From contig JBEKIW010000002.1 of NCBI GenBank assembly GCA_050011565.1, positions 288,001 to 352,000 on the forward strand: 64,000 bases of DNA, given 5' to 3'. This document shows, in pieces, positions 1-64,000 of this stretch (position 1 is its first letter; each line of letters starts with the position of its first letter). Source of the DNA: Dehalococcoidia bacterium (GTDB taxonomy: Bacteria > Chloroflexota > Dehalococcoidia > GIF9 > UBA5629). The notes below the pieces were generated by a model that was not told the origin of the DNA, searched no databases, and saw only the letters and a program-made list of their open reading frames with translations. Position numbers and translations under genes: made by a program.

Positions 1-1197
1 GGTGAGACGGATGTTCGGCCGGCCAGTGATGATGCTCCGTTTTCAGCCCTGGCTTTTAAAGTGGTCGCAGACCCCTTTATGGGCAGGCTCGTTTATTTTC
101 GCGTTTATTCAGGTAAAATCCAGGCGGGAAAGCAAGTCCTTAATTCCAGTAAAGGGCGCAAGGAGCGTTTGGGCAGGTTGATTCTTATGCATGCCAATCG
201 CCGGGAGGAAATTGAAGAGGCTGATACCGGCAGCATTGCCGCCACTCTGGGCTTAAAAGACACCTTCACCGGCGACACCTTGTGTGACCCCGCTAAGCCT
301 GTGCTTCTGGAAACTATCCGTTTCCCGGAGCCGGTACTGTCGATGGTCGTAGAACCCAAGAGCAAGGCGGACCAGGATAAACTCGGCGAAGCCATGAATA
401 AGCTTTCCGAAGAAGACCCCACCTTTAAGGTGCGCACCGACGCGGAAACGGGACAGACACTTATTTCCGGAATGGGCGAGCTGCATCTGGAGGTTTTGAT
501 AGACCGCATGCTCCGTGAGTTTAACGTGAAGGTGAGCGTGGGTAAGCCGCAGGTGGCTTATAAGGAGACCATTACCGTGCCGGTAGAATCAGAAGGCAGA
601 TTTATCCGTCAGTTCGGCGGCCATGGCCAATACGGGCATGTATGGCTCAAGCTCGAGCCGGGTGAACGGGGCAGCGGCTTCAGGTTCGTTGACCAGATTC
701 GCGGTGGAGACGTACCCAAGGAGTATATTCCGGAAGTTGAAGCCGGTGTGAAGGAAGCTTTAGAAAGTGGTGTCGTCGCCGGCTATCCGATAGTAGATAT
801 CAAGGCGACCGCGTTTGATGGTAGCTTCCATGAGGTGGATTCCTCTGATTTAGCTTTCAAAATGGCAGGTTCCATAGCCCTCAAGGAAGGTGTGCGTAAG
901 GCTAAACCGGTAATACTGGAGCCTATTATGAAGTTGGAGGTCGTCATGCCGGCCCAATTCCTGGGCGAGGTCATCGGAGACCTGAATTCAAGAAGAGGAC
1001 ACATCGATGGTATCGAGACTCACGGTGAAACTTGCGTGGTCCGGGCTCTGGTCCCACTGGCTGAGACTTTTGGTTATGCCACGATTCTCAGGTCACTGAG
1101 CCAGGGCAGAGCAACCTATTCACTGGAGTTTAACTGTTACAGAGAGTTACCAGTTAATCTGGCTGAGCAAATAGAGGTCAGGGTCAGGGGTAGATAA
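1..1197 (+). CDS. fusA: Elongation factor G, 5'-truncated by the window edge
   Basis: Frame open from base 1; motifs [39 protein letters not shown]. Confidence 0.97.
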
Positions 1198-1505
1198 TGC
1201 CTAAACAAAAGATTCGAATCAGAATAAAGGGATATGACCACAGATTAGTTGACCAGTCCGTGGAACAGATTGTAGAGACTGCGGAGCGCACCGGTGCTGT
1301 CGTAATCGGCCCCGTGCCCCTGCCTACTCAAATCGAGAAGTTTTGTGTTATTCGCTCTCCCTTTATTGATAAAGATTCGCGAGAACAATTCGAGATGCGT
1401 ACGCACAAGCGCCTTATCGATATCCTGGGGCCGACTTCAAAAACTATAGACGCATTGACTCAGCTCCAGCTGCCCTCAGGGGTGGAAATAGATATCAGGT
1501 TATAG
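1197..1505 (+). CDS. rpsJ: 30S ribosomal protein S10
   Basis: [40 protein letters not shown]. Confidence 0.98.
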
Positions 1506-1512
1506 CCGTAAA

Positions 1513-2130
1513 ATGATTCAGGGTTTAATTGGCAGGAAAGTAGGTATGACGCAACTTTTCCAGGACGATGGAGAAGTGGTGGTTACAGCCATTGAAGCCG
1601 GTCCTTGCTTTATTACTCAAGTAAAGACCGAGGCTAAGGATGGTTATAATGCTGTTCAGCTTGGCTTTGGAGAAGCCAAGCGACTTAGCTCTCCGGAGAA
1701 AGGTCACGTAAAAGAGATTGGTCAGCTGAAACATTTGCGGGAATTTCCAGTTGATGATGTCGAGTCTGCTCAGGTAGGGCAGAAAATTGACGCTGATATG
1801 TTTAAGCCCGGCGATTTAATTAATGTTATCGGCATATCAAAAGGCAAGGGCTTTGCCGGTGTGGTAAAGCGCCATCATTTTGCCGGTGGCCCCAAGACCC
1901 ACGGGCAGTCCGACCGCCATCGAGCTCCGGGCTCGATTGGTGCCACGACGTCACCGGGACGGGTATTTAAGGGAACACGCATGGCAGGGCACATGGGAGA
2001 CAGGCGGGTGACACAGCGCAATCTTAAAGTGCTCAATGTGGATTTAGCCCGCCACTTATTATTGGTGAGGGGAGCAGTACCCGGTGCTAGGAAGGGACTG
2101 TTGCTGATTAAGAAAGCCGGTGGGGGATAA
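1513..2130 (+). CDS. rplC: 50S ribosomal protein L3
   Basis: GRKVGMTQ, SKGKGFAGVVKRH, HRAPGSIG, MAGHMG. Confidence 0.98.
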   Translation: MIQGLIGRKVGMTQLFQDDGEVVVTAIEAGPCFITQVKTEAKDGYNAVQLGFGEAKRLSSPEKGHVKEIGQLKHLREFPVDDVESAQVGQKIDADMFKPGDLINVIGISKGKGFAGVVKRHHFAGGPKTHGQSDRHRAPGSIGATTSPGRVFKGTRMAGHMGDRRVTQRNLKVLNVDLARHLLLVRGAVPGARKGLLLIKKAGGG

Positions 2131-2135
2131 ATAGA

Positions 2136-2792
2136 GTGAAATTTCAAGTCTATAATTTGAATGGTAAAGCGACTAAGCAAATCGAAATAAGAGACGATAT
2201 CTTTGCTGTTTCCTTTAATGAGGCTGTGGTGCATCAGGCGTTGGTCAGGCAGTTGGCAGATAAACGTCTGGGAACTGCTGATACTAAGAGAAGAGGCGAG
2301 GTTACTGGCAGCGGCAGGAAAATTCATGCACAAAAGCATACCGGCCGGGCGCGTCGCGGCGATATCAGGTCGCCCATGCTCAAAGGCGGGGGAGTCGCTT
2401 TTGGTCCCCACCCCAGGAGCTATCGGCAGGATATGCCCAAAAAGATGCGCCGTTTGGCTTTGAAGTGCGTCCTTTCGGATAAAGCAGGCAGCGGAGAGCT
2501 GAAAATTGTGGACAAACTTAAGCTTGATAGCCTGAAAACGAGGGCGGTGCTGGATATGTTGATAGCGCTGGGTATTGGCGATTCTGTAATCATCGCCACC
2601 GCCGGAGCTCAAGCTAATTTGGTTAAGTCAGCGCGTAATTTAGCGGGCGTCAAAACAATACCGGCGCCTTTGCTTAGCGTCGGTGAATTACTGTCATATA
2701 AGGACATAGTAATGGATGTCGATGCGATTCGGAAGGTGGAAAAGATTTGGGGCGAAAAGCCGGTAGCGGAGGCGGCGGCCAGCACCGGATAA
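2136..2792 (+). CDS. rplD: 50S ribosomal protein L4
   Basis: GTADTKRRGEV, QKHTGRAR, GGGVAFGPHPR. Confidence 0.98.
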   Translation: MKFQVYNLNGKATKQIEIRDDIFAVSFNEAVVHQALVRQLADKRLGTADTKRRGEVTGSGRKIHAQKHTGRARRGDIRSPMLKGGGVAFGPHPRSYRQDMPKKMRRLALKCVLSDKAGSGELKIVDKLKLDSLKTRAVLDMLIALGIGDSVIIATAGAQANLVKSARNLAGVKTIPAPLLSVGELLSYKDIVMDVDAIRKVEKIWGEKPVAEAAASTG

Positions 2793-2813
2793 TATTCTGA
2801 GGTTTTGTTAAGT

Positions 2814-3098
2814 ATGCATCCTTATCAGGTAGTAAAAAGACCTTTGATAACTGAAAAGGCTACGATTATGAAAGAGCGAAATAAGTACGCCTTTGAAGTG
2901 ATGAAAGAGGCTAACAAGCGACAAATTAAGGAGGCCGTAGAGGTTGCCTTCAAGGTTAATGTCGTTAAAGTTACTGTTATGACTGTCCCGGGGAAGATGA
3001 GAAGAATAGGCAAACGGCAGGCGCTGACACCGACCTGGAAGAAGGCGGTTGTTACCCTGACACCGGGAGAAAAGATAGAGTTCTTCGAGGGAGTTTAA
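2814..3098 (+). CDS. rplW: 50S ribosomal protein L23
   Basis: PLITEKA, WKKAVVTL; ATG at 2814 preferred over TTG at 2805. Confidence 0.96.
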   Translation: MHPYQVVKRPLITEKATIMKERNKYAFEVMKEANKRQIKEAVEVAFKVNVVKVTVMTVPGKMRRIGKRQALTPTWKKAVVTLTPGEKIEFFEGV

Positions 3099-3117
3099 TT
3101 AAGGTAGGGGAATAGAA

Positions 3118-3213
3118 TTGGGCTCAGTTATTAAAAAACGGAAGAAAAAAATGGCGAAGCATAAGCATCGCAAGCTCCTGAGAAAGACGCGATGGCAAAG
3201 GAGACATCCCTAG
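3118..3213 (+). CDS. Small basic ribosomal protein bS22-like (AURKAIP1/COX24/mS38 family), 31 aa, not in ORF track
   Basis: TTG start after a purine-rich AGGTAGGGGAA; translates [31 protein letters not shown], closely resembling actinobacterial bS22 ([25 protein letters not shown]...). Confidence 0.9.
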   Translation: [31 protein letters not shown]

Positions 3214-3231
3214 ACTTAGGGGAGGCAAGCT

Positions 3232-4053
3232 TTGGCATTAAAAACTTATCGCCCAACATCACCTGGCAGGCGGGGCATGGTTAGCGCCTCTTTTGAGGAA
3301 ATAACCAAGACAGTTCCCGAGAGATCGCTATTGTTGCCGATTAGGAAAAAAGCGGGGCGTAACAATAGAGGTGTAGTAACGGTGCGGCATAGGGGTGGCG
3401 GCGCTAAACGTAGATTACGGATAATCGACTTTAAGCGAGATAAAATAGATGTTCAGGGGAAGGTAGTTGCCGTTGAATATGACCCGAACCGCTCGGCTCG
3501 TATTGCTCTTATTTATTACGCCGACGGAGAGAAACGTTACATTCTGGCGCCTCTTGGTCTCAATGTGGGTGACACCATAATGACCGGAGAGGGTGCGGAG
3601 ATAAAGCCCGGTAATACCCTGCCGCTAAGCGCGATTCCGGATGGTACATTGATTCATAATCTTGAATTTGAACCTGGAAAAGGCGGGCAGATAGTGCGTA
3701 GTGCCGGCACAGCAGCTCAGCTTTTGGGTAAAGAGGGCAGATATGCGCTTGTTCGTTTGCCTTCCGGTGAGGTACGGCGTTTTTTGAGCGATTGCTTGGC
3801 TACCGTGGGGCAAGTATGCAATGTTGAACATCAAGGCGTGAAGTCGGGCAAGGCTGGGCGGATACGATTGCTAGGACGGCGCCCCCAAGTTCGAGGCTCA
3901 GCCATGACGCCACGTGACCACCCCCATGGTGGAGGTGAAGGTAGAGCGCCCAGGGGAATGGCGCCAAGCACACCGTGGGGTAAGCAGGCTTTGGGACCGA
4001 AGACGCGCCGGAACAAGGCTTCAGATAGATTAATTGTCAAGCGTCGGAAATAG
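3232..4053 (+). CDS. rplB: 50S ribosomal protein L2
   Basis: [27 protein letters not shown]. Confidence 0.98.
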
Positions 4054-4080
4054 AAAGGTAGTTGAAAAGGCAGGAACAGA

Positions 4081-4380
4081 ATGTCACGCTCATCTAAAAA
4101 AGGTCCTTATTGTGACGCTAAGTTACTTAGAAAGATAACAACGCTGAATCGTTCCGGAGAGAAGGTAGTGATAAAGACCTGGTCACGTGCCTCTACAGTA
4201 ATGCCGGAGATGATAGGTCATACAATTGGCGTACATGATGGGCGACGGCATGTGCCTATCTTTATCACTGAGAATATGGTAGGGCACAAGCTTGGCGAAT
4301 TCGCTATAACCCGGACATTCCGCGGGCATGTTAGCAAGGCGCAAGTAACTGTTGTGCCAAAGAAGCCGGAAGCGGTATAA
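4081..4380 (+). CDS. rpsS: 30S ribosomal protein S19
   Basis: [26 protein letters not shown]. Confidence 0.98.
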
Positions 4381-4383
4381 ACG

Positions 4384-4737
4384 ATGAAAGTATCAGCCAT
4401 ATCTAAAGATGTTCGTGTTTCGTCTCGTAAAGTCAAGCTGATTGTAGACATGGTACGAGGCAGAAAAGTTGATGAGGCTTTGACCATCCTCAGGTTCTTG
4501 CCGCCTACGCTGGCAGCGCAGGCTGTGGCTAAGACGATTAAGTCGGCAGCAGCAAATGCGGAAAATAATTTTCAGATGGAACCTGCTGGGCTTAAGATAA
4601 CCGATATCTTCGCTAATGAGGGACATACTTTCAAGAGATTCCGGGCACAGGCACGGGGTCGGATTAATCCTATTTTGAAGCGAAGTACTCATATCAATGT
4701 TTTCGTTGCCGAGGAGGAAGAGCAAAGTGGGACATAA
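4384..4737 (+). CDS. rplV: 50S ribosomal protein L22
   Basis: SSRKVKLIVDMVRG, SAAANAENN, ARGRINPILKRSTHI. Confidence 0.97.
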   Translation: MKVSAISKDVRVSSRKVKLIVDMVRGRKVDEALTILRFLPPTLAAQAVAKTIKSAAANAENNFQMEPAGLKITDIFANEGHTFKRFRAQARGRINPILKRSTHINVFVAEEEEQSGT

Positions 4738-5398
4738 GGTACACCCTTACGGTTTTAGAATCGGTATCATCCGGGGTTGGCTGGCCAAGTGGTACGACGA
4801 GAAGCACTATGCCGAGTTTCTGCATGAAGATTTGAAGTTGCGCCGGGCCATTAATGAGAGGTGCGCTGACGGCGGCATTGCCAGGACGGAAATTGACCAC
4901 CAGGGTAATGAAATTCTGGTAACTTTGTTTTCCTCACGCCCCGGCATTGTTATTGGCAGAGGAGGACAGCGCGCTGAAGAGTTGAGGTCATACTTAGAGG
5001 AAATCGGTGGCAAGAGAGTGCGGCTGTCGATAAAAGAGGTCGAGCAACCTGAATTGGAAGCTCGATTGGTGGCCAAGAATGTGGCTGACCAGCTTGAACG
5101 CCGGATGGCTTTCAGGAGAGCCATGAAGCAAGCAGCTTTCAGGACAATGCAAGCCGGTGCCAAAGGAGTGAAGATAAGCTGTGCCGGAAGGTTGGGCGGC
5201 AACGAGATTGCTCGCCGTGAAACCACTCTCCAGGGCCAGTTGCCGTTACATACACTTACTGCCGATATTGACTATGGTTTTGCTGAAGCTCGCACTACGC
5301 TGGGCAATATCGGAGTTAAAGTCTGGGTTTACAAAGGTCATATTTATCCTGAAGTAAGGAGAGAAAGTGCTACAGCCGAAAAGAGTGAAGTATCGTAA
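4727..5398 (+). CDS. rpsC: 30S ribosomal protein S3
   Basis: GTG start at 4727 gives [13 protein letters not shown]; [20 protein letters not shown]. Confidence 0.97.
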
Positions 5399-5798
5399 AA
5401 CTCATCGAGGGCAAATGAGAGGCAAGGCCCATGCCGGGAGCACTCTTGTTTTTGGTGAGTTCGGGCTGCAGGCTCAGGAAGCGGCATGGTTGACTTCCAG
5501 GCAGATTGAAGCTGCTCGCCGTGTCATCGTTCGTTATCTACGTCGTGGTGGGCAGATGTGGATTCGCATCTTTCCGGATAAGCCGGTGACCAAGAAACCG
5601 GCGGAGACGCGCATGGGCAGTGGTAAAGGTGCTCCCGACCACTGGGTAGCCGTGGTCAGGCCGGGAAGAATGCTATACGAAATAGGCGGCATAAAAGAAA
5701 ATATGGCCAAAGAAGCATTGCATTTAGCTGCGTATAAGCTGCCTATTGCTACCAGGTTTGTAGCCAAAGAGACGGTTAAAGAAGAGGTAACAAGTTGA
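5367..5798 (+). CDS. rplP: 50S ribosomal protein L16
   Basis: [27 protein letters not shown]. Confidence 0.98.
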
Positions 5799-5992
5799 AG
5801 GTTGACGAAGTTCGCTCTTTAGCCGATGCGGAATTATTAAAGCGGCTAGGTGAAGCTCGCCAGGAGCTTTTTAATTTAAAAATTCGCTTATCTACCCGGC
5901 AACTTGCCAATCATCGCGAGCTGCCTAAGGTAAAGAAGAAAATCGCCAGAATGGAGACAATATTAAAAGAGAGGGAGCTTGGCATAAGATAG
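5795..5992 (+). CDS. rpmC: 50S ribosomal protein L29
   Basis: ELFNLK...[14 protein letters not shown]; operon position. Confidence 0.96.
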
Positions 5993-5995
5993 CTT

Positions 5996-6277
5996 ATGAA
6001 AGAGAATCGAAAAACGAGAACCGGCACCGTAATCAGCGATAAGATGGATAAAACGGTGATAGTATTGGTGGAAAGCTTAAGACGTCACCCTCTTTATAAG
6101 AAAGTGGTCAGGGAAGCCTCCAAATTCAAGGTCCATGATGCGACCAATGCATGCAAAGTTGGTGACGTGGTCAAGATTGTTGAGACCCGTCCTTTATCTA
6201 AAGATAAATGTTGGCGGGTGGTTGAAATAATAGGCAGGAAGGAAGTGGCTGAGAAAGAGCCGACGGAAGTAATCTAG
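5996..6277 (+). CDS. rpsQ: 30S ribosomal protein S17
   Basis: SDKMDKTV, HPLYKK, ETRPLSK. Confidence 0.97.
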   Translation: MKENRKTRTGTVISDKMDKTVIVLVESLRRHPLYKKVVREASKFKVHDATNACKVGDVVKIVETRPLSKDKCWRVVEIIGRKEVAEKEPTEVI

Positions 6278-6298
6278 ATTCAGTCAGGTATAGAGACA

Positions 6299-6667
6299 GT
6301 GATTCAGCCTTACACCAGACTAAAAGTAGCCGATAATACCGGAGCCCGGCAGATAATGTGTATCAACGTGCCTGGCGGCACGCGGAGGAGATATGCTACT
6401 GTCGGCGATATTATTGTGGGTACAGTGAAGCGAGCCATACCCGGCGGTGTGGTCAAAAAGAGCGAAGTCGTTAGGGCAGTAGTGGTGCGTGTAACCCAGC
6501 AACATCATCGTCCGGATGGCTCTTATATTAGATTCGATGACAATGCAGCAGTTATCCTGGATGACAAAAACAACCCCAGAGGAACTCGTATTTTTGGTCC
6601 AGTGGCCAGAGAGCTCCGAGATAAAAATTTTATGAAGATAATATCCCTGGCTCCTGAGGTTCTGTGA
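6299..6667 (+). CDS. rplN: 50S ribosomal protein L14
   Basis: [26 protein letters not shown]. Confidence 0.98.
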
Positions 6668-6668
6668 A

Positions 6669-6980
6669 ATGAAGATTAGGAAAAATGATACGGTCCTGGT
6701 TATCGCCGGCAAAGATAGAGGTAAGAAGGGCAAGGTACGAAAGGCTTTACCCAGGAAAGATAAGGTTATAGTAGAAGGCGTTAATATGATTAAGCGCCAT
6801 TCCCGAGCTAAAGGTCAAGCCAGGCAGGCCGGCATAATTGAACTGGAAGCGCCCCTGGACATATCTAATGTCATGTTGATTTGCAACAAATGTAATAAGC
6901 CGGCCAGGGTGGGCTTTCGTTTTCTCAGTGATGGTAGAAAAGCGAGAGTCTGTCGCTCCTGTGATGAAGTAATCGACTGA
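6669..6980 (+). CDS. rplX: 50S ribosomal protein L24
   Basis: [28 protein letters not shown]. Confidence 0.98.
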
Positions 6981-6994
6981 TTGAAAGGTGCATT

Positions 6995-7543
6995 TTGCCA
7001 GTATCCCGCTTGAAAGAAAAATATAACAAAGAAGTGGTGCCCGAGCTAATGCGTAAGTTCGGGTACAAGAATGTGATGCAGGTGCCGAGGCTCAGCAAAA
7101 TCGTACTAAATATCGGCCTGGGCGAAGCGATACAAAACCCGAAGGCTCTAGAAAGCGCGGAAAAGGATTTGGCGGCTATTTCGGGTCAGCATCCCGTAAT
7201 CACCCGGGCTAAGCAGTCTATTGCCGCCTTTAAACTCAGAGCCGGAATGCCTATCGGCATGATGGTGATACTGCATGGCGGACGGATGTATGACTTCTTC
7301 GATAAACTGGTCAGTGTTGTTTTAGCGCGGATGAGGGATTTTCAAGGAGTGTCCCGGGATTCGTTCGATGGCAAAGGCAACTACACCTTGGGCATTAAGG
7401 AACAGGTAGTTTTTCCTGAGATTGACTACGATAAAGTGGATAAGCTGCGAGGATTTGAAATAATCATCGTCACTACTGCGAATAGCAATGAGGAAGGCAG
7501 GAGCCTGCTTGAGTCTATGGGCATGCCTTTTAGAAGGAGTTAG
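6995..7543 (+). CDS. rplE: 50S ribosomal protein L5
   Basis: [29 protein letters not shown]. Confidence 0.98.
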
Positions 7544-7554
7544 ATTCTCATAAA

Positions 7555-7740
7555 ATGGCAAAATTATCTATGGTTTTAAAATCACAGCGTCCTCCTAAGT
7601 ACAAAGTGCAGCACCGGAGCAGATGCAAATTGTGCGGTAGACCGCGTGCCTACATACGCAAATTCGGTTTGTGCCGTATTTGTTTTCGGGAGCGGGCTTT
7701 AAAAGGTGAAATCCCGGGGGTTAGAAAATCTAGCTGGTGA
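7555..7740 (+). CDS. rpsN: 30S ribosomal protein S14, zinc-binding type Z
   Basis: RCKLCGRP...LCRICFRE...IPGVRKSSW. Confidence 0.97.
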
Positions 7741-7766
7741 TTGAAAGCGCTGGAGGCATAAATTAA

Positions 7767-8159
7767 ATGGTTACTGACCCGATAGCTGATATGTTAACTC
7801 GGATTCGAAACGCAATCATGGCACACCATGATAGCGTGCAAATGCCGGCTTCGAGAATTAAGCTATCTATCGCCAAGATACTTAAAGACGAGGGATTTGT
7901 AGCCGATTATACCGTTCTCAAGGGTAAACCGCAGCGGATAATTAAGATATCTTTGAAATACATGGACGGACGCCCTGCCATTGCCGGTTTAGAAAGAGCC
8001 AGCAAGCCGGGGCTGAGATTGTATGTTGGCGGTCATGAAATTCCCCGTGTCTATGGTGGGCTTGGCATTTCTATTTTGTCCACCTCCAAGGGTGTTATGT
8101 CCGGCCAGGAGGCATGGCATAAAAATATAGGTGGTGAATTATTATGCTACATTTGGTAA
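7767..8159 (+). CDS. rpsH: 30S ribosomal protein S8
   Basis: [30 protein letters not shown]. Confidence 0.98.
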
Positions 8160-8181
8160 ATAAGCTTTTGGAGAATAGTTA

Positions 8182-8733
8182 GTGTCTCGAATAGGGTTAA
8201 TGCCCATACCTGTGCCTCAAGGCGTCAAAGTCAACATTAAGGGCAATGAAGTGACGGTTGAGGGCACCAAGGGTAAGCTGGTACGCTTGTTTCACCCCGA
8301 TATTTCTATTGCGTTAAAGGATGGAAATTTGATAGTGTCGCGACCCTCCGATAATAGAAATCATCGTGCTCTACACGGTTTAACTCGAAGTCTTTTGGCT
8401 AACATGGTTGAGGGCGTAACCAAGGGGTTTGAAAAGGTCCTTGAACTGAGAGGTGTTGGGTACCGGGCACAAAAAGTCGGCAATAAAGTATCTCTGCAAA
8501 TCGGGTTCAGCCATCCGGTAGAGTTTACGCCTTCGGCTGGCGTGGAGATTATGGTTGATGGGACAAACCGGCTTCGAATTGTTGGCATTGACAAGGAGGC
8601 TGTGGGCGAGACCGCGGCTCAAATTAGATCTCTGCGGCCCGTGGACTCATATAAGGGCAAAGGCGTTAAATATGCCGGCGAGAAACTAAGGCTTAAACCC
8701 GGTAAAGCGGGCAAGGCAGCGCTGAAAGGATAA
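8182..8733 (+). CDS. rplF: 50S ribosomal protein L6
   Basis: MSRIG, GVGYRA, YKGKGVKY. Confidence 0.98.
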   Translation: MSRIGLMPIPVPQGVKVNIKGNEVTVEGTKGKLVRLFHPDISIALKDGNLIVSRPSDNRNHRALHGLTRSLLANMVEGVTKGFEKVLELRGVGYRAQKVGNKVSLQIGFSHPVEFTPSAGVEIMVDGTNRLRIVGIDKEAVGETAAQIRSLRPVDSYKGKGVKYAGEKLRLKPGKAGKAALKG

Positions 8734-8739
8734 TAAGCA

Positions 8740-9108
8740 TTGGCGGTAAGGACTGATACAAGAGTAGCGCGAAAGCGAAGGCACGAGCGGGTTAGAGCCA
8801 GGGTAATCGGCACTGACGCTAGACCGCGGCTTTGCGTTTTCCGCAGCTTGAAAAATATTCATGCTCAGGTTATAGACGATTCTACAGGGTATACGCTGGT
8901 TTCGGCGAGCAGTCTGGACGCGGATATAAAGGAAAAAATCACGGGGAAGAAAAAAACGGAAGTTGCCGAACAAGTTGGCTCCCTCGTGGCTCAGCGTGCT
9001 TTAAATAAAGGCATTAAAAAGTTAGCATTTGATAGAGGCGGCTATAAGTATCATGGACGGATAAAAGCTCTGGCGGAAGCTGCCAGAAAAGCCGGCCTGG
9101 ATTTTTGA
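8740..9108 (+). CDS. rplR: 50S ribosomal protein L18
   Basis: [29 protein letters not shown]. Confidence 0.98.
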
Positions 9109-9117
9109 GGTTTAAAG

Positions 9118-9660
9118 ATGAAAGCAATTAAGAGATTAATTCAGGAAAAAACCCGCGTTGATGCTAGCGAGCTTGAACTTAGCGAAAAGCTAGTGTCACT
9201 TAACCGCATAACCAAGGTTGTCAAAGGCGGTAAGCGTCTTCGTTTTAGGGCGCTGGTAGTTGTCGGCGATAGCAACGGGCATGTCGGAATGGGCCTGGGT
9301 AAGGCCAAGGAAGTACCGGAGGCAATTCGCAAGGCTGGTGTTAGAGCTCGGAAGGGGCTTTATAAAGTAACTATGTCAGCGACTACCATACCTCACGAGG
9401 TTCTGGCTAAGTCGGGAGCGGCCAAGGTATTACTTAAGCCGGCATCACCCGGGACTGGAGTTATCGCCGGCGGTAGTGTTCGAGCGGTGCTTGAAGCTGC
9501 CGGTATAAAAGATGTCCTTAGCAAGTCTCTGGGTAGCTCTAATCCGGTTAATGTAGTTAGAGCGACGATATTGGCTTTGGCTAGCTTAGAAAACCCTGAG
9601 GCAGCGGTAGCCAGGCGCAAAGCTGAACTTGAGGTTAAGGAGGCCAGGTCGAGTGGCTAA
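9118..9660 (+). CDS. rpsE: 30S ribosomal protein S5
   Basis: [24 protein letters not shown]. Confidence 0.98.
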
Positions 9661-9847
9661 ATTGCGTATTAAATGGATAAAGAGTGATATCGGATTTGCC
9701 AGAGTACAGAAACGAACCTTGAAAGCTCTGGGTTTTCATCGCCTTAATGAAACAGTAGAGCAGGAAGATACGCCTTCGGTTAGAGGTATGATAGTTAAAG
9801 TCAGTCATTTAGTTAAAGTGGAAGTGGTCAGCGATGCTGCAGCATAA
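9653..9847 (+). CDS. rpmD: 50S ribosomal protein L30
   Basis: GTG at 9653 after AGGAGG; KSDIG...TLKALG...[12 protein letters not shown]. Confidence 0.95.
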
Positions 9848-10277
9848 CTTGAAGCCTCCGGCAGGTGCCACGCATAAGAGAAAACGCGTAGGGCGTGGCG
9901 ATGGCAGCGGACATGGCTCTTATTCGGGCAAAGGCTGCAAGGGACAGAAAGCACGCTCAGGAGGCGGGGTTCGCCTTGGTTTTGAAGGCGGCCAGCTTGC
10001 CTTAATAAAACGTTTACCTAGAAAACGCGGCTTCGTTAATATTTTTAGAACCGAGTATAGCATAGTTAACGTGGGAGAGCTTAAAGCCTTTTCGGCTAAC
10101 GCTGAGATTACTCCAAAAGAGTTACTCGATATCGGGCTCATCAAGTCTTTCAAGTTTCCCGTTAAGATTCTCGGCGACGGCAAAATTGACCGTCCACTGG
10201 TAGTAAAGGCCAACAAATTCTCGGCCGCTGCTGAAAAGAAAATTGTGGCTGCTGGTGGTAAAGTGGAGGCGATTTAA
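9834..10277 (+). CDS. rplO: 50S ribosomal protein L15
   Basis: KRVGRGDGSG, GQKARSG, GFEGGQ, RLPRKRGF. Confidence 0.98.
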   Translation: MLQHNLKPPAGATHKRKRVGRGDGSGHGSYSGKGCKGQKARSGGGVRLGFEGGQLALIKRLPRKRGFVNIFRTEYSIVNVGELKAFSANAEITPKELLDIGLIKSFKFPVKILGDGKIDRPLVVKANKFSAAAEKKIVAAGGKVEAI

Positions 10278-11594
10278 ATGCAGCAAGTGAGCTCAAGACC
10301 ACGTCTCTGGCAAGCATTGCTTGATGCCTTTTCCCTTCCGGACCTGAGACGGCGTCTGCTTTTCACCATAGGCATGCTGGTAGTTTTTCGATTCATTGCT
10401 CATGTTCCTCTGCCCGGTGTTAATCTTGCTGCGTTACAGCAGCTTTTTGAGCGGAATCAACTGCTAGGTATGCTTGACCTGTTTAGCGGCGGCGCTATGA
10501 GGAACTTCAGCGTGGCGGCTATGGGAGTTTATCCCTACATTACTGCTTCAATCGTTATGCAGTTGCTGGTTCCGGTAATTCCAGCCCTTCGGAATTTATC
10601 TCAAGAAGGGGAAGCCGGTAGAAACAGGGTTAATCAATTTACCCACTGGTTGACCATACCTCTGGCAGCTCTTCAAGGTTATGCTCAATTGGCGCTAATG
10701 CGCAGCCAGGGAGCGGTGGCACAAGCTGCAGCCTTGCCTACCTTGGCCATAATACTGTCCATGACAGCCGGAACTGTCTTTCTCGTTTGGCTCGGTGAGC
10801 TGATTACCGAGCGAGGCATTGGAAACGGTGTGTCCATAATAATCTTTGGTGGAATTGTAGCCGGCTTGCCGCAGATGGTGGGTCAGGCTACCATAGCCAC
10901 GAACAATATACCAGGTTTGATTGTCTTCGGTATCGTCGGCTTGGCCACGGTGGCATTTATCGTAATATTTACCGAAGGTCATCGCCGTATTCCGGTGCAA
11001 TATGCTCGAACTGCCTTCCGCGGAGCTCGCATGTACCGCCAATCGGGTGCCACTCATATCCCCCTCCGGGTGAATACCGCCGGAATGATACCGCTTATCT
11101 TTGCCCTGTCGCTGATGATTTTTCCAGGAACTATAGCCAGTTATTTCGCCAAACCCACGGGAGAACCTCCCAATTTTGCCAATACCATTCAAACATGGTT
11201 CAGCCCGAATACAGCTCTGCCGGTAGGTTTGTTTTACTGGGTTGTTTATTTCTTGATGGTGGTAGCCTTTACCTTCTTCTACACTATGGTTATATTTGAG
11301 CAAATGGATCTGGCGCGGACTTTACAACGCCAGGGAGGATTCATACCCGGCGTACGACCGGGGAAACCTACCACTGATTACCTCGACAAAGTAATTAGCC
11401 GGATAACCTGGGGTGGGGCTCTCTTTTTGGCCTTGGTGGCGATTTTGCCGTTCCTAGTTCGCTCGGTTACGAATATCGCTGCGCTGACATTGTCCAGCAC
11501 GGGTATTCTTATTGTTGTGGGCGTAGCCTTAGATACCATGAAACAAGTTGAGGCGCAGCTGACAATGCGCCGCTACGAAGGGTTCTTGAAGTAG
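10278..11594 (+). CDS. secY: Preprotein translocase subunit SecY
   Basis: MGVYPYITASI, GIGNGVSIIIF, GGFIPGVRPG; multiple transmembrane segments. Confidence 0.98.
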   Translation: MQQVSSRPRLWQALLDAFSLPDLRRRLLFTIGMLVVFRFIAHVPLPGVNLAALQQLFERNQLLGMLDLFSGGAMRNFSVAAMGVYPYITASIVMQLLVPVIPALRNLSQEGEAGRNRVNQFTHWLTIPLAALQGYAQLALMRSQGAVAQAAALPTLAIILSMTAGTVFLVWLGELITERGIGNGVSIIIFGGIVAGLPQMVGQATIATNNIPGLIVFGIVGLATVAFIVIFTEGHRRIPVQYARTAFRGARMYRQSGATHIPLRVNTAGMIPLIFALSLMIFPGTIASYFAKPTGEPPNFANTIQTWFSPNTALPVGLFYWVVYFLMVVAFTFFYTMVIFEQMDLARTLQRQGGFIPGVRPGKPTTDYLDKVISRITWGGALFLALVAILPFLVRSVTNIAALTLSSTGILIVVGVALDTMKQVEAQLTMRRYEGFLK

Positions 11595-11602
11595 GAAGAT
11601 AA

Positions 11603-12265
11603 ATGTTTTTAGTTTTTCTCGGTGCTCCGGGAGCAGGTAAAGGAACTCAAGCAGCCGTGATTGCAAGCAAATTGGGGCTGGCTCATATTGCTTCCGGCGA
11701 CCTCTTCAGACAGGCTGTAGAAAAAGGCACTGAGCTGGGGAAGTCAGTCAAAGCCTATATGGATAAAGGCGCACTTGTTCCGGATAAAGTGACCATTCAG
11801 CTAATCTCAGAACGGCTGAATGAGCCTGATTGTAAAAGCGGATGTGTTTTCGATGGCTTTCCTCGAACTATCGAGCAAGCCAGGGCGCTTGATAAGATGA
11901 TGGCAAGCCGCGGCCAGGCTATAGACAAAGCCATATATATTGAGGTGCCTGAAAAAGAGCTGTTAAAACGTCTTACAGGGCGGTGGATATGTAGAAAGTG
12001 CCAGACGCCTTATCATGAGGTAAGCTCACCGCCAAAGGTTCGGGGGAACTGTGATAAATGTGGCGGCGAGCTATATCAGCGCTCGGACGATATAGAGAAG
12101 ACTATACGAGAGCGGCTTAAAGTCTATTTCGCTCAAACTACCCCTGTGCTTGATTATTACAAGGCTGGGGGTAAGCTTGCTGCGGTAGATGGTAATCGTG
12201 ACATTAAAGAGGTATCCGGGAAGATAATCGATATTCTCGGGCCCGTGTCGGTGAAAGCTATATGA
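11603..12265 (+). CDS. adk: Adenylate kinase with zinc LID
   Basis: GAPGAGKGTQ, DGFPRT, CRKC...CDKC. Confidence 0.98.
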   Translation: MFLVFLGAPGAGKGTQAAVIASKLGLAHIASGDLFRQAVEKGTELGKSVKAYMDKGALVPDKVTIQLISERLNEPDCKSGCVFDGFPRTIEQARALDKMMASRGQAIDKAIYIEVPEKELLKRLTGRWICRKCQTPYHEVSSPPKVRGNCDKCGGELYQRSDDIEKTIRERLKVYFAQTTPVLDYYKAGGKLAAVDGNRDIKEVSGKIIDILGPVSVKAI

Positions 12266-13008
12266 CCGTGATAAAGTCACCGCAGGAAGTGGCTATTATG
12301 CGGCAGGCTGGGAAAATCGTGGCGAAAACTTTACAAAGATTGACGGAAGAAATAAAGCCGGGGATTAAAACGAGCCACCTTGATTCATTGGCTGCCAGCG
12401 AGCTGAAGAAATACGGAGCTAAAGCTTCTTTCAAAGGTTATCGAGGCTTCCCGGCATCGCTGTGTGTTTCAGTTAATGACGAGATTGTACATGGTATTCC
12501 CGGAGAGCGGGAGTTGAATACCGGTGATATCGTCTCTCTCGATTTCGGCGCCGTAGTTAACGGCTTCCATGGCGATGGAGCTATAACCGTTGGGGTAGGT
12601 AGAATTAGTCCTAAGGCTCAGGAGCTTATGGCCATAACTGAAGCCGCATTGATGGTCGGCATAAAGGAAGCACGAAATGGTGCCCACCTGGGAGATGTTT
12701 CAGCGGCAATCCAGAACTACGTTGAGACCAGGGGTTTCTCTGTGGTTCGAGAGTATTCAGGACATGGAGTAGGTAGAGACTTGCACGAAGACCCGTTAGT
12801 ACCGAACTTCGGCCCTTCCGGCGAAGGACCTGTTTTGCGAAAGGGCATGACTCTGGCAATAGAGCCGATGGTGACTACCGGAGATTGGCAAACCCGGGTT
12901 GCCAGCAACAAATGGACGGTGCTGACTGTAGATGGCAGCCTTGCCGCGCATTTTGAGCATACTATCGCTATTAGCGAGGATGAAGCAGAGATACTGACTT
13001 TATTATAA
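12262..13008 (+). CDS. map: Methionine aminopeptidase type I
   Basis: CVSVNDEIVHGIP, GHGVG, AIEPM, AHFEHT. Confidence 0.98.
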   Translation: MTVIKSPQEVAIMRQAGKIVAKTLQRLTEEIKPGIKTSHLDSLAASELKKYGAKASFKGYRGFPASLCVSVNDEIVHGIPGERELNTGDIVSLDFGAVVNGFHGDGAITVGVGRISPKAQELMAITEAALMVGIKEARNGAHLGDVSAAIQNYVETRGFSVVREYSGHGVGRDLHEDPLVPNFGPSGEGPVLRKGMTLAIEPMVTTGDWQTRVASNKWTVLTVDGSLAAHFEHTIAISEDEAEILTLL

Positions 13009-13026
13009 TATATGTAGAAGTGCAGT

Positions 13027-13245
13027 ATGCCTAAGAAGGAAGCAATAGAGGTTGAAGGCATAGTTATTGAATCTTTACCTAATGCTATGTTTCGCGTGGA
13101 ACTGGCAAATGGACATGAGGTTCTGGGACATATTTCGGGTAAAATGAGGAAACATTATATTAGAATATTACCGGCGGATAAGGTGTTAGTGGAGCTTTCG
13201 CCTTACGATTTGAAGCGTGGGAGAATTACGTATCGGTTCAAGTAA
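13027..13245 (+). CDS. infA: Translation initiation factor IF-1
   Basis: [30 protein letters not shown]. Confidence 0.98.
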
Positions 13246-13260
13246 CCATGAGCGTTTACT

Positions 13261-13289
13261 TTGACATAAGTGGTAACAAAGTTTATTAT
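13261..13289 (+). promoter_or_regulatory. Sigma70-type promoter for rpmJ and the alpha operon
   Basis: TTGACA (13261-13266), 17-bp spacer, TATTAT (13284-13289). Confidence 0.7.
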
Positions 13290-13318
13290 TATAGGGTTTT
13301 TTGCTTTAAGGTGATTAA

Positions 13319-13432
13319 ATGAAAGTAAGGTCTTCTGTTAAGCGTCGATGTGATAAATGCAAGATTGTCAGGCGCCGCGGCGTGGTTCGGGTTATTTGCC
13401 AGAATCCCAAACATAAGCAGCGCCAGGGATAA
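13319..13432 (+). CDS. rpmJ: 50S ribosomal protein L36, zinc-ribbon form, not in ORF track
   Basis: [37 protein letters not shown]. Confidence 0.97.
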
Positions 13433-13449
13433 TGCAGGAGTTATAAAAT

Positions 13450-13839
13450 ATGGCACGTATCGCCGGTGTGGACATTCCAAAAGATAAAAGAGTAGAGATT
13501 TCTCTACAGTATATCTACGGTATAGGTCCTCATTCAAGCCAGCGGATTTTAGCTTCCAGCGGCGTAAACCCTGATACCAGGGTGAAGGACCTCAGCGAGC
13601 AAGAAGTTAATCGCATTCGCGAGGTTATCGATAAAGAGTATAAAGTAGAGGGCACGCTTCGTAAGGAAGTTAATTTTAATATCAAGAGACTTATTGAAAT
13701 CGGCAGTTACCGTGGTCTAAGGCATCGTCGTGGATTACCGGCTCGGGGACAGCGCACCCGAACCAATGCCCGGACCAAGCGTGGACTCCGCAAGACAGTG
13801 GCCGGACGCGGACAGAGACGTGGAACGACCAAGAAATAA
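13450..13839 (+). CDS. rpsM: 30S ribosomal protein S13
   Basis: [25 protein letters not shown]. Confidence 0.98.
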
Positions 13840-13857
13840 AGGAGTGATGAAGAGTAT

Positions 13858-14250
13858 ATGCCTAAGAAAAAGAAAACCGGCGCAAGAAGGCGAGAGCGCA
13901 AACAAGTAGCTGAAGGTAAAGCCTATATCCAATCTTCATTTAATAATACAATCATCACTCTTACCGACCAGAAAGGTGGGGTCATCGCCTGGGGGAGTTC
14001 TGGCACTGCTGGTTTTAAAGGCTCTCGAAAAGGTACGCCCTACGCGGCTCAGCTGGCAGCCCAGGGAGCGGCTCAGAAAGCCAAGGAACACGGTTTGCGT
14101 CAGGTAGAGGTCTTTGTTCGAGGTCCCGGAAGTGGCCGAGAAGCGGCTATCAGAGCCATCCAGGCCTCGGGGATTTTAGTCACCGGAATTAAGGACGTTA
14201 CCCCGGTTCCACATAATGGATGCCGGCCCCGTAAGAGAAGGCGAGTCTAG
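13858..14250 (+). CDS. rpsK: 30S ribosomal protein S11
   Basis: [31 protein letters not shown]. Confidence 0.98.
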
Positions 14251-14252
14251 AA

Positions 14253-14885
14253 ATGGCACGTTATATAGACGCTAAGTGTCGTGTATGCCGCCGAGCTGGC
14301 GATAAATTGATGCTTAAGGGGGACAGGTGTTTTACCTCCAAGTGCGCTTTTGAGCGCCGGGATGTTCCTCCTGGTTATAGAGGTGTCAGCAAGCGCCGTG
14401 CCAAAAAGTCTGACCGTGGGCTTCAGTTGCAGGAAAAACAGAAGGCGCGTTATACCTATGGACTTATGGAACGACAATTTCGAAAATTCTTTGCTGAAGC
14501 GGAAAGACTTCCGGGCATAACCGGAGTGACTCTTCTAATTTTGCTTGAGAGACGGTTGGACAATGTAGTTTTCAGGTTTGGCTTTGCCAGCTCCCGTGCT
14601 CAAGCCAGACAGCTGGTACGCCATGGTCACTTTCTCTTAAACGGCCGCAAGACTGATATCCCCTCTTGCCTGGTGAAGTCTGGTGATGCCATTGCCTGGC
14701 GGGAGGCCAGCACTAAGAGCGAATATTACAAAACGCTGGTTCAGGAAATTGAGGGCAGGACTATTCCCGGCTGGCTGGCATTAGACAAACAAAAAATGGC
14801 CGGTCAGATTATTAACCTGCCGACGGGTGAGGATATTGAAGTCAAGTTCGATGAAAAAGCTATCGTTGAATACTATTCTCGTTAA
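14253..14885 (+). CDS. rpsD: 30S ribosomal protein S4
   Basis: LERRLDNVVFR, ARQLVRHGH, IVEYYSR. Confidence 0.98.
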   Translation: MARYIDAKCRVCRRAGDKLMLKGDRCFTSKCAFERRDVPPGYRGVSKRRAKKSDRGLQLQEKQKARYTYGLMERQFRKFFAEAERLPGITGVTLLILLERRLDNVVFRFGFASSRAQARQLVRHGHFLLNGRKTDIPSCLVKSGDAIAWREASTKSEYYKTLVQEIEGRTIPGWLALDKQKMAGQIINLPTGEDIEVKFDEKAIVEYYSR

Positions 14886-14894
14886 GGAGGCTTC

Positions 14895-15920
14895 TTGGCT
14901 GGCTTAGCACTACCAAAGGTAGAATGTGTTGAAGGCACCGAAACGTACGGCCGTTTCGTTGCTGAACCTGTGGAAAAAGGTTTTGGAGTTACATTAGGTA
15001 ACGCATTGCGCCGGGTGCTTCTTAGCTCTCTGCCCGGTGCTGCGGTAACCTGGGCCATGATTGAGAGTGTCCAGCATGAATTCTCAACCATCCCCCATGT
15101 TAAAGAAGATACGATAGATTTCCTGCTTAACGTTAAGGCGATACGGCTGCGTCATCTTGCCCAGCGTTCAGGAAAATTGAGACTGGAGGCTGAAGGAGAA
15201 GGGCAAGTTCGGGCCGGCGATATTAAACCGTCGGCAGATTTCGAGATTGTTAACCCGGAACTATATCTGGCTACTCTGGATGCACCTGAAGCTAGGCTGG
15301 ATGTCGAGTTTAATGTCGAGATAGGCAGAGGGTATGTACCGGCCAGTTCCAGCGATAGCCTGCCGATTGGGGCGATTCCTATAGATGCTATTTTCACACC
15401 GCTTCGCAAAGTTAATTACTCGGTGGAGCCCAGCAGCCTAAGAGAAGGCAGTAATCAGGAAAAACTTATATTGGAAGTTTGGACTGACGGCTCCATATCT
15501 CCGATAGAGGCGGTTAGCCAGAGCGCGGCTATACTGATAGAGCAGTTTGGCTGCTTCCGCGAACTGGCTAAAGTGATAACCCAAGAGGGAGCCGAAATAG
15601 TATGGCAAAGGCTGATTCCTCCGGAGCAGTACTTGATGCCTTTAGACCAGTTGAATTTATCCACTCATACCTATAACAGTTTGAGAAGAGGCGGCGTTAC
15701 TACGTTAGGCCAGATTCTGGAGAAAAGCCTGGATGGCCTGTGTGCACTGGCTGGCTTCGGCGCCAAGTCCAGAGAGGAAGTGGAAGTGGCACTTAAACGT
15801 CTTGACCTGCCTTTCATCCCCGAGGCTAAAGAGAAAAAGGAAAAGAAAAAGGCATCAAAGGCCACGGCTTCCAAGAAAGAGGAAGATACTGAAAGTTCGG
15901 AAGGGAAGGCTGAAGATTGA
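14895..15920 (+). CDS. rpoA: RNA polymerase alpha subunit
   Basis: [33 protein letters not shown]; alpha-CTD followed by a Lys/Glu-rich tail. Confidence 0.98.
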
Positions 15921-16270
15921 GACATCGCGTAGCTGGACGAAAACTGAGCCGGCCTACAGCGCAGCGCTGGGCACTTTACCGTAACCTGGTGGCCGATTTA
16001 GTTAAATACGAAAAAATTGTCACCACCGAGGCCAAGGCAAAAGAGATTCGAGGGCTGGCTGAAAAAATGATTACCTTGGGTAAAGAAGGCAGCCTGGCAT
16101 CGAGACGGCGGGCTCTTGCCTTTGTTACCGATAAGAAGCTCGTCGATAAGATATTCAGTGAGCTGGCACCTAGATATGCAGAGCGCGCCGGAGGTTATAC
16201 GAGGATAGTTAAGTTGGGACGGCGGGTCGGTGACGGGGCGCGGCTAGCCCAAATTCAGATGGTAGAATAA
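15917..16270 (+). CDS. rplQ: 50S ribosomal protein L17
   Basis: [26 protein letters not shown]. Confidence 0.98.
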
Positions 16271-16282
16271 CAGTAAACCCCG

Positions 16283-17062
16283 TTGGAGAAGCTCTTTAAC
16301 AGCGTTAGCAAGATTGTTCTGGTTGTGGAGTATGACGGCAGAAATTATTATGGCTTTCAGTGGCAGGCTAAGTTGCCTACGATTCAGTCTGAACTGGAAA
16401 GCGTTATACGAAGAGTTGCCGGAGAAAGCAGCCGTGTGATGGCTGCCAGCCGGACCGATACCGGCGTACATGCCAGAGGCCAGGTAGTTAGCTTCCGGAC
16501 TCAGTCCAGCTTAACTCCACAGGTTTTTATCAGAGCTCTAAATTACTATCTGCCGAAGGATATTGCGGTTAAGGGCGCTTGTAAGATGAATATGGATTTT
16601 AACGTCAGGCGTGATGCTGTGAGCCGAGAATACGATTATTGTATATTGAATAGCTCAACCCGGTCGCCTCTATTTGACGGCTTTGCTTATTTTGTGCCCA
16701 AAAAGTTGAACACTAGAATTATGAATATGGCATGTAAATTTCTTGAAGGCGAACATGACTTTGTCTCCTTCGCCACAGCGCTGGGCAAGCCAAGAAGCAC
16801 AGTGCGCACTGTCTATAAAGCGAAGGTGACAAAAAAGGATGACGTGGTCACTTATAATATGATGGCTAATTCATTTCTACCTCATCAGGTCCGCAATACG
16901 GTTGGCTTGCTAATAAGGGTGGGTTTAGGTAAAGTAGGACTTGATGAATTTAGTCAGATTATGGAGGCAAAGCTGCTGGGGCTGGCCGGACCGACGGCAC
17001 CGGCTTGTGGCCTTTTTTTAAATAAAGTTAATTACCCTGCAAATCTGGAGCTGGCAATATGA
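16283..17062 (+). CDS. truA: tRNA pseudouridine(38-40) synthase
   Basis: [30 protein letters not shown]; exact start uncertain. Confidence 0.95.
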
Positions 17063-17499
17063 AGACCTATTCAACTAAAGCTAAAGACGTCGAACGCCGG
17101 TGGCATGTTATCGATGCCTCGGGGAAGATCTTAGGCAAGCTGGCCACACAGGTAGCAAACTTGCTCATGGGCAAACACAAGCCGACATTCGTTCCGTATC
17201 TTGATACCGGCGATTTTGTCATTGTGCTCAATGCAACTAAGGTTAAAGTCACCGGGAAGAAACCAAAGCAAAAAACTTATTATCGGCATTCAGGATACCC
17301 CGGCGGCATTAAAGCTGAGACTTATGAAGAGATGATGGCTGCTCACCCCACTAGAGTGATTGAGCATGCAGTCAGGGGCATGTTGCCGCACAATCGGTTG
17401 GGTAGAGCCATGTTTAAGAAGCTCAAAGTTTACGCCGGTGATAGTCATCCTCATCAGGCGCAGGTCGCCGGTATGAAAACAACTGCAAAGGGGAGTTGA
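17059..17499 (+). CDS. rplM: 50S ribosomal protein L13
   Basis: [24 protein letters not shown]. Confidence 0.98.
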
Positions 17500-17900
17500 A
17501 TCTAGTGACTACTCAGACATATGACCGTGGCACAGGCAAGCGCAAATGCGCCATAGCACAGGTGAAGCTGTTCTCAGGCAAGGGAGAGATTATGGTTAAT
17601 GGTAAGCCGTACCAGGATTTTTTCCCTCGCCTTGAACATCGGCGCAATGTTGAGCATCCTTTTAAGGCTACGGATACTATAGGCAAGTTTAACGTTGAAG
17701 TTAAGGTGACCGGTGGCGGCGTTACCGGTCAGGCTGAGGCTATTCGACACGGCATTGCGCGAGCCTTAGTTAAAGCCAACGAGCAGTTCAGGCCTATGCT
17801 GCGTCAAGAGGGCTTACTGACCCGCGATGCTCGAATAAAAGAGCGCAAGAAGTACGGTCTCAAGCGCGCCCGCAAAGCACCTCAGTATACCAAGCGATAA
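17496..17900 (+). CDS. rpsI: 30S ribosomal protein S9
   Basis: [34 protein letters not shown]. Confidence 0.98.
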
Positions 17901-18086
17901 AGCTTAGCAACCGGCGAATACCGGCAAAAGCCTGCTTTGACTTAATATCCGTTATTTTAAATAACGACAGCCCAGTTTGAACTGGAGTCAGCAGCAGCTT
18001 TATAGTTCTCATATTCTTGCCTTGTTTCATTTGTCAGGCGGGCTTGACTGATACTACCTTGCCTGCCATAATGCGATAGGAAATAG

Positions 18087-19268
18087 ATGGTAAAAAATAC
18101 GGTAAATCGGAAACGCGCCAAAGTCGCCACTGCCAGTGTAGTGAGCGACGTGGAAAAAGAACTTCTTATTGCTGATAAAGTTTGTTCGGTGGAAAAGTCC
18201 ATGGTAATCGAAAACCACCAAAAAGGATGGTTCTGCGCCGCTATATGCTCCGACGGCAGTATGTTCATGGATGAAGCTGATTCGCCGGTCCGCATTCTGG
18301 AGATACTCAGCGGAGCCGTCATTGCCTGGGTGGACTTTCGCACCAACGATTTTGAGAAAGAAGCCTGCATTGCCGGCACACTTCTTGGGTTCAGCGACCA
18401 ACTTATTTCGTCGCTAAGTGGAGACTCTCGCCTGCTGTACGAAGACTTAAATACCGAGATGGGCCTAAAGCTTCCCTCCATTCAGATCCGGCTACACGAA
18501 CACCCTGACGTGCAGACTCACACCACACTACTTCTGCTGAGAAAGAACCTGATTCTAACCATTCACCCGGTGGATGTAGACCGTAGATTCAGCCGTCTGC
18601 GCCGGTATTCCAGTAAAGTATTGCAGAAAATACCTATCGATGCCTCTCCCGAAGACAAATTGACCGTATTGCTCATACGCATAGTCGACCAAAATAACGA
18701 CCGCAACTTTGAACACTTACGCCAGATTGAGGAACACGGCGACGAACTGAACAAACGTCTGATGAACCCCGAAACTCCGCGCACCATACTCGGGCCGGAG
18801 ATTTATGGCATGAAACACGCACTTATCAGCTACCTGAATGCACTATGGGAGACGGTTGATGTACTACACGATGTGCGTTATGGGGACGCCGAGATCATAT
18901 CTGATAACACACGGCTGCTGGAACAAGTAGGGCTGCTGGCTGAGAATGTAAAGCAGCAGATAGGTCTGGCCGAGCATTTATCCGAGGTACTGGCTTCGGG
19001 GCTGGAAGTATTGCAGTCGATTTACAACAATCAACTGCAGGTTCTTAACAACAAAATGGCGATGATTATGACCTATTTGACCATACTTGGTACCGCCGTG
19101 CTTGTCCCCAATACACTGGCCACGATCTTCGGCAACTCGGCTTTCGCCATGACGCCAGGTGATAGAGGCTGGTATGTAGCTCTATTGGTTGTATCTACTG
19201 TTATAGCCACCTACCTCGCCTTCTGGTGGGCCAAGAGGTCAGGCTGGTTTCCTAAAAAGATGGATTGA
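18087..19268 (+). CDS. CorA/ZntB-family divalent cation transporter (divergent)
   Basis: Long helical soluble domain, then LNNKMAMIMTYLTILGTAVLVPNT and two C-terminal TM helices; GMN signature missing; start uncertain. Confidence 0.75.
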   Translation: MVKNTVNRKRAKVATASVVSDVEKELLIADKVCSVEKSMVIENHQKGWFCAAICSDGSMFMDEADSPVRILEILSGAVIAWVDFRTNDFEKEACIAGTLLGFSDQLISSLSGDSRLLYEDLNTEMGLKLPSIQIRLHEHPDVQTHTTLLLLRKNLILTIHPVDVDRRFSRLRRYSSKVLQKIPIDASPEDKLTVLLIRIVDQNNDRNFEHLRQIEEHGDELNKRLMNPETPRTILGPEIYGMKHALISYLNALWETVDVLHDVRYGDAEIISDNTRLLEQVGLLAENVKQQIGLAEHLSEVLASGLEVLQSIYNNQLQVLNNKMAMIMTYLTILGTAVLVPNTLATIFGNSAFAMTPGDRGWYVALLVVSTVIATYLAFWWAKRSGWFPKKMD

Positions 19269-19320
19269 GTTCTTGCGTCTGCTTCCCATCCATCCTATGT
19301 CAAATTGATAGTTGCCTTAT

Positions 19321-19656
19321 TTACAGGCTGACTATATCGTTATCCATCATAGACTGTATGGATTTCATCATGTTTGTCGGTTTGCCGACTGCCAGTTTAT
19401 CCGTCAGCTCAAAGTGTTCCAGGCAGGTGGTGCAGGACAGAAGCTCCACGCCCTGTTCTTCAAGCTGTTTCAAACGGTGCAAAACTGGAGAGCCTTCACA
19501 CGCAAGGCGCACTCCCGTATTCCAGAATATCATACTGTTCGGCTTATCTTCGCTTTCACCGAGCAATCTAAAAAAATTAGACATGAGCATGGAGCCCAGT
19601 TGCTCGTTCCCTCTTCCAAGTCCTTCCGATTGGATAAGAAATACCTTATGTGTCAC
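19321..19656 (-). CDS. yedF: YedF-like selenium-metabolism protein, DsrE-domain-only form
   Basis: LGRGNEQLGSMLM..FF..L, IFWNTGVRL, LEEQGVELLSCTTCL..F.L, VGKPTNM; GTG start with GGAGG RBS. Confidence 0.85.
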   Translation of the reverse strand: MTHKVFLIQSEGLGRGNEQLGSMLMSNFFRLLGESEDKPNSMIFWNTGVRLACEGSPVLHRLKQLEEQGVELLSCTTCLEHFELTDKLAVGKPTNMMKSIQSMMDNDIVSL

Positions 19657-19685
19657 ATCTAACCTCCCTGTTGTTAATTTTTCAT

Positions 19686-19726
19686 AAATAAAAAAGCGAT
19701 GGCCGAGAAACTCCGCACCATCGCTT
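19686..19726 (-). terminator. Intrinsic terminator (attenuator) in the yedF leader
   Basis: Minus strand AAGCGATGG-tgcggagtttctcgg-CCATCGCTT followed by TTTTATTT, about 30 nt upstream of the yedF start. Confidence 0.85.
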
Positions 19727-19749
19727 CAGGAGGCATTCTGTAAAATGCA

Positions 19750-19875
19750 CTAAACAGCCATAAGCCTCCTGATATTACGGAAACGGAGGTTCTGCGAGCA
19801 AATGACTGATGCAAAACTTGCACCCAGCCACTTGGCTCAAACTCAAGTGAACTGAAGATACAGTGCCTCAGTCAT
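19750..19875 (-). CDS. Putative selenocysteine-containing leader peptide, 41 aa with UGA read-through
   Basis: SD AAGGAGGTGA 5 nt before the ATG at 19875; MTEALYLQFT-UGA-V-UGA-AKWLGASFASVICSQNLRFRNIRRLMAV-UAG; UGA codons at 19843-19845 and 19837-19839. Confidence 0.75.
19795..19839 (-). promoter_or_regulatory. Bacterial SECIS-like stem-loop
   Basis: UGA + 11 nt (GCCAAGUGGCU) + GGGUGCAAGUUUUGCAUC; lower stem CAAGUGGCUG/CAGUCAUUUG; resembles E. coli fdhF SECIS (UGA + 11 nt + GGUUGCAGGUCUGCACC). Confidence 0.75.
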
Positions 19876-19927
19876 TGCTCTCACCTCCTTTACATTTCTA
19901 GTCATTCGCGTTGGCAAATGTCGACGA

Positions 19928-19936
19928 ATTATAACA
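19928..19936 (-). promoter_or_regulatory. Extended -10 promoter for the leader-yedF transcript
   Basis: Minus strand TG-T-TATAAT about 40 nt upstream of the leader RBS. Confidence 0.6.
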
Positions 19937-19994
19937 TCAATAAGCTGTTTGCGCTAATTATCTGTAAGGATGCGCATTAAAAGTATTCTGAAGC

Positions 19995-21059
19995 CTACTT
20001 CGCCTGGCTCAGCCGTTTCTTGAGGTAGTCGATGGCCTTTACCGGCGTGGGGTCTATCTCGTTGAGTATGGCCAGGTAATAGCTAACCCAATCGCCGAGG
20101 TAAATCAGGCCCATCATCTGACTCAGTTCATTTTTGCCCTGGCTATCAATGGTCTCGTGGCTGATTCCGCTCTGCTTTAATAGCTCGCCGGTAACCTGGT
20201 AGCGAATCAACATTCGGGGGTGCAGGGATGGAGAGCGGAGCATGACTACATATATTCTGGCGGCTAGTTCCCGGGGGAACTGGTAGCCGACGACAGCGTT
20301 GTGGTTAAGCTCGGAGAAAGTTTCGTAGAAAGCCGAGGCTTTGCTGTTCTCGTTAATTTGCGTTTTCCAGCGATGGGCGACCTCGGAGACAATACCGGCG
20401 CCGTAAATGACAGCTATCTTACCATCCAGCTTGGCAGCCAGTTGCTTGGCTGTGTTTGAGCCCGTGGGCACGGTCTCCTTTAGCTCGCCAAGCAGCTTAT
20501 CCAGGTCTTGAATCATCGCCTTGACCTCGGCCGTTTTGTCTTCAATGAGGTTCAGCTTTTGCAGGAAAGCTATGAGTGGCATGAAGCTGTAGCCCAGTGC
20601 CGCCCGCGGTTGGCCTTCATAGTCGATTTCGAAAACGGGCACCCCGGCATCTTCAGCCAGCTCCTTTAGTCTGCCGCCCGTGGTCATAACCAGCTTTTTA
20701 CACCTCTTCTGTAAAGCCTGAGAAAAGGCAGACAGCGTTTCCTCGGTATTTCCCGAGTAGCTAGAAGCAATTACCAGCGTCTTTTCGTCAACAAAAGCGG
20801 GCAGGTCATAATCGCGGTTAACGAAAATAATCGGTTTCTTTTTCGATGAAAGCAGGCTGCGGACTAAATCGCCGCCTATGGCCGAGCCGCCCATTCCCAG
20901 AACCACTACTTTATCGACGTTCCTGTAATCTTTGGGCAATTGGAATCTTTCAGCTTTGTTCCAGGCGGCGCGGCACTGCCGGGGTAAGCCATGAAGGTGC
21001 CCCCGCATGTTTGCCGGGTCGAGCTGTTTATATAGTTGAATGTCGTCTAAATTGACCAT
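19995..21059 (-). CDS. Bifunctional phosphoglucose/phosphomannose isomerase (SIS-domain type)
   Basis: GMGGSAIGGD, SYSGNTEET, QPRAALG, RWKTQINENSK, ELNHN. Confidence 0.93.
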   Translation of the reverse strand: MVNLDDIQLYKQLDPANMRGHLHGLPRQCRAAWNKAERFQLPKDYRNVDKVVVLGMGGSAIGGDLVRSLLSSKKKPIIFVNRDYDLPAFVDEKTLVIASSYSGNTEETLSAFSQALQKRCKKLVMTTGGRLKELAEDAGVPVFEIDYEGQPRAALGYSFMPLIAFLQKLNLIEDKTAEVKAMIQDLDKLLGELKETVPTGSNTAKQLAAKLDGKIAVIYGAGIVSEVAHRWKTQINENSKASAFYETFSELNHNAVVGYQFPRELAARIYVVMLRSPSLHPRMLIRYQVTGELLKQSGISHETIDSQGKNELSQMMGLIYLGDWVSYYLAILNEIDPTPVKAIDYLKKRLSQAK

Positions 21060-21062
21060 ATC

Positions 21063-22487
21063 TTATAGCCCCAACATTTTCTTGCCGCTGTCCAGCAGCT
21101 TCTGCACCTGCTTGACGGTATTACTTTCGGCATAGATGCGGATGAGCGGCTCGGTGCCAGAGAAGCGGATGAGCAGCCAGGAATCATCGGACAAAATATA
21201 ACGGAAGCCATCCGTGGTGTCCAGTTTGGCTACCTGCATGCCGGCTATGGACTTGATTGAACTCTTAGCCAGCTTGTCGGTATATTTTTGACGTTCATCC
21301 TCGCCAATGTGGACGTCAATGCGGTCGTAGTAATGAGGACCAACCTTGCTGAACAAGTAGTCCAATAGTTGCGACGGCGTCTTGCCCGTTTTTATCATGA
21401 AGTCGAGAAAGTACAAGCCGGCGAGTATACCGTCGCGCTCAGGGACATGGCCGCGGAAGCCATAGCCGCCGCTCTCCTCGCCACCGATGAGGGCATTCTT
21501 CTCTATCATCAGCGGCGCTACATATTTGAAGCCCACCGACGTCTCATAAACAGGGACGTTGAAAAGCTTCCCCAGCCGGTCAATCATCACGGTGTCGCTC
21601 AAGGTCTTTATTATGGCACCCCGCTCGCCGCGGACCTCCAGGAAGTAAAGCACGAGCAGGGCGAAGACCTGCAGCTGATTAATGAAGTTTCCTTTCTCAT
21701 CGACGATGCCGATACGGTCGGCATCGCCGTCGTTGGCCATACCCACATTTGCCTTCTGCTCCTTAATTAGGCTGGAAAGCTTAGCCAGGTTTTTGGCGAT
21801 AGGCTCGGGGTTTATTCCGGGGAAGCTCGGGTTGCGCTCGCCGTTAATCGGTATAACTTCTATTTTGCTGCCCTGGAGTAGCTGTGTGAAATAGCCGATG
21901 CCAGCCCCGTACATGGAATCAACGATAACCTTCAGCGGGCTGCGGCGAATAGCTTCCAGGTCAATGAGGCGCCCTAACTGCTTGAAATACACCGGGTCCG
22001 GGTCTAAGTATGTAATAAGCCCGCTGTTCAGGCCATCAGCCAGAGGACTTCGCTTCACCTCTCCTGTGGACAGGGCTTCGTTGGCATTCTTTTCTATTTC
22101 TGCGGCGACCTCAGACGGAGCGCTGGCTCCAAGGTCATCCTTGAATTTGAACCCGTTCCAGCGGGCAGGGTTGTGGCTGGCGGTGATTATTATGCCACCG
22201 GCTGATTTGGTGGCGGTGACGGCGTAGCTTATCACCGGCGTTGGTGCTGCTTTGGAGCACAGGTTTACCTTAATTTTGTTTCCGGCAAGTACCTCGGCGG
22301 CAGCTGCTGCGAAATCTTCGGAAGCAAAACGGGTATCATAGCCGATGACCAGACCACGGTCGGTGAGCTTAGCCCGATTCAAGTACTTAGCTACACCTTG
22401 AGCGCAAGCCCGGACATTATCGAAGGTAAAGTCCTCGGCGATGACTGCTCGCCAGCCGTCGGTGCCGAATTTAATAACCTTATCCAT
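21063..22487 (-). CDS. Phosphoglucomutase/phosphomannomutase family protein
   Basis: FGTDGWR, TASHNP, DGDADR, GGEESGG, SGTEP. Confidence 0.95.
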   Translation of the reverse strand: MDKVIKFGTDGWRAVIAEDFTFDNVRACAQGVAKYLNRAKLTDRGLVIGYDTRFASEDFAAAAAEVLAGNKIKVNLCSKAAPTPVISYAVTATKSAGGIIITASHNPARWNGFKFKDDLGASAPSEVAAEIEKNANEALSTGEVKRSPLADGLNSGLITYLDPDPVYFKQLGRLIDLEAIRRSPLKVIVDSMYGAGIGYFTQLLQGSKIEVIPINGERNPSFPGINPEPIAKNLAKLSSLIKEQKANVGMANDGDADRIGIVDEKGNFINQLQVFALLVLYFLEVRGERGAIIKTLSDTVMIDRLGKLFNVPVYETSVGFKYVAPLMIEKNALIGGEESGGYGFRGHVPERDGILAGLYFLDFMIKTGKTPSQLLDYLFSKVGPHYYDRIDVHIGEDERQKYTDKLAKSSIKSIAGMQVAKLDTTDGFRYILSDDSWLLIRFSGTEPLIRIYAESNTVKQVQKLLDSGKKMLGL

Positions 22488-22496
22488 CTGCCTTCT

Positions 22497-23714
22497 TTAG
22501 TCTTTTAATCCCGCCTCGGCCCTGAGTATTTTGGCCTTGTCCGTTTTCTCCCAGGACAGCTCGAGGTCGTCTCTGCCGAAATGCCCGTAGGTGGCGGTCT
22601 GCCGGTAAATGGGGCGGCGGAGGTCGAGATACCTGATAATGGCTTCGGGGCGGAAATCGAAATGCTCATGAATCAGGTCAACGATGGTCTTATCCGGTAC
22701 CTTGCCGGTGCCGAAGGTCTCGCAGGAGATAGACAACGGATGGGCAACGCCGATGGCATAGGCAACCTGCACTTCAAGGCGGTCGGCCAGTCCGGCAGCC
22801 ACCAGGTTTTTAGCCGCGTAACGGGCCATATAGCTGGCGGAGCGGTCGACCTTGGTCGGGTCTTTTCCGGAGAAGGCTCCACCGCCATGGCGTGCATAGC
22901 CGCCGTAGGTATCGACCAGTATCTTACGGCCGGTAAAACCGGTATCCGATACCGGCCCGCCGATAACAAAACGGCCGGCGCCGTTAACGTAATACTTGGT
23001 ATTTTTATCCAGCAGTTTGGCCGGAATAACAGCTTTTATTACCTTTTCTATTATGCCTTTCCTGATAGTATCGTTGTCTACATCGGGATTGTGTTGAGCG
23101 CCGATAACCACCGAATCTATCCTCTTCGGCAAACCGCGGCAGTATTCCACAGTCACCTGTGATTTACCATCCGGGCGAAGGTAAGGCAGAATCTTCTCCT
23201 GCCTGACTCGAGCCAGGCGACGGCACAGCTTATTAGCCAGCGATATGGGCAGCGGCATAAGCTCAGGCGTCTCGTTGCAGGCGAAGCCGAACATCATACC
23301 CTGGTCGCCAGCGCCGGTTTTATCCAGCTCATCGACGCCTTTCTTTTTGTCTCTGACTTCCATCGCCTGGCTGACACCGGCGGAAATATCGGTCGATTGC
23401 TGCTTTATAGATACCAGTGTGCCGCAGCTTTTATAATCAAAGCCGTATTCCGGCTTGATATAACCGGCATCACGGACCACCTTATGCACGATGTCGGGTA
23501 TTTCTATATAGCAGTTGGTAGTAATCTCACCCAGAACGATTACCAGCCCCACAGTCACGGCGACTTCGCAAGCCACCCGGCCGAAGGGGTCTTGTTCCAT
23601 TATGGCATCGAGCACGGCGTCGGAAACCTGGTCACAGAGTTTGTCCGGATGTCCTTCGGTCACCGACTCCGAGGCGAAAAAATAACAAGGCTGCTCATTA
23701 AAGCTATTCGACAT
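22497..23714 (-). CDS. metK: S-adenosylmethionine synthetase
   Basis: [33 protein letters not shown]. Confidence 0.98.
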
Positions 23715-23728
23715 TTTTTCTCCTTTAA

Positions 23729-24994
<1,266 letters not shown>

Positions 24995-25062
24995 CTACTC
25001 CTTATTATAATTTATCTAAAATCTGTCTGCATGAGGGAGCACTCCAGCACAACATCCTGCTA

Positions 25063-25926
25063 TCACATGAACTGCTCCGCCACGTAGTCAGGTATATCCA
25101 GCGAGCCCATAATAATTGGTTTCTGATGGCAATCGCTGCCGCCGGTCAAGAACAGGTCGTGACTTTTGGCAAACTCAATGTAATGCGCAGTTGTTTTAGC
25201 GCCATTTGTTGTATGCCAGCACTCTATACCATCAACGTATTCCAGCATATATTCTTCGATAATCTTTGTCTGCGTCTCTAAATCAGATGTTATGCTGTCC
25301 AGTGACGTCCCGTGCGGGTCACTGGGATGCGCCAGTACAAGTATGCCGCCGGCGTTCCTGATTAACATTGATGCTTCAGCCAGCGAAAGCGGAAACTTGG
25401 GGACATCCAACCTGACCAGATATCTATCAAACGCTTCTTGAAGACTGCTGACAATCCCTTTTTCCACCAGATATCTGGCTATGTGAGGTCGACCGAAGGC
25501 GCCATCGACGCTGTCCTGTACGTTCCTGATGTCCGCTTGGTTAAATCTGGCGATGTTCTCCTTATCGAATTCAATGTTCAGCTTCTCCAGAATTTCACGC
25601 GCTCTTACCTCTCTGCGCCGCCTTATCAATTCAAGTTTATTCTTCAGCTCCCGGTCGCCGATATCAAACTGGTATCCCAGGAAGTCCAGAGAAATGGACC
25701 TGCCGGGTTCGGGGGGATATTGGAATGTGACGTTCAATTCTATGCCGGTAATATAATTAATGCCATATTTCGTAGCCAGAGACAGGGCTTTTTTCTGGCA
25801 TTCTATGGAATCGTGGTCGGTCAGCGATATTAAATCGATATTTTTTCTCTTGGCTTCCCGGAGTACCTCGTCTACATGCAGATTGCCATCCGAACATGTG
25901 GTATGTATATGTAAGTCTATTTTCAT
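25063..25926 (-). CDS. PHP-domain metal-dependent phosphoesterase (TrpH/YciV-like)
   Basis: DLHIHTTCSDG, TDHD, GRPHIA, LAHP, GGSDCH. Confidence 0.9.
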   Translation of the reverse strand: MKIDLHIHTTCSDGNLHVDEVLREAKRKNIDLISLTDHDSIECQKKALSLATKYGINYITGIELNVTFQYPPEPGRSISLDFLGYQFDIGDRELKNKLELIRRRREVRAREILEKLNIEFDKENIARFNQADIRNVQDSVDGAFGRPHIARYLVEKGIVSSLQEAFDRYLVRLDVPKFPLSLAEASMLIRNAGGILVLAHPSDPHGTSLDSITSDLETQTKIIEEYMLEYVDGIECWHTTNGAKTTAHYIEFAKSHDLFLTGGSDCHQKPIIMGSLDIPDYVAEQFM

Positions 25927-26529
25927 CTATTTCTTTTGCACGCTGGTTACGTACCAGTCCTCAGGCTGGTCGTTACGGGTATCGACGATAAAGTAGATAA
26001 TATTAAGATTAGGGTACGAGCTCTTTAAGTCATCCAGCTTTACTTCTTCGAACTTCTTTTTGTTACTTAAATAGGCTTCTTCAGTTAGTGCATTCGATTC
26101 ATAATTTTCCTTGGTACGCCTTAATATGCGGGCGATAGCCACTTCTTTGGGGCAGTCCGTTTGCATGATGATGAAGGTCAGGTTGTGCTTGGCGGCTATG
26201 GCAGCAGCACGTCGTCTTAACGACTGGGTGACGAAGGTGGCATCGAGAATCACGCCGTCGCCCTTTCCCAGTATCTTTTCAGCCCGCGAGAACATCTCGT
26301 CATAGACCAGTGATCGTTTGTCCATATTAGAGGCCACTTTTTCATCGAATATATCCTCGTTTTTCAGCACCTCGAGTCTGATCAGGTCGGTTCGAAGCAG
26401 CCGATAACCTTTAATCCGCGACACTTCTTCAGTCGTCTCGGTTTTCCAGGTACCGGGCAGGCCGCAAACGATGAGTAAGAAACCTGCACCCAACTGGTTT
26501 TTCACGAATTCAGCAAACGGCTGTCTCAA
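25927..26529 (-). CDS. P-loop kinase (AAA_33/COG0645-like)
   Basis: GLPGTWKT Walker A, TDLIR, VILDATF. Confidence 0.8.
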   Translation of the reverse strand: MRQPFAEFVKNQLGAGFLLIVCGLPGTWKTETTEEVSRIKGYRLLRTDLIRLEVLKNEDIFDEKVASNMDKRSLVYDEMFSRAEKILGKGDGVILDATFVTQSLRRRAAAIAAKHNLTFIIMQTDCPKEVAIARILRRTKENYESNALTEEAYLSNKKKFEEVKLDDLKSSYPNLNIIYFIVDTRNDQPEDWYVTSVQKK

Positions 26530-26599
26530 TATATTGACTCCTTGCAGGGAATCCTAAACATTCTCTTAATTACGTTTAGCTGACTCCGTTGTTAATATA

Positions 26600-27601
26600 T
26601 CATATATACGATTCGGCAAGCTCGAAATACTTCCTGGCCGTAGCCAGAAGGCTTGTCTTTTCAGTCTCTGGGATGTAGGGGTCATCCAGCATGAAGCTGG
26701 TCACCTTGCCTCGAACATAGGCCCGATAACACTTGTAAAAATTCAATAGCTCAGGCAGTTCTTTATCCCGGCTCAGACGTATATAGGCGTCGACAAAGAC
26801 CCGTGACAGGTCGGCATGCCGGAAACGGTCTAAGTCCATAGCCAGGAAGGCGACTTCGGAGGCGACGTCGCCGTATCTGAACCTGTCGTTGAACTCGATG
26901 CAGTCGTAGATACAGATTCCATTGGTCAGACAAACGTGGGCAGCATGGAGGTCGCCGTGGCAGTCTCTTATCCTGCCGTCTTTAACGCGCTTATTGAACA
27001 GGGACTTATTGGATTTAAGGAAGTTATCGGTGTAAGCCTTGATTTGATTGTATTTGTCGGAAGGTGTGGAAATATCAATATATTTCTCGGTCTGGGAGAA
27101 GTTCTCATCGGTGTTTATCTTAATGGCCTCCGGTTTTCCGTACGCGCTAATTTCCGGGCTGGTTACGGCCTTATGATGAAATGCCGCCAGTTTCTCAGCT
27201 ACCCTGGCCACCATCTCCCCGGTCACCAGGTTCTGAGGTAAGAGCTTGTCCATCATCCGGTCGGCAGGTAGCTGTTTCATTTTGACGGCGTATTCGATTA
27301 TTCCCCCTTCGCCGCCAAGATGTATTTGACCCCGGCGGATGACTATGGGCACGACTTCTAAATAGGTGTCCGGGCAGAGGCGTCTATTCAGCTCTATTTC
27401 CTGCTGACAGAAGAAGCGGCGCTTCTCCAGTGAGGTATAGTCCAGGTAGCCTAAATCTACCGGTTTTTTAACTTTATAGACGTAGTCGCCGGTGAGGAAG
27501 AGAAAGGACATCTGTGTCTGCACCAGCTCCACCTTTTGGGGATGGTGAGCATAGGTTTCAGGTTTAAGTAATACCTCAACCAGAGCCGGGGGCTTTGACA
27601 T
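26600..27601 (-). CDS. Aminoglycoside-phosphotransferase-like kinase (COG2187, N-terminal half of Rv2004c-type proteins)
   Basis: YKVKKPVDLGYLDY, ELNRRLCP, CHGDLH, DCIEFNDRFR, YRAYVRGKV. Confidence 0.85.
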   Translation of the reverse strand: MSKPPALVEVLLKPETYAHHPQKVELVQTQMSFLFLTGDYVYKVKKPVDLGYLDYTSLEKRRFFCQQEIELNRRLCPDTYLEVVPIVIRRGQIHLGGEGGIIEYAVKMKQLPADRMMDKLLPQNLVTGEMVARVAEKLAAFHHKAVTSPEISAYGKPEAIKINTDENFSQTEKYIDISTPSDKYNQIKAYTDNFLKSNKSLFNKRVKDGRIRDCHGDLHAAHVCLTNGICIYDCIEFNDRFRYGDVASEVAFLAMDLDRFRHADLSRVFVDAYIRLSRDKELPELLNFYKCYRAYVRGKVTSFMLDDPYIPETEKTSLLATARKYFELAESYI

Positions 27602-27615
27602 GGCTCCTACTGACC

Positions 27616-28026
27616 TCAGGCTTCGAGGCTGAACAGTGGTCGGGCTTCGTCTCCGGCGGAGTATTTATCGCCGGGAAAAACAGCATGCCCCATTTTCACC
27701 TTCTTACCCATTATATCCATGGTCACTTTGTTCGGGTCGATGCCGGTCAGGTTGCCCATTATCCACGGTCCTTCATCGAGCTCCGTCATTACTATAACGT
27801 ACGGGCATTCGCCTTCGCGCCCTTCCGGGGGCACGAAGACGGTGGTGAAAGTCTGGATTTTGCCCTTGCCGCTTAGTTCCACGATATCCATATCGGTGCT
27901 GGCGCATTTGCTGCAGGCTATTCTGGGCGGCACTGTAACTGTGCCACACTGTTTGCACTTTAATCCCAGCAGCTTGTTTTGTTTCAGCGCCTCATTATAT
28001 TGTTTAAAATTCAGTTTATGTTCCAA
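27616..28026 (-). CDS. Zn-ribbon/OB-fold protein (DUF35, ChsH2-like), thiolase partner
   Basis: CKQCG...PPR..CSKC, SGKGKIQTFT, ELDEGP. Confidence 0.9.
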   Translation of the reverse strand: MEHKLNFKQYNEALKQNKLLGLKCKQCGTVTVPPRIACSKCASTDMDIVELSGKGKIQTFTTVFVPPEGREGECPYVIVMTELDEGPWIMGNLTGIDPNKVTMDIMGKKVKMGHAVFPGDKYSAGDEARPLFSLEA

Positions 28027-28056
28027 TTATAACCTCCTGGTGAATTAGGCGACGGC

Positions 28057-29235
28057 CTAAGACCACCCTTTCTTCAGAATCACGTTACACAGCGTGCCGC
28101 CGTCGCCGCCGAGCGTATCGGTCATGCCTACTTTGGCGCCTTCGACCTGGCGCTCACCACATTCGCCTCTCAGCTGCCTGACTATCTCATACACCTGGGC
28201 GGTGCCGGTGGCGCCTATGGGATGTCCCTTGGCTTTGAGTCCGCCGGAAGGATTTACGGGCAGCCTCCCTCCAATCCTGGTCTCACCTTTCTCCACCGCT
28301 TCGCCGGACTTTCCCAACTCGAAAAGGCCCAGACCTTCCAGTGCGATAATGGTGGCTATGCTGAAGCAATCGTGAAGCTCAATGACATCTATATCCCTGG
28401 GGCTAAGTCCCGCCATCTTATAGGACTGCGCAGCCGCCAGCTCTCTGGACCTGAGCCGCGGTAGATATTCACTCTGGCTGAGTAAGTTGCCGGCTGAGGC
28501 CTGACCCACGCCGGCGACGAAAACAGGCTTATTGGTCAGCTTTTTCGCCTTGTCTTCCGAGACCAGGACCACTGCCGAGCCGCCATCGGAGAACGGGCAG
28601 CAGTCGTATAGCTGTAAGGGCTGGCATACCATGAAGCTGTTCAATACATCATCAACAGTTATCTCTTTCTGGAACTGGGCTTTGGGATTGCGGGCACCGT
28701 AGTAGTGGGAATTGACCGTTACCTGGGCCATTTGTTTCTTCAGCCTTTCCAAAGGAATGCCATATCTCTTGGCATAAAGGTGTGCCAGCAGAGCAAAGAC
28801 GCCGGGGAAAGTTATTCCGGCCGGGTATTCGTAGCGGCTGTCGCTGGCCATAGCGAAGGTCCTGGTCGCCAGAGGCGTGCCCATCTTAGCCGCGGTCTCG
28901 GCGCCGCCGACCAGTACTATGTCATAAAACCCTGAAGCCACCCACATAAAGGCATCCCGGAAAGCGGCGCTGGATGAGGCGCAGGCATTTTCATATCTGT
29001 TGGCCGGTATATGGTAAGCACCGATGTAATCGGCAACAAACGCTTGCGGTTGTGATTGCCCCTCGGCGAAGTCGCTCAAGGCGTTGCCCATAAACAATGC
29101 CTGGATATCCTTCGGCTTCAAGTTCGACTCGTTTATGGCGTCGATGGCGGCTTCGGCAAACAGCTCGACGGCTGTCTTGTCCTGCTTGCCGCTGAATTTC
29201 GTCATCCCGACGCCCACTGCAGCTACTTTTCTCAT
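28057..29235 (-). CDS. Thiolase-family protein (archaeal/SCP2-like)
   Basis: ENACASSS, DCCPFSDG, ELHDCF, NPSGGLKAKGHPIGATG. Confidence 0.92.
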   Translation of the reverse strand: MRKVAAVGVGMTKFSGKQDKTAVELFAEAAIDAINESNLKPKDIQALFMGNALSDFAEGQSQPQAFVADYIGAYHIPANRYENACASSSAAFRDAFMWVASGFYDIVLVGGAETAAKMGTPLATRTFAMASDSRYEYPAGITFPGVFALLAHLYAKRYGIPLERLKKQMAQVTVNSHYYGARNPKAQFQKEITVDDVLNSFMVCQPLQLYDCCPFSDGGSAVVLVSEDKAKKLTNKPVFVAGVGQASAGNLLSQSEYLPRLRSRELAAAQSYKMAGLSPRDIDVIELHDCFSIATIIALEGLGLFELGKSGEAVEKGETRIGGRLPVNPSGGLKAKGHPIGATGTAQVYEIVRQLRGECGERQVEGAKVGMTDTLGGDGGTLCNVILKKGWS

Positions 29236-29291
29236 ATATCTATACCTCCATTAATTAGTTTCTCAACTCCCTTTTCCTCCCTTAAAAACGG

Positions 29292-29497
29292 GAGTAATTT
29301 AGCGAGGGGCTTCGCCACTCTGTATTATCTTCCCTCTCCTTATCCAAAGAGGGTAATTTAGCGAGGGGCACCGCCACTCTATATCAACTTTATCTCTCCT
29401 CACCCAAAGAGAGTAATTTAGAGAGGGGCGAAGCCCCTCTCTGTACCACCCTCCCCCTCTCCTTACTAAAGGAGAGGGGGATAAAGGGGGTGAGGTT
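29292..29497. repeat. Tandem ~59-60 bp REP-like repeats (3 copies) ending in GC-rich palindromes
   Basis: GTAATTTAG(C/A)GAGGGGC recurs at 29294, 29353 and 29413; hairpins GAGAGGGGC-GAA-GCCCCTCTC and CCCCCTCTCCTT...AAGGAGAGGGGG. Confidence 0.8.
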
Positions 29498-29505
29498 CAA
29501 ACAAA

Positions 29506-30027
29506 CTATTTTATCAATTTCGGGCGGCATCGGCTACAAAAAGCCGCCTGTTTCAAATCTGTATCAGACAGGCTGTTAGAAAAGTGCATGACACATTTAG
29601 CATTTGAGCAATGCTCCAGTCCGAAAGTGTGCCCCAGTTCATGAACTGCCTCCTTGGTAGTTCTGTCCAGAAAAAGGACATCGTCAGTAGCTGAGCCGTA
29701 ATATTCCTGCCTCAAGCGACACAACGAAATAGCGGCAGTTCCGGCGGTTATGTCCGCCTGGCCGAAGATGAAGTTAAGCCCCGGCGCGTAGAGGTCGACG
29801 TCGACTATGCCCAGGACCTTTTCGCCTTTAGCCACGCCTGCCTTCTTCAGTTGGGAGAGAAGCTTTGTAGCCAGGTATTGCTTTCGCTTCGAATCATAAG
29901 CTTTCTCCAGGTTGTAATCTTCGAGTGCTATCTCTACCGGACAGCCGAAGGTCTGCTTCAACCTTCCCTTTAGCTCTTCAGGTACATTCTTATCAAAATC
30001 GCCAATCGGCTTGAGTATTATCTTCAC
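29506..30027 (-). CDS. Archaemetzincin-family Zn metalloprotease (M54)
   Basis: DLYAPGLNFIFG, KEAVHELGHTFGLEHC...CVMHFS...FCSRC. Confidence 0.92.
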   Translation of the reverse strand: MKIILKPIGDFDKNVPEELKGRLKQTFGCPVEIALEDYNLEKAYDSKRKQYLATKLLSQLKKAGVAKGEKVLGIVDVDLYAPGLNFIFGQADITAGTAAISLCRLRQEYYGSATDDVLFLDRTTKEAVHELGHTFGLEHCSNAKCVMHFSNSLSDTDLKQAAFCSRCRPKLIK

Positions 30028-30034
30028 TTAATGT

Positions 30035-30547
30035 TTATTTCAGCCAATCAAGTATTTCTTTTAGAACCTGGTCGTGGTTAGCCCGGGTAAGCTCTATTAC
30101 TTTTACGTTAGTACGGCGCCTTACGTTGTCGGCGAAGGGATGAGGGTTGAGCATAATGGTGCCCAGGACTTTCTTGCCGCTGTCTATGGCCTTGAGCACC
30201 GCCTCCCTGAAGCGGGGAGAAAAAAGCTCCATCTTACCTATTTCGTCGATAACTATTAAATCGCTTTCCGCTATCGCCCGCTCAATGGCGGAAACACCGA
30301 TGTTGTCCAGATTTCCGATGTCCACGCTGTACTTGCTTACCCGGTAGCGGCTGGGGTTATCGACATGAGCCAGTATGGCATCTTGCCCATCAAGTGTGAC
30401 AATACGGAAGCCCTGCCGAGTCCCGCCGCTTCTTATCTCTTCGGTGTAAAAGCCGCCGGCCTTTATCTCCGAACCGGCTATCGCCTGTTTGATAACGGTA
30501 GTTTTACCTGTACCCGGGCTGCCGGTTAAGAGATAGACGCTGGCCAT
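30035..30547 (-). CDS. THEP1/HCR-type nucleoside triphosphatase (NTPase_1)
   Basis: LTGSPGTGKTT, GGFYTEEIR, IDEIGKMELFS. Confidence 0.92.
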   Translation of the reverse strand: MASVYLLTGSPGTGKTTVIKQAIAGSEIKAGGFYTEEIRSGGTRQGFRIVTLDGQDAILAHVDNPSRYRVSKYSVDIGNLDNIGVSAIERAIAESDLIVIDEIGKMELFSPRFREAVLKAIDSGKKVLGTIMLNPHPFADNVRRRTNVKVIELTRANHDQVLKEILDWLK

Positions 30548-30552
30548 TAAGT

Positions 30553-31029
30553 CTATGCGGTTTCGGCCTTCTTCTTTCGGGCTGGCTTTTTCGGTTCCTC
30601 TGCCGTTTCTGCTGCTTTGGCTTTGGCTGCCTTTGCCGCGGGCTTTGCTGCCTTCGCCTTAGCTGCTTTTGCTTTCGGCTCTTCTTCTGCCTTAGCCGCC
30701 TTTGCCGGAGGTGCTTCAGCCTTGGCTTTAGCTACCTTCGCTTTGGGTTTGGCAGTGACAACCTCGGCCTTCTTCTTGGCTACCGGTTTCTTGGGCGCTT
30801 CCTTTTCTGCTTTTGGTTTAGCGGCTTTTGCCTTCGGCTTGGGAGCTATCGCTTCCGCCTTCTTCCTGGCCGGTTTCTTCGGTGCCGGCGCCTCGGCGAC
30901 TGCCACTGCGGGTGCTGGTTTAGGTGCCCCAACGGCAGCGCCAGCCAGCGCCATCATTTTTCTTCTCTCTTCCAGCTTCTTGCGCCGTTTGCGATGCTTC
31001 AGCATGGCCATTCTCTTACGTTTGTTCAT
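30553..31029 (-). CDS. Lys/Ala/Pro-rich basic protein (histone-H1-like tail)
   Basis: Basic N-terminal helix, then PKKPARKK and KAKAAKPK repeats; co-oriented with the downstream genes. Confidence 0.7.
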   Translation of the reverse strand: MNKRKRMAMLKHRKRRKKLEERRKMMALAGAAVGAPKPAPAVAVAEAPAPKKPARKKAEAIAPKPKAKAAKPKAEKEAPKKPVAKKKAEVVTAKPKAKVAKAKAEAPPAKAAKAEEEPKAKAAKAKAAKPAAKAAKAKAAETAEEPKKPARKKKAETA

Positions 31030-31110
31030 AATTTTTTCACCTGATACTGCGAATTTTACAAAGTTAGCTCGTATTATCCCTTAATTAGCTTGAGATTTCA
31101 AATTCCGAAT

Positions 31111-31135
31111 GTAGTTGCGGGGCTTTAGTCCCGCC
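31111..31135 (+). repeat. GTAG-type REP element
   Basis: GTAGTT-GCGGGGC-TTTA-GTCCCGC; related copy at 41925-41949 on the minus strand. Confidence 0.6.
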
Positions 31136-31267
31136 CAAATAGAAATCAAAAGCCCCCCAAACCTGTTGACAACGGTGTAGCAATATGACAAAATTTCGGA
31201 AAACCGCCCATAGGATAGCGGTCAATGTTGTTCTTTTTCGTGTTAATACAGCTTAATGAGGTGAGAG

Positions 31268-33496
31268 ATGACTAAACTGAGAGCCTGGAGATATTTCTCG
31301 ATGGTGATGGCGATGGCCTTGATTCTGGGAGCGATTGCTATAGCAATGCCGACAGTGCCCGTTCTGGCAGATGGAGGAACCTGGAGTATTCAGACGGTGG
31401 ATGATATCGATGTAAATTCCACCTCGATAGCTCTGGACAGCCACGGTTATCCCCACATCAGCTACACGACTGGTTTTGCTGATTCACTCCACTATGCCAG
31501 TTGGACGGGCTCAGCCTGGGTCAAGGAGATGGTGGATGATGTCCCAGCTATTGTTACCTCGCTGGCGCTGGATAGCAACGACCTTCCCCATATCGGGTAT
31601 ACCGTCGTCGGCGGCGCTTCCCTCCACTATGCCCGTTGGACAGGCACAGCCTGGATAAAGGAGACCGTGGACCCGGCTGATGTATGGGACTGCTCGCTAG
31701 CGCTGGACAGCCACGACCGTCCCCACATCAGTTATGCGACCATCGGCTCTAACTCCCTCCACTATGCCCGGTGGACGGGAACAGCCTGGGCAATAGAGAC
31801 AGTGGATGATATACATGTTATCTCCACCTCGCTAGCGCTGGACAGCAACGACCGTCCCCACATCAGTTATGCGACCGGCGGCTTGTACTCCCTCCATTAT
31901 GCGCACTGGACAGGCACAGCCTGGGTAAAGGAGATCGTCGACCCGGCAGATGTGATTTCCACCTCGATAGCGCTGGACAGCCACGGTTACCCCCACATCA
32001 GCTATGCCACCGTCGACCTTTCAGGTTCCCTTCACTATGCCAGCTGGACGGGCACAGCCTGGATAAAGGAGACCGTGGACCCGGCTGTTGTATGGGACTG
32101 CTCACTAGCGCTGGACAGCAATGACCGTCCCCACATCAGCTACTTTGTGGGCATCGGCGAAATTTTCCGCTTAATACCTGACGGAAGCGACAATATAATA
32201 GGTGGTATGCTGAAGTATGCCAATTGGACGGGCTCAGCCTGGGACATACAGACAGTGGACCAGGAGACAACCACCTGGGAAGGGCCAGATGGTGCTCCCT
32301 CACTCGTAGGCATAGGTGGCGGCAAATGGAGTTCGATAGCGCTGGACAGCAGCGATTACCCCCACATCAGCTACGGCAGTCTTGTCCCTTCTGTCAATCC
32401 CACATCCCTCCACTATGCCCGCCTCATTCCGCCCGACACAGCCACAGTAAACACGGCCACGGGCACGGGCACGGCTACCTTTTCCACCAGCGCTGGCGGT
32501 ATTGCCAAGCTGACTGCCACAGCCCCGGCCGAAATCACCTGTGTCGCGTTGGGTGTCGAGTTTCCGCATGGTTTTTTCTCCTTCAACATCCTTGGCCTCG
32601 ACCCGGGTGAAACAGTAACTGTGACCATTACCTTACCTTCACCAATGCCTGCAGGCACACAATACTGGAAATGCCAGAATGGAACGTTTATAGACTGCAC
32701 CTCCCTTCTGGGTGATAATGACGGCGATAATGTATTGACGCTTACGCTTACAGATGGAGGTTTGGGAGACGCTGACGGTATTGCTAACGGTACAATCATT
32801 GACCCCGGCGGGCCGGCAATACCAGCAACCGCGGTTCACCCGAACTCCGGCGTGCAGGGACAAACGCTCAATACTACCATAACAGGCATCAACTTCACCG
32901 GGGCTACAGTAGTAAGCTTCGGCGCCGGCATAACTGTTAATAGCTTCAAGGTTGACTCCGCCACACAGATAACGGCAAGTATCACAATCGCCCGTAATGC
33001 TGCCATAGGAGCCAGGAATGTCTCGGTGACCACTCCTTTCGGCACCGGAACACTAACTGGTGGTTTCACAGTGAATTCATCAGCACCACAAGCGAAACCA
33101 CGAGTGTCGCCACGTAACCCAGCCAGTATGTCAGTACAATATCTGGACATCAATCCGAAACAGGTATATACCAACCAGCCAGTGACCATCTCGACCAATG
33201 TGGTTAACACCGGTGACGAGGCCGGCAGTCTTTATGTCGTCCTCAAGATAAACGGAAATGTGGAGCAAACCAGGATGGTCAGCGTTGGTGCCCATGGCGC
33301 GCAGCCGGTGAAGTTCACCGTAGTCAAGGCTCAGCCGGGGACCTACACGGTGGACATCGGCGGGCAGCAAGGTAGCTTCACTGTACTTGGCGCCGGCGCC
33401 GCCACTGGCTCGAAAACTGATGGCATGATAGCTTTAGCGATTATAGGTATTTTAATCATCGGTACTCTGGTGGTGTTGCTCCTCCGCCTCGTCTAA
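31268..33496 (+). CDS. Secreted, C-terminally anchored surface protein (beta-propeller-like repeats, choice-of-anchor-U-like, IPT/TIG-like and CARDB-like domains)
   Basis: Signal peptide; about six ~44-aa repeats (S.ALDS...PHISY...LHYA.WTG.AW..E.VD); TLTLTDGGLGDADG..NG.I.DPGGP; TITGINFTG; C-terminal TM helix. Confidence 0.8.
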   Translation: MTKLRAWRYFSMVMAMALILGAIAIAMPTVPVLADGGTWSIQTVDDIDVNSTSIALDSHGYPHISYTTGFADSLHYASWTGSAWVKEMVDDVPAIVTSLALDSNDLPHIGYTVVGGASLHYARWTGTAWIKETVDPADVWDCSLALDSHDRPHISYATIGSNSLHYARWTGTAWAIETVDDIHVISTSLALDSNDRPHISYATGGLYSLHYAHWTGTAWVKEIVDPADVISTSIALDSHGYPHISYATVDLSGSLHYASWTGTAWIKETVDPAVVWDCSLALDSNDRPHISYFVGIGEIFRLIPDGSDNIIGGMLKYANWTGSAWDIQTVDQETTTWEGPDGAPSLVGIGGGKWSSIALDSSDYPHISYGSLVPSVNPTSLHYARLIPPDTATVNTATGTGTATFSTSAGGIAKLTATAPAEITCVALGVEFPHGFFSFNILGLDPGETVTVTITLPSPMPAGTQYWKCQNGTFIDCTSLLGDNDGDNVLTLTLTDGGLGDADGIANGTIIDPGGPAIPATAVHPNSGVQGQTLNTTITGINFTGATVVSFGAGITVNSFKVDSATQITASITIARNAAIGARNVSVTTPFGTGTLTGGFTVNSSAPQAKPRVSPRNPASMSVQYLDINPKQVYTNQPVTISTNVVNTGDEAGSLYVVLKINGNVEQTRMVSVGAHGAQPVKFTVVKAQPGTYTVDIGGQQGSFTVLGAGAATGSKTDGMIALAIIGILIIGTLVVLLLRLV

Positions 33497-33517
33497 TAAG
33501 CAAGCCTTAGAAATATA

Positions 33518-33552
33518 AACAGGGGGGCGATTTTAGGAATCGCCCCCCTGTT
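33518..33552. terminator. Intrinsic terminator between convergent genes
   Basis: AACAGGGGGGCGATT-ttagg-AATCGCCCCCCTGTT. Confidence 0.85.
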
Positions 33553-33693
33553 ATTTCATTCCGTTAGAATTCCACTACTACTGTCATTGACAAATTATTC
33601 TCTCTCCCCTGATGGATGACGGGTGGGCAGGCATCCAGCGAGGATTTACTCCCGCTGAGATACGGGGAAGGGAGATAGTTAGAGTGAGGTAGA

Positions 33694-34725
33694 TTAAAGG
33701 GAATACTTATTTCTAACCCTGGCTGAAAGCTCGGCGAGCAGTTCCAGAGCGCGTACGGAAGCTTCAACGGACAGAGATGCCAGCGTGCAGGACGGAGTCA
33801 GCAAGCTTTGAGCTGCGAGCTGCCTGAAAGACAGGCCGTCACGGGTGAACGGCGCCATGGCTTCGCCCAGCCGGTCATTAAGGCTGCCCAGAGATTCTCG
33901 AGCTACAGCCTCCTCTTCGTTGGGTATGATGCCCCAAGCGATGCTGCCGCCTTTCTCCAGGAAAGCTTTCACCTCAGCCGGATAGCAGCCAAGCGAGTCG
34001 GCGTAGTTATAAGCATCGAAGCTCAGTATGTCGGTCGAGCTTTTTAAAAGTAGTGACCAGTCGGTGCTGCCGCAGCAGTGCACTCCCTTAAGCCCTGTAA
34101 TGCCGCTCAAGACTACTTCGAGTAAAGTTGTCACCTGCTCATTGGGAACGGCGACGAAGGCCGTGCCCAGTGAGGTCAGGTAGGGCTCGTCGACGAAGAT
34201 GATAGTGTCCGGCGCAATTTGCTTTAAGAACCTCTCCTGCCACATAGCTTTAAGCCGCAGGAACTTGGCCAGCGCCTCGGCCAGAAGGTCGTCATAAAGT
34301 ATGCCTCGCTGCTCCCTGTCGGTGACCATAAGCCCCCAGGTGATGGGCCCCGTTATCTGCCCCTTGACCATCCGGGGATGGCGTTCCTTTAGCGCCAGAA
34401 AGGCATGCAGTCCGGCGGCATAGTCGGCGCTGATGCCGTATTTATCCGGGTCATTCTCCGCATCCGCGTTGTAAAGCTGCTCCAGCCGGCTGTCGAAATC
34501 CGCCGGACGTTCCACATAGGCTTTAGCTCCCTCGAGCACAATGCCCGGGAAGCCTTCGCTGAACTGGGCATACATATTTTCCTGGCTGGAGCGTTTCGGT
34601 AGTTGCGGCCAGGCGGGCAGGTCAGGCAGGTATTTAGCCACCAGTGAGCAAGCCTCCTTGGGGTCGGTCTGAGGCATGCTGCCTATAATTGTGGGCAGAC
34701 AGTTGAATTCGATTTTGGGTGCCAT
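33694..34725 (-). CDS. Single-domain 'core' methionine synthase (MetE catalytic-domain-like)
   Basis: T.IGSMP, WPQLP, KGQITGPIT, DEP, GVHCCG, WGIIP, LTPSC; start at MAPKIEF (34725); lies beside SAM-cycle genes. Confidence 0.85.
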   Translation of the reverse strand: MAPKIEFNCLPTIIGSMPQTDPKEACSLVAKYLPDLPAWPQLPKRSSQENMYAQFSEGFPGIVLEGAKAYVERPADFDSRLEQLYNADAENDPDKYGISADYAAGLHAFLALKERHPRMVKGQITGPITWGLMVTDREQRGILYDDLLAEALAKFLRLKAMWQERFLKQIAPDTIIFVDEPYLTSLGTAFVAVPNEQVTTLLEVVLSGITGLKGVHCCGSTDWSLLLKSSTDILSFDAYNYADSLGCYPAEVKAFLEKGGSIAWGIIPNEEEAVARESLGSLNDRLGEAMAPFTRDGLSFRQLAAQSLLTPSCTLASLSVEASVRALELLAELSARVRNKYSL

Positions 34726-34733
34726 TAATTTCC

Positions 34734-35597
34734 CTACTTTATATACTTGCCGATTATTGGTGCCAGGTCCTTCTTGACCTGCTCCGGTATGAGCTCCCGG
34801 GAGGTGATTATGGCATTTTGGAGTGCGGAAGCACAAATACAATTCCTTTTTTGAGGTAAGCAAGTTACTGCCTGCCTCAGAAGCCTTTTGACGTTTTCAA
34901 CACCTCTCCTCAGATTGTCAATGACCATATCCACAGTCACCACCTCGTAGGTCTCTTTCCAGCAGTCGTAGTCGGTGACCACGGCCATGGTGGCATAGCA
35001 GATTTCCGCCTCACGTGCCAGCTTAGCCTCCGGCAGACCGGTCATGTAGATGACATCGGCTCCCCAGGAGCGGTACAGCTCGGATTCAGCCCTGGTGGAG
35101 AACTGAGGACCTTCCATGACGACGCAGGTACCGCCGTCATGCGCCCTTATTTCGAGCTTACGCGCTGAGTTGTGGAGTATATCGCCGAGAACGGGGCAGA
35201 AGGGGTCGGCAAAGGGTATGTGCCCGACGATGCCCTTGCCGAAGAAGGTATCCTGCCGGAGGAAGGTGCGGTCGATAATCTGGTCTGGTATAACTATGTC
35301 CAGTGGTCTGATTTTCTCCTGGAGGCTGCCGACGGTGGCTACGGAGAATATCCATTCCACGCCGAGAGTCTTCAAGGCGTAGATGTTGGCTCTTGACGGC
35401 AGTTCGGTGGGGCTGATGCGATGTCCTTTACCGTGACGGGGCAAAAAGGCGACGTTCACACCTTCCAGCTTGCCCAGCGTAATAACATCGCTCGGGTCGC
35501 CGAAGGGCGTCTTAATTTTTATATCTTTTGTTTCGGTCAAGCCCTCTATCTGGTACAGGCCGCTGCCGCCGATAATACCGACTTTCGCTTCAGCCAT
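34734..35597 (-). CDS. mtnP: S-methyl-5'-thioadenosine phosphorylase
   Basis: GIIGGSGLY, TPFGDPS, LPRHG, EGPQFSTRAES, VTDYDCW. Confidence 0.95.
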   Translation of the reverse strand: MAEAKVGIIGGSGLYQIEGLTETKDIKIKTPFGDPSDVITLGKLEGVNVAFLPRHGKGHRISPTELPSRANIYALKTLGVEWIFSVATVGSLQEKIRPLDIVIPDQIIDRTFLRQDTFFGKGIVGHIPFADPFCPVLGDILHNSARKLEIRAHDGGTCVVMEGPQFSTRAESELYRSWGADVIYMTGLPEAKLAREAEICYATMAVVTDYDCWKETYEVVTVDMVIDNLRRGVENVKRLLRQAVTCLPQKRNCICASALQNAIITSRELIPEQVKKDLAPIIGKYIK

Positions 35598-35636
35598 TAT
35601 TCAATCTCCACACTAAAATTTTCGTCATTTTGGTTT

Positions 35637-36314
35637 TTAACTCTCCTCCATTGTCTTCTTGATCTCCTCCGTATGACCGTAATATATCAGGTGGTCTCCG
35701 GCCTGCACAATCTCCTTGGCTTCAGGGTAAAACATAACCTTATCGCCTCTCTCGATAGCCAGAACCCTGACATCGGCCTTTGCCAGGCTGGTATCGCTGA
35801 TTTTAGAGCCGACCTCCGGTGCCGCCTTGCCAACGGTCAATCGCGCCAGGCTGTGGTCGCCCGCCTGGTAAATTATCTCAGTATTCGATAGCTCCGGCTT
35901 GAAATACGGTGTCCGTTTCAACCAGTTGACTATTACCGTGGCCAGCTTATCCAGTACGCCTAACCAGAACAGCACCAGCAAAACAACCGCCGGTATCGCT
36001 GAAAGGATGTATACAAAAGGTGAGGTCGGTTTCGATGGTTGTGTGCCGATTACGATCAGTATGAACAGCAAAAGCAAGAATAGTATGATGCCGACGCTGC
36101 CCAGAAACATCATCCAGCTGACTATCATCCGGCGTCTGGGGTGGCCGACGATGTTCTCTGCTTCCCGTGTGGTGAAGCCCGTACCGGTAAGCGCTGAAAT
36201 CGCCTGAAAGCGGGCTCTCGACCGCTCCATGCCGGTGGCTTCCAGTGCAATCGAGCCGAACCACAATATAAACAGCCATACCGTTATCACCACTAGCATC
36301 AATTCCGGTTGCAT
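35637..36314 (-). CDS. Membrane protein with C-terminal TrkA-C (RCK-C) domain
   Basis: ARFQAISALTGTGFTTREAE, HPRRR, TM helices, VLAIERG...GDHLIYYG. Confidence 0.85.
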   Translation of the reverse strand: MQPELMLVVITVWLFILWFGSIALEATGMERSRARFQAISALTGTGFTTREAENIVGHPRRRMIVSWMMFLGSVGIILFLLLLFILIVIGTQPSKPTSPFVYILSAIPAVVLLVLFWLGVLDKLATVIVNWLKRTPYFKPELSNTEIIYQAGDHSLARLTVGKAAPEVGSKISDTSLAKADVRVLAIERGDKVMFYPEAKEIVQAGDHLIYYGHTEEIKKTMEES

Positions 36315-36441
36315 GTCATCCCTCCGTATTTAGATGTTCGTATCCTGCCACACCACGATGGAAACGCCAAGATTATACTTGGAAATCGAGGTGGTGACAA
36401 TGATTGCCTGCCGGGATTGATTTTCTACGATATGGGCGCCT

Positions 36442-36507
36442 GGATTCCTAATCCATTGTCCAGCTAATACCTAAAGTATTCTATTTAGCTTTGGATGGGT
36501 GTATAAT
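36442..36507 (+). promoter_or_regulatory. 66-bp promoter/operator module, copy A
   Basis: Contains inverted repeat AATAC-N5-GTATT and ends in TATAAT; 55/66 identical to copy B. Confidence 0.7.
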
Positions 36508-36526
36508 CGAAGCTACAGGTGGGGAA

Positions 36527-37489
36527 GTGTCTTTAACAGGCTTTGTGGAGTGGGTGAAGCCAACTCTAAACCAGTTATTCGATATGCCTACCTTTGGGAT
36601 GAAAGGTGAGATGAAGGCTGCACCCCTATCTATGCATTATGGGTTTATAGGAACATCTTTCGATTACGTTCTCAGATTACAGGTAGCTAAAATAAATAAG
36701 AATTTGGTTACTGATTTCCCCATAGTTGGTCGAATAGCTGCAAAGGGTAACAAGTTTCGTGAACAAATAATCACTGATTTTGAGTTAGCTAAAACAAGAT
36801 ATCTTAATGATGAATTAGAACTAAGCGACCTTTTGCCTAACTGTATTTACTTGGCTATTTTGGACACGTTAGCCAGAACTGGAACAGACTCCCAACCATC
36901 GACAGACGAAGATATTAAGTCATTAATGCCAAAGAAGTTACGTAATGACAGGGATGCCTTTAAGAAATATAAGGAATTGCATGAGGAATTTCTTCCACCC
37001 CCTCTTACTTGGACACCTGACCCTAAAGATATAGCTGATTTAGCAAGCCTAACTGATATAGTTGACACTAAAATGTGGCAAGCCAAAACACGGTGTATTC
37101 TAAACCCCACATTTGGCCAAAGTAGTTCTTATATCGGTGGGGCTGATGCCGATTTGATAATTGATAACAAACTGATAGATATTAAGACAACAAAATACTT
37201 GAAATTTACTCGTCCTTATTTTAGGCAGCTAATAGGATACCACCTTCTAAACTGTAGAGAACAGGAAATGTATAAGGGATTAGAACATCTAGGCATATAC
37301 TATGCTCGACATGGCCTACTATTTACATTCCCAATACCTAATATGCAGAGGAACATTAAATTTGGGGATGAAGTTATAGACGAGGAAGTGATTGAATCCT
37401 GGATACAGATATATCACGAAGAGATTAACAAAGTCCCTCCTTGGCGTATAATCCCACAAGTACTTGATTTTCTGAAACCGAATAAATAA
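36527..37489 (+). CDS. Putative PD-(D/E)XK nuclease-family protein
   Basis: GADADLIIDNKLIDIKTTK...RQLIGY (D...DxK plus QxxxY); GTG start preferred; AT-rich. Confidence 0.65.
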   Translation: MSLTGFVEWVKPTLNQLFDMPTFGMKGEMKAAPLSMHYGFIGTSFDYVLRLQVAKINKNLVTDFPIVGRIAAKGNKFREQIITDFELAKTRYLNDELELSDLLPNCIYLAILDTLARTGTDSQPSTDEDIKSLMPKKLRNDRDAFKKYKELHEEFLPPPLTWTPDPKDIADLASLTDIVDTKMWQAKTRCILNPTFGQSSSYIGGADADLIIDNKLIDIKTTKYLKFTRPYFRQLIGYHLLNCREQEMYKGLEHLGIYYARHGLLFTFPIPNMQRNIKFGDEVIDEEVIESWIQIYHEEINKVPPWRIIPQVLDFLKPNK

Positions 37490-37508
37490 TTCCTAGGGGA
37501 AATTTATT

Positions 37509-38711
37509 ATGGGAATCTTTAGTAGCAAACCAAAGGTTGATATGGAATCTTTTTGCAGAGACTACTACGACTCTCAAATGTTCCATGCTGTTGTCGATGG
37601 CGAGGATGGTAGTCAGAAGATACTTGATGCTGCATTTAAACTACTAACAGATTCTGCCCCATCCTTCTTAAAGGTTGCCCCTGCACTTTTTGAATTAGAA
37701 ATGATTGCTATGCATCTTGAGCTTTTTGCCCTAGCCTTCTTTAAACGCCTCTCAAACTTTGAGCAAGCAGTCCAGCATAGCATATTTACACTACGCTATC
37801 TACAAAATAAGGGTAGGAGCGATATATGGGAAGCCATGGGTAAATACAATACAGCTATTGCCCAAACTGCTACTATGGATGCCAGCGGTCAAAAAATGAG
37901 CGGAGACACTGCTATTGGGCGAATGAGAATTACTAAGGTTAATTTTTCTAGATTCGAGACGTTCAAGAAATGGGTGGAACCCCGCTTTAGCGACCCTGAC
38001 AACCTTACCGCAAATGAAAAGGAAATAGTTGGTTGTGTTACCCGTGTCTGCAATCGTATTGAAGTTGACATCATGCGCGATACGCAGATAGGTAACCGCA
38101 TGATTGCTGGATTGTTTCTTGAGCGACTTGGCATGGAAAATATTTGTGGAAAGGACTGGCAACCAAGTAAGGACTTAGGTCTGAGGATTGCATCTCAACC
38201 ATTGTCCATGTACGAATTTTCGACCCAAGCGTTAAAGACTGTGGATTTACAACCCTCACTTGTACTATTGAAAGACAAAGAGTGGAGTCAGATTGATGGA
38301 GAGGCTTGTCGGGTTACCGATTTTACACCGTTGGGTTCAGTTGTGGACAAAGATGGTAAAGTCAAGGCGATGGATATGACCACACCATACGCTTCCATCA
38401 CTATAGAGTGCAGGAAGCTCGGGAAGAATATAACAGGATATATAACTCACAAGATAGACTTTGGCCATTTATGGGCAGCGTTCAAAGAACGGACAGTTAG
38501 AGAAGACGAAGAGGTGATAATCTTTTGGACTACAAAGAACTATAAACGTTTCGTTGCTTCTTTTGGGATGCCAAAGTTGTTGGTATGGGTCTGTCCTAAA
38601 GGGGCATTTGAGTTGATGACCAACAATGACTACAAGCCGGAATTGACAGGCGAAGCAAGGTGGAATGCAATGAGCCCAATTATTGAGTGGAAACCAGAGG
38701 TAATGGAGTGA
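37509..38711 (+). CDS. Hypothetical protein (AT-rich island)
   Basis: 400-aa ORF with upstream GGGGA; no motif recognised. Confidence 0.7.
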   Translation: MGIFSSKPKVDMESFCRDYYDSQMFHAVVDGEDGSQKILDAAFKLLTDSAPSFLKVAPALFELEMIAMHLELFALAFFKRLSNFEQAVQHSIFTLRYLQNKGRSDIWEAMGKYNTAIAQTATMDASGQKMSGDTAIGRMRITKVNFSRFETFKKWVEPRFSDPDNLTANEKEIVGCVTRVCNRIEVDIMRDTQIGNRMIAGLFLERLGMENICGKDWQPSKDLGLRIASQPLSMYEFSTQALKTVDLQPSLVLLKDKEWSQIDGEACRVTDFTPLGSVVDKDGKVKAMDMTTPYASITIECRKLGKNITGYITHKIDFGHLWAAFKERTVREDEEVIIFWTTKNYKRFVASFGMPKLLVWVCPKGAFELMTNNDYKPELTGEARWNAMSPIIEWKPEVME

Positions 38712-38742
38712 TATGCCTTAGCGTGTAGGAGATAGTGAGGAT

Positions 38743-39285
38743 ATGTCACTGTTCAAAAAGGAGATTACTGAAGAAGAAGCATCCCGTCAATTTGTTTTAG
38801 CTAAACTACAGGAAGGCAATGAGTGGTGGCAACAGACTTATGCAGGCTTGAAGGATACATTTGGTGAGAAGTTCATAATACAAGACGAAAACATGGGTAT
38901 CTTTGACTTACTTTTGGCTAAAATAGCATTGCATATTAACTCCCTGAGGAATCTGTTCCCTTCAGCGCAATCCAAAAGAATACGTGGGCATATCCTAAAG
39001 TATGTGACCTCACTAGAACATGCAGATTACACAATAAACGAGATGCAGGAATACGAAAGAGTCTACAATGAAAGTGTCAGGTTGACAGAAAATCCAATCG
39101 ATGCTATAGCTGCAAGACTTTTGCGTAAATGGCTTGGGGAACGTATTGTAGACTTCGAATTCGAATTTTTTGACAAAAAGACCGGAGCTATCTCACCAAT
39201 GCTGCTTTTTTTTGTTGATAATATTGTCACAGAGGGTAGTGGATGGAAAATCATCAAGGACAACTTCAATATTATAGAAGGTTGA
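38743..39285 (+). CDS. Hypothetical protein (AT-rich island)
   Basis: 180-aa ORF with GAGG upstream; no motif recognised. Confidence 0.7.
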   Translation: MSLFKKEITEEEASRQFVLAKLQEGNEWWQQTYAGLKDTFGEKFIIQDENMGIFDLLLAKIALHINSLRNLFPSAQSKRIRGHILKYVTSLEHADYTINEMQEYERVYNESVRLTENPIDAIAARLLRKWLGERIVDFEFEFFDKKTGAISPMLLFFVDNIVTEGSGWKIIKDNFNIIEG

Positions 39286-39478
39286 AATAACGACCAAGAT
39301 ATCTCAACTACTGACTCGCTTATAGTGTTCTAAACAATCATCAAACGTGACACTTTTTGTGTATTATCCCAATGGTGCTTTATAGAACTTCAAGCTATCC
39401 TGAAAAAGTAACTGACCTGGTATATGTCTGCCCCGCTTAACACCTAGTCTCAGCCGCTTAACAGTTAGCTTCACTAAC

Positions 39479-39544
39479 GGATTCCTAGTCCATTACCTTG
39501 CTAATAACTAAAGTATTTTCTTTAGGTTTGGGTGGGTGTAAAAT
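39479..39544 (+). promoter_or_regulatory. 66-bp promoter/operator module, copy B
   Basis: GGATTCCTAGTCCATT...CTAATAACTAAAGTATT...GGGTGTAAAAT upstream of the HNH gene. Confidence 0.7.
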
Positions 39545-39609
39545 ATATTAGTTTAGTCTATTTCGTTTTTCATTAGTTGGATATATTATCGAGATGATAG
39601 GAGACTAGT

Positions 39610-40116
39610 ATGAACTACGAACGCATAGTGGTACTCTTTATCGTTCTAGTAATAGCCTATTCAATTCTAGCCCCAATATTTCAGCCCTATTTGCTTTGGA
39701 TAAGCCTTGTATTTGGAATACTGTTGATAGTTTTCATTTGTTGTATATTAATGTTTCCAAGATTTCGGCAAGGTGTATTTTCTGCACTAAAATCCATTTT
39801 TACCAAATTGTTAAGCTGGCTTAGGACGGAGCGAGAGAAACAATCCCTAACTTCAACTAAACCCCAACGTACACCAATTCCTGAAGAGATAAAGAAGCAA
39901 GTATTCAGCAGAGCAGGGGGGCGATGTCAAATCCCAGGCTGTAAAGAATTGGAATCTCCTGTAATACACCACATAGACCAAGACAGAACAAATCATAGAT
40001 TTGATAATCTAATATTGCTTTGTAGCAACCACCATACCACGGCTGACCATAGAGGCTTTCGAAAAGAGCAATTGCATCTATGGAAAGAGCATAAAAACCT
40101 ATCGCAGAATTATTAA
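39610..40116 (+). CDS. Membrane-anchored HNH endonuclease
   Basis: Two N-terminal TM helices; RCQIPGC...HHID....NHRFDNLILLCSNHH. Confidence 0.85.
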   Translation: MNYERIVVLFIVLVIAYSILAPIFQPYLLWISLVFGILLIVFICCILMFPRFRQGVFSALKSIFTKLLSWLRTEREKQSLTSTKPQRTPIPEEIKKQVFSRAGGRCQIPGCKELESPVIHHIDQDRTNHRFDNLILLCSNHHTTADHRGFRKEQLHLWKEHKNLSQNY

Positions 40117-40202
40117 TATGCTACTGTGATTAGACGGCAGTGCTTGGAATCTCTGCGACTTCCCAATCCTTGACGGATTGTTAGTCCTATCCTCTAAGTA
40201 GA

Positions 40203-41231
40203 TTACCTGCTAACTAACTTCTTCAATCCAAGGCTGTACGGCTTCCTAACGATGCCCTTCTCGGTGATGATGGCGGTGATGTATTTGTGGGGGGTGACGT
40301 CGAAGGCGGGATTGGCGGCGGCCACGCCTTTGGGCGCCAGGCGAACTCCCCTAATGCTGGTTACTTCTTCAGGATTGCGTTCCTCGATGGGGATTTCAGC
40401 GCCGGACTTTAAAGAAAGGTCGATGGTGCTGGTGGGCGCTGCCACGTAAAACGGGACGCCGTTTTCTTTAGCCAGCACAGCCAAAGTGTAGGTGCCGATT
40501 TTGTTGGCGGTGTCGCCGTTGGCGGCAATACGGTCGGCGCCGACGATGACGCAGGATACCTTGCCACGGCTCAAGAAATAGCCGGCCATGGAATCGGTAA
40601 TCAATGTGACCGGTATTTTCTCTTGCATCAGCTCCCAGGCGGTGAGGCAGGCGCCCTGAAGCAAGGGGCGCGTCTCGGTGGCGATGACCTCGATTTTCTT
40701 GCCCTGCTCCCAGGCGGCTTTGATGACGCCCAAAGCTGTGCCGTAGCCGGCAGTGGCTAAAGCCCCGGCATTGCAGTGGGTCAAAACGGTGAAGCCGTTT
40801 TTAATAAGCCCGGCGCCGAGCCGGCTGAGCCGCCGGGTGGCTGCTTCTTCTTCGGCATGAATTTTCTTAGCTTCGTCGATGAGCGCCTGCTTTATCTTCG
40901 GCACATCGCCGGAGGTTTCTGCCGCCTTTTTCATCCGGTCGATGGCTCGAAATAGATTTACGGCGGTGGGACGGGCGGCGGCGAAAGACTGCAAGATTTT
41001 ATTGAACTGGCTGAGAAACTTTGCCTTATTATCTGCCTTTATATCTCCGGCACCGAGGGCGATGCCGAAGGCGGCAGCCACACCGATGGCCGGCGCGCCG
41101 CGCACCTTCATCTGTTTGATAGCGGCGACGACTTCGGTGTAGTTTCGGAGGTCAAGAAAGACCAGCTTGCCAGGCAGTTGCGTCTGGTCGATGATTTTGA
41201 GTTTGTTGCCGAGCCATTCAACAGGTTTCAT
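40203..41231 (-). CDS. mtnA: S-methyl-5-thioribose-1-phosphate isomerase
   Basis: [52 protein letters not shown]. Confidence 0.96.
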
Positions 41232-41235
41232 ATTA

Positions 41236-41285
41236 AGTTAAAAGTCAAAAGCCAAAAGCCAAAAATGCAAGTCAAAAGTTAAAAT
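41236..41285 (+). repeat. Degenerate heptamer tandem repeat (AAAAGTC/AAAAGCC)
   Basis: aagttaaaagtcaaaagccaaaagccaaaaatgcaagtcaaaagttaaaa; similar tract at about 46986-47018. Confidence 0.6.
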
Positions 41286-41746
41286 TAATTGCCTACTTTT
41301 GAGGCGCTTCGCTTCCAGTCATAAACCGCTTTATTGAGGTTCTCAAGGAACAGGTCGAGGTCGCTCGGGGTTATATTCACATTCATGCCCTTTTTTCTTT
41401 TTATCTCCACGACGTGCTGGCTCACGAAGGTGGTGGCGAAGTTTATTCCCAGGCTTATTCCTTCGGGTTTACCGGCAGTCTCTAAAGTATCGAAGGGAAC
41501 GTTAAAAGAGAACTGGCCGCCGAGTACTATTCTAATTTTGCTATCGAGTATCTGGTATTTTCGGGGGAATACAGCCCAGTAGATGGCGCCCATAAGCACA
41601 CCGGTGGCAAACAGGCCGATAGCCGACTCGACCTGGGCGGTGAATAGGTAATACAAGCCAATGAGGATAAAGAACACCGGCAGCACCATAATGCCTTTGA
41701 GCCAGACATCATAGTGCGGGTTGTCTTCGTAAATTACCGAGTCCAT
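41285..41746 (-). CDS. Small membrane protein with bacterial PH-like domain
   Basis: Two TM helices, then FPRKYQI...ITPSD..LFLE.L. Confidence 0.7.
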   Translation of the reverse strand: MDSVIYEDNPHYDVWLKGIMVLPVFFILIGLYYLFTAQVESAIGLFATGVLMGAIYWAVFPRKYQILDSKIRIVLGGQFSFNVPFDTLETAGKPEGISLGINFATTFVSQHVVEIKRKKGMNVNITPSDLDLFLENLNKAVYDWKRSASKVGN

Positions 41747-41924
41747 CCGGCAAATTCTCTATGGTTTCTTTGGCATACATATTAACCCAAAATGACCTGT
41801 ATTGCTAGACGGCGGGATGGCCGGTTATTTAAGTACGTGTCACTCGCCTTCGAGTTACCGTACGCAGGGTCATCTGTGGGTAGATGACACCTATGAAGTT
41901 TGGATTTAGAATTTCTATTCAGCT

Positions 41925-41949
41925 GGCGAGGCTAAAGCCTCACCACTAC
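41925..41949 (-). repeat. GTAG-type REP element
   Basis: Minus strand GTAGT-GGTGAGGC-TTTA-GCCTCGCC. Confidence 0.6.
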
Positions 41950-42022
41950 ATGTTCTGTCGACCTTGAGGACCTATTGTTGTAAAATGGTCAACGTGATAC
42001 TTAGAAACAAGGAGGCTATCGA

Positions 42023-42847
42023 ATGCCTACTGTAAAGGTTGGCGATATAAATATCTACTACGAAATACATGGTGATGGAGAACCATTGCTGTTAATCAGT
42101 GGCTATGGCCAGTACTCCGGGCACTGGGCGGCCTTAATTCCCGCACTTTCTCTGGCCCACCGGGTCATTATTTTTGACAACCGCGGTACGGGGAGGAGCG
42201 ACAAGCCGGACATGCCTTATTCGGCTAAGATGATGGCTGCCGATGCTAGGGGACTGCTCGACGCCATCGGCGTGGACCGGGCACACGTTTTCGGCATTTC
42301 CATGGGCGGCATGATTGCCCAGGAGTTTGCCATTAATTACCCGGAGAGGGTTATCAGCCTCATATTGGGCTGCACCGAATGCGGAGGTAAAAATGCGGTA
42401 CCTCAGACTAAAGAGGCTTTGAACTTCCTTTTCGGTCCGGAAATGGCAAAATTATCGGCAGCAGAGAGGGCCAGGCAGACACCGCCCTGGCTTTGGAATC
42501 AGGAATTCATAGATAAGCATCCAAAAGCAGTTGAGTTTTATATCGAAACCACTGCGAAGTTCCCCACACCGCCTCACGGCTACGCCAGCCAGTCACGTAC
42601 CATCAGGAGCCAGGATACCTATGACCGGCTGCCGCAAATCAAGGCTCCGACGCTGGTCATAGCCGGCGACGCCGACAGGATTATTCCGGCCGGTAACTCG
42701 AAGATTCTAGCCTCCAGGATACCGGGTGCCGAGCTGGTTATGCTGAAAAATTCAGGCCACGGCTTTTTCGGCGATGCCGCCCGCGAGTCTATCGGGGCAA
42801 TAGTCGATTTTCTGAAGCGACACCAGAAGGATAAGAAAAAAGTCTAG
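42023..42847 (+). CDS. Alpha/beta hydrolase, paralog 1
   Basis: FDNRGTGRS, GISMGG nucleophile elbow, GDAD, SGH. Confidence 0.92.
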   Translation: MPTVKVGDINIYYEIHGDGEPLLLISGYGQYSGHWAALIPALSLAHRVIIFDNRGTGRSDKPDMPYSAKMMAADARGLLDAIGVDRAHVFGISMGGMIAQEFAINYPERVISLILGCTECGGKNAVPQTKEALNFLFGPEMAKLSAAERARQTPPWLWNQEFIDKHPKAVEFYIETTAKFPTPPHGYASQSRTIRSQDTYDRLPQIKAPTLVIAGDADRIIPAGNSKILASRIPGAELVMLKNSGHGFFGDAARESIGAIVDFLKRHQKDKKKV

Positions 42848-42922
42848 AAGTTGAATGCTTTGTTTATCTGTACAGGCTATGTGCCTACTAATGTGGTAAT
42901 TTAAAAACAAGGAGGCGCTGAA

Positions 42923-43735
42923 ATGCCCACGGTAAAAGCTAACGATATAAATATCTACTACGAAATCCACGGCGACGGGGAACCACTGTTAATGATACAG
43001 GGCTACGGCCAGTACTCCGGACACTGGACAACTCTGATTCCTCCGTTTGCTAAGGAGTACCGCGTCATTATCTTTGACAATCGCGGTACCGGGCGGACTG
43101 ATAAGCCGGAGACGCCTTACACCATGAAGATGATGGCTGCCGATGCCAAAGGTCTTCTCGACGCCATCGGCATTGACAAGGCGAATACTTTCGGCGTTTC
43201 CATGGGCGGCATGATTGCTCAGGAGTTTGCGCTCAACTATCCCGATAAGGTAATCAACCTGGTACTGGGCTGCACCAATTGTGGCGGAAAACAATCCGTA
43301 ATACCCACCCCGGAAGCGCTGGCATTTCTTTTTAATCCGGAGATAGGGAAGTTGCCGGTGGCAGAGCGAGCCAGGCAAACGGCGCCCTGGTTGTGGACCA
43401 AGGAATTTATCGATAAGCATCCTGAGGCTGTTGATAGCTATGTGGACATAACTATGAAATATCCCACGCCGCCTCACGGCTTTTCAGGCCAGGCACAAGC
43501 CATAGCGGGCCACGACACCTATGAGCGGCTGCCCCAAATTAAGGCGCCAACTCTGGTTATAGCCGGCGATGCCGACAGGCTGATTAATCCCGATAACTCG
43601 AAGATTCTGGCTTCCCGAATACCCGGTGCGGAGCTGGTCATGGTGAAAAATGCCGGCCATGGCTTCACTGAATCGCCGGAAGCTACCACAGCAATACTCG
43701 ATTTTCTGAAGCGGCACTCCAACGGCAGAAAATAA
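42923..43735 (+). CDS. Alpha/beta hydrolase, paralog 2 (tandem duplicate)
   Basis: GVSMGG, GDAD, AGH; highly similar to 42023-42847. Confidence 0.92.
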   Translation: MPTVKANDINIYYEIHGDGEPLLMIQGYGQYSGHWTTLIPPFAKEYRVIIFDNRGTGRTDKPETPYTMKMMAADAKGLLDAIGIDKANTFGVSMGGMIAQEFALNYPDKVINLVLGCTNCGGKQSVIPTPEALAFLFNPEIGKLPVAERARQTAPWLWTKEFIDKHPEAVDSYVDITMKYPTPPHGFSGQAQAIAGHDTYERLPQIKAPTLVIAGDADRLINPDNSKILASRIPGAELVMVKNAGHGFTESPEATTAILDFLKRHSNGRK

Positions 43736-43742
43736 TCTTCCC

Positions 43743-44330
43743 TTATCTCCGGGGACGTGGGATGATTCGGCCTGTTCGGTTGATGTATAAACGGTATTCT
43801 TCTCCAAATTGCTCAAGCATCATCCGTTCCTCACGTGGAACCCGTAACAAGTATAGGGGTATAAAAAATGCCAGATAAGTTAAACCTGCAATCCAGTTTT
43901 GTATCAATAGCGCTTGAGCAATTCCCCACAGCCAGTATGCCGCATACATCGGGTGGCGAATGTATTTAAAAACACCGTTGGTTATGAGCGTTTGCTCCTT
44001 CTTAATTTCTGTAGTTATAGACCAGTTATGTCCTAAATCAGCATGTGACCTCCAGAGCAACCACAATCCCAAGGCAAAAATAGCTGTGCCAACCCACCCA
44101 GTCCAGGTTGGCAGGTCGTAATTGGCGAAATCCAGCCAGGACGTAAACATATAAAGCAGAGGCATAAGCATGGCTAATGGCGCTAAGTATATCAGTAAAC
44201 CCGTAATAAACCCTTCTGTACGAAAGATAGACTTTCTATCCTGCCAGTATTTCATCTCATACCATACACGGATAGCTGAGTACACGATTAAACCAATTAA
44301 ATAAAAAATCGGAAAAATATTGTCGAGCAA
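43743..44330 (-). CDS. Isoprenylcysteine carboxyl methyltransferase (ICMT/PEMT) family protein
   Basis: LGHNWS, IRHPMY, EERMMLEQFGEEY; start uncertain. Confidence 0.88.
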   Translation of the reverse strand: MLDNIFPIFYLIGLIVYSAIRVWYEMKYWQDRKSIFRTEGFITGLLIYLAPLAMLMPLLYMFTSWLDFANYDLPTWTGWVGTAIFALGLWLLWRSHADLGHNWSITTEIKKEQTLITNGVFKYIRHPMYAAYWLWGIAQALLIQNWIAGLTYLAFFIPLYLLRVPREERMMLEQFGEEYRLYINRTGRIIPRPRR

Positions 44331-44364
44331 AAGTAAACCTCCTGTTCTCTTATGACAGTCGGGG

Positions 44365-44937
44365 TTACGTGGAAAGTCGTGAGTTTTTTCTGTTTCTTCC
44401 TAACCTGGGAATGAACATCGGCACCTTTTCCTTGTATTCCAGGTAATCCCGGCCAAACTTTTTCTCCATTTCCTTCTCTTCTATAGCTTTTATATAGAGG
44501 ACATTAATCACGATGAAGAGAGGAGTGAAGATGAAAATGAGGGACAGCGAGCCGAACAGTAGTCCCAGCCCGAGCATAAAGATAAACATGCCCAGTAGCA
44601 TGGGGTTCCTGATATAGGCATATAGGCCGGTGGTGATGAGCTTCGGCGGCGGGTTGAAGGGGACTGGCGTGCCCCGGGTGCTGAAGAAGGCTATGACCGG
44701 CCAGAACATGATAAGCCAGCCGACAAACATAATGAACCAGGCTAGCCCCGCGCTCCACAAAGTCGAGCCGAAATGGAGGAAGGTAAGCCATTTGTCCAGC
44801 CATAAAGAGGCGAAGACGAATAGTACGATGATGCCGAAGAAGATAACCAACGCTATGGGCAATAAACGCATTCTACGCTTCATGCCTCCGGTGGCTACTC
44901 TGTAGACATAATCGGCATATCTATCCCAGACGCTCAT
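44365..44937 (-). CDS. ICMT/PEMT family membrane methyltransferase
   Basis: GTPVPFNPPPKL..GLYAYIRNPM, EEKEMEKKFG. Confidence 0.88.
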   Translation of the reverse strand: MSVWDRYADYVYRVATGGMKRRMRLLPIALVIFFGIIVLFVFASLWLDKWLTFLHFGSTLWSAGLAWFIMFVGWLIMFWPVIAFFSTRGTPVPFNPPPKLITTGLYAYIRNPMLLGMFIFMLGLGLLFGSLSLIFIFTPLFIVINVLYIKAIEEKEMEKKFGRDYLEYKEKVPMFIPRLGRNRKNSRLST

Positions 44938-44939
44938 TT

Positions 44940-45485
44940 TTACCTCCTGAACTTTGGAATGAACATCGGCACCTTCTTCTTATATTCCAGGTATTCTTTG
45001 CCGAACCTGAGCTCCAACTCCCGTTCTTCAACAGCTTTGAGATAGAGGAAGCCAAGCAGAGTGAGGAGAGGTATAAAGATGAGAATTAGCGAAAGCGAGC
45101 CAAACAAGAACCCCAGCCCTTCTCCGATTAGGATACCAGCTGTAGCCATTGGGTTCCTGACATGGGCGTATATCCCGGTGGTGATAAGCTTAGTCGGCGG
45201 TTTGAAGGGCATGGGTGTGCCACTGGCTCTGCGAAACGTTACTATTATCCAGGCATCGATGACAAAGCCAAGTAAAAGAAGGAGAGCGAATAGGCCGATT
45301 CCCCACCACGTGAAACGAAAAACGGGGAGAGCGAGCCACCTGTCTACCCAGAAGGAGGCAAGGATGAAGAGTGCAATAATGACGTAGAGGATGAGAGGCA
45401 TTAGCGCTTTGACGAAGGTTCTGCGTCTCTTGTCCCCAGTAGCGGCCGCATTGATAGACACTGCCCATCTATCCCAGATGCTCAT
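44940..45485 (-). CDS. ICMT/PEMT family membrane methyltransferase (paralog)
   Basis: Start MSIWDRW at 45485 parallels MSVWDRY of its neighbour; GTPMPFKPP, VRNPM, EERELELRFG. Confidence 0.86.
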   Translation of the reverse strand: MSIWDRWAVSINAAATGDKRRRTFVKALMPLILYVIIALFILASFWVDRWLALPVFRFTWWGIGLFALLLLLGFVIDAWIIVTFRRASGTPMPFKPPTKLITTGIYAHVRNPMATAGILIGEGLGFLFGSLSLILIFIPLLTLLGFLYLKAVEERELELRFGKEYLEYKKKVPMFIPKFRR

Positions 45486-45629
45486 TACTGCTATCCTTTC
45501 AGCGTTGTCTCGATGTGCAGTATAGATTTGTTTGAGACTTGTGTCCAGTTCGCCTGTCCCTATATAAATTTGTTTGACAGCCATGTAACGCGGGCGTATT
45601 ATCGGGAGGCTAATCATCAAGGAGGTAAT

Positions 45630-46181
45630 ATGGCACGCGTTAAATTAGTCGAGAAAGAACAAGCCGACCCAATAATTAAAGAGATGTTCCAGAAATTGGA
45701 TGACCGTAAAGTTCCCGTACTCAATTTATTCAAGGCTGTAGGCAATAGCCCCAAAGTAGGCCGCAATTTCGTCAGATTGGGCAATTCGATACTCAATCCG
45801 GATTTACTAGACCCGAAGCTAAGAGAACTGGCTATACTGAGGGTCGGCAATCTGCTGCGGTCGGAATACGAGTTCACCAAACATGTAGCCATCGGCACGG
45901 AAGCCGGTGTCACCAACGACCAGATTAACGAGCTTCCCAACTGGACATCTTCGAAGAGATTTACCGATATTGAACGGGCCGTGCTGCAGTATACCGAGGA
46001 GGTCACGCTTAATGTTAAGGTCAGCGACAGCACATTCGCTAATCTGAAGCGCTTTTTCGACGACCCGGCAATCGTCAAGCTTACGGCAACTATCGGCTAT
46101 TACGGAATGGTATCCAGGATACTGGTGGCTTTGCAGATAGAGCTGGAGCCCGGCGAAAAGGCTTTCATACCGAAATACTAA
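45630..46181 (+). CDS. Carboxymuconolactone decarboxylase/AhpD-like family protein
   Basis: AGGAGG RBS before ATG 45630; LDPKLRELAILRVG...EYEFTKH; no CxxC. Confidence 0.85.
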   Translation: MARVKLVEKEQADPIIKEMFQKLDDRKVPVLNLFKAVGNSPKVGRNFVRLGNSILNPDLLDPKLRELAILRVGNLLRSEYEFTKHVAIGTEAGVTNDQINELPNWTSSKRFTDIERAVLQYTEEVTLNVKVSDSTFANLKRFFDDPAIVKLTATIGYYGMVSRILVALQIELEPGEKAFIPKY

Positions 46182-46220
46182 GTCGCTTGGAGGCCGAAAA
46201 CATCCACGGAGGTTGATTCT

Positions 46221-46982
46221 ATGCTCAGATTAAAGGATAAGGTAGCAGTTGTATCAGGCGCCGGCTCCTCGAGGCCCGGCATGGGGAATGGCAAGGCAAC
46301 GGCTATTTTGTTTGCCCGGGAAGGAGCCAGGGTAATTGCCGTGGATAAAAATCTGGAAGTGGCTGAAGAAACCGTCAGTTTGATTACCGGTGATGGCGGC
46401 AAGGCAATGGCGATACAGGCCGACGTCACCAAAGAAGCGGAGGCTAAAAAAGTTGTCGACGCGGCAGTCGCTAATTACGGCAAGCTGGATATATTGTTCA
46501 ACAACGTCGGCATCGGCCTGGGTGGCGGCGGCCTTAAGGTGACCGAGGAAGAATGGGATACTATTATGGACACCAACCTCAAGAGCATATTATTCATGTG
46601 CAAATACGCCGTACCGGAGATGAAGAAAATCGGCGGTGGTGCCATCGTCAATAATGCATCCATGGCGGCATTTTACGGTCACCGCCTCTATGCTTATGCC
46701 ACTTCAAAAGCCGGCGTTACGGCATTGACCAGGTCTCTGGCCGTGGGACTGGCCAAGGACAATATCAGGGTGAACTGCGTGGCGCCCGGCTTCATAGCCA
46801 CTCCGATGGTCCAACCCATTATGAACGAGAAACGTGAGCAGGGTGTCCGAGAGCGGGTGCCAATGCGCAGGCACGGTAAAGCCGAGGAGATAGCTTACAC
46901 AGTGCTTTTTCTGGCGTCAGACGAAGCTTCGTATATAACCGGGCAAACTATATGCGTTGACGGCGGCCTGTCCGTGATGTAA
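46221..46982 (+). CDS. Short-chain dehydrogenase/reductase
   Basis: SGAGS...GNG, NNVG, YATSK, IRVNCVAPG. Confidence 0.93.
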   Translation: MLRLKDKVAVVSGAGSSRPGMGNGKATAILFAREGARVIAVDKNLEVAEETVSLITGDGGKAMAIQADVTKEAEAKKVVDAAVANYGKLDILFNNVGIGLGGGGLKVTEEEWDTIMDTNLKSILFMCKYAVPEMKKIGGGAIVNNASMAAFYGHRLYAYATSKAGVTALTRSLAVGLAKDNIRVNCVAPGFIATPMVQPIMNEKREQGVRERVPMRRHGKAEEIAYTVLFLASDEASYITGQTICVDGGLSVM

Positions 46983-47023
46983 ACGAAAGTAAAAAGTAAA
47001 AAGCCAAAAGCTAAAAATTCGGG

Positions 47024-47368
47024 TTATTTCTTTTTCCTGATTTTTTCCAGCGTTGCTTTGGCGTGCGGCACCATGGCGATGAACTTGGTCAGCTTTTTGC
47101 AGCCGTAGTCATCGCAGTAGGCGCAGTTAATAACCGCTTTGCCCTGTCCGCATTTTCTTATTTCGCAGACGTTACAGTAGCCGATAAGCCTTTTGCCCTC
47201 GGACTTGCAGCCGTCGCAGTTGATATCCTCCGGTTTAACGGACATCTTGTACTGCTTGGACCACATCTCAGCCACCTGCTTCCTTTTGGCATCATCGTTT
47301 TGCTGGGTGGCTATAAATGCCGGGCATTCGGTGCAGACTATGCCGCAGTAGGCAATCATCTTGTCCAT
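47024..47368 (-). CDS. Cys-rich DUF3795-type protein
   Basis: IAYCGIVCTECP, CDGC, CNVCEIRKC, NCAYC...C. Confidence 0.85.
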   Translation of the reverse strand: MDKMIAYCGIVCTECPAFIATQQNDDAKRKQVAEMWSKQYKMSVKPEDINCDGCKSEGKRLIGYCNVCEIRKCGQGKAVINCAYCDDYGCKKLTKFIAMVPHAKATLEKIRKKK

Positions 47369-47402
47369 GGTTTCCTCCTTTTTCGAAGATCGCTCTGAAC
47401 TA

Positions 47403-47434
47403 TAAAGGGGCGGATTTGAAGTTCCGCCCCTTTA
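47403..47434. terminator. Intrinsic terminator
   Basis: TAAAGGGGCGGA-loop-TCCGCCCCTTTA. Confidence 0.8.
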
Positions 47435-47447
47435 TTTTTAGTTGGCG

Positions 47448-48332
47448 TTATTTTCTGGAAGTCCTGGCTTTGGCGTGGCGCCACCGTGTGAAATAGAGTA
47501 CTACCAGCAGTATAATAATCCAAACCGGGCTGAATACCGCCACCCAGATAAGTATGATTGCCAGTACCTTGCCGAAGCTGACCAGGCCGCGGGCTGCCGA
47601 CTTCAATGTTTCGAGTACGCTCCAGGCAGTCCCGCCTATGGGCTTTACTTTCTGCAGGTTTACGTCGATGAGCGCCATATCCGAGGTGCGCTCAATATAC
47701 AGGATACGCCCCTTAACCTGCTCGATTTGGCCGCGTACGTTAGATAGCTCCCGCTGCACGGCCAATATATCTTCTACCTTCTCTGCCTTCTTGAGCAGCT
47801 CCAGGTATTGAGCTTCGGTCGCCTCGAGGTTGCGAAGCTGTGCCTGCAGGTCGGTGTACTGCTCGGTTACATCCTGGCTGTTGGTGCTCTCATTAGGAAC
47901 GTTGACTGCTAACTTGCGGAGTTCGTCGAAGGCTTGGTCGAAGCGGTCGGACGGCACTCGAATGGAACTTTGGCCGTAGGTTGCGTCTTTATCTCCCGAC
48001 TTATTTGAGGACACCACATAGCCGTTCAAGTCTGTGGCAATTGCAGCCACGCCGGTCAGAGCCGCTGTTATATCATTTACCTCCAGAGTCATGTTGCCGT
48101 TCTTCACGATTTTGCGGTCCATGTCCGTGGTGCTAACCTCGCCGGCGACGGAGTGGGATGCGGTATCGTAGGTGTTGCTCTTAAGCATTTCTTGCGGTGC
48201 TGGCGGTGCTGGTACGGCTCCGCCCTCGAATGGCGGCGCTGTTACTGAGGTTTGTTTGGTGGCGCAGCCTGCAGCCAGTATCAGCCCCAGGATAACGAAT
48301 ACGGGAATCAGAATTTTGAGCAGTTTATTCAA
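47448..48332 (-). CDS. DUF4349-type lipoprotein
   Basis: Lipobox LAAGC, RKIVKNG, IRVPS, DVTEQYTD, coiled coil, C-terminal TM. Confidence 0.85.
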   Translation of the reverse strand: MNKLLKILIPVFVILGLILAAGCATKQTSVTAPPFEGGAVPAPPAPQEMLKSNTYDTASHSVAGEVSTTDMDRKIVKNGNMTLEVNDITAALTGVAAIATDLNGYVVSSNKSGDKDATYGQSSIRVPSDRFDQAFDELRKLAVNVPNESTNSQDVTEQYTDLQAQLRNLEATEAQYLELLKKAEKVEDILAVQRELSNVRGQIEQVKGRILYIERTSDMALIDVNLQKVKPIGGTAWSVLETLKSAARGLVSFGKVLAIILIWVAVFSPVWIIILLVVLYFTRWRHAKARTSRK

Positions 48333-48503
48333 TCGTTTACCTCCTTTTATCCGTTTCTATATGTAATATACGGCTAATACCTAAAAGTATTACATAATAA
48401 GCATGTCCCAGAGACGAATCTGATATAATATTTGAATATTGAGCGAGCTTTGCAGTAATCATTCACTTTTATCCAAGAATAGTATATCAAAGAAGGAGCA
48501 TGA

Positions 48504-50204
48504 ATGGTTCAATCTATAGTCGAAAGTCTGGAGCCGTTATTCAATCCCAAATCGGTGGCTGTAGTAGGGGCCACGACTAACTGGAACAAGTGGGGATATT
48601 CAACATTCACCAGCGCTCTTAACGGATTCCGAGGGCCGGTGTACCCGGTGAATAATAAAGAAAGTGAAATCCTGGGCCATAAAGCCTTTGCCCGGGTGAC
48701 TGATATTCCGGACCCGGTTGACCTGGCTATTGTCGTCATCCCGTCGACCGGTGTGGCTGCAGTCATGGAGGACTGTGTGGCTAAGGGCGTGAAATCGGCC
48801 GTAATTATTTCGGCCGGCTTTGCTGAGATAGGGAAAGAGGGTAAAAAGCTGCAAGACGAAGTCTTGAATATTGCCAGGGAAGGCAACATTCGTTTCATAG
48901 GACCTAACTGCATGGGGTTCTGGAGCGCTTCGTCCGACTTGAGGGGATTCATGTTTCCCTTGCCGGTTAAGGATGGGCCGCTGGCTTTTGTATCGCAGGG
49001 CGGAAATGTCGGCGGTGCCGTGGTAACTTCCGGTTTTATGCGCGGAGTCGGCTTCCATCGCTATGTGAGCTGTGGCTGTGCTGCAGATATACAGATTGAG
49101 GACTATATCGAGTATTTCGGTCAGGACCCGGAGGTGAAGGTCATACTGGCATACATCGAAGGCCTGGTTGACGGTCGTCGCTTCATGGAGAAGGTAAAAA
49201 AGGTGACGCCGACAAAACCTGTAATTGTCCTGAAACCGGGTAAAACAGACGCTGCTGCCAAAGCCATAACGTCGCACTCCGGGGCGCTGGCAGGCTCTGA
49301 CGAGGCCTATGAGGCCGCGTTCAAAAGTATCGGTATCACCAGGGTGGAAAGCCCTGAGGAGCTGCTGGACGTGGCCATTGGATTTCTGACCCAACCGCTG
49401 CCCAAGGGCAGAAACGTGGCTATACTGACCCCAGGCGGCAGCTACGGCATTCTATGTGCCGAAGCTTGTGCCACAGAGGGCCTGGAAGTGGTCAAATTGC
49501 CTGATAGGGTTATTGCGGCGCTGGATAAGGTTTTTCCGCCGCGGTGGAGCCATGGCAATCCGGTTGACCCGGCCGGGGACAGGAACTTACTTACATATCT
49601 GACCGCTCCGGGCAAGCTGTTAAAGGTGGACGAGATTGACTCTTTGATTTTCATGGGATTCAGCGGTTTCTCAATTTTTGCCTCGCTGTTCATTTCCAGG
49701 GACTCCGGTGAGCCGGCTCCCTGGGTTTCCTCACGCGAGGCATTCCGTGAGATAGCCGCGGAATTTACCAGTGCGATCATTTCCAAAGATACGGTGAAAA
49801 TCGGCAAAACCGTATTTCCTATCGTTTCCGGTATGGCTTCGAGGATGGGAATTTATCACGAGGAAGACGTGGCTGAACTAACGGAGATAATTGCCGCTGC
49901 CATTGTCTCCGGCCGTCTCAGAGTTCCATTCCTGGTTAGCGCCTTCCTGCCGTCCGGTTCTGAGGCTCTGACCGAGATGGGAGTTAAAACCCCACCGACA
50001 GCTAATGAAGCTTCAGCTCATTTTTTGGTGGCGCTCGCCGAGCAGTGGGTGGCAAGTTACAAGAAGCCTGTGCTAACCACCACCTTTTTTACTGTAGACC
50101 AGCCGAGACTAGAGGGTACTCACTACGCTTACCCATCTGGCAGACATGCCGCCAGGGTCCTGATTAAGATGGTGGAATACAGAGAGTACCTGGACGCAAG
50201 TTAA
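48504..50204 (+). CDS. Acyl-CoA synthetase (ADP-forming) alpha-subunit-like CoA-binding protein
   Basis: FNPKSVAVVGA, SAGFAE, IGPNCMG, SHSGALAG (phospho-His), NPVD. Confidence 0.9.
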   Translation: MVQSIVESLEPLFNPKSVAVVGATTNWNKWGYSTFTSALNGFRGPVYPVNNKESEILGHKAFARVTDIPDPVDLAIVVIPSTGVAAVMEDCVAKGVKSAVIISAGFAEIGKEGKKLQDEVLNIAREGNIRFIGPNCMGFWSASSDLRGFMFPLPVKDGPLAFVSQGGNVGGAVVTSGFMRGVGFHRYVSCGCAADIQIEDYIEYFGQDPEVKVILAYIEGLVDGRRFMEKVKKVTPTKPVIVLKPGKTDAAAKAITSHSGALAGSDEAYEAAFKSIGITRVESPEELLDVAIGFLTQPLPKGRNVAILTPGGSYGILCAEACATEGLEVVKLPDRVIAALDKVFPPRWSHGNPVDPAGDRNLLTYLTAPGKLLKVDEIDSLIFMGFSGFSIFASLFISRDSGEPAPWVSSREAFREIAAEFTSAIISKDTVKIGKTVFPIVSGMASRMGIYHEEDVAELTEIIAAAIVSGRLRVPFLVSAFLPSGSEALTEMGVKTPPTANEASAHFLVALAEQWVASYKKPVLTTTFFTVDQPRLEGTHYAYPSGRHAARVLIKMVEYREYLDAS

Positions 50205-50298
50205 AAGTCGAAAACACCTTTGAGTCTTTTGATATTGCTCAGGGGCTCGAGCCCCTGGCCATGACAACTTGTCAGCCTAAGGTTGAAGGAGGTGGGCT

Positions 50299-51057
50299 AT
50301 GATTACAAAATATAAATATGTTTCTTCTGTGGCGCTTGTGTTTTTCGCTGTGCTCATGATTGGCGCCGTGGGATGTGCACCAGTTTCAGAAAGTGCGCCA
50401 ATTGCACTGCAGACAGAGCTAGATAAGGCTAACGCCGAATTGACTAAGCTTAGGGCTGAATTGGAGAAGGCGCGAACTGAGGTTGCGGATACAAAGACTG
50501 CTCCTCTCGAGGAACTACTGCGTCAGCGGCGGTCAACGAGGGAGTATGCGGATTCACCTCTAACCAAATACGAAGTAATGAAGCTGTTGTGGGCTGCGCA
50601 GGGGATAACTGATGGCCGCGGTTTTCGAACTGCACCTTCGGCTGGCGCGCTTTACCCTCTTGAGATATATCTAGTAGCTGGCAATGTGGACAACATGGCA
50701 CCTGGCATCTATAAATATAATCCGGTGGAGAACAACCTGACACTTGTCAAGGAGGGAGATGTCCGGGCTAGCCTAGCAGCGGCATCGCTTGGTCAGGGAA
50801 GTGTGGCGAATGGAGCTATAAACATTGTAATCACTGCCGTCTATGAGCGGACAGAAGTCAAATATGGCGCCAGAGGCGAAAGATATGTTCACATCGAGGT
50901 TGGCCATGTTGCCCAGAATATCTGCCTTGAGGCAACCGCTTTAGGGTTGGGGCTGGTGACAATCGGTGCCTTTGATGATGCTGCGGTATCCAAGGTTATC
51001 AGTATGTCTCAGGGTGAATCGCCTGTATATGTGATGCCGGTGGGCAGAATAAAATAG
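50299..51057 (+). CDS. SagB/ThcOx-type nitroreductase with lipoprotein signal
   Basis: Lipobox AVGC; RRSTREY, LLWAAQG, RTAPSAGALYPLE, GHVAQN. Confidence 0.88.
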   Translation: MITKYKYVSSVALVFFAVLMIGAVGCAPVSESAPIALQTELDKANAELTKLRAELEKARTEVADTKTAPLEELLRQRRSTREYADSPLTKYEVMKLLWAAQGITDGRGFRTAPSAGALYPLEIYLVAGNVDNMAPGIYKYNPVENNLTLVKEGDVRASLAAASLGQGSVANGAINIVITAVYERTEVKYGARGERYVHIEVGHVAQNICLEATALGLGLVTIGAFDDAAVSKVISMSQGESPVYVMPVGRIK

Positions 51058-51079
51058 GGCGACCTTTTGGGTCGCCCTC
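51056..51079. terminator. Intrinsic terminator hairpin
   Basis: AGGGCGACC-ttttg-GGTCGCCCT. Confidence 0.7.
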
Positions 51080-51224
51080 GATATATACGTGTTACTGTAG
51101 AGAGCTTCGCAACTTTCATCTCCGCCTCCTGGAGCTGATTGGTTTATCCCAGGCTGGGCTGTTAGCGATTATCCAGGATTGCTTGAATTGGAGATTTAGT
51201 TAATGCTTCGTTGGCTGGCTGTAC

Positions 51225-52454
51225 TCATCTATGGTTACTGCGCCTATTTGAGGTAGAAGGCTTATTTTGGCTGGGGCTGGCAGGGCTTGGGGCCGTATTG
51301 TTATCGCTTTGGATGGTAGTCTGGCTGGTACCTCCGGTACCTGTATTTCCCTGGTTCTGAGTTACATTATCGCTCTTGGAGGTGGTGTCCTTATCGCCCG
51401 ACCAGCTTTTTATGTTATCGAGAGCTTTCTGCCAATCATCTTTAGCTGGCTCCGCTGCCTTTTCCTTGGCACCTTGCAAAGCTGTTACGCCCTTTGAGGT
51501 GCTTTTATTTAAAGATATTATCAGTTTTTCAGTCTTGGCAGATTTACCTTTATCACGCGTGGCAGTTGGCGGCGGCTGCGTTTCCGTGGATGGGGGCGTA
51601 GTAATCGCAGGCGGCGTGGTATTCTCGGTCGGCGTTATAACCGCAGGCGGCGTAGTAGTTGTAGTCGGCGTGGTATTCTCGGTCGGCGTTATAACCGCAG
51701 GCGGCGTAGTAGTTGTAGTCGGCGTGGTATTCTCGGTCGGCGTTATAACCGCAGGAGGTGGGGTAATCGCAGGCGGCGTAGTAACCACAGGCGGCGTAGT
51801 AACCACAGGCGGCGTGGTAACCACAGGCGGCAATGTCGCGGTAGGAGGTACAATAACTGGCGGGGGCTCGGTACCTTCTGTCTTGATTATGGCGGCCATA
51901 GCCTTTTCAAACTGGTCATTATACCTGTCGGCTGCCTTGGCAGCCTCCTCGGTCTTACCCGCATTGGCCATGGCTTCCAATTCGGCAGCCCTAATATTGG
52001 CCAGTTCGGTTTCAACTTGAGCTTTTTGGGTATCGGAAACCGCAAGTGCCACCCGCACCTGTTCCGTTGCCAGCTTTACCGGGTAGAGTGGTTGGTCAGG
52101 TAACGCCTGTGACGAGGCCGCCATAGTGCTGCCGGTGGTCAGCAGGAGTACAATGCCAGCACTTACAGCTACCGCCCAGCCATGCCGCAGCCATGTGGAA
52201 GCGGCGGGAGTTTCGGCCCTGGCTTGTTGCCGTGGATAACGCTGCGCTGATTCAATACGTACTTGCGCCCAGTGTTTAAATTCAGGGCGAGGGTGGATAT
52301 AGGAAATCCTCCGGCCTATGTCGAAGGTGGTTCTAAGCAGCGGCTCGAGCTGCGCACGATATTGCGGATAGCTCCTGAGGCAGCTCTCAAGGCTTTCGCC
52401 CGAGCGTATCCGCTCATAGCATTCATTGAATATATCGTCTAATTTACTAGCCAT
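51225..52454 (-). CDS. Putative anti-sigma factor (DUF5667-like) with Pro/Thr-rich linker
   Basis: Overlaps the ECF sigma stop; TM helix, then ALPDQPLYPVKLATE; PT repeats. Confidence 0.75.
   Translation of the reverse strand: MASKLDDIFNECYERIRSGESLESCLRSYPQYRAQLEPLLRTTFDIGRRISYIHPRPEFKHWAQVRIESAQRYPRQQARAETPAASTWLRHGWAVAVSAGIVLLLTTGSTMAASSQALPDQPLYPVKLATEQVRVALAVSDTQKAQVETELANIRAAELEAMANAGKTEEAAKAADRYNDQFEKAMAAIIKTEGTEPPPVIVPPTATLPPVVTTPPVVTTPPVVTTPPAITPPPAVITPTENTTPTTTTTPPAVITPTENTTPTTTTTPPAVITPTENTTPPAITTPPSTETQPPPTATRDKGKSAKTEKLIISLNKSTSKGVTALQGAKEKAAEPAKDDWQKALDNIKSWSGDKDTTSKSDNVTQNQGNTGTGGTSQTTIQSDNNTAPSPASPSQNKPSTSNRRSNHR
51613..51828. repeat. Intragenic tandem repeats (54 bp x ~2.7; 18 bp x 3)
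   Basis: GGCGTGGTATTCTCGGTCGGCGTTATAACCGCAGG at 51613, 51667 and 51721; GGCGTRGTAACCACAGGC x3. Confidence 0.85.
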
Positions 52455-52989
52455 CTAATTTTCCGTAAAGTGCCTTTCTTAATGAAGCCGTGGCATTGAA
52501 CTGCAATGCCTTGACTGTCCCCTCGCTTTTGCCCAGTGTTCTGGCTACCTCGGCAATCGATAATTGCCCTATAAAACGCAGGGTGGCAACATCTCGCTGG
52601 GCCTCCGGCAACTGTTCCAGTGCTACTTTCAGCTGATAAACTTCATAATCCCTTTCTGTCATCTGTATCGGGTCTTCCACACTCCTGGTATAAGCTTCCT
52701 CGAGTGGGGCTCTTTTCTCCTTTGACTGTTTCCGTACATGGTCAATTACCCTGTTATGAGCGATCTTGAATAGCCAGGCGGCAAATGGCAGATCGCGCCA
52801 TTTGTAAGTATTAATCGATTCCAGGGCTCTGATGAATACATCTTGAGTTAAATCCTCAGCCTCGGCTCGATCTCTGACTTTAATATAGATGTATCGATGT
52901 ATTCTGTCAAAGTTCTGGTTGTATAGCTGGGTAAAGGCCGCTTGATTACCATTTACTGCCTGCTGTACTAAATATTCTTCACTTAACAC
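52447..52989 (-). CDS. ECF RNA polymerase sigma factor
   Basis: AFTQLY, AEDLTQDVF, FAAWLFKIAHN, SIAEVARTLGKSEGTVK; probable GTG start at 52989. Confidence 0.92.
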   Translation of the reverse strand: MLSEEYLVQQAVNGNQAAFTQLYNQNFDRIHRYIYIKVRDRAEAEDLTQDVFIRALESINTYKWRDLPFAAWLFKIAHNRVIDHVRKQSKEKRAPLEEAYTRSVEDPIQMTERDYEVYQLKVALEQLPEAQRDVATLRFIGQLSIAEVARTLGKSEGTVKALQFNATASLRKALYGKLDG

Positions 52990-53162
52990 CAGGAGGACCT
53001 CTGGCCTGGCGTCTATTATAATAGAACGTAATATATAAGGAAAACGTTTAGGTGAATTCAGCTTTGAACCAAGGACTTTTGTTCGGAAGCTGGTGGCTCC
53101 GACGAAGCTGGTTGACATACGGGAATATTTTCTGCACAATTCGCGCGAAGGGAGAGGTCAAA

Positions 53163-53930
53163 ATGCATGATTGGGCTGAGCTAGGTACAGAATTGGAGAA
53201 CAAATTGCGTCTCAAGACAAAGATTATTGCCTACCGAAGATTCGATAAAGCTGAGGAACTTGACACAATAAAGAACGTTATAAGAATCGATCGGTTTTTC
53301 ACCTTCTGCCAGGTTCCTTTTATGGTGAGGGTTAATGGCATTACGGTGGGCATCACCAGGGAGGATAAGATACAAGATCGATGCTCCAGGCTTTTCGGTC
53401 TGAAGCAAGCTACTGAGAAAAGCATGAATGCCGAGGCAGCTATGCTGTCCACCACCTGGTTTCGCTCACCTGAAGAAGCTTTGCAGCAACAGGGCGATTA
53501 TTATCGTATTCCTGTCGGCGGCGCTGTAGTCCTGGCTCCTTTGACGAAGCAGAAATTTGAGCCAGAAGTTCTTCTCATCTACGGTAATCCAGCCCAGATA
53601 ATGATGATTCTGTGCGGTCTCCAGAAAGTAAAGTACGAACGCTTCTCGTTCTCGTTCATCGGCGAAGGGGCTTGCACCGATTCACTGGCCCAATGCTATG
53701 TCACCGGCAAACCAGCGGTGAGCATACCATGCTATGGTGAGAGATCCATGGGTGGTGTGTCAGATGATGAGATAGCGATAGCCCTGCCCCCTAGCGAGTT
53801 AGCGCGGACCATTTCAGGATTGAAGGAACTTGCCAAAATAGGGTTCAAATACCCGATTAACTCCATAGGACCTTTGCTCGACCCTACTCCATTACTGAGT
53901 GGCATATATTCTGAGACTGCTAAGCGCTGA
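53163..53930 (+). CDS. DUF169-family protein
   Basis: FCQ, APL....EPEVLLIYGNPAQ, GEGAC, IPCYGER; GGAGAGG before ATG 53163. Confidence 0.85.
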   Translation: MHDWAELGTELENKLRLKTKIIAYRRFDKAEELDTIKNVIRIDRFFTFCQVPFMVRVNGITVGITREDKIQDRCSRLFGLKQATEKSMNAEAAMLSTTWFRSPEEALQQQGDYYRIPVGGAVVLAPLTKQKFEPEVLLIYGNPAQIMMILCGLQKVKYERFSFSFIGEGACTDSLAQCYVTGKPAVSIPCYGERSMGGVSDDEIAIALPPSELARTISGLKELAKIGFKYPINSIGPLLDPTPLLSGIYSETAKR

Positions 53931-53979
53931 TAAAACAAGCTTAAACGTCAGCGATACATGCTGTGTCCGGTTGGCTACT

Positions 53980-54993
<1,014 letters not shown>

Positions 54994-55021
54994 TTATTCC
55001 TCCTGCTTTTATTGTAATACG

Positions 55022-55465
55022 TTAGCCATTTTTCTTCTTATAACTGGCCGTGATTTTCGTGCCAATGCCGCCTCTTACATTCCACGCTGCCGTTATCTCC
55101 ATCCCTTTCGGCTTCACGGCATTGACCAGTTCGTCAAGTATCCGGTTGGTCGCCTCTTCAAAAAATATTTCCACCATCCTATAGCTGGCCAGATAGAATT
55201 TCAGCGACTTTAACTCGATTATCTGCTTATCGGGGACATATTTTATGGTAAGCGTGGCATAGTCGGGCTGTCCCGGATTAAGCGGGCAAAGAGTGGTGAA
55301 TTCGCTGGTAACCATTTCCTCCTCATACGACCTGTCGGGGTAAGGATTGGGCATGGCTACCAAAAGCTCTTTTTGAGGATAAGATTTATATTTGAGCTTG
55401 AGGCTTCGAACCTTCTTTTTAACGTCGTCCAATGTTCTAACCTCCTGCCCAATAGAGGTCGACAT
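55022..55465 (-). CDS. queF: 7-cyano-7-deazaguanine reductase, short unimodular type
   Basis: EFTTLCP...QPDYA, ELKSLKFY, RGGI; start uncertain. Confidence 0.85.
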   Translation of the reverse strand: MSTSIGQEVRTLDDVKKKVRSLKLKYKSYPQKELLVAMPNPYPDRSYEEEMVTSEFTTLCPLNPGQPDYATLTIKYVPDKQIIELKSLKFYLASYRMVEIFFEEATNRILDELVNAVKPKGMEITAAWNVRGGIGTKITASYKKKNG

Positions 55466-56429
55466 TCTCTTTGACTACTTTCTCCGCCTTGCTTTCGATC
55501 ACAAGTAGCTTGAGGTGAGCCAGTGTCTCCATAACGGCCAGTCGCTTATCAAAGGCGGATAGCTTGTTAAAAGGAACTGACTCGCCGCCTGGCATCCACG
55601 GGATCTCGGTAGCTATCTGATAGGCGCTCTTGGTGTCGTTCTCTATGATTCTAATTATGGCCCGCTGCCGCTGTTCGTGATAATAGTATAATTCGCCGAG
55701 CCTTAGCTTGAAGCCGCTGAAAACAGAACCGTGGCCGGGGAAAATAAAGTTGACCTCCAGCTTACTCAGCGCCTCTAATGATTTAAAAAAGTCGCCCAGC
55801 GGATTGTCTCCTGATTGCGGATGAAAACCGACGTGAGGAAATATATCCGGCAGTATGTGGTCGCCCGAAAAGAAGAGCTTTCGTTTCGGCTCATAGAGGC
55901 AAATATGTCCCGGCGAATGTCCCGGGGTCAGCACTACCTTGAACTCTGAAGAGGCAACTGTGATTTTGTCGCCGTCTTTCAGTATGATATCGGGCTTAAC
56001 CACTCCTACGAATTGCTTCACCGCCATGGAGGCTTCGGCCAGTTCAGTTAAGTCTGCCTCAGGTACACCATTGGATACCAAAAGCTGCTTTACCTGCTTT
56101 ATCAGTGCATCGGTTTTTCCGTACCGCGAATCAATAAATTTTGCCTCAATATCGCTAAGCGCCACCTTGGCGCCGGACATCTGTTTAAGCTTATCCACCA
56201 GGCCGTAATGGTCAGGGTGGACGTGAGTAGCTGCAATCACGGTGATATCTTTAAATCCGAAGCCGCTGAATTTGAGGGCATCTCTCAAAGCGCCAAAGGC
56301 CTCAGGCGTGTCAAAGCCGGTATCAATCAGCAAATTACCCTGGGTGCCTTCTATCAGGTATATGTTCATGTGGTCTAAGGCTCCCGGTAGCGGTACTTTT
56401 ATCTGATGGACTCCCTGGACTATTTCCAT
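55437..56429 (-). CDS. MBL-fold metallo-hydrolase with C-terminal winged helix
   Basis: THVHPDHYG, TPGHSPGH, SGDH, PGHG, ETLAHL. Confidence 0.9.
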   Translation of the reverse strand: MEIVQGVHQIKVPLPGALDHMNIYLIEGTQGNLLIDTGFDTPEAFGALRDALKFSGFGFKDITVIAATHVHPDHYGLVDKLKQMSGAKVALSDIEAKFIDSRYGKTDALIKQVKQLLVSNGVPEADLTELAEASMAVKQFVGVVKPDIILKDGDKITVASSEFKVVLTPGHSPGHICLYEPKRKLFFSGDHILPDIFPHVGFHPQSGDNPLGDFFKSLEALSKLEVNFIFPGHGSVFSGFKLRLGELYYYHEQRQRAIIRIIENDTKSAYQIATEIPWMPGGESVPFNKLSAFDKRLAVMETLAHLKLLVIESKAEKVVKENVDLYWAGG

Positions 56430-56438
56430 TTTGCCCCC

Positions 56439-58275
<1,837 letters not shown>

Positions 58276-58400
58276 TATATCATTGGAGTCTGGCAGCGGC
58301 AAAGAGGCTGCACCACAACCGGGAAATTGCTAATCAGTTAATGGAGGAGTAAAATTCGGCAGTGCCTGAATGGCGCTTGATGCAGAAATTGGAGGGTAAA

Positions 58401-58913
58401 GTGTTTAAATTTGGCCGTATTACGTTGATAGTTATCTTGCTTATGGCCGTGGTTCTAACGGGATGCAATTCGGCATCCACTGGCGGCGGAGCCAAGAACG
58501 GCGATACCGTTCAGGTGAACTATACGGGAAAGCTGGCAGACGGCACCGTATTTGATTCATCGGTGGGACGTGACCCCTTGGAGTTTACTTTAGGTGCAGG
58601 TAATATGATTCCCGGGTTTGAAAAAGCTGTCCTGGGAATGAAAGTCGGGGAAAAGAAAACCGTTACCATCCCATCGGATGAGGCTTATGGGCCACATCTT
58701 GACGAGCTGGTGATAGGAGTGAGCCGGGACAGACTTCCCGCCGACACAGAGCCAAAGGTCGGCCAGATGTTGAGTGCGACCGGACAGAATGGCGAGGCAA
58801 TTAGATTTACTATCACCGGCATCTCTGACAACGGTACAGTCACCCTGGATGCTAACCATCCTCTTGCCGGCAAAGACCTGACTTTTGATATCGAGCTGGT
58901 GAAGATAAAATAA
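58401..58913 (+). CDS. FKBP-type peptidyl-prolyl isomerase (SlyD/FkpB-like) with lipoprotein signal
   Basis: GGAGG RBS, GTG 58401; lipobox VLTGC; YTGKLADGTVFDSS, DANHPLAGKDLTF. Confidence 0.9.
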   Translation: MFKFGRITLIVILLMAVVLTGCNSASTGGGAKNGDTVQVNYTGKLADGTVFDSSVGRDPLEFTLGAGNMIPGFEKAVLGMKVGEKKTVTIPSDEAYGPHLDELVIGVSRDRLPADTEPKVGQMLSATGQNGEAIRFTITGISDNGTVTLDANHPLAGKDLTFDIELVKIK

Positions 58914-59053
58914 AGCCAACATAAAAGATAGTGAATAAACAAAACGATTTGCTGTTTTGTTAGCATAGCCAGTTAATGCTATTTTCACGATGCTTTGTCT
59001 GTATGCACTCTAAAAAACATTAATTTTTGAGGTAATACGGAAGGAGTCATTAA

Positions 59054-59221
59054 GTGACGGAAGAAAGCAAACATAGTGTGCATCATACGGCATCGAGCCT
59101 TGCTGGAACTGTTTGGTTCATGGGCTGGCTATTCACTATTGGTTATGCCAATCTGATTTGGTGGAAAATTATACTGGCTGTGGTTGTCTGGCCATACTAC
59201 CTGGGGCTAGCAATACGATAG
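59054..59221 (+). CDS. Small Trp-rich membrane protein, 55 aa, not in ORF track
   Basis: AAGGAG RBS, GTG start; MTEESKHSVHHTASSLAGTVWFMGWLFTIGYANLIWWKIILAVVVWPYYLGLAIR*. Confidence 0.75.
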   Translation: MTEESKHSVHHTASSLAGTVWFMGWLFTIGYANLIWWKIILAVVVWPYYLGLAIR

Positions 59222-59232
59222 ACAGCTCGTAT

Positions 59233-59814
59233 TCAGTTAAACTTGTTCATGGCGGCGGTTATGCCGTCGGTCAGGATGGACTGGATGGCTTTGGCTACCT
59301 GGGCGATGGCGGCCTTGATTATATCGTCTTCTCGAGGGGTGAAGTCGCTGAGCACGTAGTTGACAATAGCGTCCTCATCGGTGATTGCCGTGCCGTCTTC
59401 TTCGGTCGGGCGGCCGATGCCTACCTTGATGCGGCAGAAATCTTTGCTTCCCAGAGCCGAGATTATCGAGTTTATCCCTTTGTGTCCCCCAGCGCTACCA
59501 CCGGGGCGGAGGCGCAGCCTGCCCAAGGGCAAATCGAGGTCATCACATATAACAATCAGGTCGTTTACCTGGATTTTGTATTTGCGCATCAGTCGCCCAA
59601 CCGCCTCACCGCTTAGATTGACGAAGGTCTTGGGTTTAGCCAGCAGTACTTCCACGCCGGCTATTTTACCGCTGCCGACTTGAGACTGGCACTGGTGCCC
59701 TTTCATGGATATGGAATGGAGCCTGGCCAGATGGTTTATGCAGCGGAAGCCGATATTGTGGCGGTTACCGGCATAAATGCTGCCCGGATTGCCCAGACCT
59801 ACAATTAGTTTCAA
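59233..59814 (-). CDS. pth: Peptidyl-tRNA hydrolase
   Basis: VGLGNPG, RHNIGF, KPKTFVNLSG, GSAGGHKG, GIGRP. Confidence 0.97.
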   Translation of the reverse strand: MKLIVGLGNPGSIYAGNRHNIGFRCINHLARLHSISMKGHQCQSQVGSGKIAGVEVLLAKPKTFVNLSGEAVGRLMRKYKIQVNDLIVICDDLDLPLGRLRLRPGGSAGGHKGINSIISALGSKDFCRIKVGIGRPTEEDGTAITDEDAIVNYVLSDFTPREDDIIKAAIAQVAKAIQSILTDGITAAMNKFN

Positions 59815-60129
59815 TTTTGTGCACCCCTCACCCTGCCCTCTCCCCTTGTCAAGTAGCCCCGTGCATAATGTTATGTCAATAATACCTGAAACGAGGAGAG
59901 AAGATGATTAATAATACCAGATGTTGCCGACTTTGGGCTAGGTTCTCAATACAATAGCTTAGGGATGTGCGAAACTACATTCGAAACTCACTTATGATCC
60001 ATATTAGTATTACGTACCTCAATACTTTCGATAGTATATTTGAGCGTTCTATAAAGCATATCTAAATCCTCTATAAATTCATTCACCTATTGTAAGATAC
60101 CTTTATTTGACATTATGTAAAGAGTACTC

Positions 60130-60158
60130 TTGACTTATGCCAAATCTTAATTTACTAT
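60130..60158 (+). promoter_or_regulatory. Sigma70-type promoter of the cargo gene
   Basis: TTGACT-N17-TACTAT; palindrome AAGAGTACTCTT (60120-60131) abuts the -35. Confidence 0.55.
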
Positions 60159-60207
60159 AGACTCTAAATCAAAGCCACAAAAAGCAATTAAGCTGAAGAG
60201 ATCATAC

Positions 60208-61872
60208 ATGGTAGAACAGTTCTCGGTTTTCCAAATGCGCAGCACTACAGACTGGGAAAGTCTAGTAAGGTTCTTATTGAAGAACGGGACACCCGCCGTC
60301 TCAACTAACCTAAGACCTGCTATTGAGATCTTTAATCTTTTACGTCTTCGTGGGTGTCTCTCAGTTATAATTGAAGATCCTTATTTGGATGAAGATCACC
60401 GACGGTGTCATGCTCGGCTGCATAATCTTGCCCAGTCAGCCATGTCGCGATATTGTAGGCGACTGCATTTTTTCTCCAAAGAAGTGCAACTATCTGACCT
60501 AAGAAATCTACCTGAGACTTGTCACAAACAATACATGGGGATGTGTGTATGGAGACCCATCAATGCTTTCCCCGTTGGACGTACAATCTTATCTGCCAAA
60601 AACGTAATTGCACCAGTAGGCAAAAATTGGGAACCATACCTAACGTGTAGTACGAAATATGAAATAAATATGGCAGGCAACATATTGGCAGTAAATGGAT
60701 CGCCGTTTATCCAACAGGATCACATGGTTGCAGCTTGTGCTACTGCAGCTATATGGATGGCAAACTGGTATATGAGTACTCAGTATGATGAGTTCACTAC
60801 ATACTATAGCCCACAAATAACCGAAGCAGCGACACGCTATGATCTCTCTTTTGGGCGGGCTATTCCTTCGGAAGGGTTACATAATGGACAGATACTAGAA
60901 GCTTTCAGGGCACTTGGTTATGATCCTATTGCATATGATTTACTCAAAACTTCCGCTACTGTTTCTAGACGTCTACTCTATAGATTAGTGGAAAGCGGAA
61001 TCCCCACGGTAGCTGGGCTTGTTGAACCGGAGGGTGGGCATGCTATCACCGTTTTCGGACATGCATTAGACATGGATATTGACCCGCCACTCCATACGTT
61101 TCCCGAAAGATCACGTTCAATTAGGGCTGTAAAATATATTGACTCATCTGACTATAGCCAAGCCTTCCTAGTTAACGATGATGCAATGGGGCCTTATCGT
61201 TGGATGGAATTAAAAGATACAAACGAGATAACGGAAGAGAACTTAAGAGGGATTTACCCAACTAGTCGTAGCCTCAATGCAGCAAAACGTTTCCTCGATG
61301 AGCTTGCTAGTAGAGACATCACTACTACTGCGATATTCAGTAACAGCTCCGGTCAACCGGAATTCATTGCGGGGATTGATTTTCTTGCTGCACCATTGCC
61401 GACTGCTATTACATTATCACCAAAGGACGCCCAAGATAAAGCGTTAGCAGTATTTCACACTCTAATACCTAGTGATTCGGGAACCCTTCCGACGCTTGCT
61501 GTACGCACCTATCTTACAGAATCCAATACATTCAAAGAACACATCGGCAAGGTAGCCAACCCGAACTCAGATTTTGCATGGTGGTTACGTAGCTTGTATT
61601 ACCCAAAATGGATCTGGGTCACGGAATTCAGCACTTATCAAAATAATAGAACCCCAATAGGCCGACAGGTGGTTGCATCTATCGTGATAGATTCCTCTGC
61701 ACCACGTGACACCTTGCATTTTGTTTTAGTGCATATTGGTGGCTGGGTTATTCATATAAGCAAAGATCAACAGAATGTGATACAAGTTGTTAAAGATATG
61801 GCAATGAATAGGCTTCCACTTTTAATTGACAATAACTTCGTCCCTTACGTTCAACTAGAGAGAAAAAATTAG
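60208..61872 (+). CDS. Putative papain-like (C39-related) cysteine protease-fold protein
   Basis: FIQQD....ACATAAIW (Gln, Cys), GHAITVFG (His), VNDDAMGPY (Asp). Confidence 0.6.
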   Translation: MVEQFSVFQMRSTTDWESLVRFLLKNGTPAVSTNLRPAIEIFNLLRLRGCLSVIIEDPYLDEDHRRCHARLHNLAQSAMSRYCRRLHFFSKEVQLSDLRNLPETCHKQYMGMCVWRPINAFPVGRTILSAKNVIAPVGKNWEPYLTCSTKYEINMAGNILAVNGSPFIQQDHMVAACATAAIWMANWYMSTQYDEFTTYYSPQITEAATRYDLSFGRAIPSEGLHNGQILEAFRALGYDPIAYDLLKTSATVSRRLLYRLVESGIPTVAGLVEPEGGHAITVFGHALDMDIDPPLHTFPERSRSIRAVKYIDSSDYSQAFLVNDDAMGPYRWMELKDTNEITEENLRGIYPTSRSLNAAKRFLDELASRDITTTAIFSNSSGQPEFIAGIDFLAAPLPTAITLSPKDAQDKALAVFHTLIPSDSGTLPTLAVRTYLTESNTFKEHIGKVANPNSDFAWWLRSLYYPKWIWVTEFSTYQNNRTPIGRQVVASIVIDSSAPRDTLHFVLVHIGGWVIHISKDQQNVIQVVKDMAMNRLPLLIDNNFVPYVQLERKN

Positions 61873-61896
61873 CAGGAGACAATTGTCTCCTGCTAA
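61869..61896. terminator. Bidirectional terminator
   Basis: TTAGCAGGAGAC-AATT-GTCTCCTGCTAA between convergent ORFs. Confidence 0.8.
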
Positions 61897-61924
61897 AAGG
61901 TTTCTGCTAATCGCCGTTTGTTTA

Positions 61925-62095
61925 TTACTTTGTGTTAGGACGTCCTAGTGTCTTTGCAGAAACGCCTGTACGTTCTGCTTCTTTGCCCTTATTTGCCACA
62001 CTTAGAGCTTTTAATGCCTTCGTTGCTCTCCTGTCAATTCCCCGCACAATAGCTTTTGGGTCTGGACGATTTAAGACCATTGTAGTTAAAGCCAC
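61925..62095 (-). CDS. Small basic hypothetical protein (51-56 aa), not in ORF track
   Basis: AGAGGTGA RBS; (VALTT)MVLNRPDPKAIVRGIDRRATKALKALSVANKGKEAERTGVSAKTLGRPNTK*. Confidence 0.45.
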   Translation of the reverse strand: MALTTMVLNRPDPKAIVRGIDRRATKALKALSVANKGKEAERTGVSAKTLGRPNTK

Positions 62096-62435
62096 AACTC
62101 ACCTCTTTCTGATTTGTTCCTTATTGCCGCTGCCGACACAATTTGCTTTCGTATTATACACCCATTTGTCAAGAGGTCAAGCCCTTCAAATTTGCCAAAA
62201 TCCAAATCTTGTACTTTAGTACTATATTCATGAAATAGGCCAAGGTATTTTACTATTATACACAATAAAATTACAAAAATAATATTTTTTCAAGACTATC
62301 TAATCATACATTGAAGTTGACAAACAACTGATAAGGTGGTAATCTATTATTCTAACCATCTAATATTATATATTAACAAAAAATCATACTTTTGTCAATA
62401 TACACTGGTATAAACGTAAACTGATAAACGTCAAG

Positions 62436-62642
62436 ATGGACAGACTATCTGCCGAACAATCCCAATCAGACAAATTTTCCAAAGGGTCAAGGCGTCCACA
62501 GACTTTTAAATTGTCAATGGGTTTAATAAAACGACTAGGACATTACGTAGTAGACCGTAGCAGCAAAGATAGTCGCCGCATAGAGAAGTCTGAAATAGCA
62601 GAACAGGCGATAGGCGAGTTCCTAAATAAAGAAGGTTATTAG
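62436..62642 (+). CDS. Ribbon-helix-helix-like DNA-binding protein
   Basis: PQTFKLS..LIKRL...KSEIAEQAIGEFL; upstream TTGACA-N17-TAATCT (62317-62345). Confidence 0.6.
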   Translation: MDRLSAEQSQSDKFSKGSRRPQTFKLSMGLIKRLGHYVVDRSSKDSRRIEKSEIAEQAIGEFLNKEGY

Positions 62643-62674
62643 GGTTTATCTCGTTCAAATATCGTACTTAGCCA

Positions 62675-63168
62675 TTAACCAACCTGCCTAACACATTCTC
62701 TTATATCCTCTACTCGGCCATCTTTTGCTTTGGCTAGGGCTAGCGCTTGCATAACCAGTACCGACAAAGTTGTATGAGCATTCAGCCGGTCAAAACCCCG
62801 GAAACAGTGCTCCTCTAATCTACGTGTCTGTTTCAGCCTGGAAAAGACACGTTCCGAAGAAGAGCGCTTGCGGTAAAGTGTAGTCCATTCATCTGTTCCA
62901 CGTTTAACTGTATGGCCAAATCGGCGATAATCTTGCCCCTGATTAAGCCAGATCATCTTAAGCCCACATTTCTCAGGCAAAGGGCAAGTGGCTCTCCCGG
63001 CCTTTTCAGGACATTGGTATTGATACAACCCTTTTTTATTATCCCTGCTTCTAAATATGAGCGGTAATCCCGCTGGGCAGCATGGTTTTGATGAGGACCC
63101 TGTCAGCTCTGGCATTGTCCCTTTTGATCTTGCTGATAATGGAATGACCGGGGATGCCCCAAACTCGT
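62675..63168 (-). pseudogene. Truncated, frameshifted DDE transposase (IS5/IS1182-like C-terminus)
   Basis: LYRKRSSSERVFSRLK (Y-R-E-K motif), CPAG, Cys cluster; upstream DEFGASPVIPL in another frame; N-terminal catalytic region absent. Confidence 0.8.
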
Positions 63169-63331
63169 CAACATCTGGTATTATTAATCATCTTCTCTCC
63201 TCGTTTCAGGTATTATTGACATAACATTATGCACGGGGCTACTTGTCAAGGGGAGAGGGAAAGAAGTATGTTGAAAGGGGCTACGCCCCTTTCAATCCCC
63301 ATTAAGTCGCGGAGGTAGCCGATGTCCCCTG

Positions 63332-64000
63332 TCATTTTAATTTGTTTTCCGCCTTTTTCAAAAGCTCCAGAAATTCTTTCTCGGTAAGCGTCTTTATGCC
63401 CAGCGTCTGGGCACGGGCCAGCTTGGAGCCAGGGTCTTCGCCGACCACCAGGTAATTTGTCTTTCGGGTGACGTCTGAGCTGGCCTTACCTCCCAGTTCT
63501 TTAATTTTAGCCTCGGCTTCGGGGCGGGGGGAGGCCTCCAGCCTGCCGGTGATGACGAATTCGAGCCCTGCCAGCGGTAAGTCCCCCCTCTTCGCCTTTT
63601 CTGCCTCCAGCTTGACACCTGCTTTTCTCAGCTTGTCAATTATTTTCTGGTTCTGTTTCTGGCGGAAAAAAGCTAATATGCTGTCGGCTATTTTGGGCCC
63701 GATGGAAGGGATCTCCTGGAGTTTTTCCGGCGTCGCCCGGCTTAATTCGTCAAGGCTGTAGTAATGCTCAGCCAGCAGCTCAGCCGTCTCACCTCCGATA
63801 TTTGGTATGCCCAGGGCGAAGATAACCCGCGGCAGAGGCCGGTCTTTACTCTTTTCAATGGAGTTGAGTATATTGGTCACACTCTTATCCGCCAGCTTTT
63901 CCATGTTGAGTAACTGTTCCCTTTTATCTTTGAGACTATAAATGTCGCCGACATCCTTTATAAGCCCGGCTTCGAATAGCGCCTGTGACATCCTCTCACC
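63332..64000 (-). CDS. ligA: NAD-dependent DNA ligase, C-terminal part (HhH and BRCT), truncated by the window edge
   Basis: FALGIPNIG, IGPKIA, FVITGRL, LVVGEDPGSKL..A..LGI. Confidence 0.95.
   Translation of the reverse strand, partial: GERMSQALFEAGLIKDVGDIYSLKDKREQLLNMEKLADKSVTNILNSIEKSKDRPLPRVIFALGIPNIGGETAELLAEHYYSLDELSRATPEKLQEIPSIGPKIADSILAFFRQKQNQKIIDKLRKAGVKLEAEKAKRGDLPLAGLEFVITGRLEASPRPEAEAKIKELGGKASSDVTRKTNYLVVGEDPGSKLARAQTLGIKTLTEKEFLELLKKAENKLK

What the first reader, a model, noticed from the sequence alone, without database searches (positions are those of the whole stretch)
19321..19936. Candidate selenocysteine-sensing leader-peptide attenuator controlling a selenium-metabolism gene
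Seen in sequence, minus strand, 5' to 3': an extended -10 promoter (19928-19936); a near-perfect SD AAGGAGGTGA; an ORF MTEALYLQFT-UGA-V-UGA-AKWLGASFASVICSQNLRFRNIRRLMAV-UAG (19875-19750); a SECIS-like hairpin directly after the UGAs; an intrinsic terminator (19726-19686); then a YedF-like gene. Established knowledge: amino-acid attenuators (trpL, hisL) use tandem regulatory codons, bacterial Sec insertion needs a SECIS just 3' of the UGA, and YedF-type proteins are associated with selenium-utilisation genes. Inference: with ample Sec-tRNA/SelB the ribosome reads through both UGAs to the UAG, covers the antiterminator strand and lets the terminator form, switching yedF off. With little selenium it stalls or releases at UGA, and transcription reads through. 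This would be classical attenuation for the 21st amino acid. I know of SelB/SECIS translational control of E. coli selAB, but not of a Sec-codon leader-peptide attenuator; novelty needs a literature check.
Basis: partly seen in the sequence, partly recalled or inferred. Interest (0 to 1): 0.93.

Follow-up and report, generated by a model that had tools for sequence, protein, structure and literature searches.

The report
Selenocysteine-codon leader before selenium genes
A short, conserved upstream reading frame carrying two selenocysteine (UGA) codons, a selenocysteine-insertion hairpin and a transcription terminator sits in front of selenium-handling genes in several Chloroflexota lineages, and looks like a classical attenuator that reads the cell's selenocysteine supply.

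Summary
It is far more than chance. I found 35 full-length copies in two classes of Chloroflexota. All 35 keep a strong SD, a start codon and 8-10 codons before an invariant in-frame UGA. The codon two positions later is UGA in 32 of 35. All keep a covarying hairpin with an invariant GU loop at SECIS distance. A terminator was located in 34 of the 35. The peptide itself is not conserved and has no relatives, so this is a regulatory leader, not a selenoprotein.

The genes behind the leader differ, but all are selenium-linked: double-cubane reductase, its activase, the DsrE-like half of YedF, YedE, and an ArsP-like permease. The RNA has the 1:2 / 2:3 / 3:4 layout of a trp-type attenuator. Free RNA folds with the terminator in 34 of 34 copies. 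With the 5' part occupied up to the UGA, 26 of 34 lose it.

Not shown here: Sec insertion, expression, or polarity. The fold switch rests on one steric assumption. My best guess is that the operon is on when Sec is scarce. My searches of the open literature found no such attenuator.

The parts
19928..19936 (-). Extended -10-like TGTTATAAT; possible own promoter of the leader
   Evidence: Read directly. Similar TGnTATAAT/TATACT motifs occur in L029 and L032. In L028, L030 and L060 the leader abuts pgi with no such site. The scanner did not call it.
19881..19890 (-). SD of the leader ORF (AAGGAGGTGA). 19888-19883 is also the 5' strand of helix H1 (region 1)
   Evidence: Kept in all 34 aligned copies. 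H1 pairs with 19790-19785 in 97-99% of cells.
19750..19875 (-). Leader ORF: 41 codons including two UGA, then TAG
   Evidence: Across 35 copies: ATG 34, TTG 1; ORF 36-46 codons; terminal stop TAG 27, TAA 5, TGA 3.
19868..19880 (-). Region 1, second part: 5' strand of helix H2, covering the start codon
   Evidence: Pairs with 19809-19796. Compensatory changes at 3 of 13 pairs in the 27-copy alignment and at 4 of 11 pairs in the 34-copy alignment. RNAalifold predicts it independently.
19843..19845 (-). UGA1, codon 11
   Evidence: TGA in 35 of 35 copies. 27 of these came from a search pattern that did not contain the TGAs.
19837..19839 (-). UGA2, codon 13
   Evidence: TGA in 32 of 35; CGG, TGG and CGA once each; never TAA or TAG.
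19796..19838 (-). SECIS-like hairpin: lower stem 19838-19824 with 19809-19796; apical stem-loop 19824-19808; loop G19817 U19816
   Evidence: Apical stem 98% paired, with compensatory changes at 3 of 7 pairs. Loop GU is invariant in 34 of 34. GU lies at +22/+23 from UGA2, as in this genome's own fdhA SECIS. Lower stem about 90% paired.
19783..19809 (-). Region 2: strand shared by H2 and the SECIS lower stem (19809-19796) plus ACCUCCGU (19790-19783); proposed antiterminator strand
   Evidence: Pairs either with region 1 or with the terminator 5' arm and apex. Cognate duplexes average -20.2 against -16.1 kcal/mol for non-cognate, permutation P = 0.0002, 11 copies.
19726..19772 (-). Hairpin UCAGGAGG (19772-19765) with CCUCCUGA (19733-19726), enclosing the leader stop codon
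   Evidence: 95% paired, compensatory changes at 2 of 8 pairs. Absent in L067 and L098 and replaced by other hairpins in distant copies.
19690..19724 (-). Intrinsic terminator: 5' arm 19724-19718, conserved apex GCGGAG 19716-19711, 3' arm 19702-19696, T6 19695-19690 (regions 3 and 4)
   Evidence: 99.5% paired, 1 compensatory pair. Located in 34 of the 35 copies; my pattern found none in L143. Formed in the free-RNA MFE of 34 of 34.
19321..19656 (-). Regulated gene: DsrE-like C-terminal half of YedF (111 aa, GTG start; SD GGGAGG at 19668-19663)
   Evidence: TIGR03527 at 130 bits, model positions 85-189 of 194; Pfam DsrE weak hit.

Best explanation
This is a ribosome-mediated transcription attenuator whose regulatory codons are selenocysteine codons.

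**Layout (shown by comparison).**
- Region 1 is the SD plus the start codon.
- Region 2 follows the SECIS-like hairpin and includes CCUCCGU.
- Regions 3 and 4 are the two halves of the terminator.

**How the RNA folds (computed).** Free RNA pairs 1 with 2 and 3 with 4. This hides the leader's own SD and AUG and terminates transcription.

**Proposed mechanism (inferred).**
1. A ribosome that loads during transcription translates 10 codons and meets UGA-GUU-UGA. A SelB-type hairpin sits at the right distance.
2. While ribosomes occupy the stretch from the SD to the UGAs, region 2 is free to pair with region 3. The terminator cannot form, and the selenium genes are transcribed.
3. If Sec-tRNA/SelB is plentiful, the ribosome passes both UGAs quickly and runs over region 2 to the leader stop codon. 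The terminator then forms.

The operon would therefore be on when Sec is scarce and off when it is plentiful.
For: **Conservation.**
- A pattern lacking the TGAs found 27 metagenome and 8 genome loci. These gave 29 distinct copies, all with UGA1.
- Covariance models added 8 distant copies. R1 found five in 5 of 150 other class genomes, one in 1 of 150 other phylum genomes, and one more among the 66 genomes of that second class. R2 found the eighth, L143, in a yedE locus.
- Tally over 35 full-length copies: ATG 34, TTG 1. Codons before UGA1: 10 in 32 copies, 8 in 2, 9 in 1, so always in frame. UGA1 35 of 35. UGA2 32 of 35. The true terminal stop varies: TAG 27, TAA 5, TGA 3.

**Translation.**
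- Indels inside the ORF are 3 and 6 nt. Outside it, 1-2 nt indels are common.
- New stop positions: frame 0 has 0, frame 1 has 7, frame 2 has 4. A neutral simulation gives P = 0.03 for none in frame 0.

**The peptide is not the product.**
- Changes by codon position are 66, 76 and 89.
- The frame after the UGAs differs in L102, L104 and L105.
- phmmer against 1.84 billion proteins gave only 2 hits, both repeat junk.

**Structure.**
- 97% of cells pair in the 27-copy alignment and 95.5% in the 34-copy one.
- 6 and 8 pairs carry compensatory changes. For cells paired and cells changed on both sides, 0 of 500 shuffles reached the observed value. Slid controls pair in 49% of cells or fewer.
- RNAalifold gives the same fold.

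**SECIS likeness.** The loop GU is invariant. It lies at +22/+23 from UGA2, as in this genome's fdhA.

**Switch.**
- The free-RNA MFE has the terminator in 34 of 34 copies.
- With the 5' part blocked to UGA1+12, the terminator is lost in 26 of 34.
- Controls with region 2 shuffled lose it in 11% of folds.
- Cognate 2:3 duplexes are stronger than non-cognate ones, P = 0.0002.

**Regulon.** Genes behind the leader:
- double-cubane reductase NF040772;
- activase;
- YedF C-half;
- YedE;
- ArsP-like permease.

selA is present in 10 of 10 leader genomes tested.

**Literature (passages read).**
- YedF neighbours dehydratase and activase genes (PMC5322559).
- The NF040772 family is nearly confined to SelD genomes (10.1101/2022.07.06.499078).
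- yedE mRNA rises 5.3 log2 on selenium depletion in M. maripaludis (PMC11097638).
Against: - There is no direct evidence that the UGAs are read as Sec. For codons 14-41 alone, the absence of new stops has P = 0.083. In the conserved RNA all three frames are open from UGA2 through CCUCC, so the distant copies do not test read-through.
- The fold switch needs region 1 to be unavailable. When only a 30-nt footprint at UGA1 is blocked and region 1 may pair across the ribosome, the terminator stays at probability 0.76-0.98. This covers the 19 copies folded before the script stopped.
- 8 of 34 copies keep the terminator even when the 5' part is blocked.
- RF2 could release the ribosome at UGA when Sec is low. 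That would restore 1:2 pairing and termination.
- 2:3 complementarity shows no strict base-pair covariation within the genus. CCUCCGTT was fixed by my search pattern.
- selA occurs in 299 of 401 class genomes, so its presence in leader genomes is weak evidence.
- 6 of 13 genus relatives lack the leader. 5 of these still have yedF; in G010 yedF was not found either.
Confidence: 0.55

Rival explanations
1. Same element and same sensor, opposite wiring. Read-through of the UGAs when Sec is plentiful turns the operon on, and release at UGA turns it off. The downstream genes would then deal with surplus selenium, for example by efflux or detoxification.
For: - After RF2 release the free RNA folds with the terminator in 34 of 34 copies, so low Sec could simply mean off.
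- Two of the regulated genes are ArsP/SaoE-like permeases, a family described as efflux pumps (10.1101/2022.07.06.499078, passages).
- PMC5322559 (passages) floats YedE as an exporter.
Against: - I found no fold in which a ribosome beyond the UGAs prevents the terminator. The candidate CUCC:GGAG pairing is only 4 bp.
- At the stop codon the terminator probability is 0.64-0.99 in the 19 copies folded.
- yedE is induced by selenium depletion in M. maripaludis (PMC11097638, passages).
Confidence: 0.15
2. The UGAs are plain stops. A 10-codon upstream ORF ends at UGA, with a second UGA as back-up. The hairpin is a pause or regulatory structure. The element would report general translation or RF2 activity, not Sec.
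For: - Read-through is not demonstrated; P = 0.083 for codons 14-41.
- Frames after the UGAs differ among distant copies.
Against: - UGA1 is TGA in 35 of 35 copies, while the real terminal stop of the same ORF drifts among TAG, TAA and TGA.
- UGA2 is replaced only by sense codons one step away, never by TAA or TAG.
- The hairpin has an invariant GU loop at SECIS distance.
- Every downstream gene identified is selenium-linked.
Confidence: 0.12
3. The ORF encodes a small functional selenoprotein (U-x-U motif) that works with YedF and the reductase. The terminator merely sets the ratio of the products.
For: - It has a strong SD, a conserved start and conserved UGAs.
- It sits in an operon with sulfur/selenium-transfer proteins.
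Against: - There is no third-position excess: changes are 66, 76 and 89.
- Residues 3-8 are freely variable.
- The frame after the UGAs differs in L102, L104 and L105, so the C-terminal peptide is unrelated.
- UGA2 becomes Arg or Trp, never Cys.
- No Cys homologue was found among 1.84 billion representatives.
- Every conserved residue coincides with a conserved RNA helix.
Confidence: 0.05
4. The element is an untranslated RNA. It would be either a SelB-binding operator like the E. coli selAB 5' leader, or a riboswitch for a selenium compound.
For: - The RNA is highly structured, with covariation.
- The SD and AUG are buried in the free-RNA fold.
Against: - The stretch from AUG to UGA1 varies freely in sequence. 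Yet it is always 24, 27 or 30 nt, stop-free and in frame in 35 of 35 copies.
- The SD-to-AUG spacer tolerates a 2-nt deletion, while the ORF shows only 3- and 6-nt indels.
- No Rfam family matches.
Confidence: 0.08

Closest known systems
Leader-peptide transcription attenuators of amino-acid operons (E. coli trpL, hisL; recalled from general knowledge, no call)
   Same: - A short translated leader with tandem regulatory codons.
- Three alternative pairings, 1:2, 2:3 and 3:4, ending in an intrinsic terminator.
- The free RNA terminates.
- The leader peptide sequence is unconstrained.
   Different: - The regulatory codons are UGA, which needs a SECIS hairpin and SelB inside the leader and competes with RF2.
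- Region 1 is the leader's own SD and start codon, not the regulatory codons themselves.
- Region 2 doubles as the 3' strand of the SECIS stem.
SECIS-like element in the E. coli selAB 5' leader that binds SelB and represses translation (Thanbichler and Böck 2002; recalled, not read here)
   Same: A SelB-type hairpin outside a selenoprotein gene is used to feed selenium status back onto selenium-pathway genes.
   Different: - In selAB there is no translated UGA and no terminator.
- Control there acts on translation initiation.
- Here the hairpin follows in-frame UGAs in a translated leader, and the output is a terminator.
Selenium-dependent, translation-coupled transcription inside fdhF(Sec) of Treponema primitia (PMC3892789; abstract and passages read)
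   Same: Ribosome progress through a Sec UGA decides whether transcription continues.
   Different: - There it happens inside the selenoprotein gene itself, with opposite polarity (no selenium gives a truncated transcript).
- There is no dedicated leader, antiterminator or terminator.
- The authors state that an attenuation system keyed to a rare amino acid had not been reported in nature.
prfB (RF2) autoregulatory site (recalled)
   Same: An in-frame UGA preceded by an SD-like sequence is used as a sensor.
   Different: prfB senses RF2 through +1 frameshifting within the gene. It has no SECIS, no terminator and no selenium link.

Membership tests
Ribosome-mediated leader-peptide attenuator | Short ORF with SD and start codon upstream of the regulated genes, kept in frame | tested here: met
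   35 of 35 copies have SD, ATG or TTG, and 8-10 stop-free codons in frame with UGA1. ORF indels are only 3 or 6 nt.
Ribosome-mediated leader-peptide attenuator | Regulatory codons for the sensed amino acid, often in tandem | tested here: met
   UGA-NNN-UGA in 32 of 35 copies; a single UGA in 3.
Ribosome-mediated leader-peptide attenuator | Intrinsic terminator before the structural genes | tested here: met
   Stem plus T-run located in 34 of 35 copies (not located in L143). Covariation at 1 pair, 99.5% of cells paired.
Ribosome-mediated leader-peptide attenuator | Mutually exclusive antiterminator whose formation depends on ribosome position | tested here: inconclusive
   - 26 of 34 copies lose the terminator when the 5' part is blocked; shuffled controls lose it in 11% of folds.
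- Cognate 2:3 duplexes are stronger than non-cognate ones, P = 0.0002.
- There is no switch if region 1 may pair across the ribosome.
- No strict covariation supports 2:3.
Ribosome-mediated leader-peptide attenuator | Expression responds to supply of the charged tRNA | not testable with these tools
   No RNA run was listed. This needs reporters, Term-seq or Ribo-seq.
Bacterial SECIS element | Hairpin directly 3' of an in-frame UGA, with G/U in the apical loop at a fixed distance | tested here: met
   The loop GU is invariant in 34 of 34 copies. It lies at +22/+23 from UGA2 and +28/+29 from UGA1. The genome's own fdhA has GU at +22/+23.
Bacterial SECIS element | Binds SelB and directs Sec insertion | not testable with these tools
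   selB is present, but binding and insertion were not tested.
YedF (TIGR03527) | N-terminal TusA/SirA-like domain with CPxP plus C-terminal DsrE-like domain | tested here: not met
   Only model positions 85-189 of 194 match. No TusA half lies upstream in any frame. The protein is the C-terminal half of YedF only. In relatives the N-half is a separate gene beside yedE.
Rfam RNA families | Match to any curated covariance model | tested here: not met
   Only one chance-level hit (sR40, E = 1.3) on the other strand in 19000-20400.

The most novel reading that the evidence does not exclude
Chloroflexota use a family of selenocysteine-codon leader peptides. Type I carries U-x-U plus a terminator. 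A shorter type II carries one UGA and sits before yedE.

Together these would act as the master sensor of Sec-tRNA supply, a true attenuator for the 21st amino acid. The genes they control would define the selenium-acquisition regulon. That would place double-cubane [8Fe-9S] reductases and their activases in selenium assimilation.
Probability: 0.5. Interest if true: 0.92.

Novelty: new variant of a known kind. Interest (0 to 1): 0.86.

Why it matters
- Attenuation by leader peptides is textbook for standard amino acids. An attenuator keyed to a recoded stop codon would be a new solution, because it needs a SECIS element and SelB inside the leader.
- It would be the first dedicated cis-acting sensor of selenocysteine supply that I could find in bacteria.
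- It would give a compact natural part for selenium- or recoding-responsive switches.
- It would give independent regulatory evidence that the enigmatic double-cubane reductases, split YedF, YedE and an ArsP-like permease act together in selenium handling.
- It makes a long-open question directly testable with simple reporters: how bacteria sense selenium status.

Tried and rejected
**Ideas rejected**
- **Degraded TusA domain.** I asked whether the 219 nt upstream of yedF are a decayed TusA domain of a full-length YedF. No frame resembles it, and the family model finds nothing there.
- **In-frame arrangement.** The leader ORF is in frame with yedF. I treat this as coincidence, since other copies precede other genes.
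Pairing of AUGGCUG (codons 39-41) with the terminator 3' arm is not kept in L032 or L077 (by eye).
- **CUCC:GGAG pairing.** The pairing of 19732-19729 with 19714-19711 is only 4 bp.
- **Equilibrium folding.** Folding with a 30-nt ribosome footprint alone shows no switch.
- **Duplex-energy shuffles.** Shuffles of single pairs were weak; z ranged from +0.1 to -3.9.

**Searches that gave nothing**
- BLAST within the family found the element only in the own genus, in 7 of 76 other genomes.
- A CM search of the own order found only the own genus, plus two weak hits that turned out to be the type II variant.
- No second copy lies in the own genome.
- No RNA holder was listed for the region, so no reads were laid.

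**Literature**
- I searched for a Sec-codon leader or attenuator.
- I also ran a term search inside the 2026 selenoproteome review PMC13188914.
- None reported such an element.
- Subscription journals and supplements could not be seen and may bear on this.

**Rows dropped**
- L066 and L074 (truncated) were left out of the alignments.
- L143 was left out of the fold count, because my pattern did not locate its terminator.
- Identical duplicates among the 43 loci were collapsed to 29.
Full report
**1. What is in the window.**

All features lie on the minus strand:
- TGTTATAAT at 19936-19928;
- AAGGAGGTGA at 19890-19881;
- an ORF from ATG at 19875 to TAG at 19752-19750, with TGA at 19845-19843 and 19839-19837. 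Its translation is MTEALYLQFT-U-V-U-AKWLGASFASVICSQNLRFRNIRRLMAV;
- a hairpin at 19824-19808;
- a second hairpin pairing 19772-19765 with 19733-19726;
- a terminator, with 19724-19718 pairing with 19702-19696, then T6 at 19695-19690;
- an SD and a GTG-started gene at 19656-19321.

That gene hits the YedF model TIGR03527 at 130 bits, but only over positions 85-189 of 194. It is therefore the DsrE-like half alone.

The 286-nt leader folds at -98.2 kcal/mol, z = -4.15, with 0 of 200 shuffles as good. No Rfam family matches. The simple scanner called neither the extended -10 nor this terminator, whose loop exceeds its limit.

Flanking genes are a bifunctional phosphoglucose/phosphomannose isomerase upstream and a convergent CorA-like gene downstream.

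**2. Sec machinery.**

The 2.0-Mb genome is 99.2% complete. It has selD (with one TGA), selA, selB and tRNA-Sec together on contig C4. It also has TGA-containing fdhA, mvhD and peroxiredoxin genes.

**3. Relatives.**

- yedF orthologues were found in 12 of 13 other genomes of the genus.
- BLAST with the leader found it in 7 of those 13 and nowhere else in the 76 other family genomes searched.
- A pattern taken from the hairpin and CCTCCGTT, without the TGAs, found 27 metagenome and 8 genome-collection loci. Record titles name uncultured Dehalococcoidales, Dehalococcoidia or Chloroflexota.
- With the genome-search loci already in hand, that made 43 loci, which collapse to 29 distinct sequences, 27 of them full length.
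- A covariance model of the 5' domain (R1) found further copies:
  - five in other families of the class, in 5 of 150 other genomes;
  - one in another class, among 150 other phylum genomes;
  - one more, so that 2 of the 66 genomes of that second class carry it.
- Model R2 found a further copy before yedE (L143).

**4. Tally over 35 full-length copies.**

| Feature | Count |
|---|---|
| Start codon | ATG 34, TTG 1 |
| Codons before UGA1 | 10 in 32 copies, 8 in 2, 9 in 1 |
| UGA1 | TGA in 35 of 35 |
| Codon two positions later | TGA 32; CGG, TGG, CGA once each |
| ORF length | 36-46 codons |
| Terminal stop | TAG 27, TAA 5, TGA 3 |

The terminal stop of the same ORF drifts among all three stop codons, yet the internal UGA never does. 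This argues that it is not read simply as "stop".

**5. Translated, but not a protein product.**

Evidence for translation within the genus set:
- ORF indels are 3 and 6 nt.
- The SD-to-AUG spacer has a 2-nt deletion, and the region after the stop has many 1-2-nt indels.
- Frame 0 gained no new stop, while frames 1 and 2 gained 7 and 4. A neutral simulation on the tree gives P = 0.03 for frame 0 as a whole. It gives 0.083 for codons 14-41 alone.

Evidence against a protein product:
- Parsimony changes by codon position are 66, 76 and 89, so there is no coding-type third-position excess.
- Residues 3-8 vary freely.
- In L102, L104 and L105 the frame after the UGAs is shifted relative to the RNA, so the C-terminal peptide is unrelated.
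- phmmer against 1.84 billion representatives returned only two repeat-derived hits.

This is the signature of a regulatory leader peptide, not of a selenoprotein.

**6. RNA structure.**

On the 27-copy alignment A1, the closed fold consists of:
- SD with CCUCC;
- the start-codon stem with 19809-19796;
- the apical hairpin;
- the UCAGGAGG/CCUCCUGA hairpin;
- the terminator.

This fold pairs in 97.0% of cells. It has 6 pairs and 12 cells with changes on both sides. No shuffle of 500 reached the observed values for cells paired or cells changed on both sides; 2 of 500 reached the count of pairs. Slid controls pair in 49% of cells or fewer.

On the 34-copy alignment A4, the 5' domain pairs in 95.5% of cells. 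It has 8 of 24 pairs with compensatory changes, 3 of them in the apical hairpin. RNAalifold predicts the same helices unaided.

The loop GU, the start-codon UG and UGA1 are among the invariant columns.

The strand 19809-19796 can alternatively pair with 19838-19824, extending the hairpin into a 43-nt SECIS-like stem. This stem is about 90% paired, and a register shift in L033 keeps it (by eye).

The loop GU lies at +22/+23 from UGA2 and +28/+29 from UGA1. This genome's fdhA SECIS has GU at +22/+23, and selD has its G-rich loop at +19 to +23.

**7. Antiterminator.**

Region 2 (19809-19783) is complementary to the terminator's 5' arm and conserved apex.
- The 5' side of the apex, GCGGAG, is conserved, while the 3' side varies.
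- Across 11 diverse copies, cognate duplexes average -20.2 kcal/mol against -16.1 for non-cognate pairs, permutation P = 0.0002.
- Lineage-specific examples are a perfect 9-bp match in L103 and 12 of 13 positions in L105 (read).
- In MFE folds the free RNA has the terminator in 34 of 34 copies.
- With everything from the 5' end to UGA1+12 made unavailable, 26 of 34 lose the terminator.
- With region 2 shuffled, only 11% of folds lose it.

Caveats:
- If only a 30-nt footprint is blocked and region 1 may pair across the ribosome, the terminator persists (19 copies were folded before the script stopped).
- Base-pair covariation for 2:3 is lacking within the genus, because my pattern fixed CCTCCGTT.

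**8. Regulon.**

Genes found behind the leader:
- YedF C-half directly;
- double-cubane reductase NF040772 (510 bits), then YedF-C;
- reductase, then activase TIGR00241, then YedF-C (L098);
- reductase, then activase (L128);
- ArsP_1/SaoE-like permease, followed in L125 by YedF-C;
- YedE/FdhT-like protein (L105);
- yedE (L143).

Supporting points:
- selA is present in 10 of 10 leader genomes tested. However, it also occurs in 299 of 401 class genomes, so this is weak support.
- PMC5322559 (passages) lists dehydratase-subunit and activase genes among YedF's STRING neighbours.
- The preprint 10.1101/2022.07.06.499078 (passages) reports 955 of 970 high-scoring NF040772 proteins in SelD genomes.
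- PMC11097638 (passages) reports yedE mRNA up 5.3 log2 on selenium depletion.

**9. Mechanism and polarity.**

*Shown:* conserved leader anatomy, covarying helices, alternative pairings, and selenium-linked targets.

*Inferred:*
- that SelB reads the hairpin;
- that ribosome dwell at the UGAs keeps region 1 occupied;
- that 2:3 pairing then blocks the terminator, so the operon is on at low Sec;
- that quick passage lets the terminator form, so the operon is off.

The direction is favoured for two reasons. It is the only ribosome position that removes the terminator in silico. And yedE is induced by selenium starvation elsewhere. RF2 release at low Sec is the main threat to this model.

**10. 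Novelty.**

- Seven literature searches and one in-paper term search found no Sec-codon leader attenuator.
- PMC3892789 (passages) describes selenium-dependent, translation-coupled transcription inside fdhF(Sec). It states that attenuation keyed to a rare amino acid had not been reported in nature.
- Supplements and subscription journals were not visible.

I file this as a new variant of leader-peptide attenuation.

Noticed in passing
L137:1501-1586 (G009), L136:247-332 (G029); also L138, L139, L141, L142: A shorter 'type II' leader sits before yedE (TIGR04112, 483 bits) and a separate TusA-like N-half of YedF. It has SD AAGGGGGUGAC, AUG, 7-8 codons, a single UGA, a GAUGCA/GGUGCAC hairpin with a G-rich loop, and a CCCCU anti-SD. 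No T-run terminator is seen in L137, so control may act on translation. Of the 30 yedE loci of the class, 24 show no such leader by my pattern.
   Followed up: partly
window 19321-19656 and L137:2810-3031: YedF is split in this lineage. The DsrE-like C-half (111 aa) is a stand-alone gene behind the type I leader. The TusA-like N-half (73 aa) is a stand-alone gene beside yedE in relatives. The own genome has no yedE.
   Followed up: partly
L060 and L035 (G003): The double-cubane reductase gene appears at two places of a one-contig assembly, each cut by runs of N. The true order is probably pgi, leader, reductase, yedF, which would make this a scaffold misjoin.
   Followed up: no
L105:1600-1860 (G174): A roughly 43-nt repeat is inserted twice between the leader ORF and its terminator. 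The terminator and the 2:3 complementarity are nevertheless kept.
   Followed up: no
L127 (G150), downstream of the leader: The reductase gene behind the leader reads as 192 aa, followed by an unrelated 358-aa ORF. This may be an interruption or an assembly problem.
   Followed up: no
L028, L030, L060 upstream of the leader: In several relatives the leader SD overlaps or abuts the pgi stop codon and no own promoter is visible. In G003 the pgi frame runs into the leader. The leader would then be transcribed from pgi.
   Followed up: no
G000 C1:400413-402404, C1:336343-336711, C2:194205-194582, C4:46992-47918: Selenoprotein genes of the own genome, each with one in-frame TGA: fdhA, mvhD/FlpD, a peroxiredoxin and selD. 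Their SECIS loops are GGUCU, UGGAA, UGGUGUC and CGGGA.
   Followed up: partly
window 19674-19823 (minus strand, frame +1): A 49-codon ORF overlaps the leader and runs through the terminator. It gains sporadic stops in 9 of 27 relatives, so it is not conserved.
   Followed up: yes
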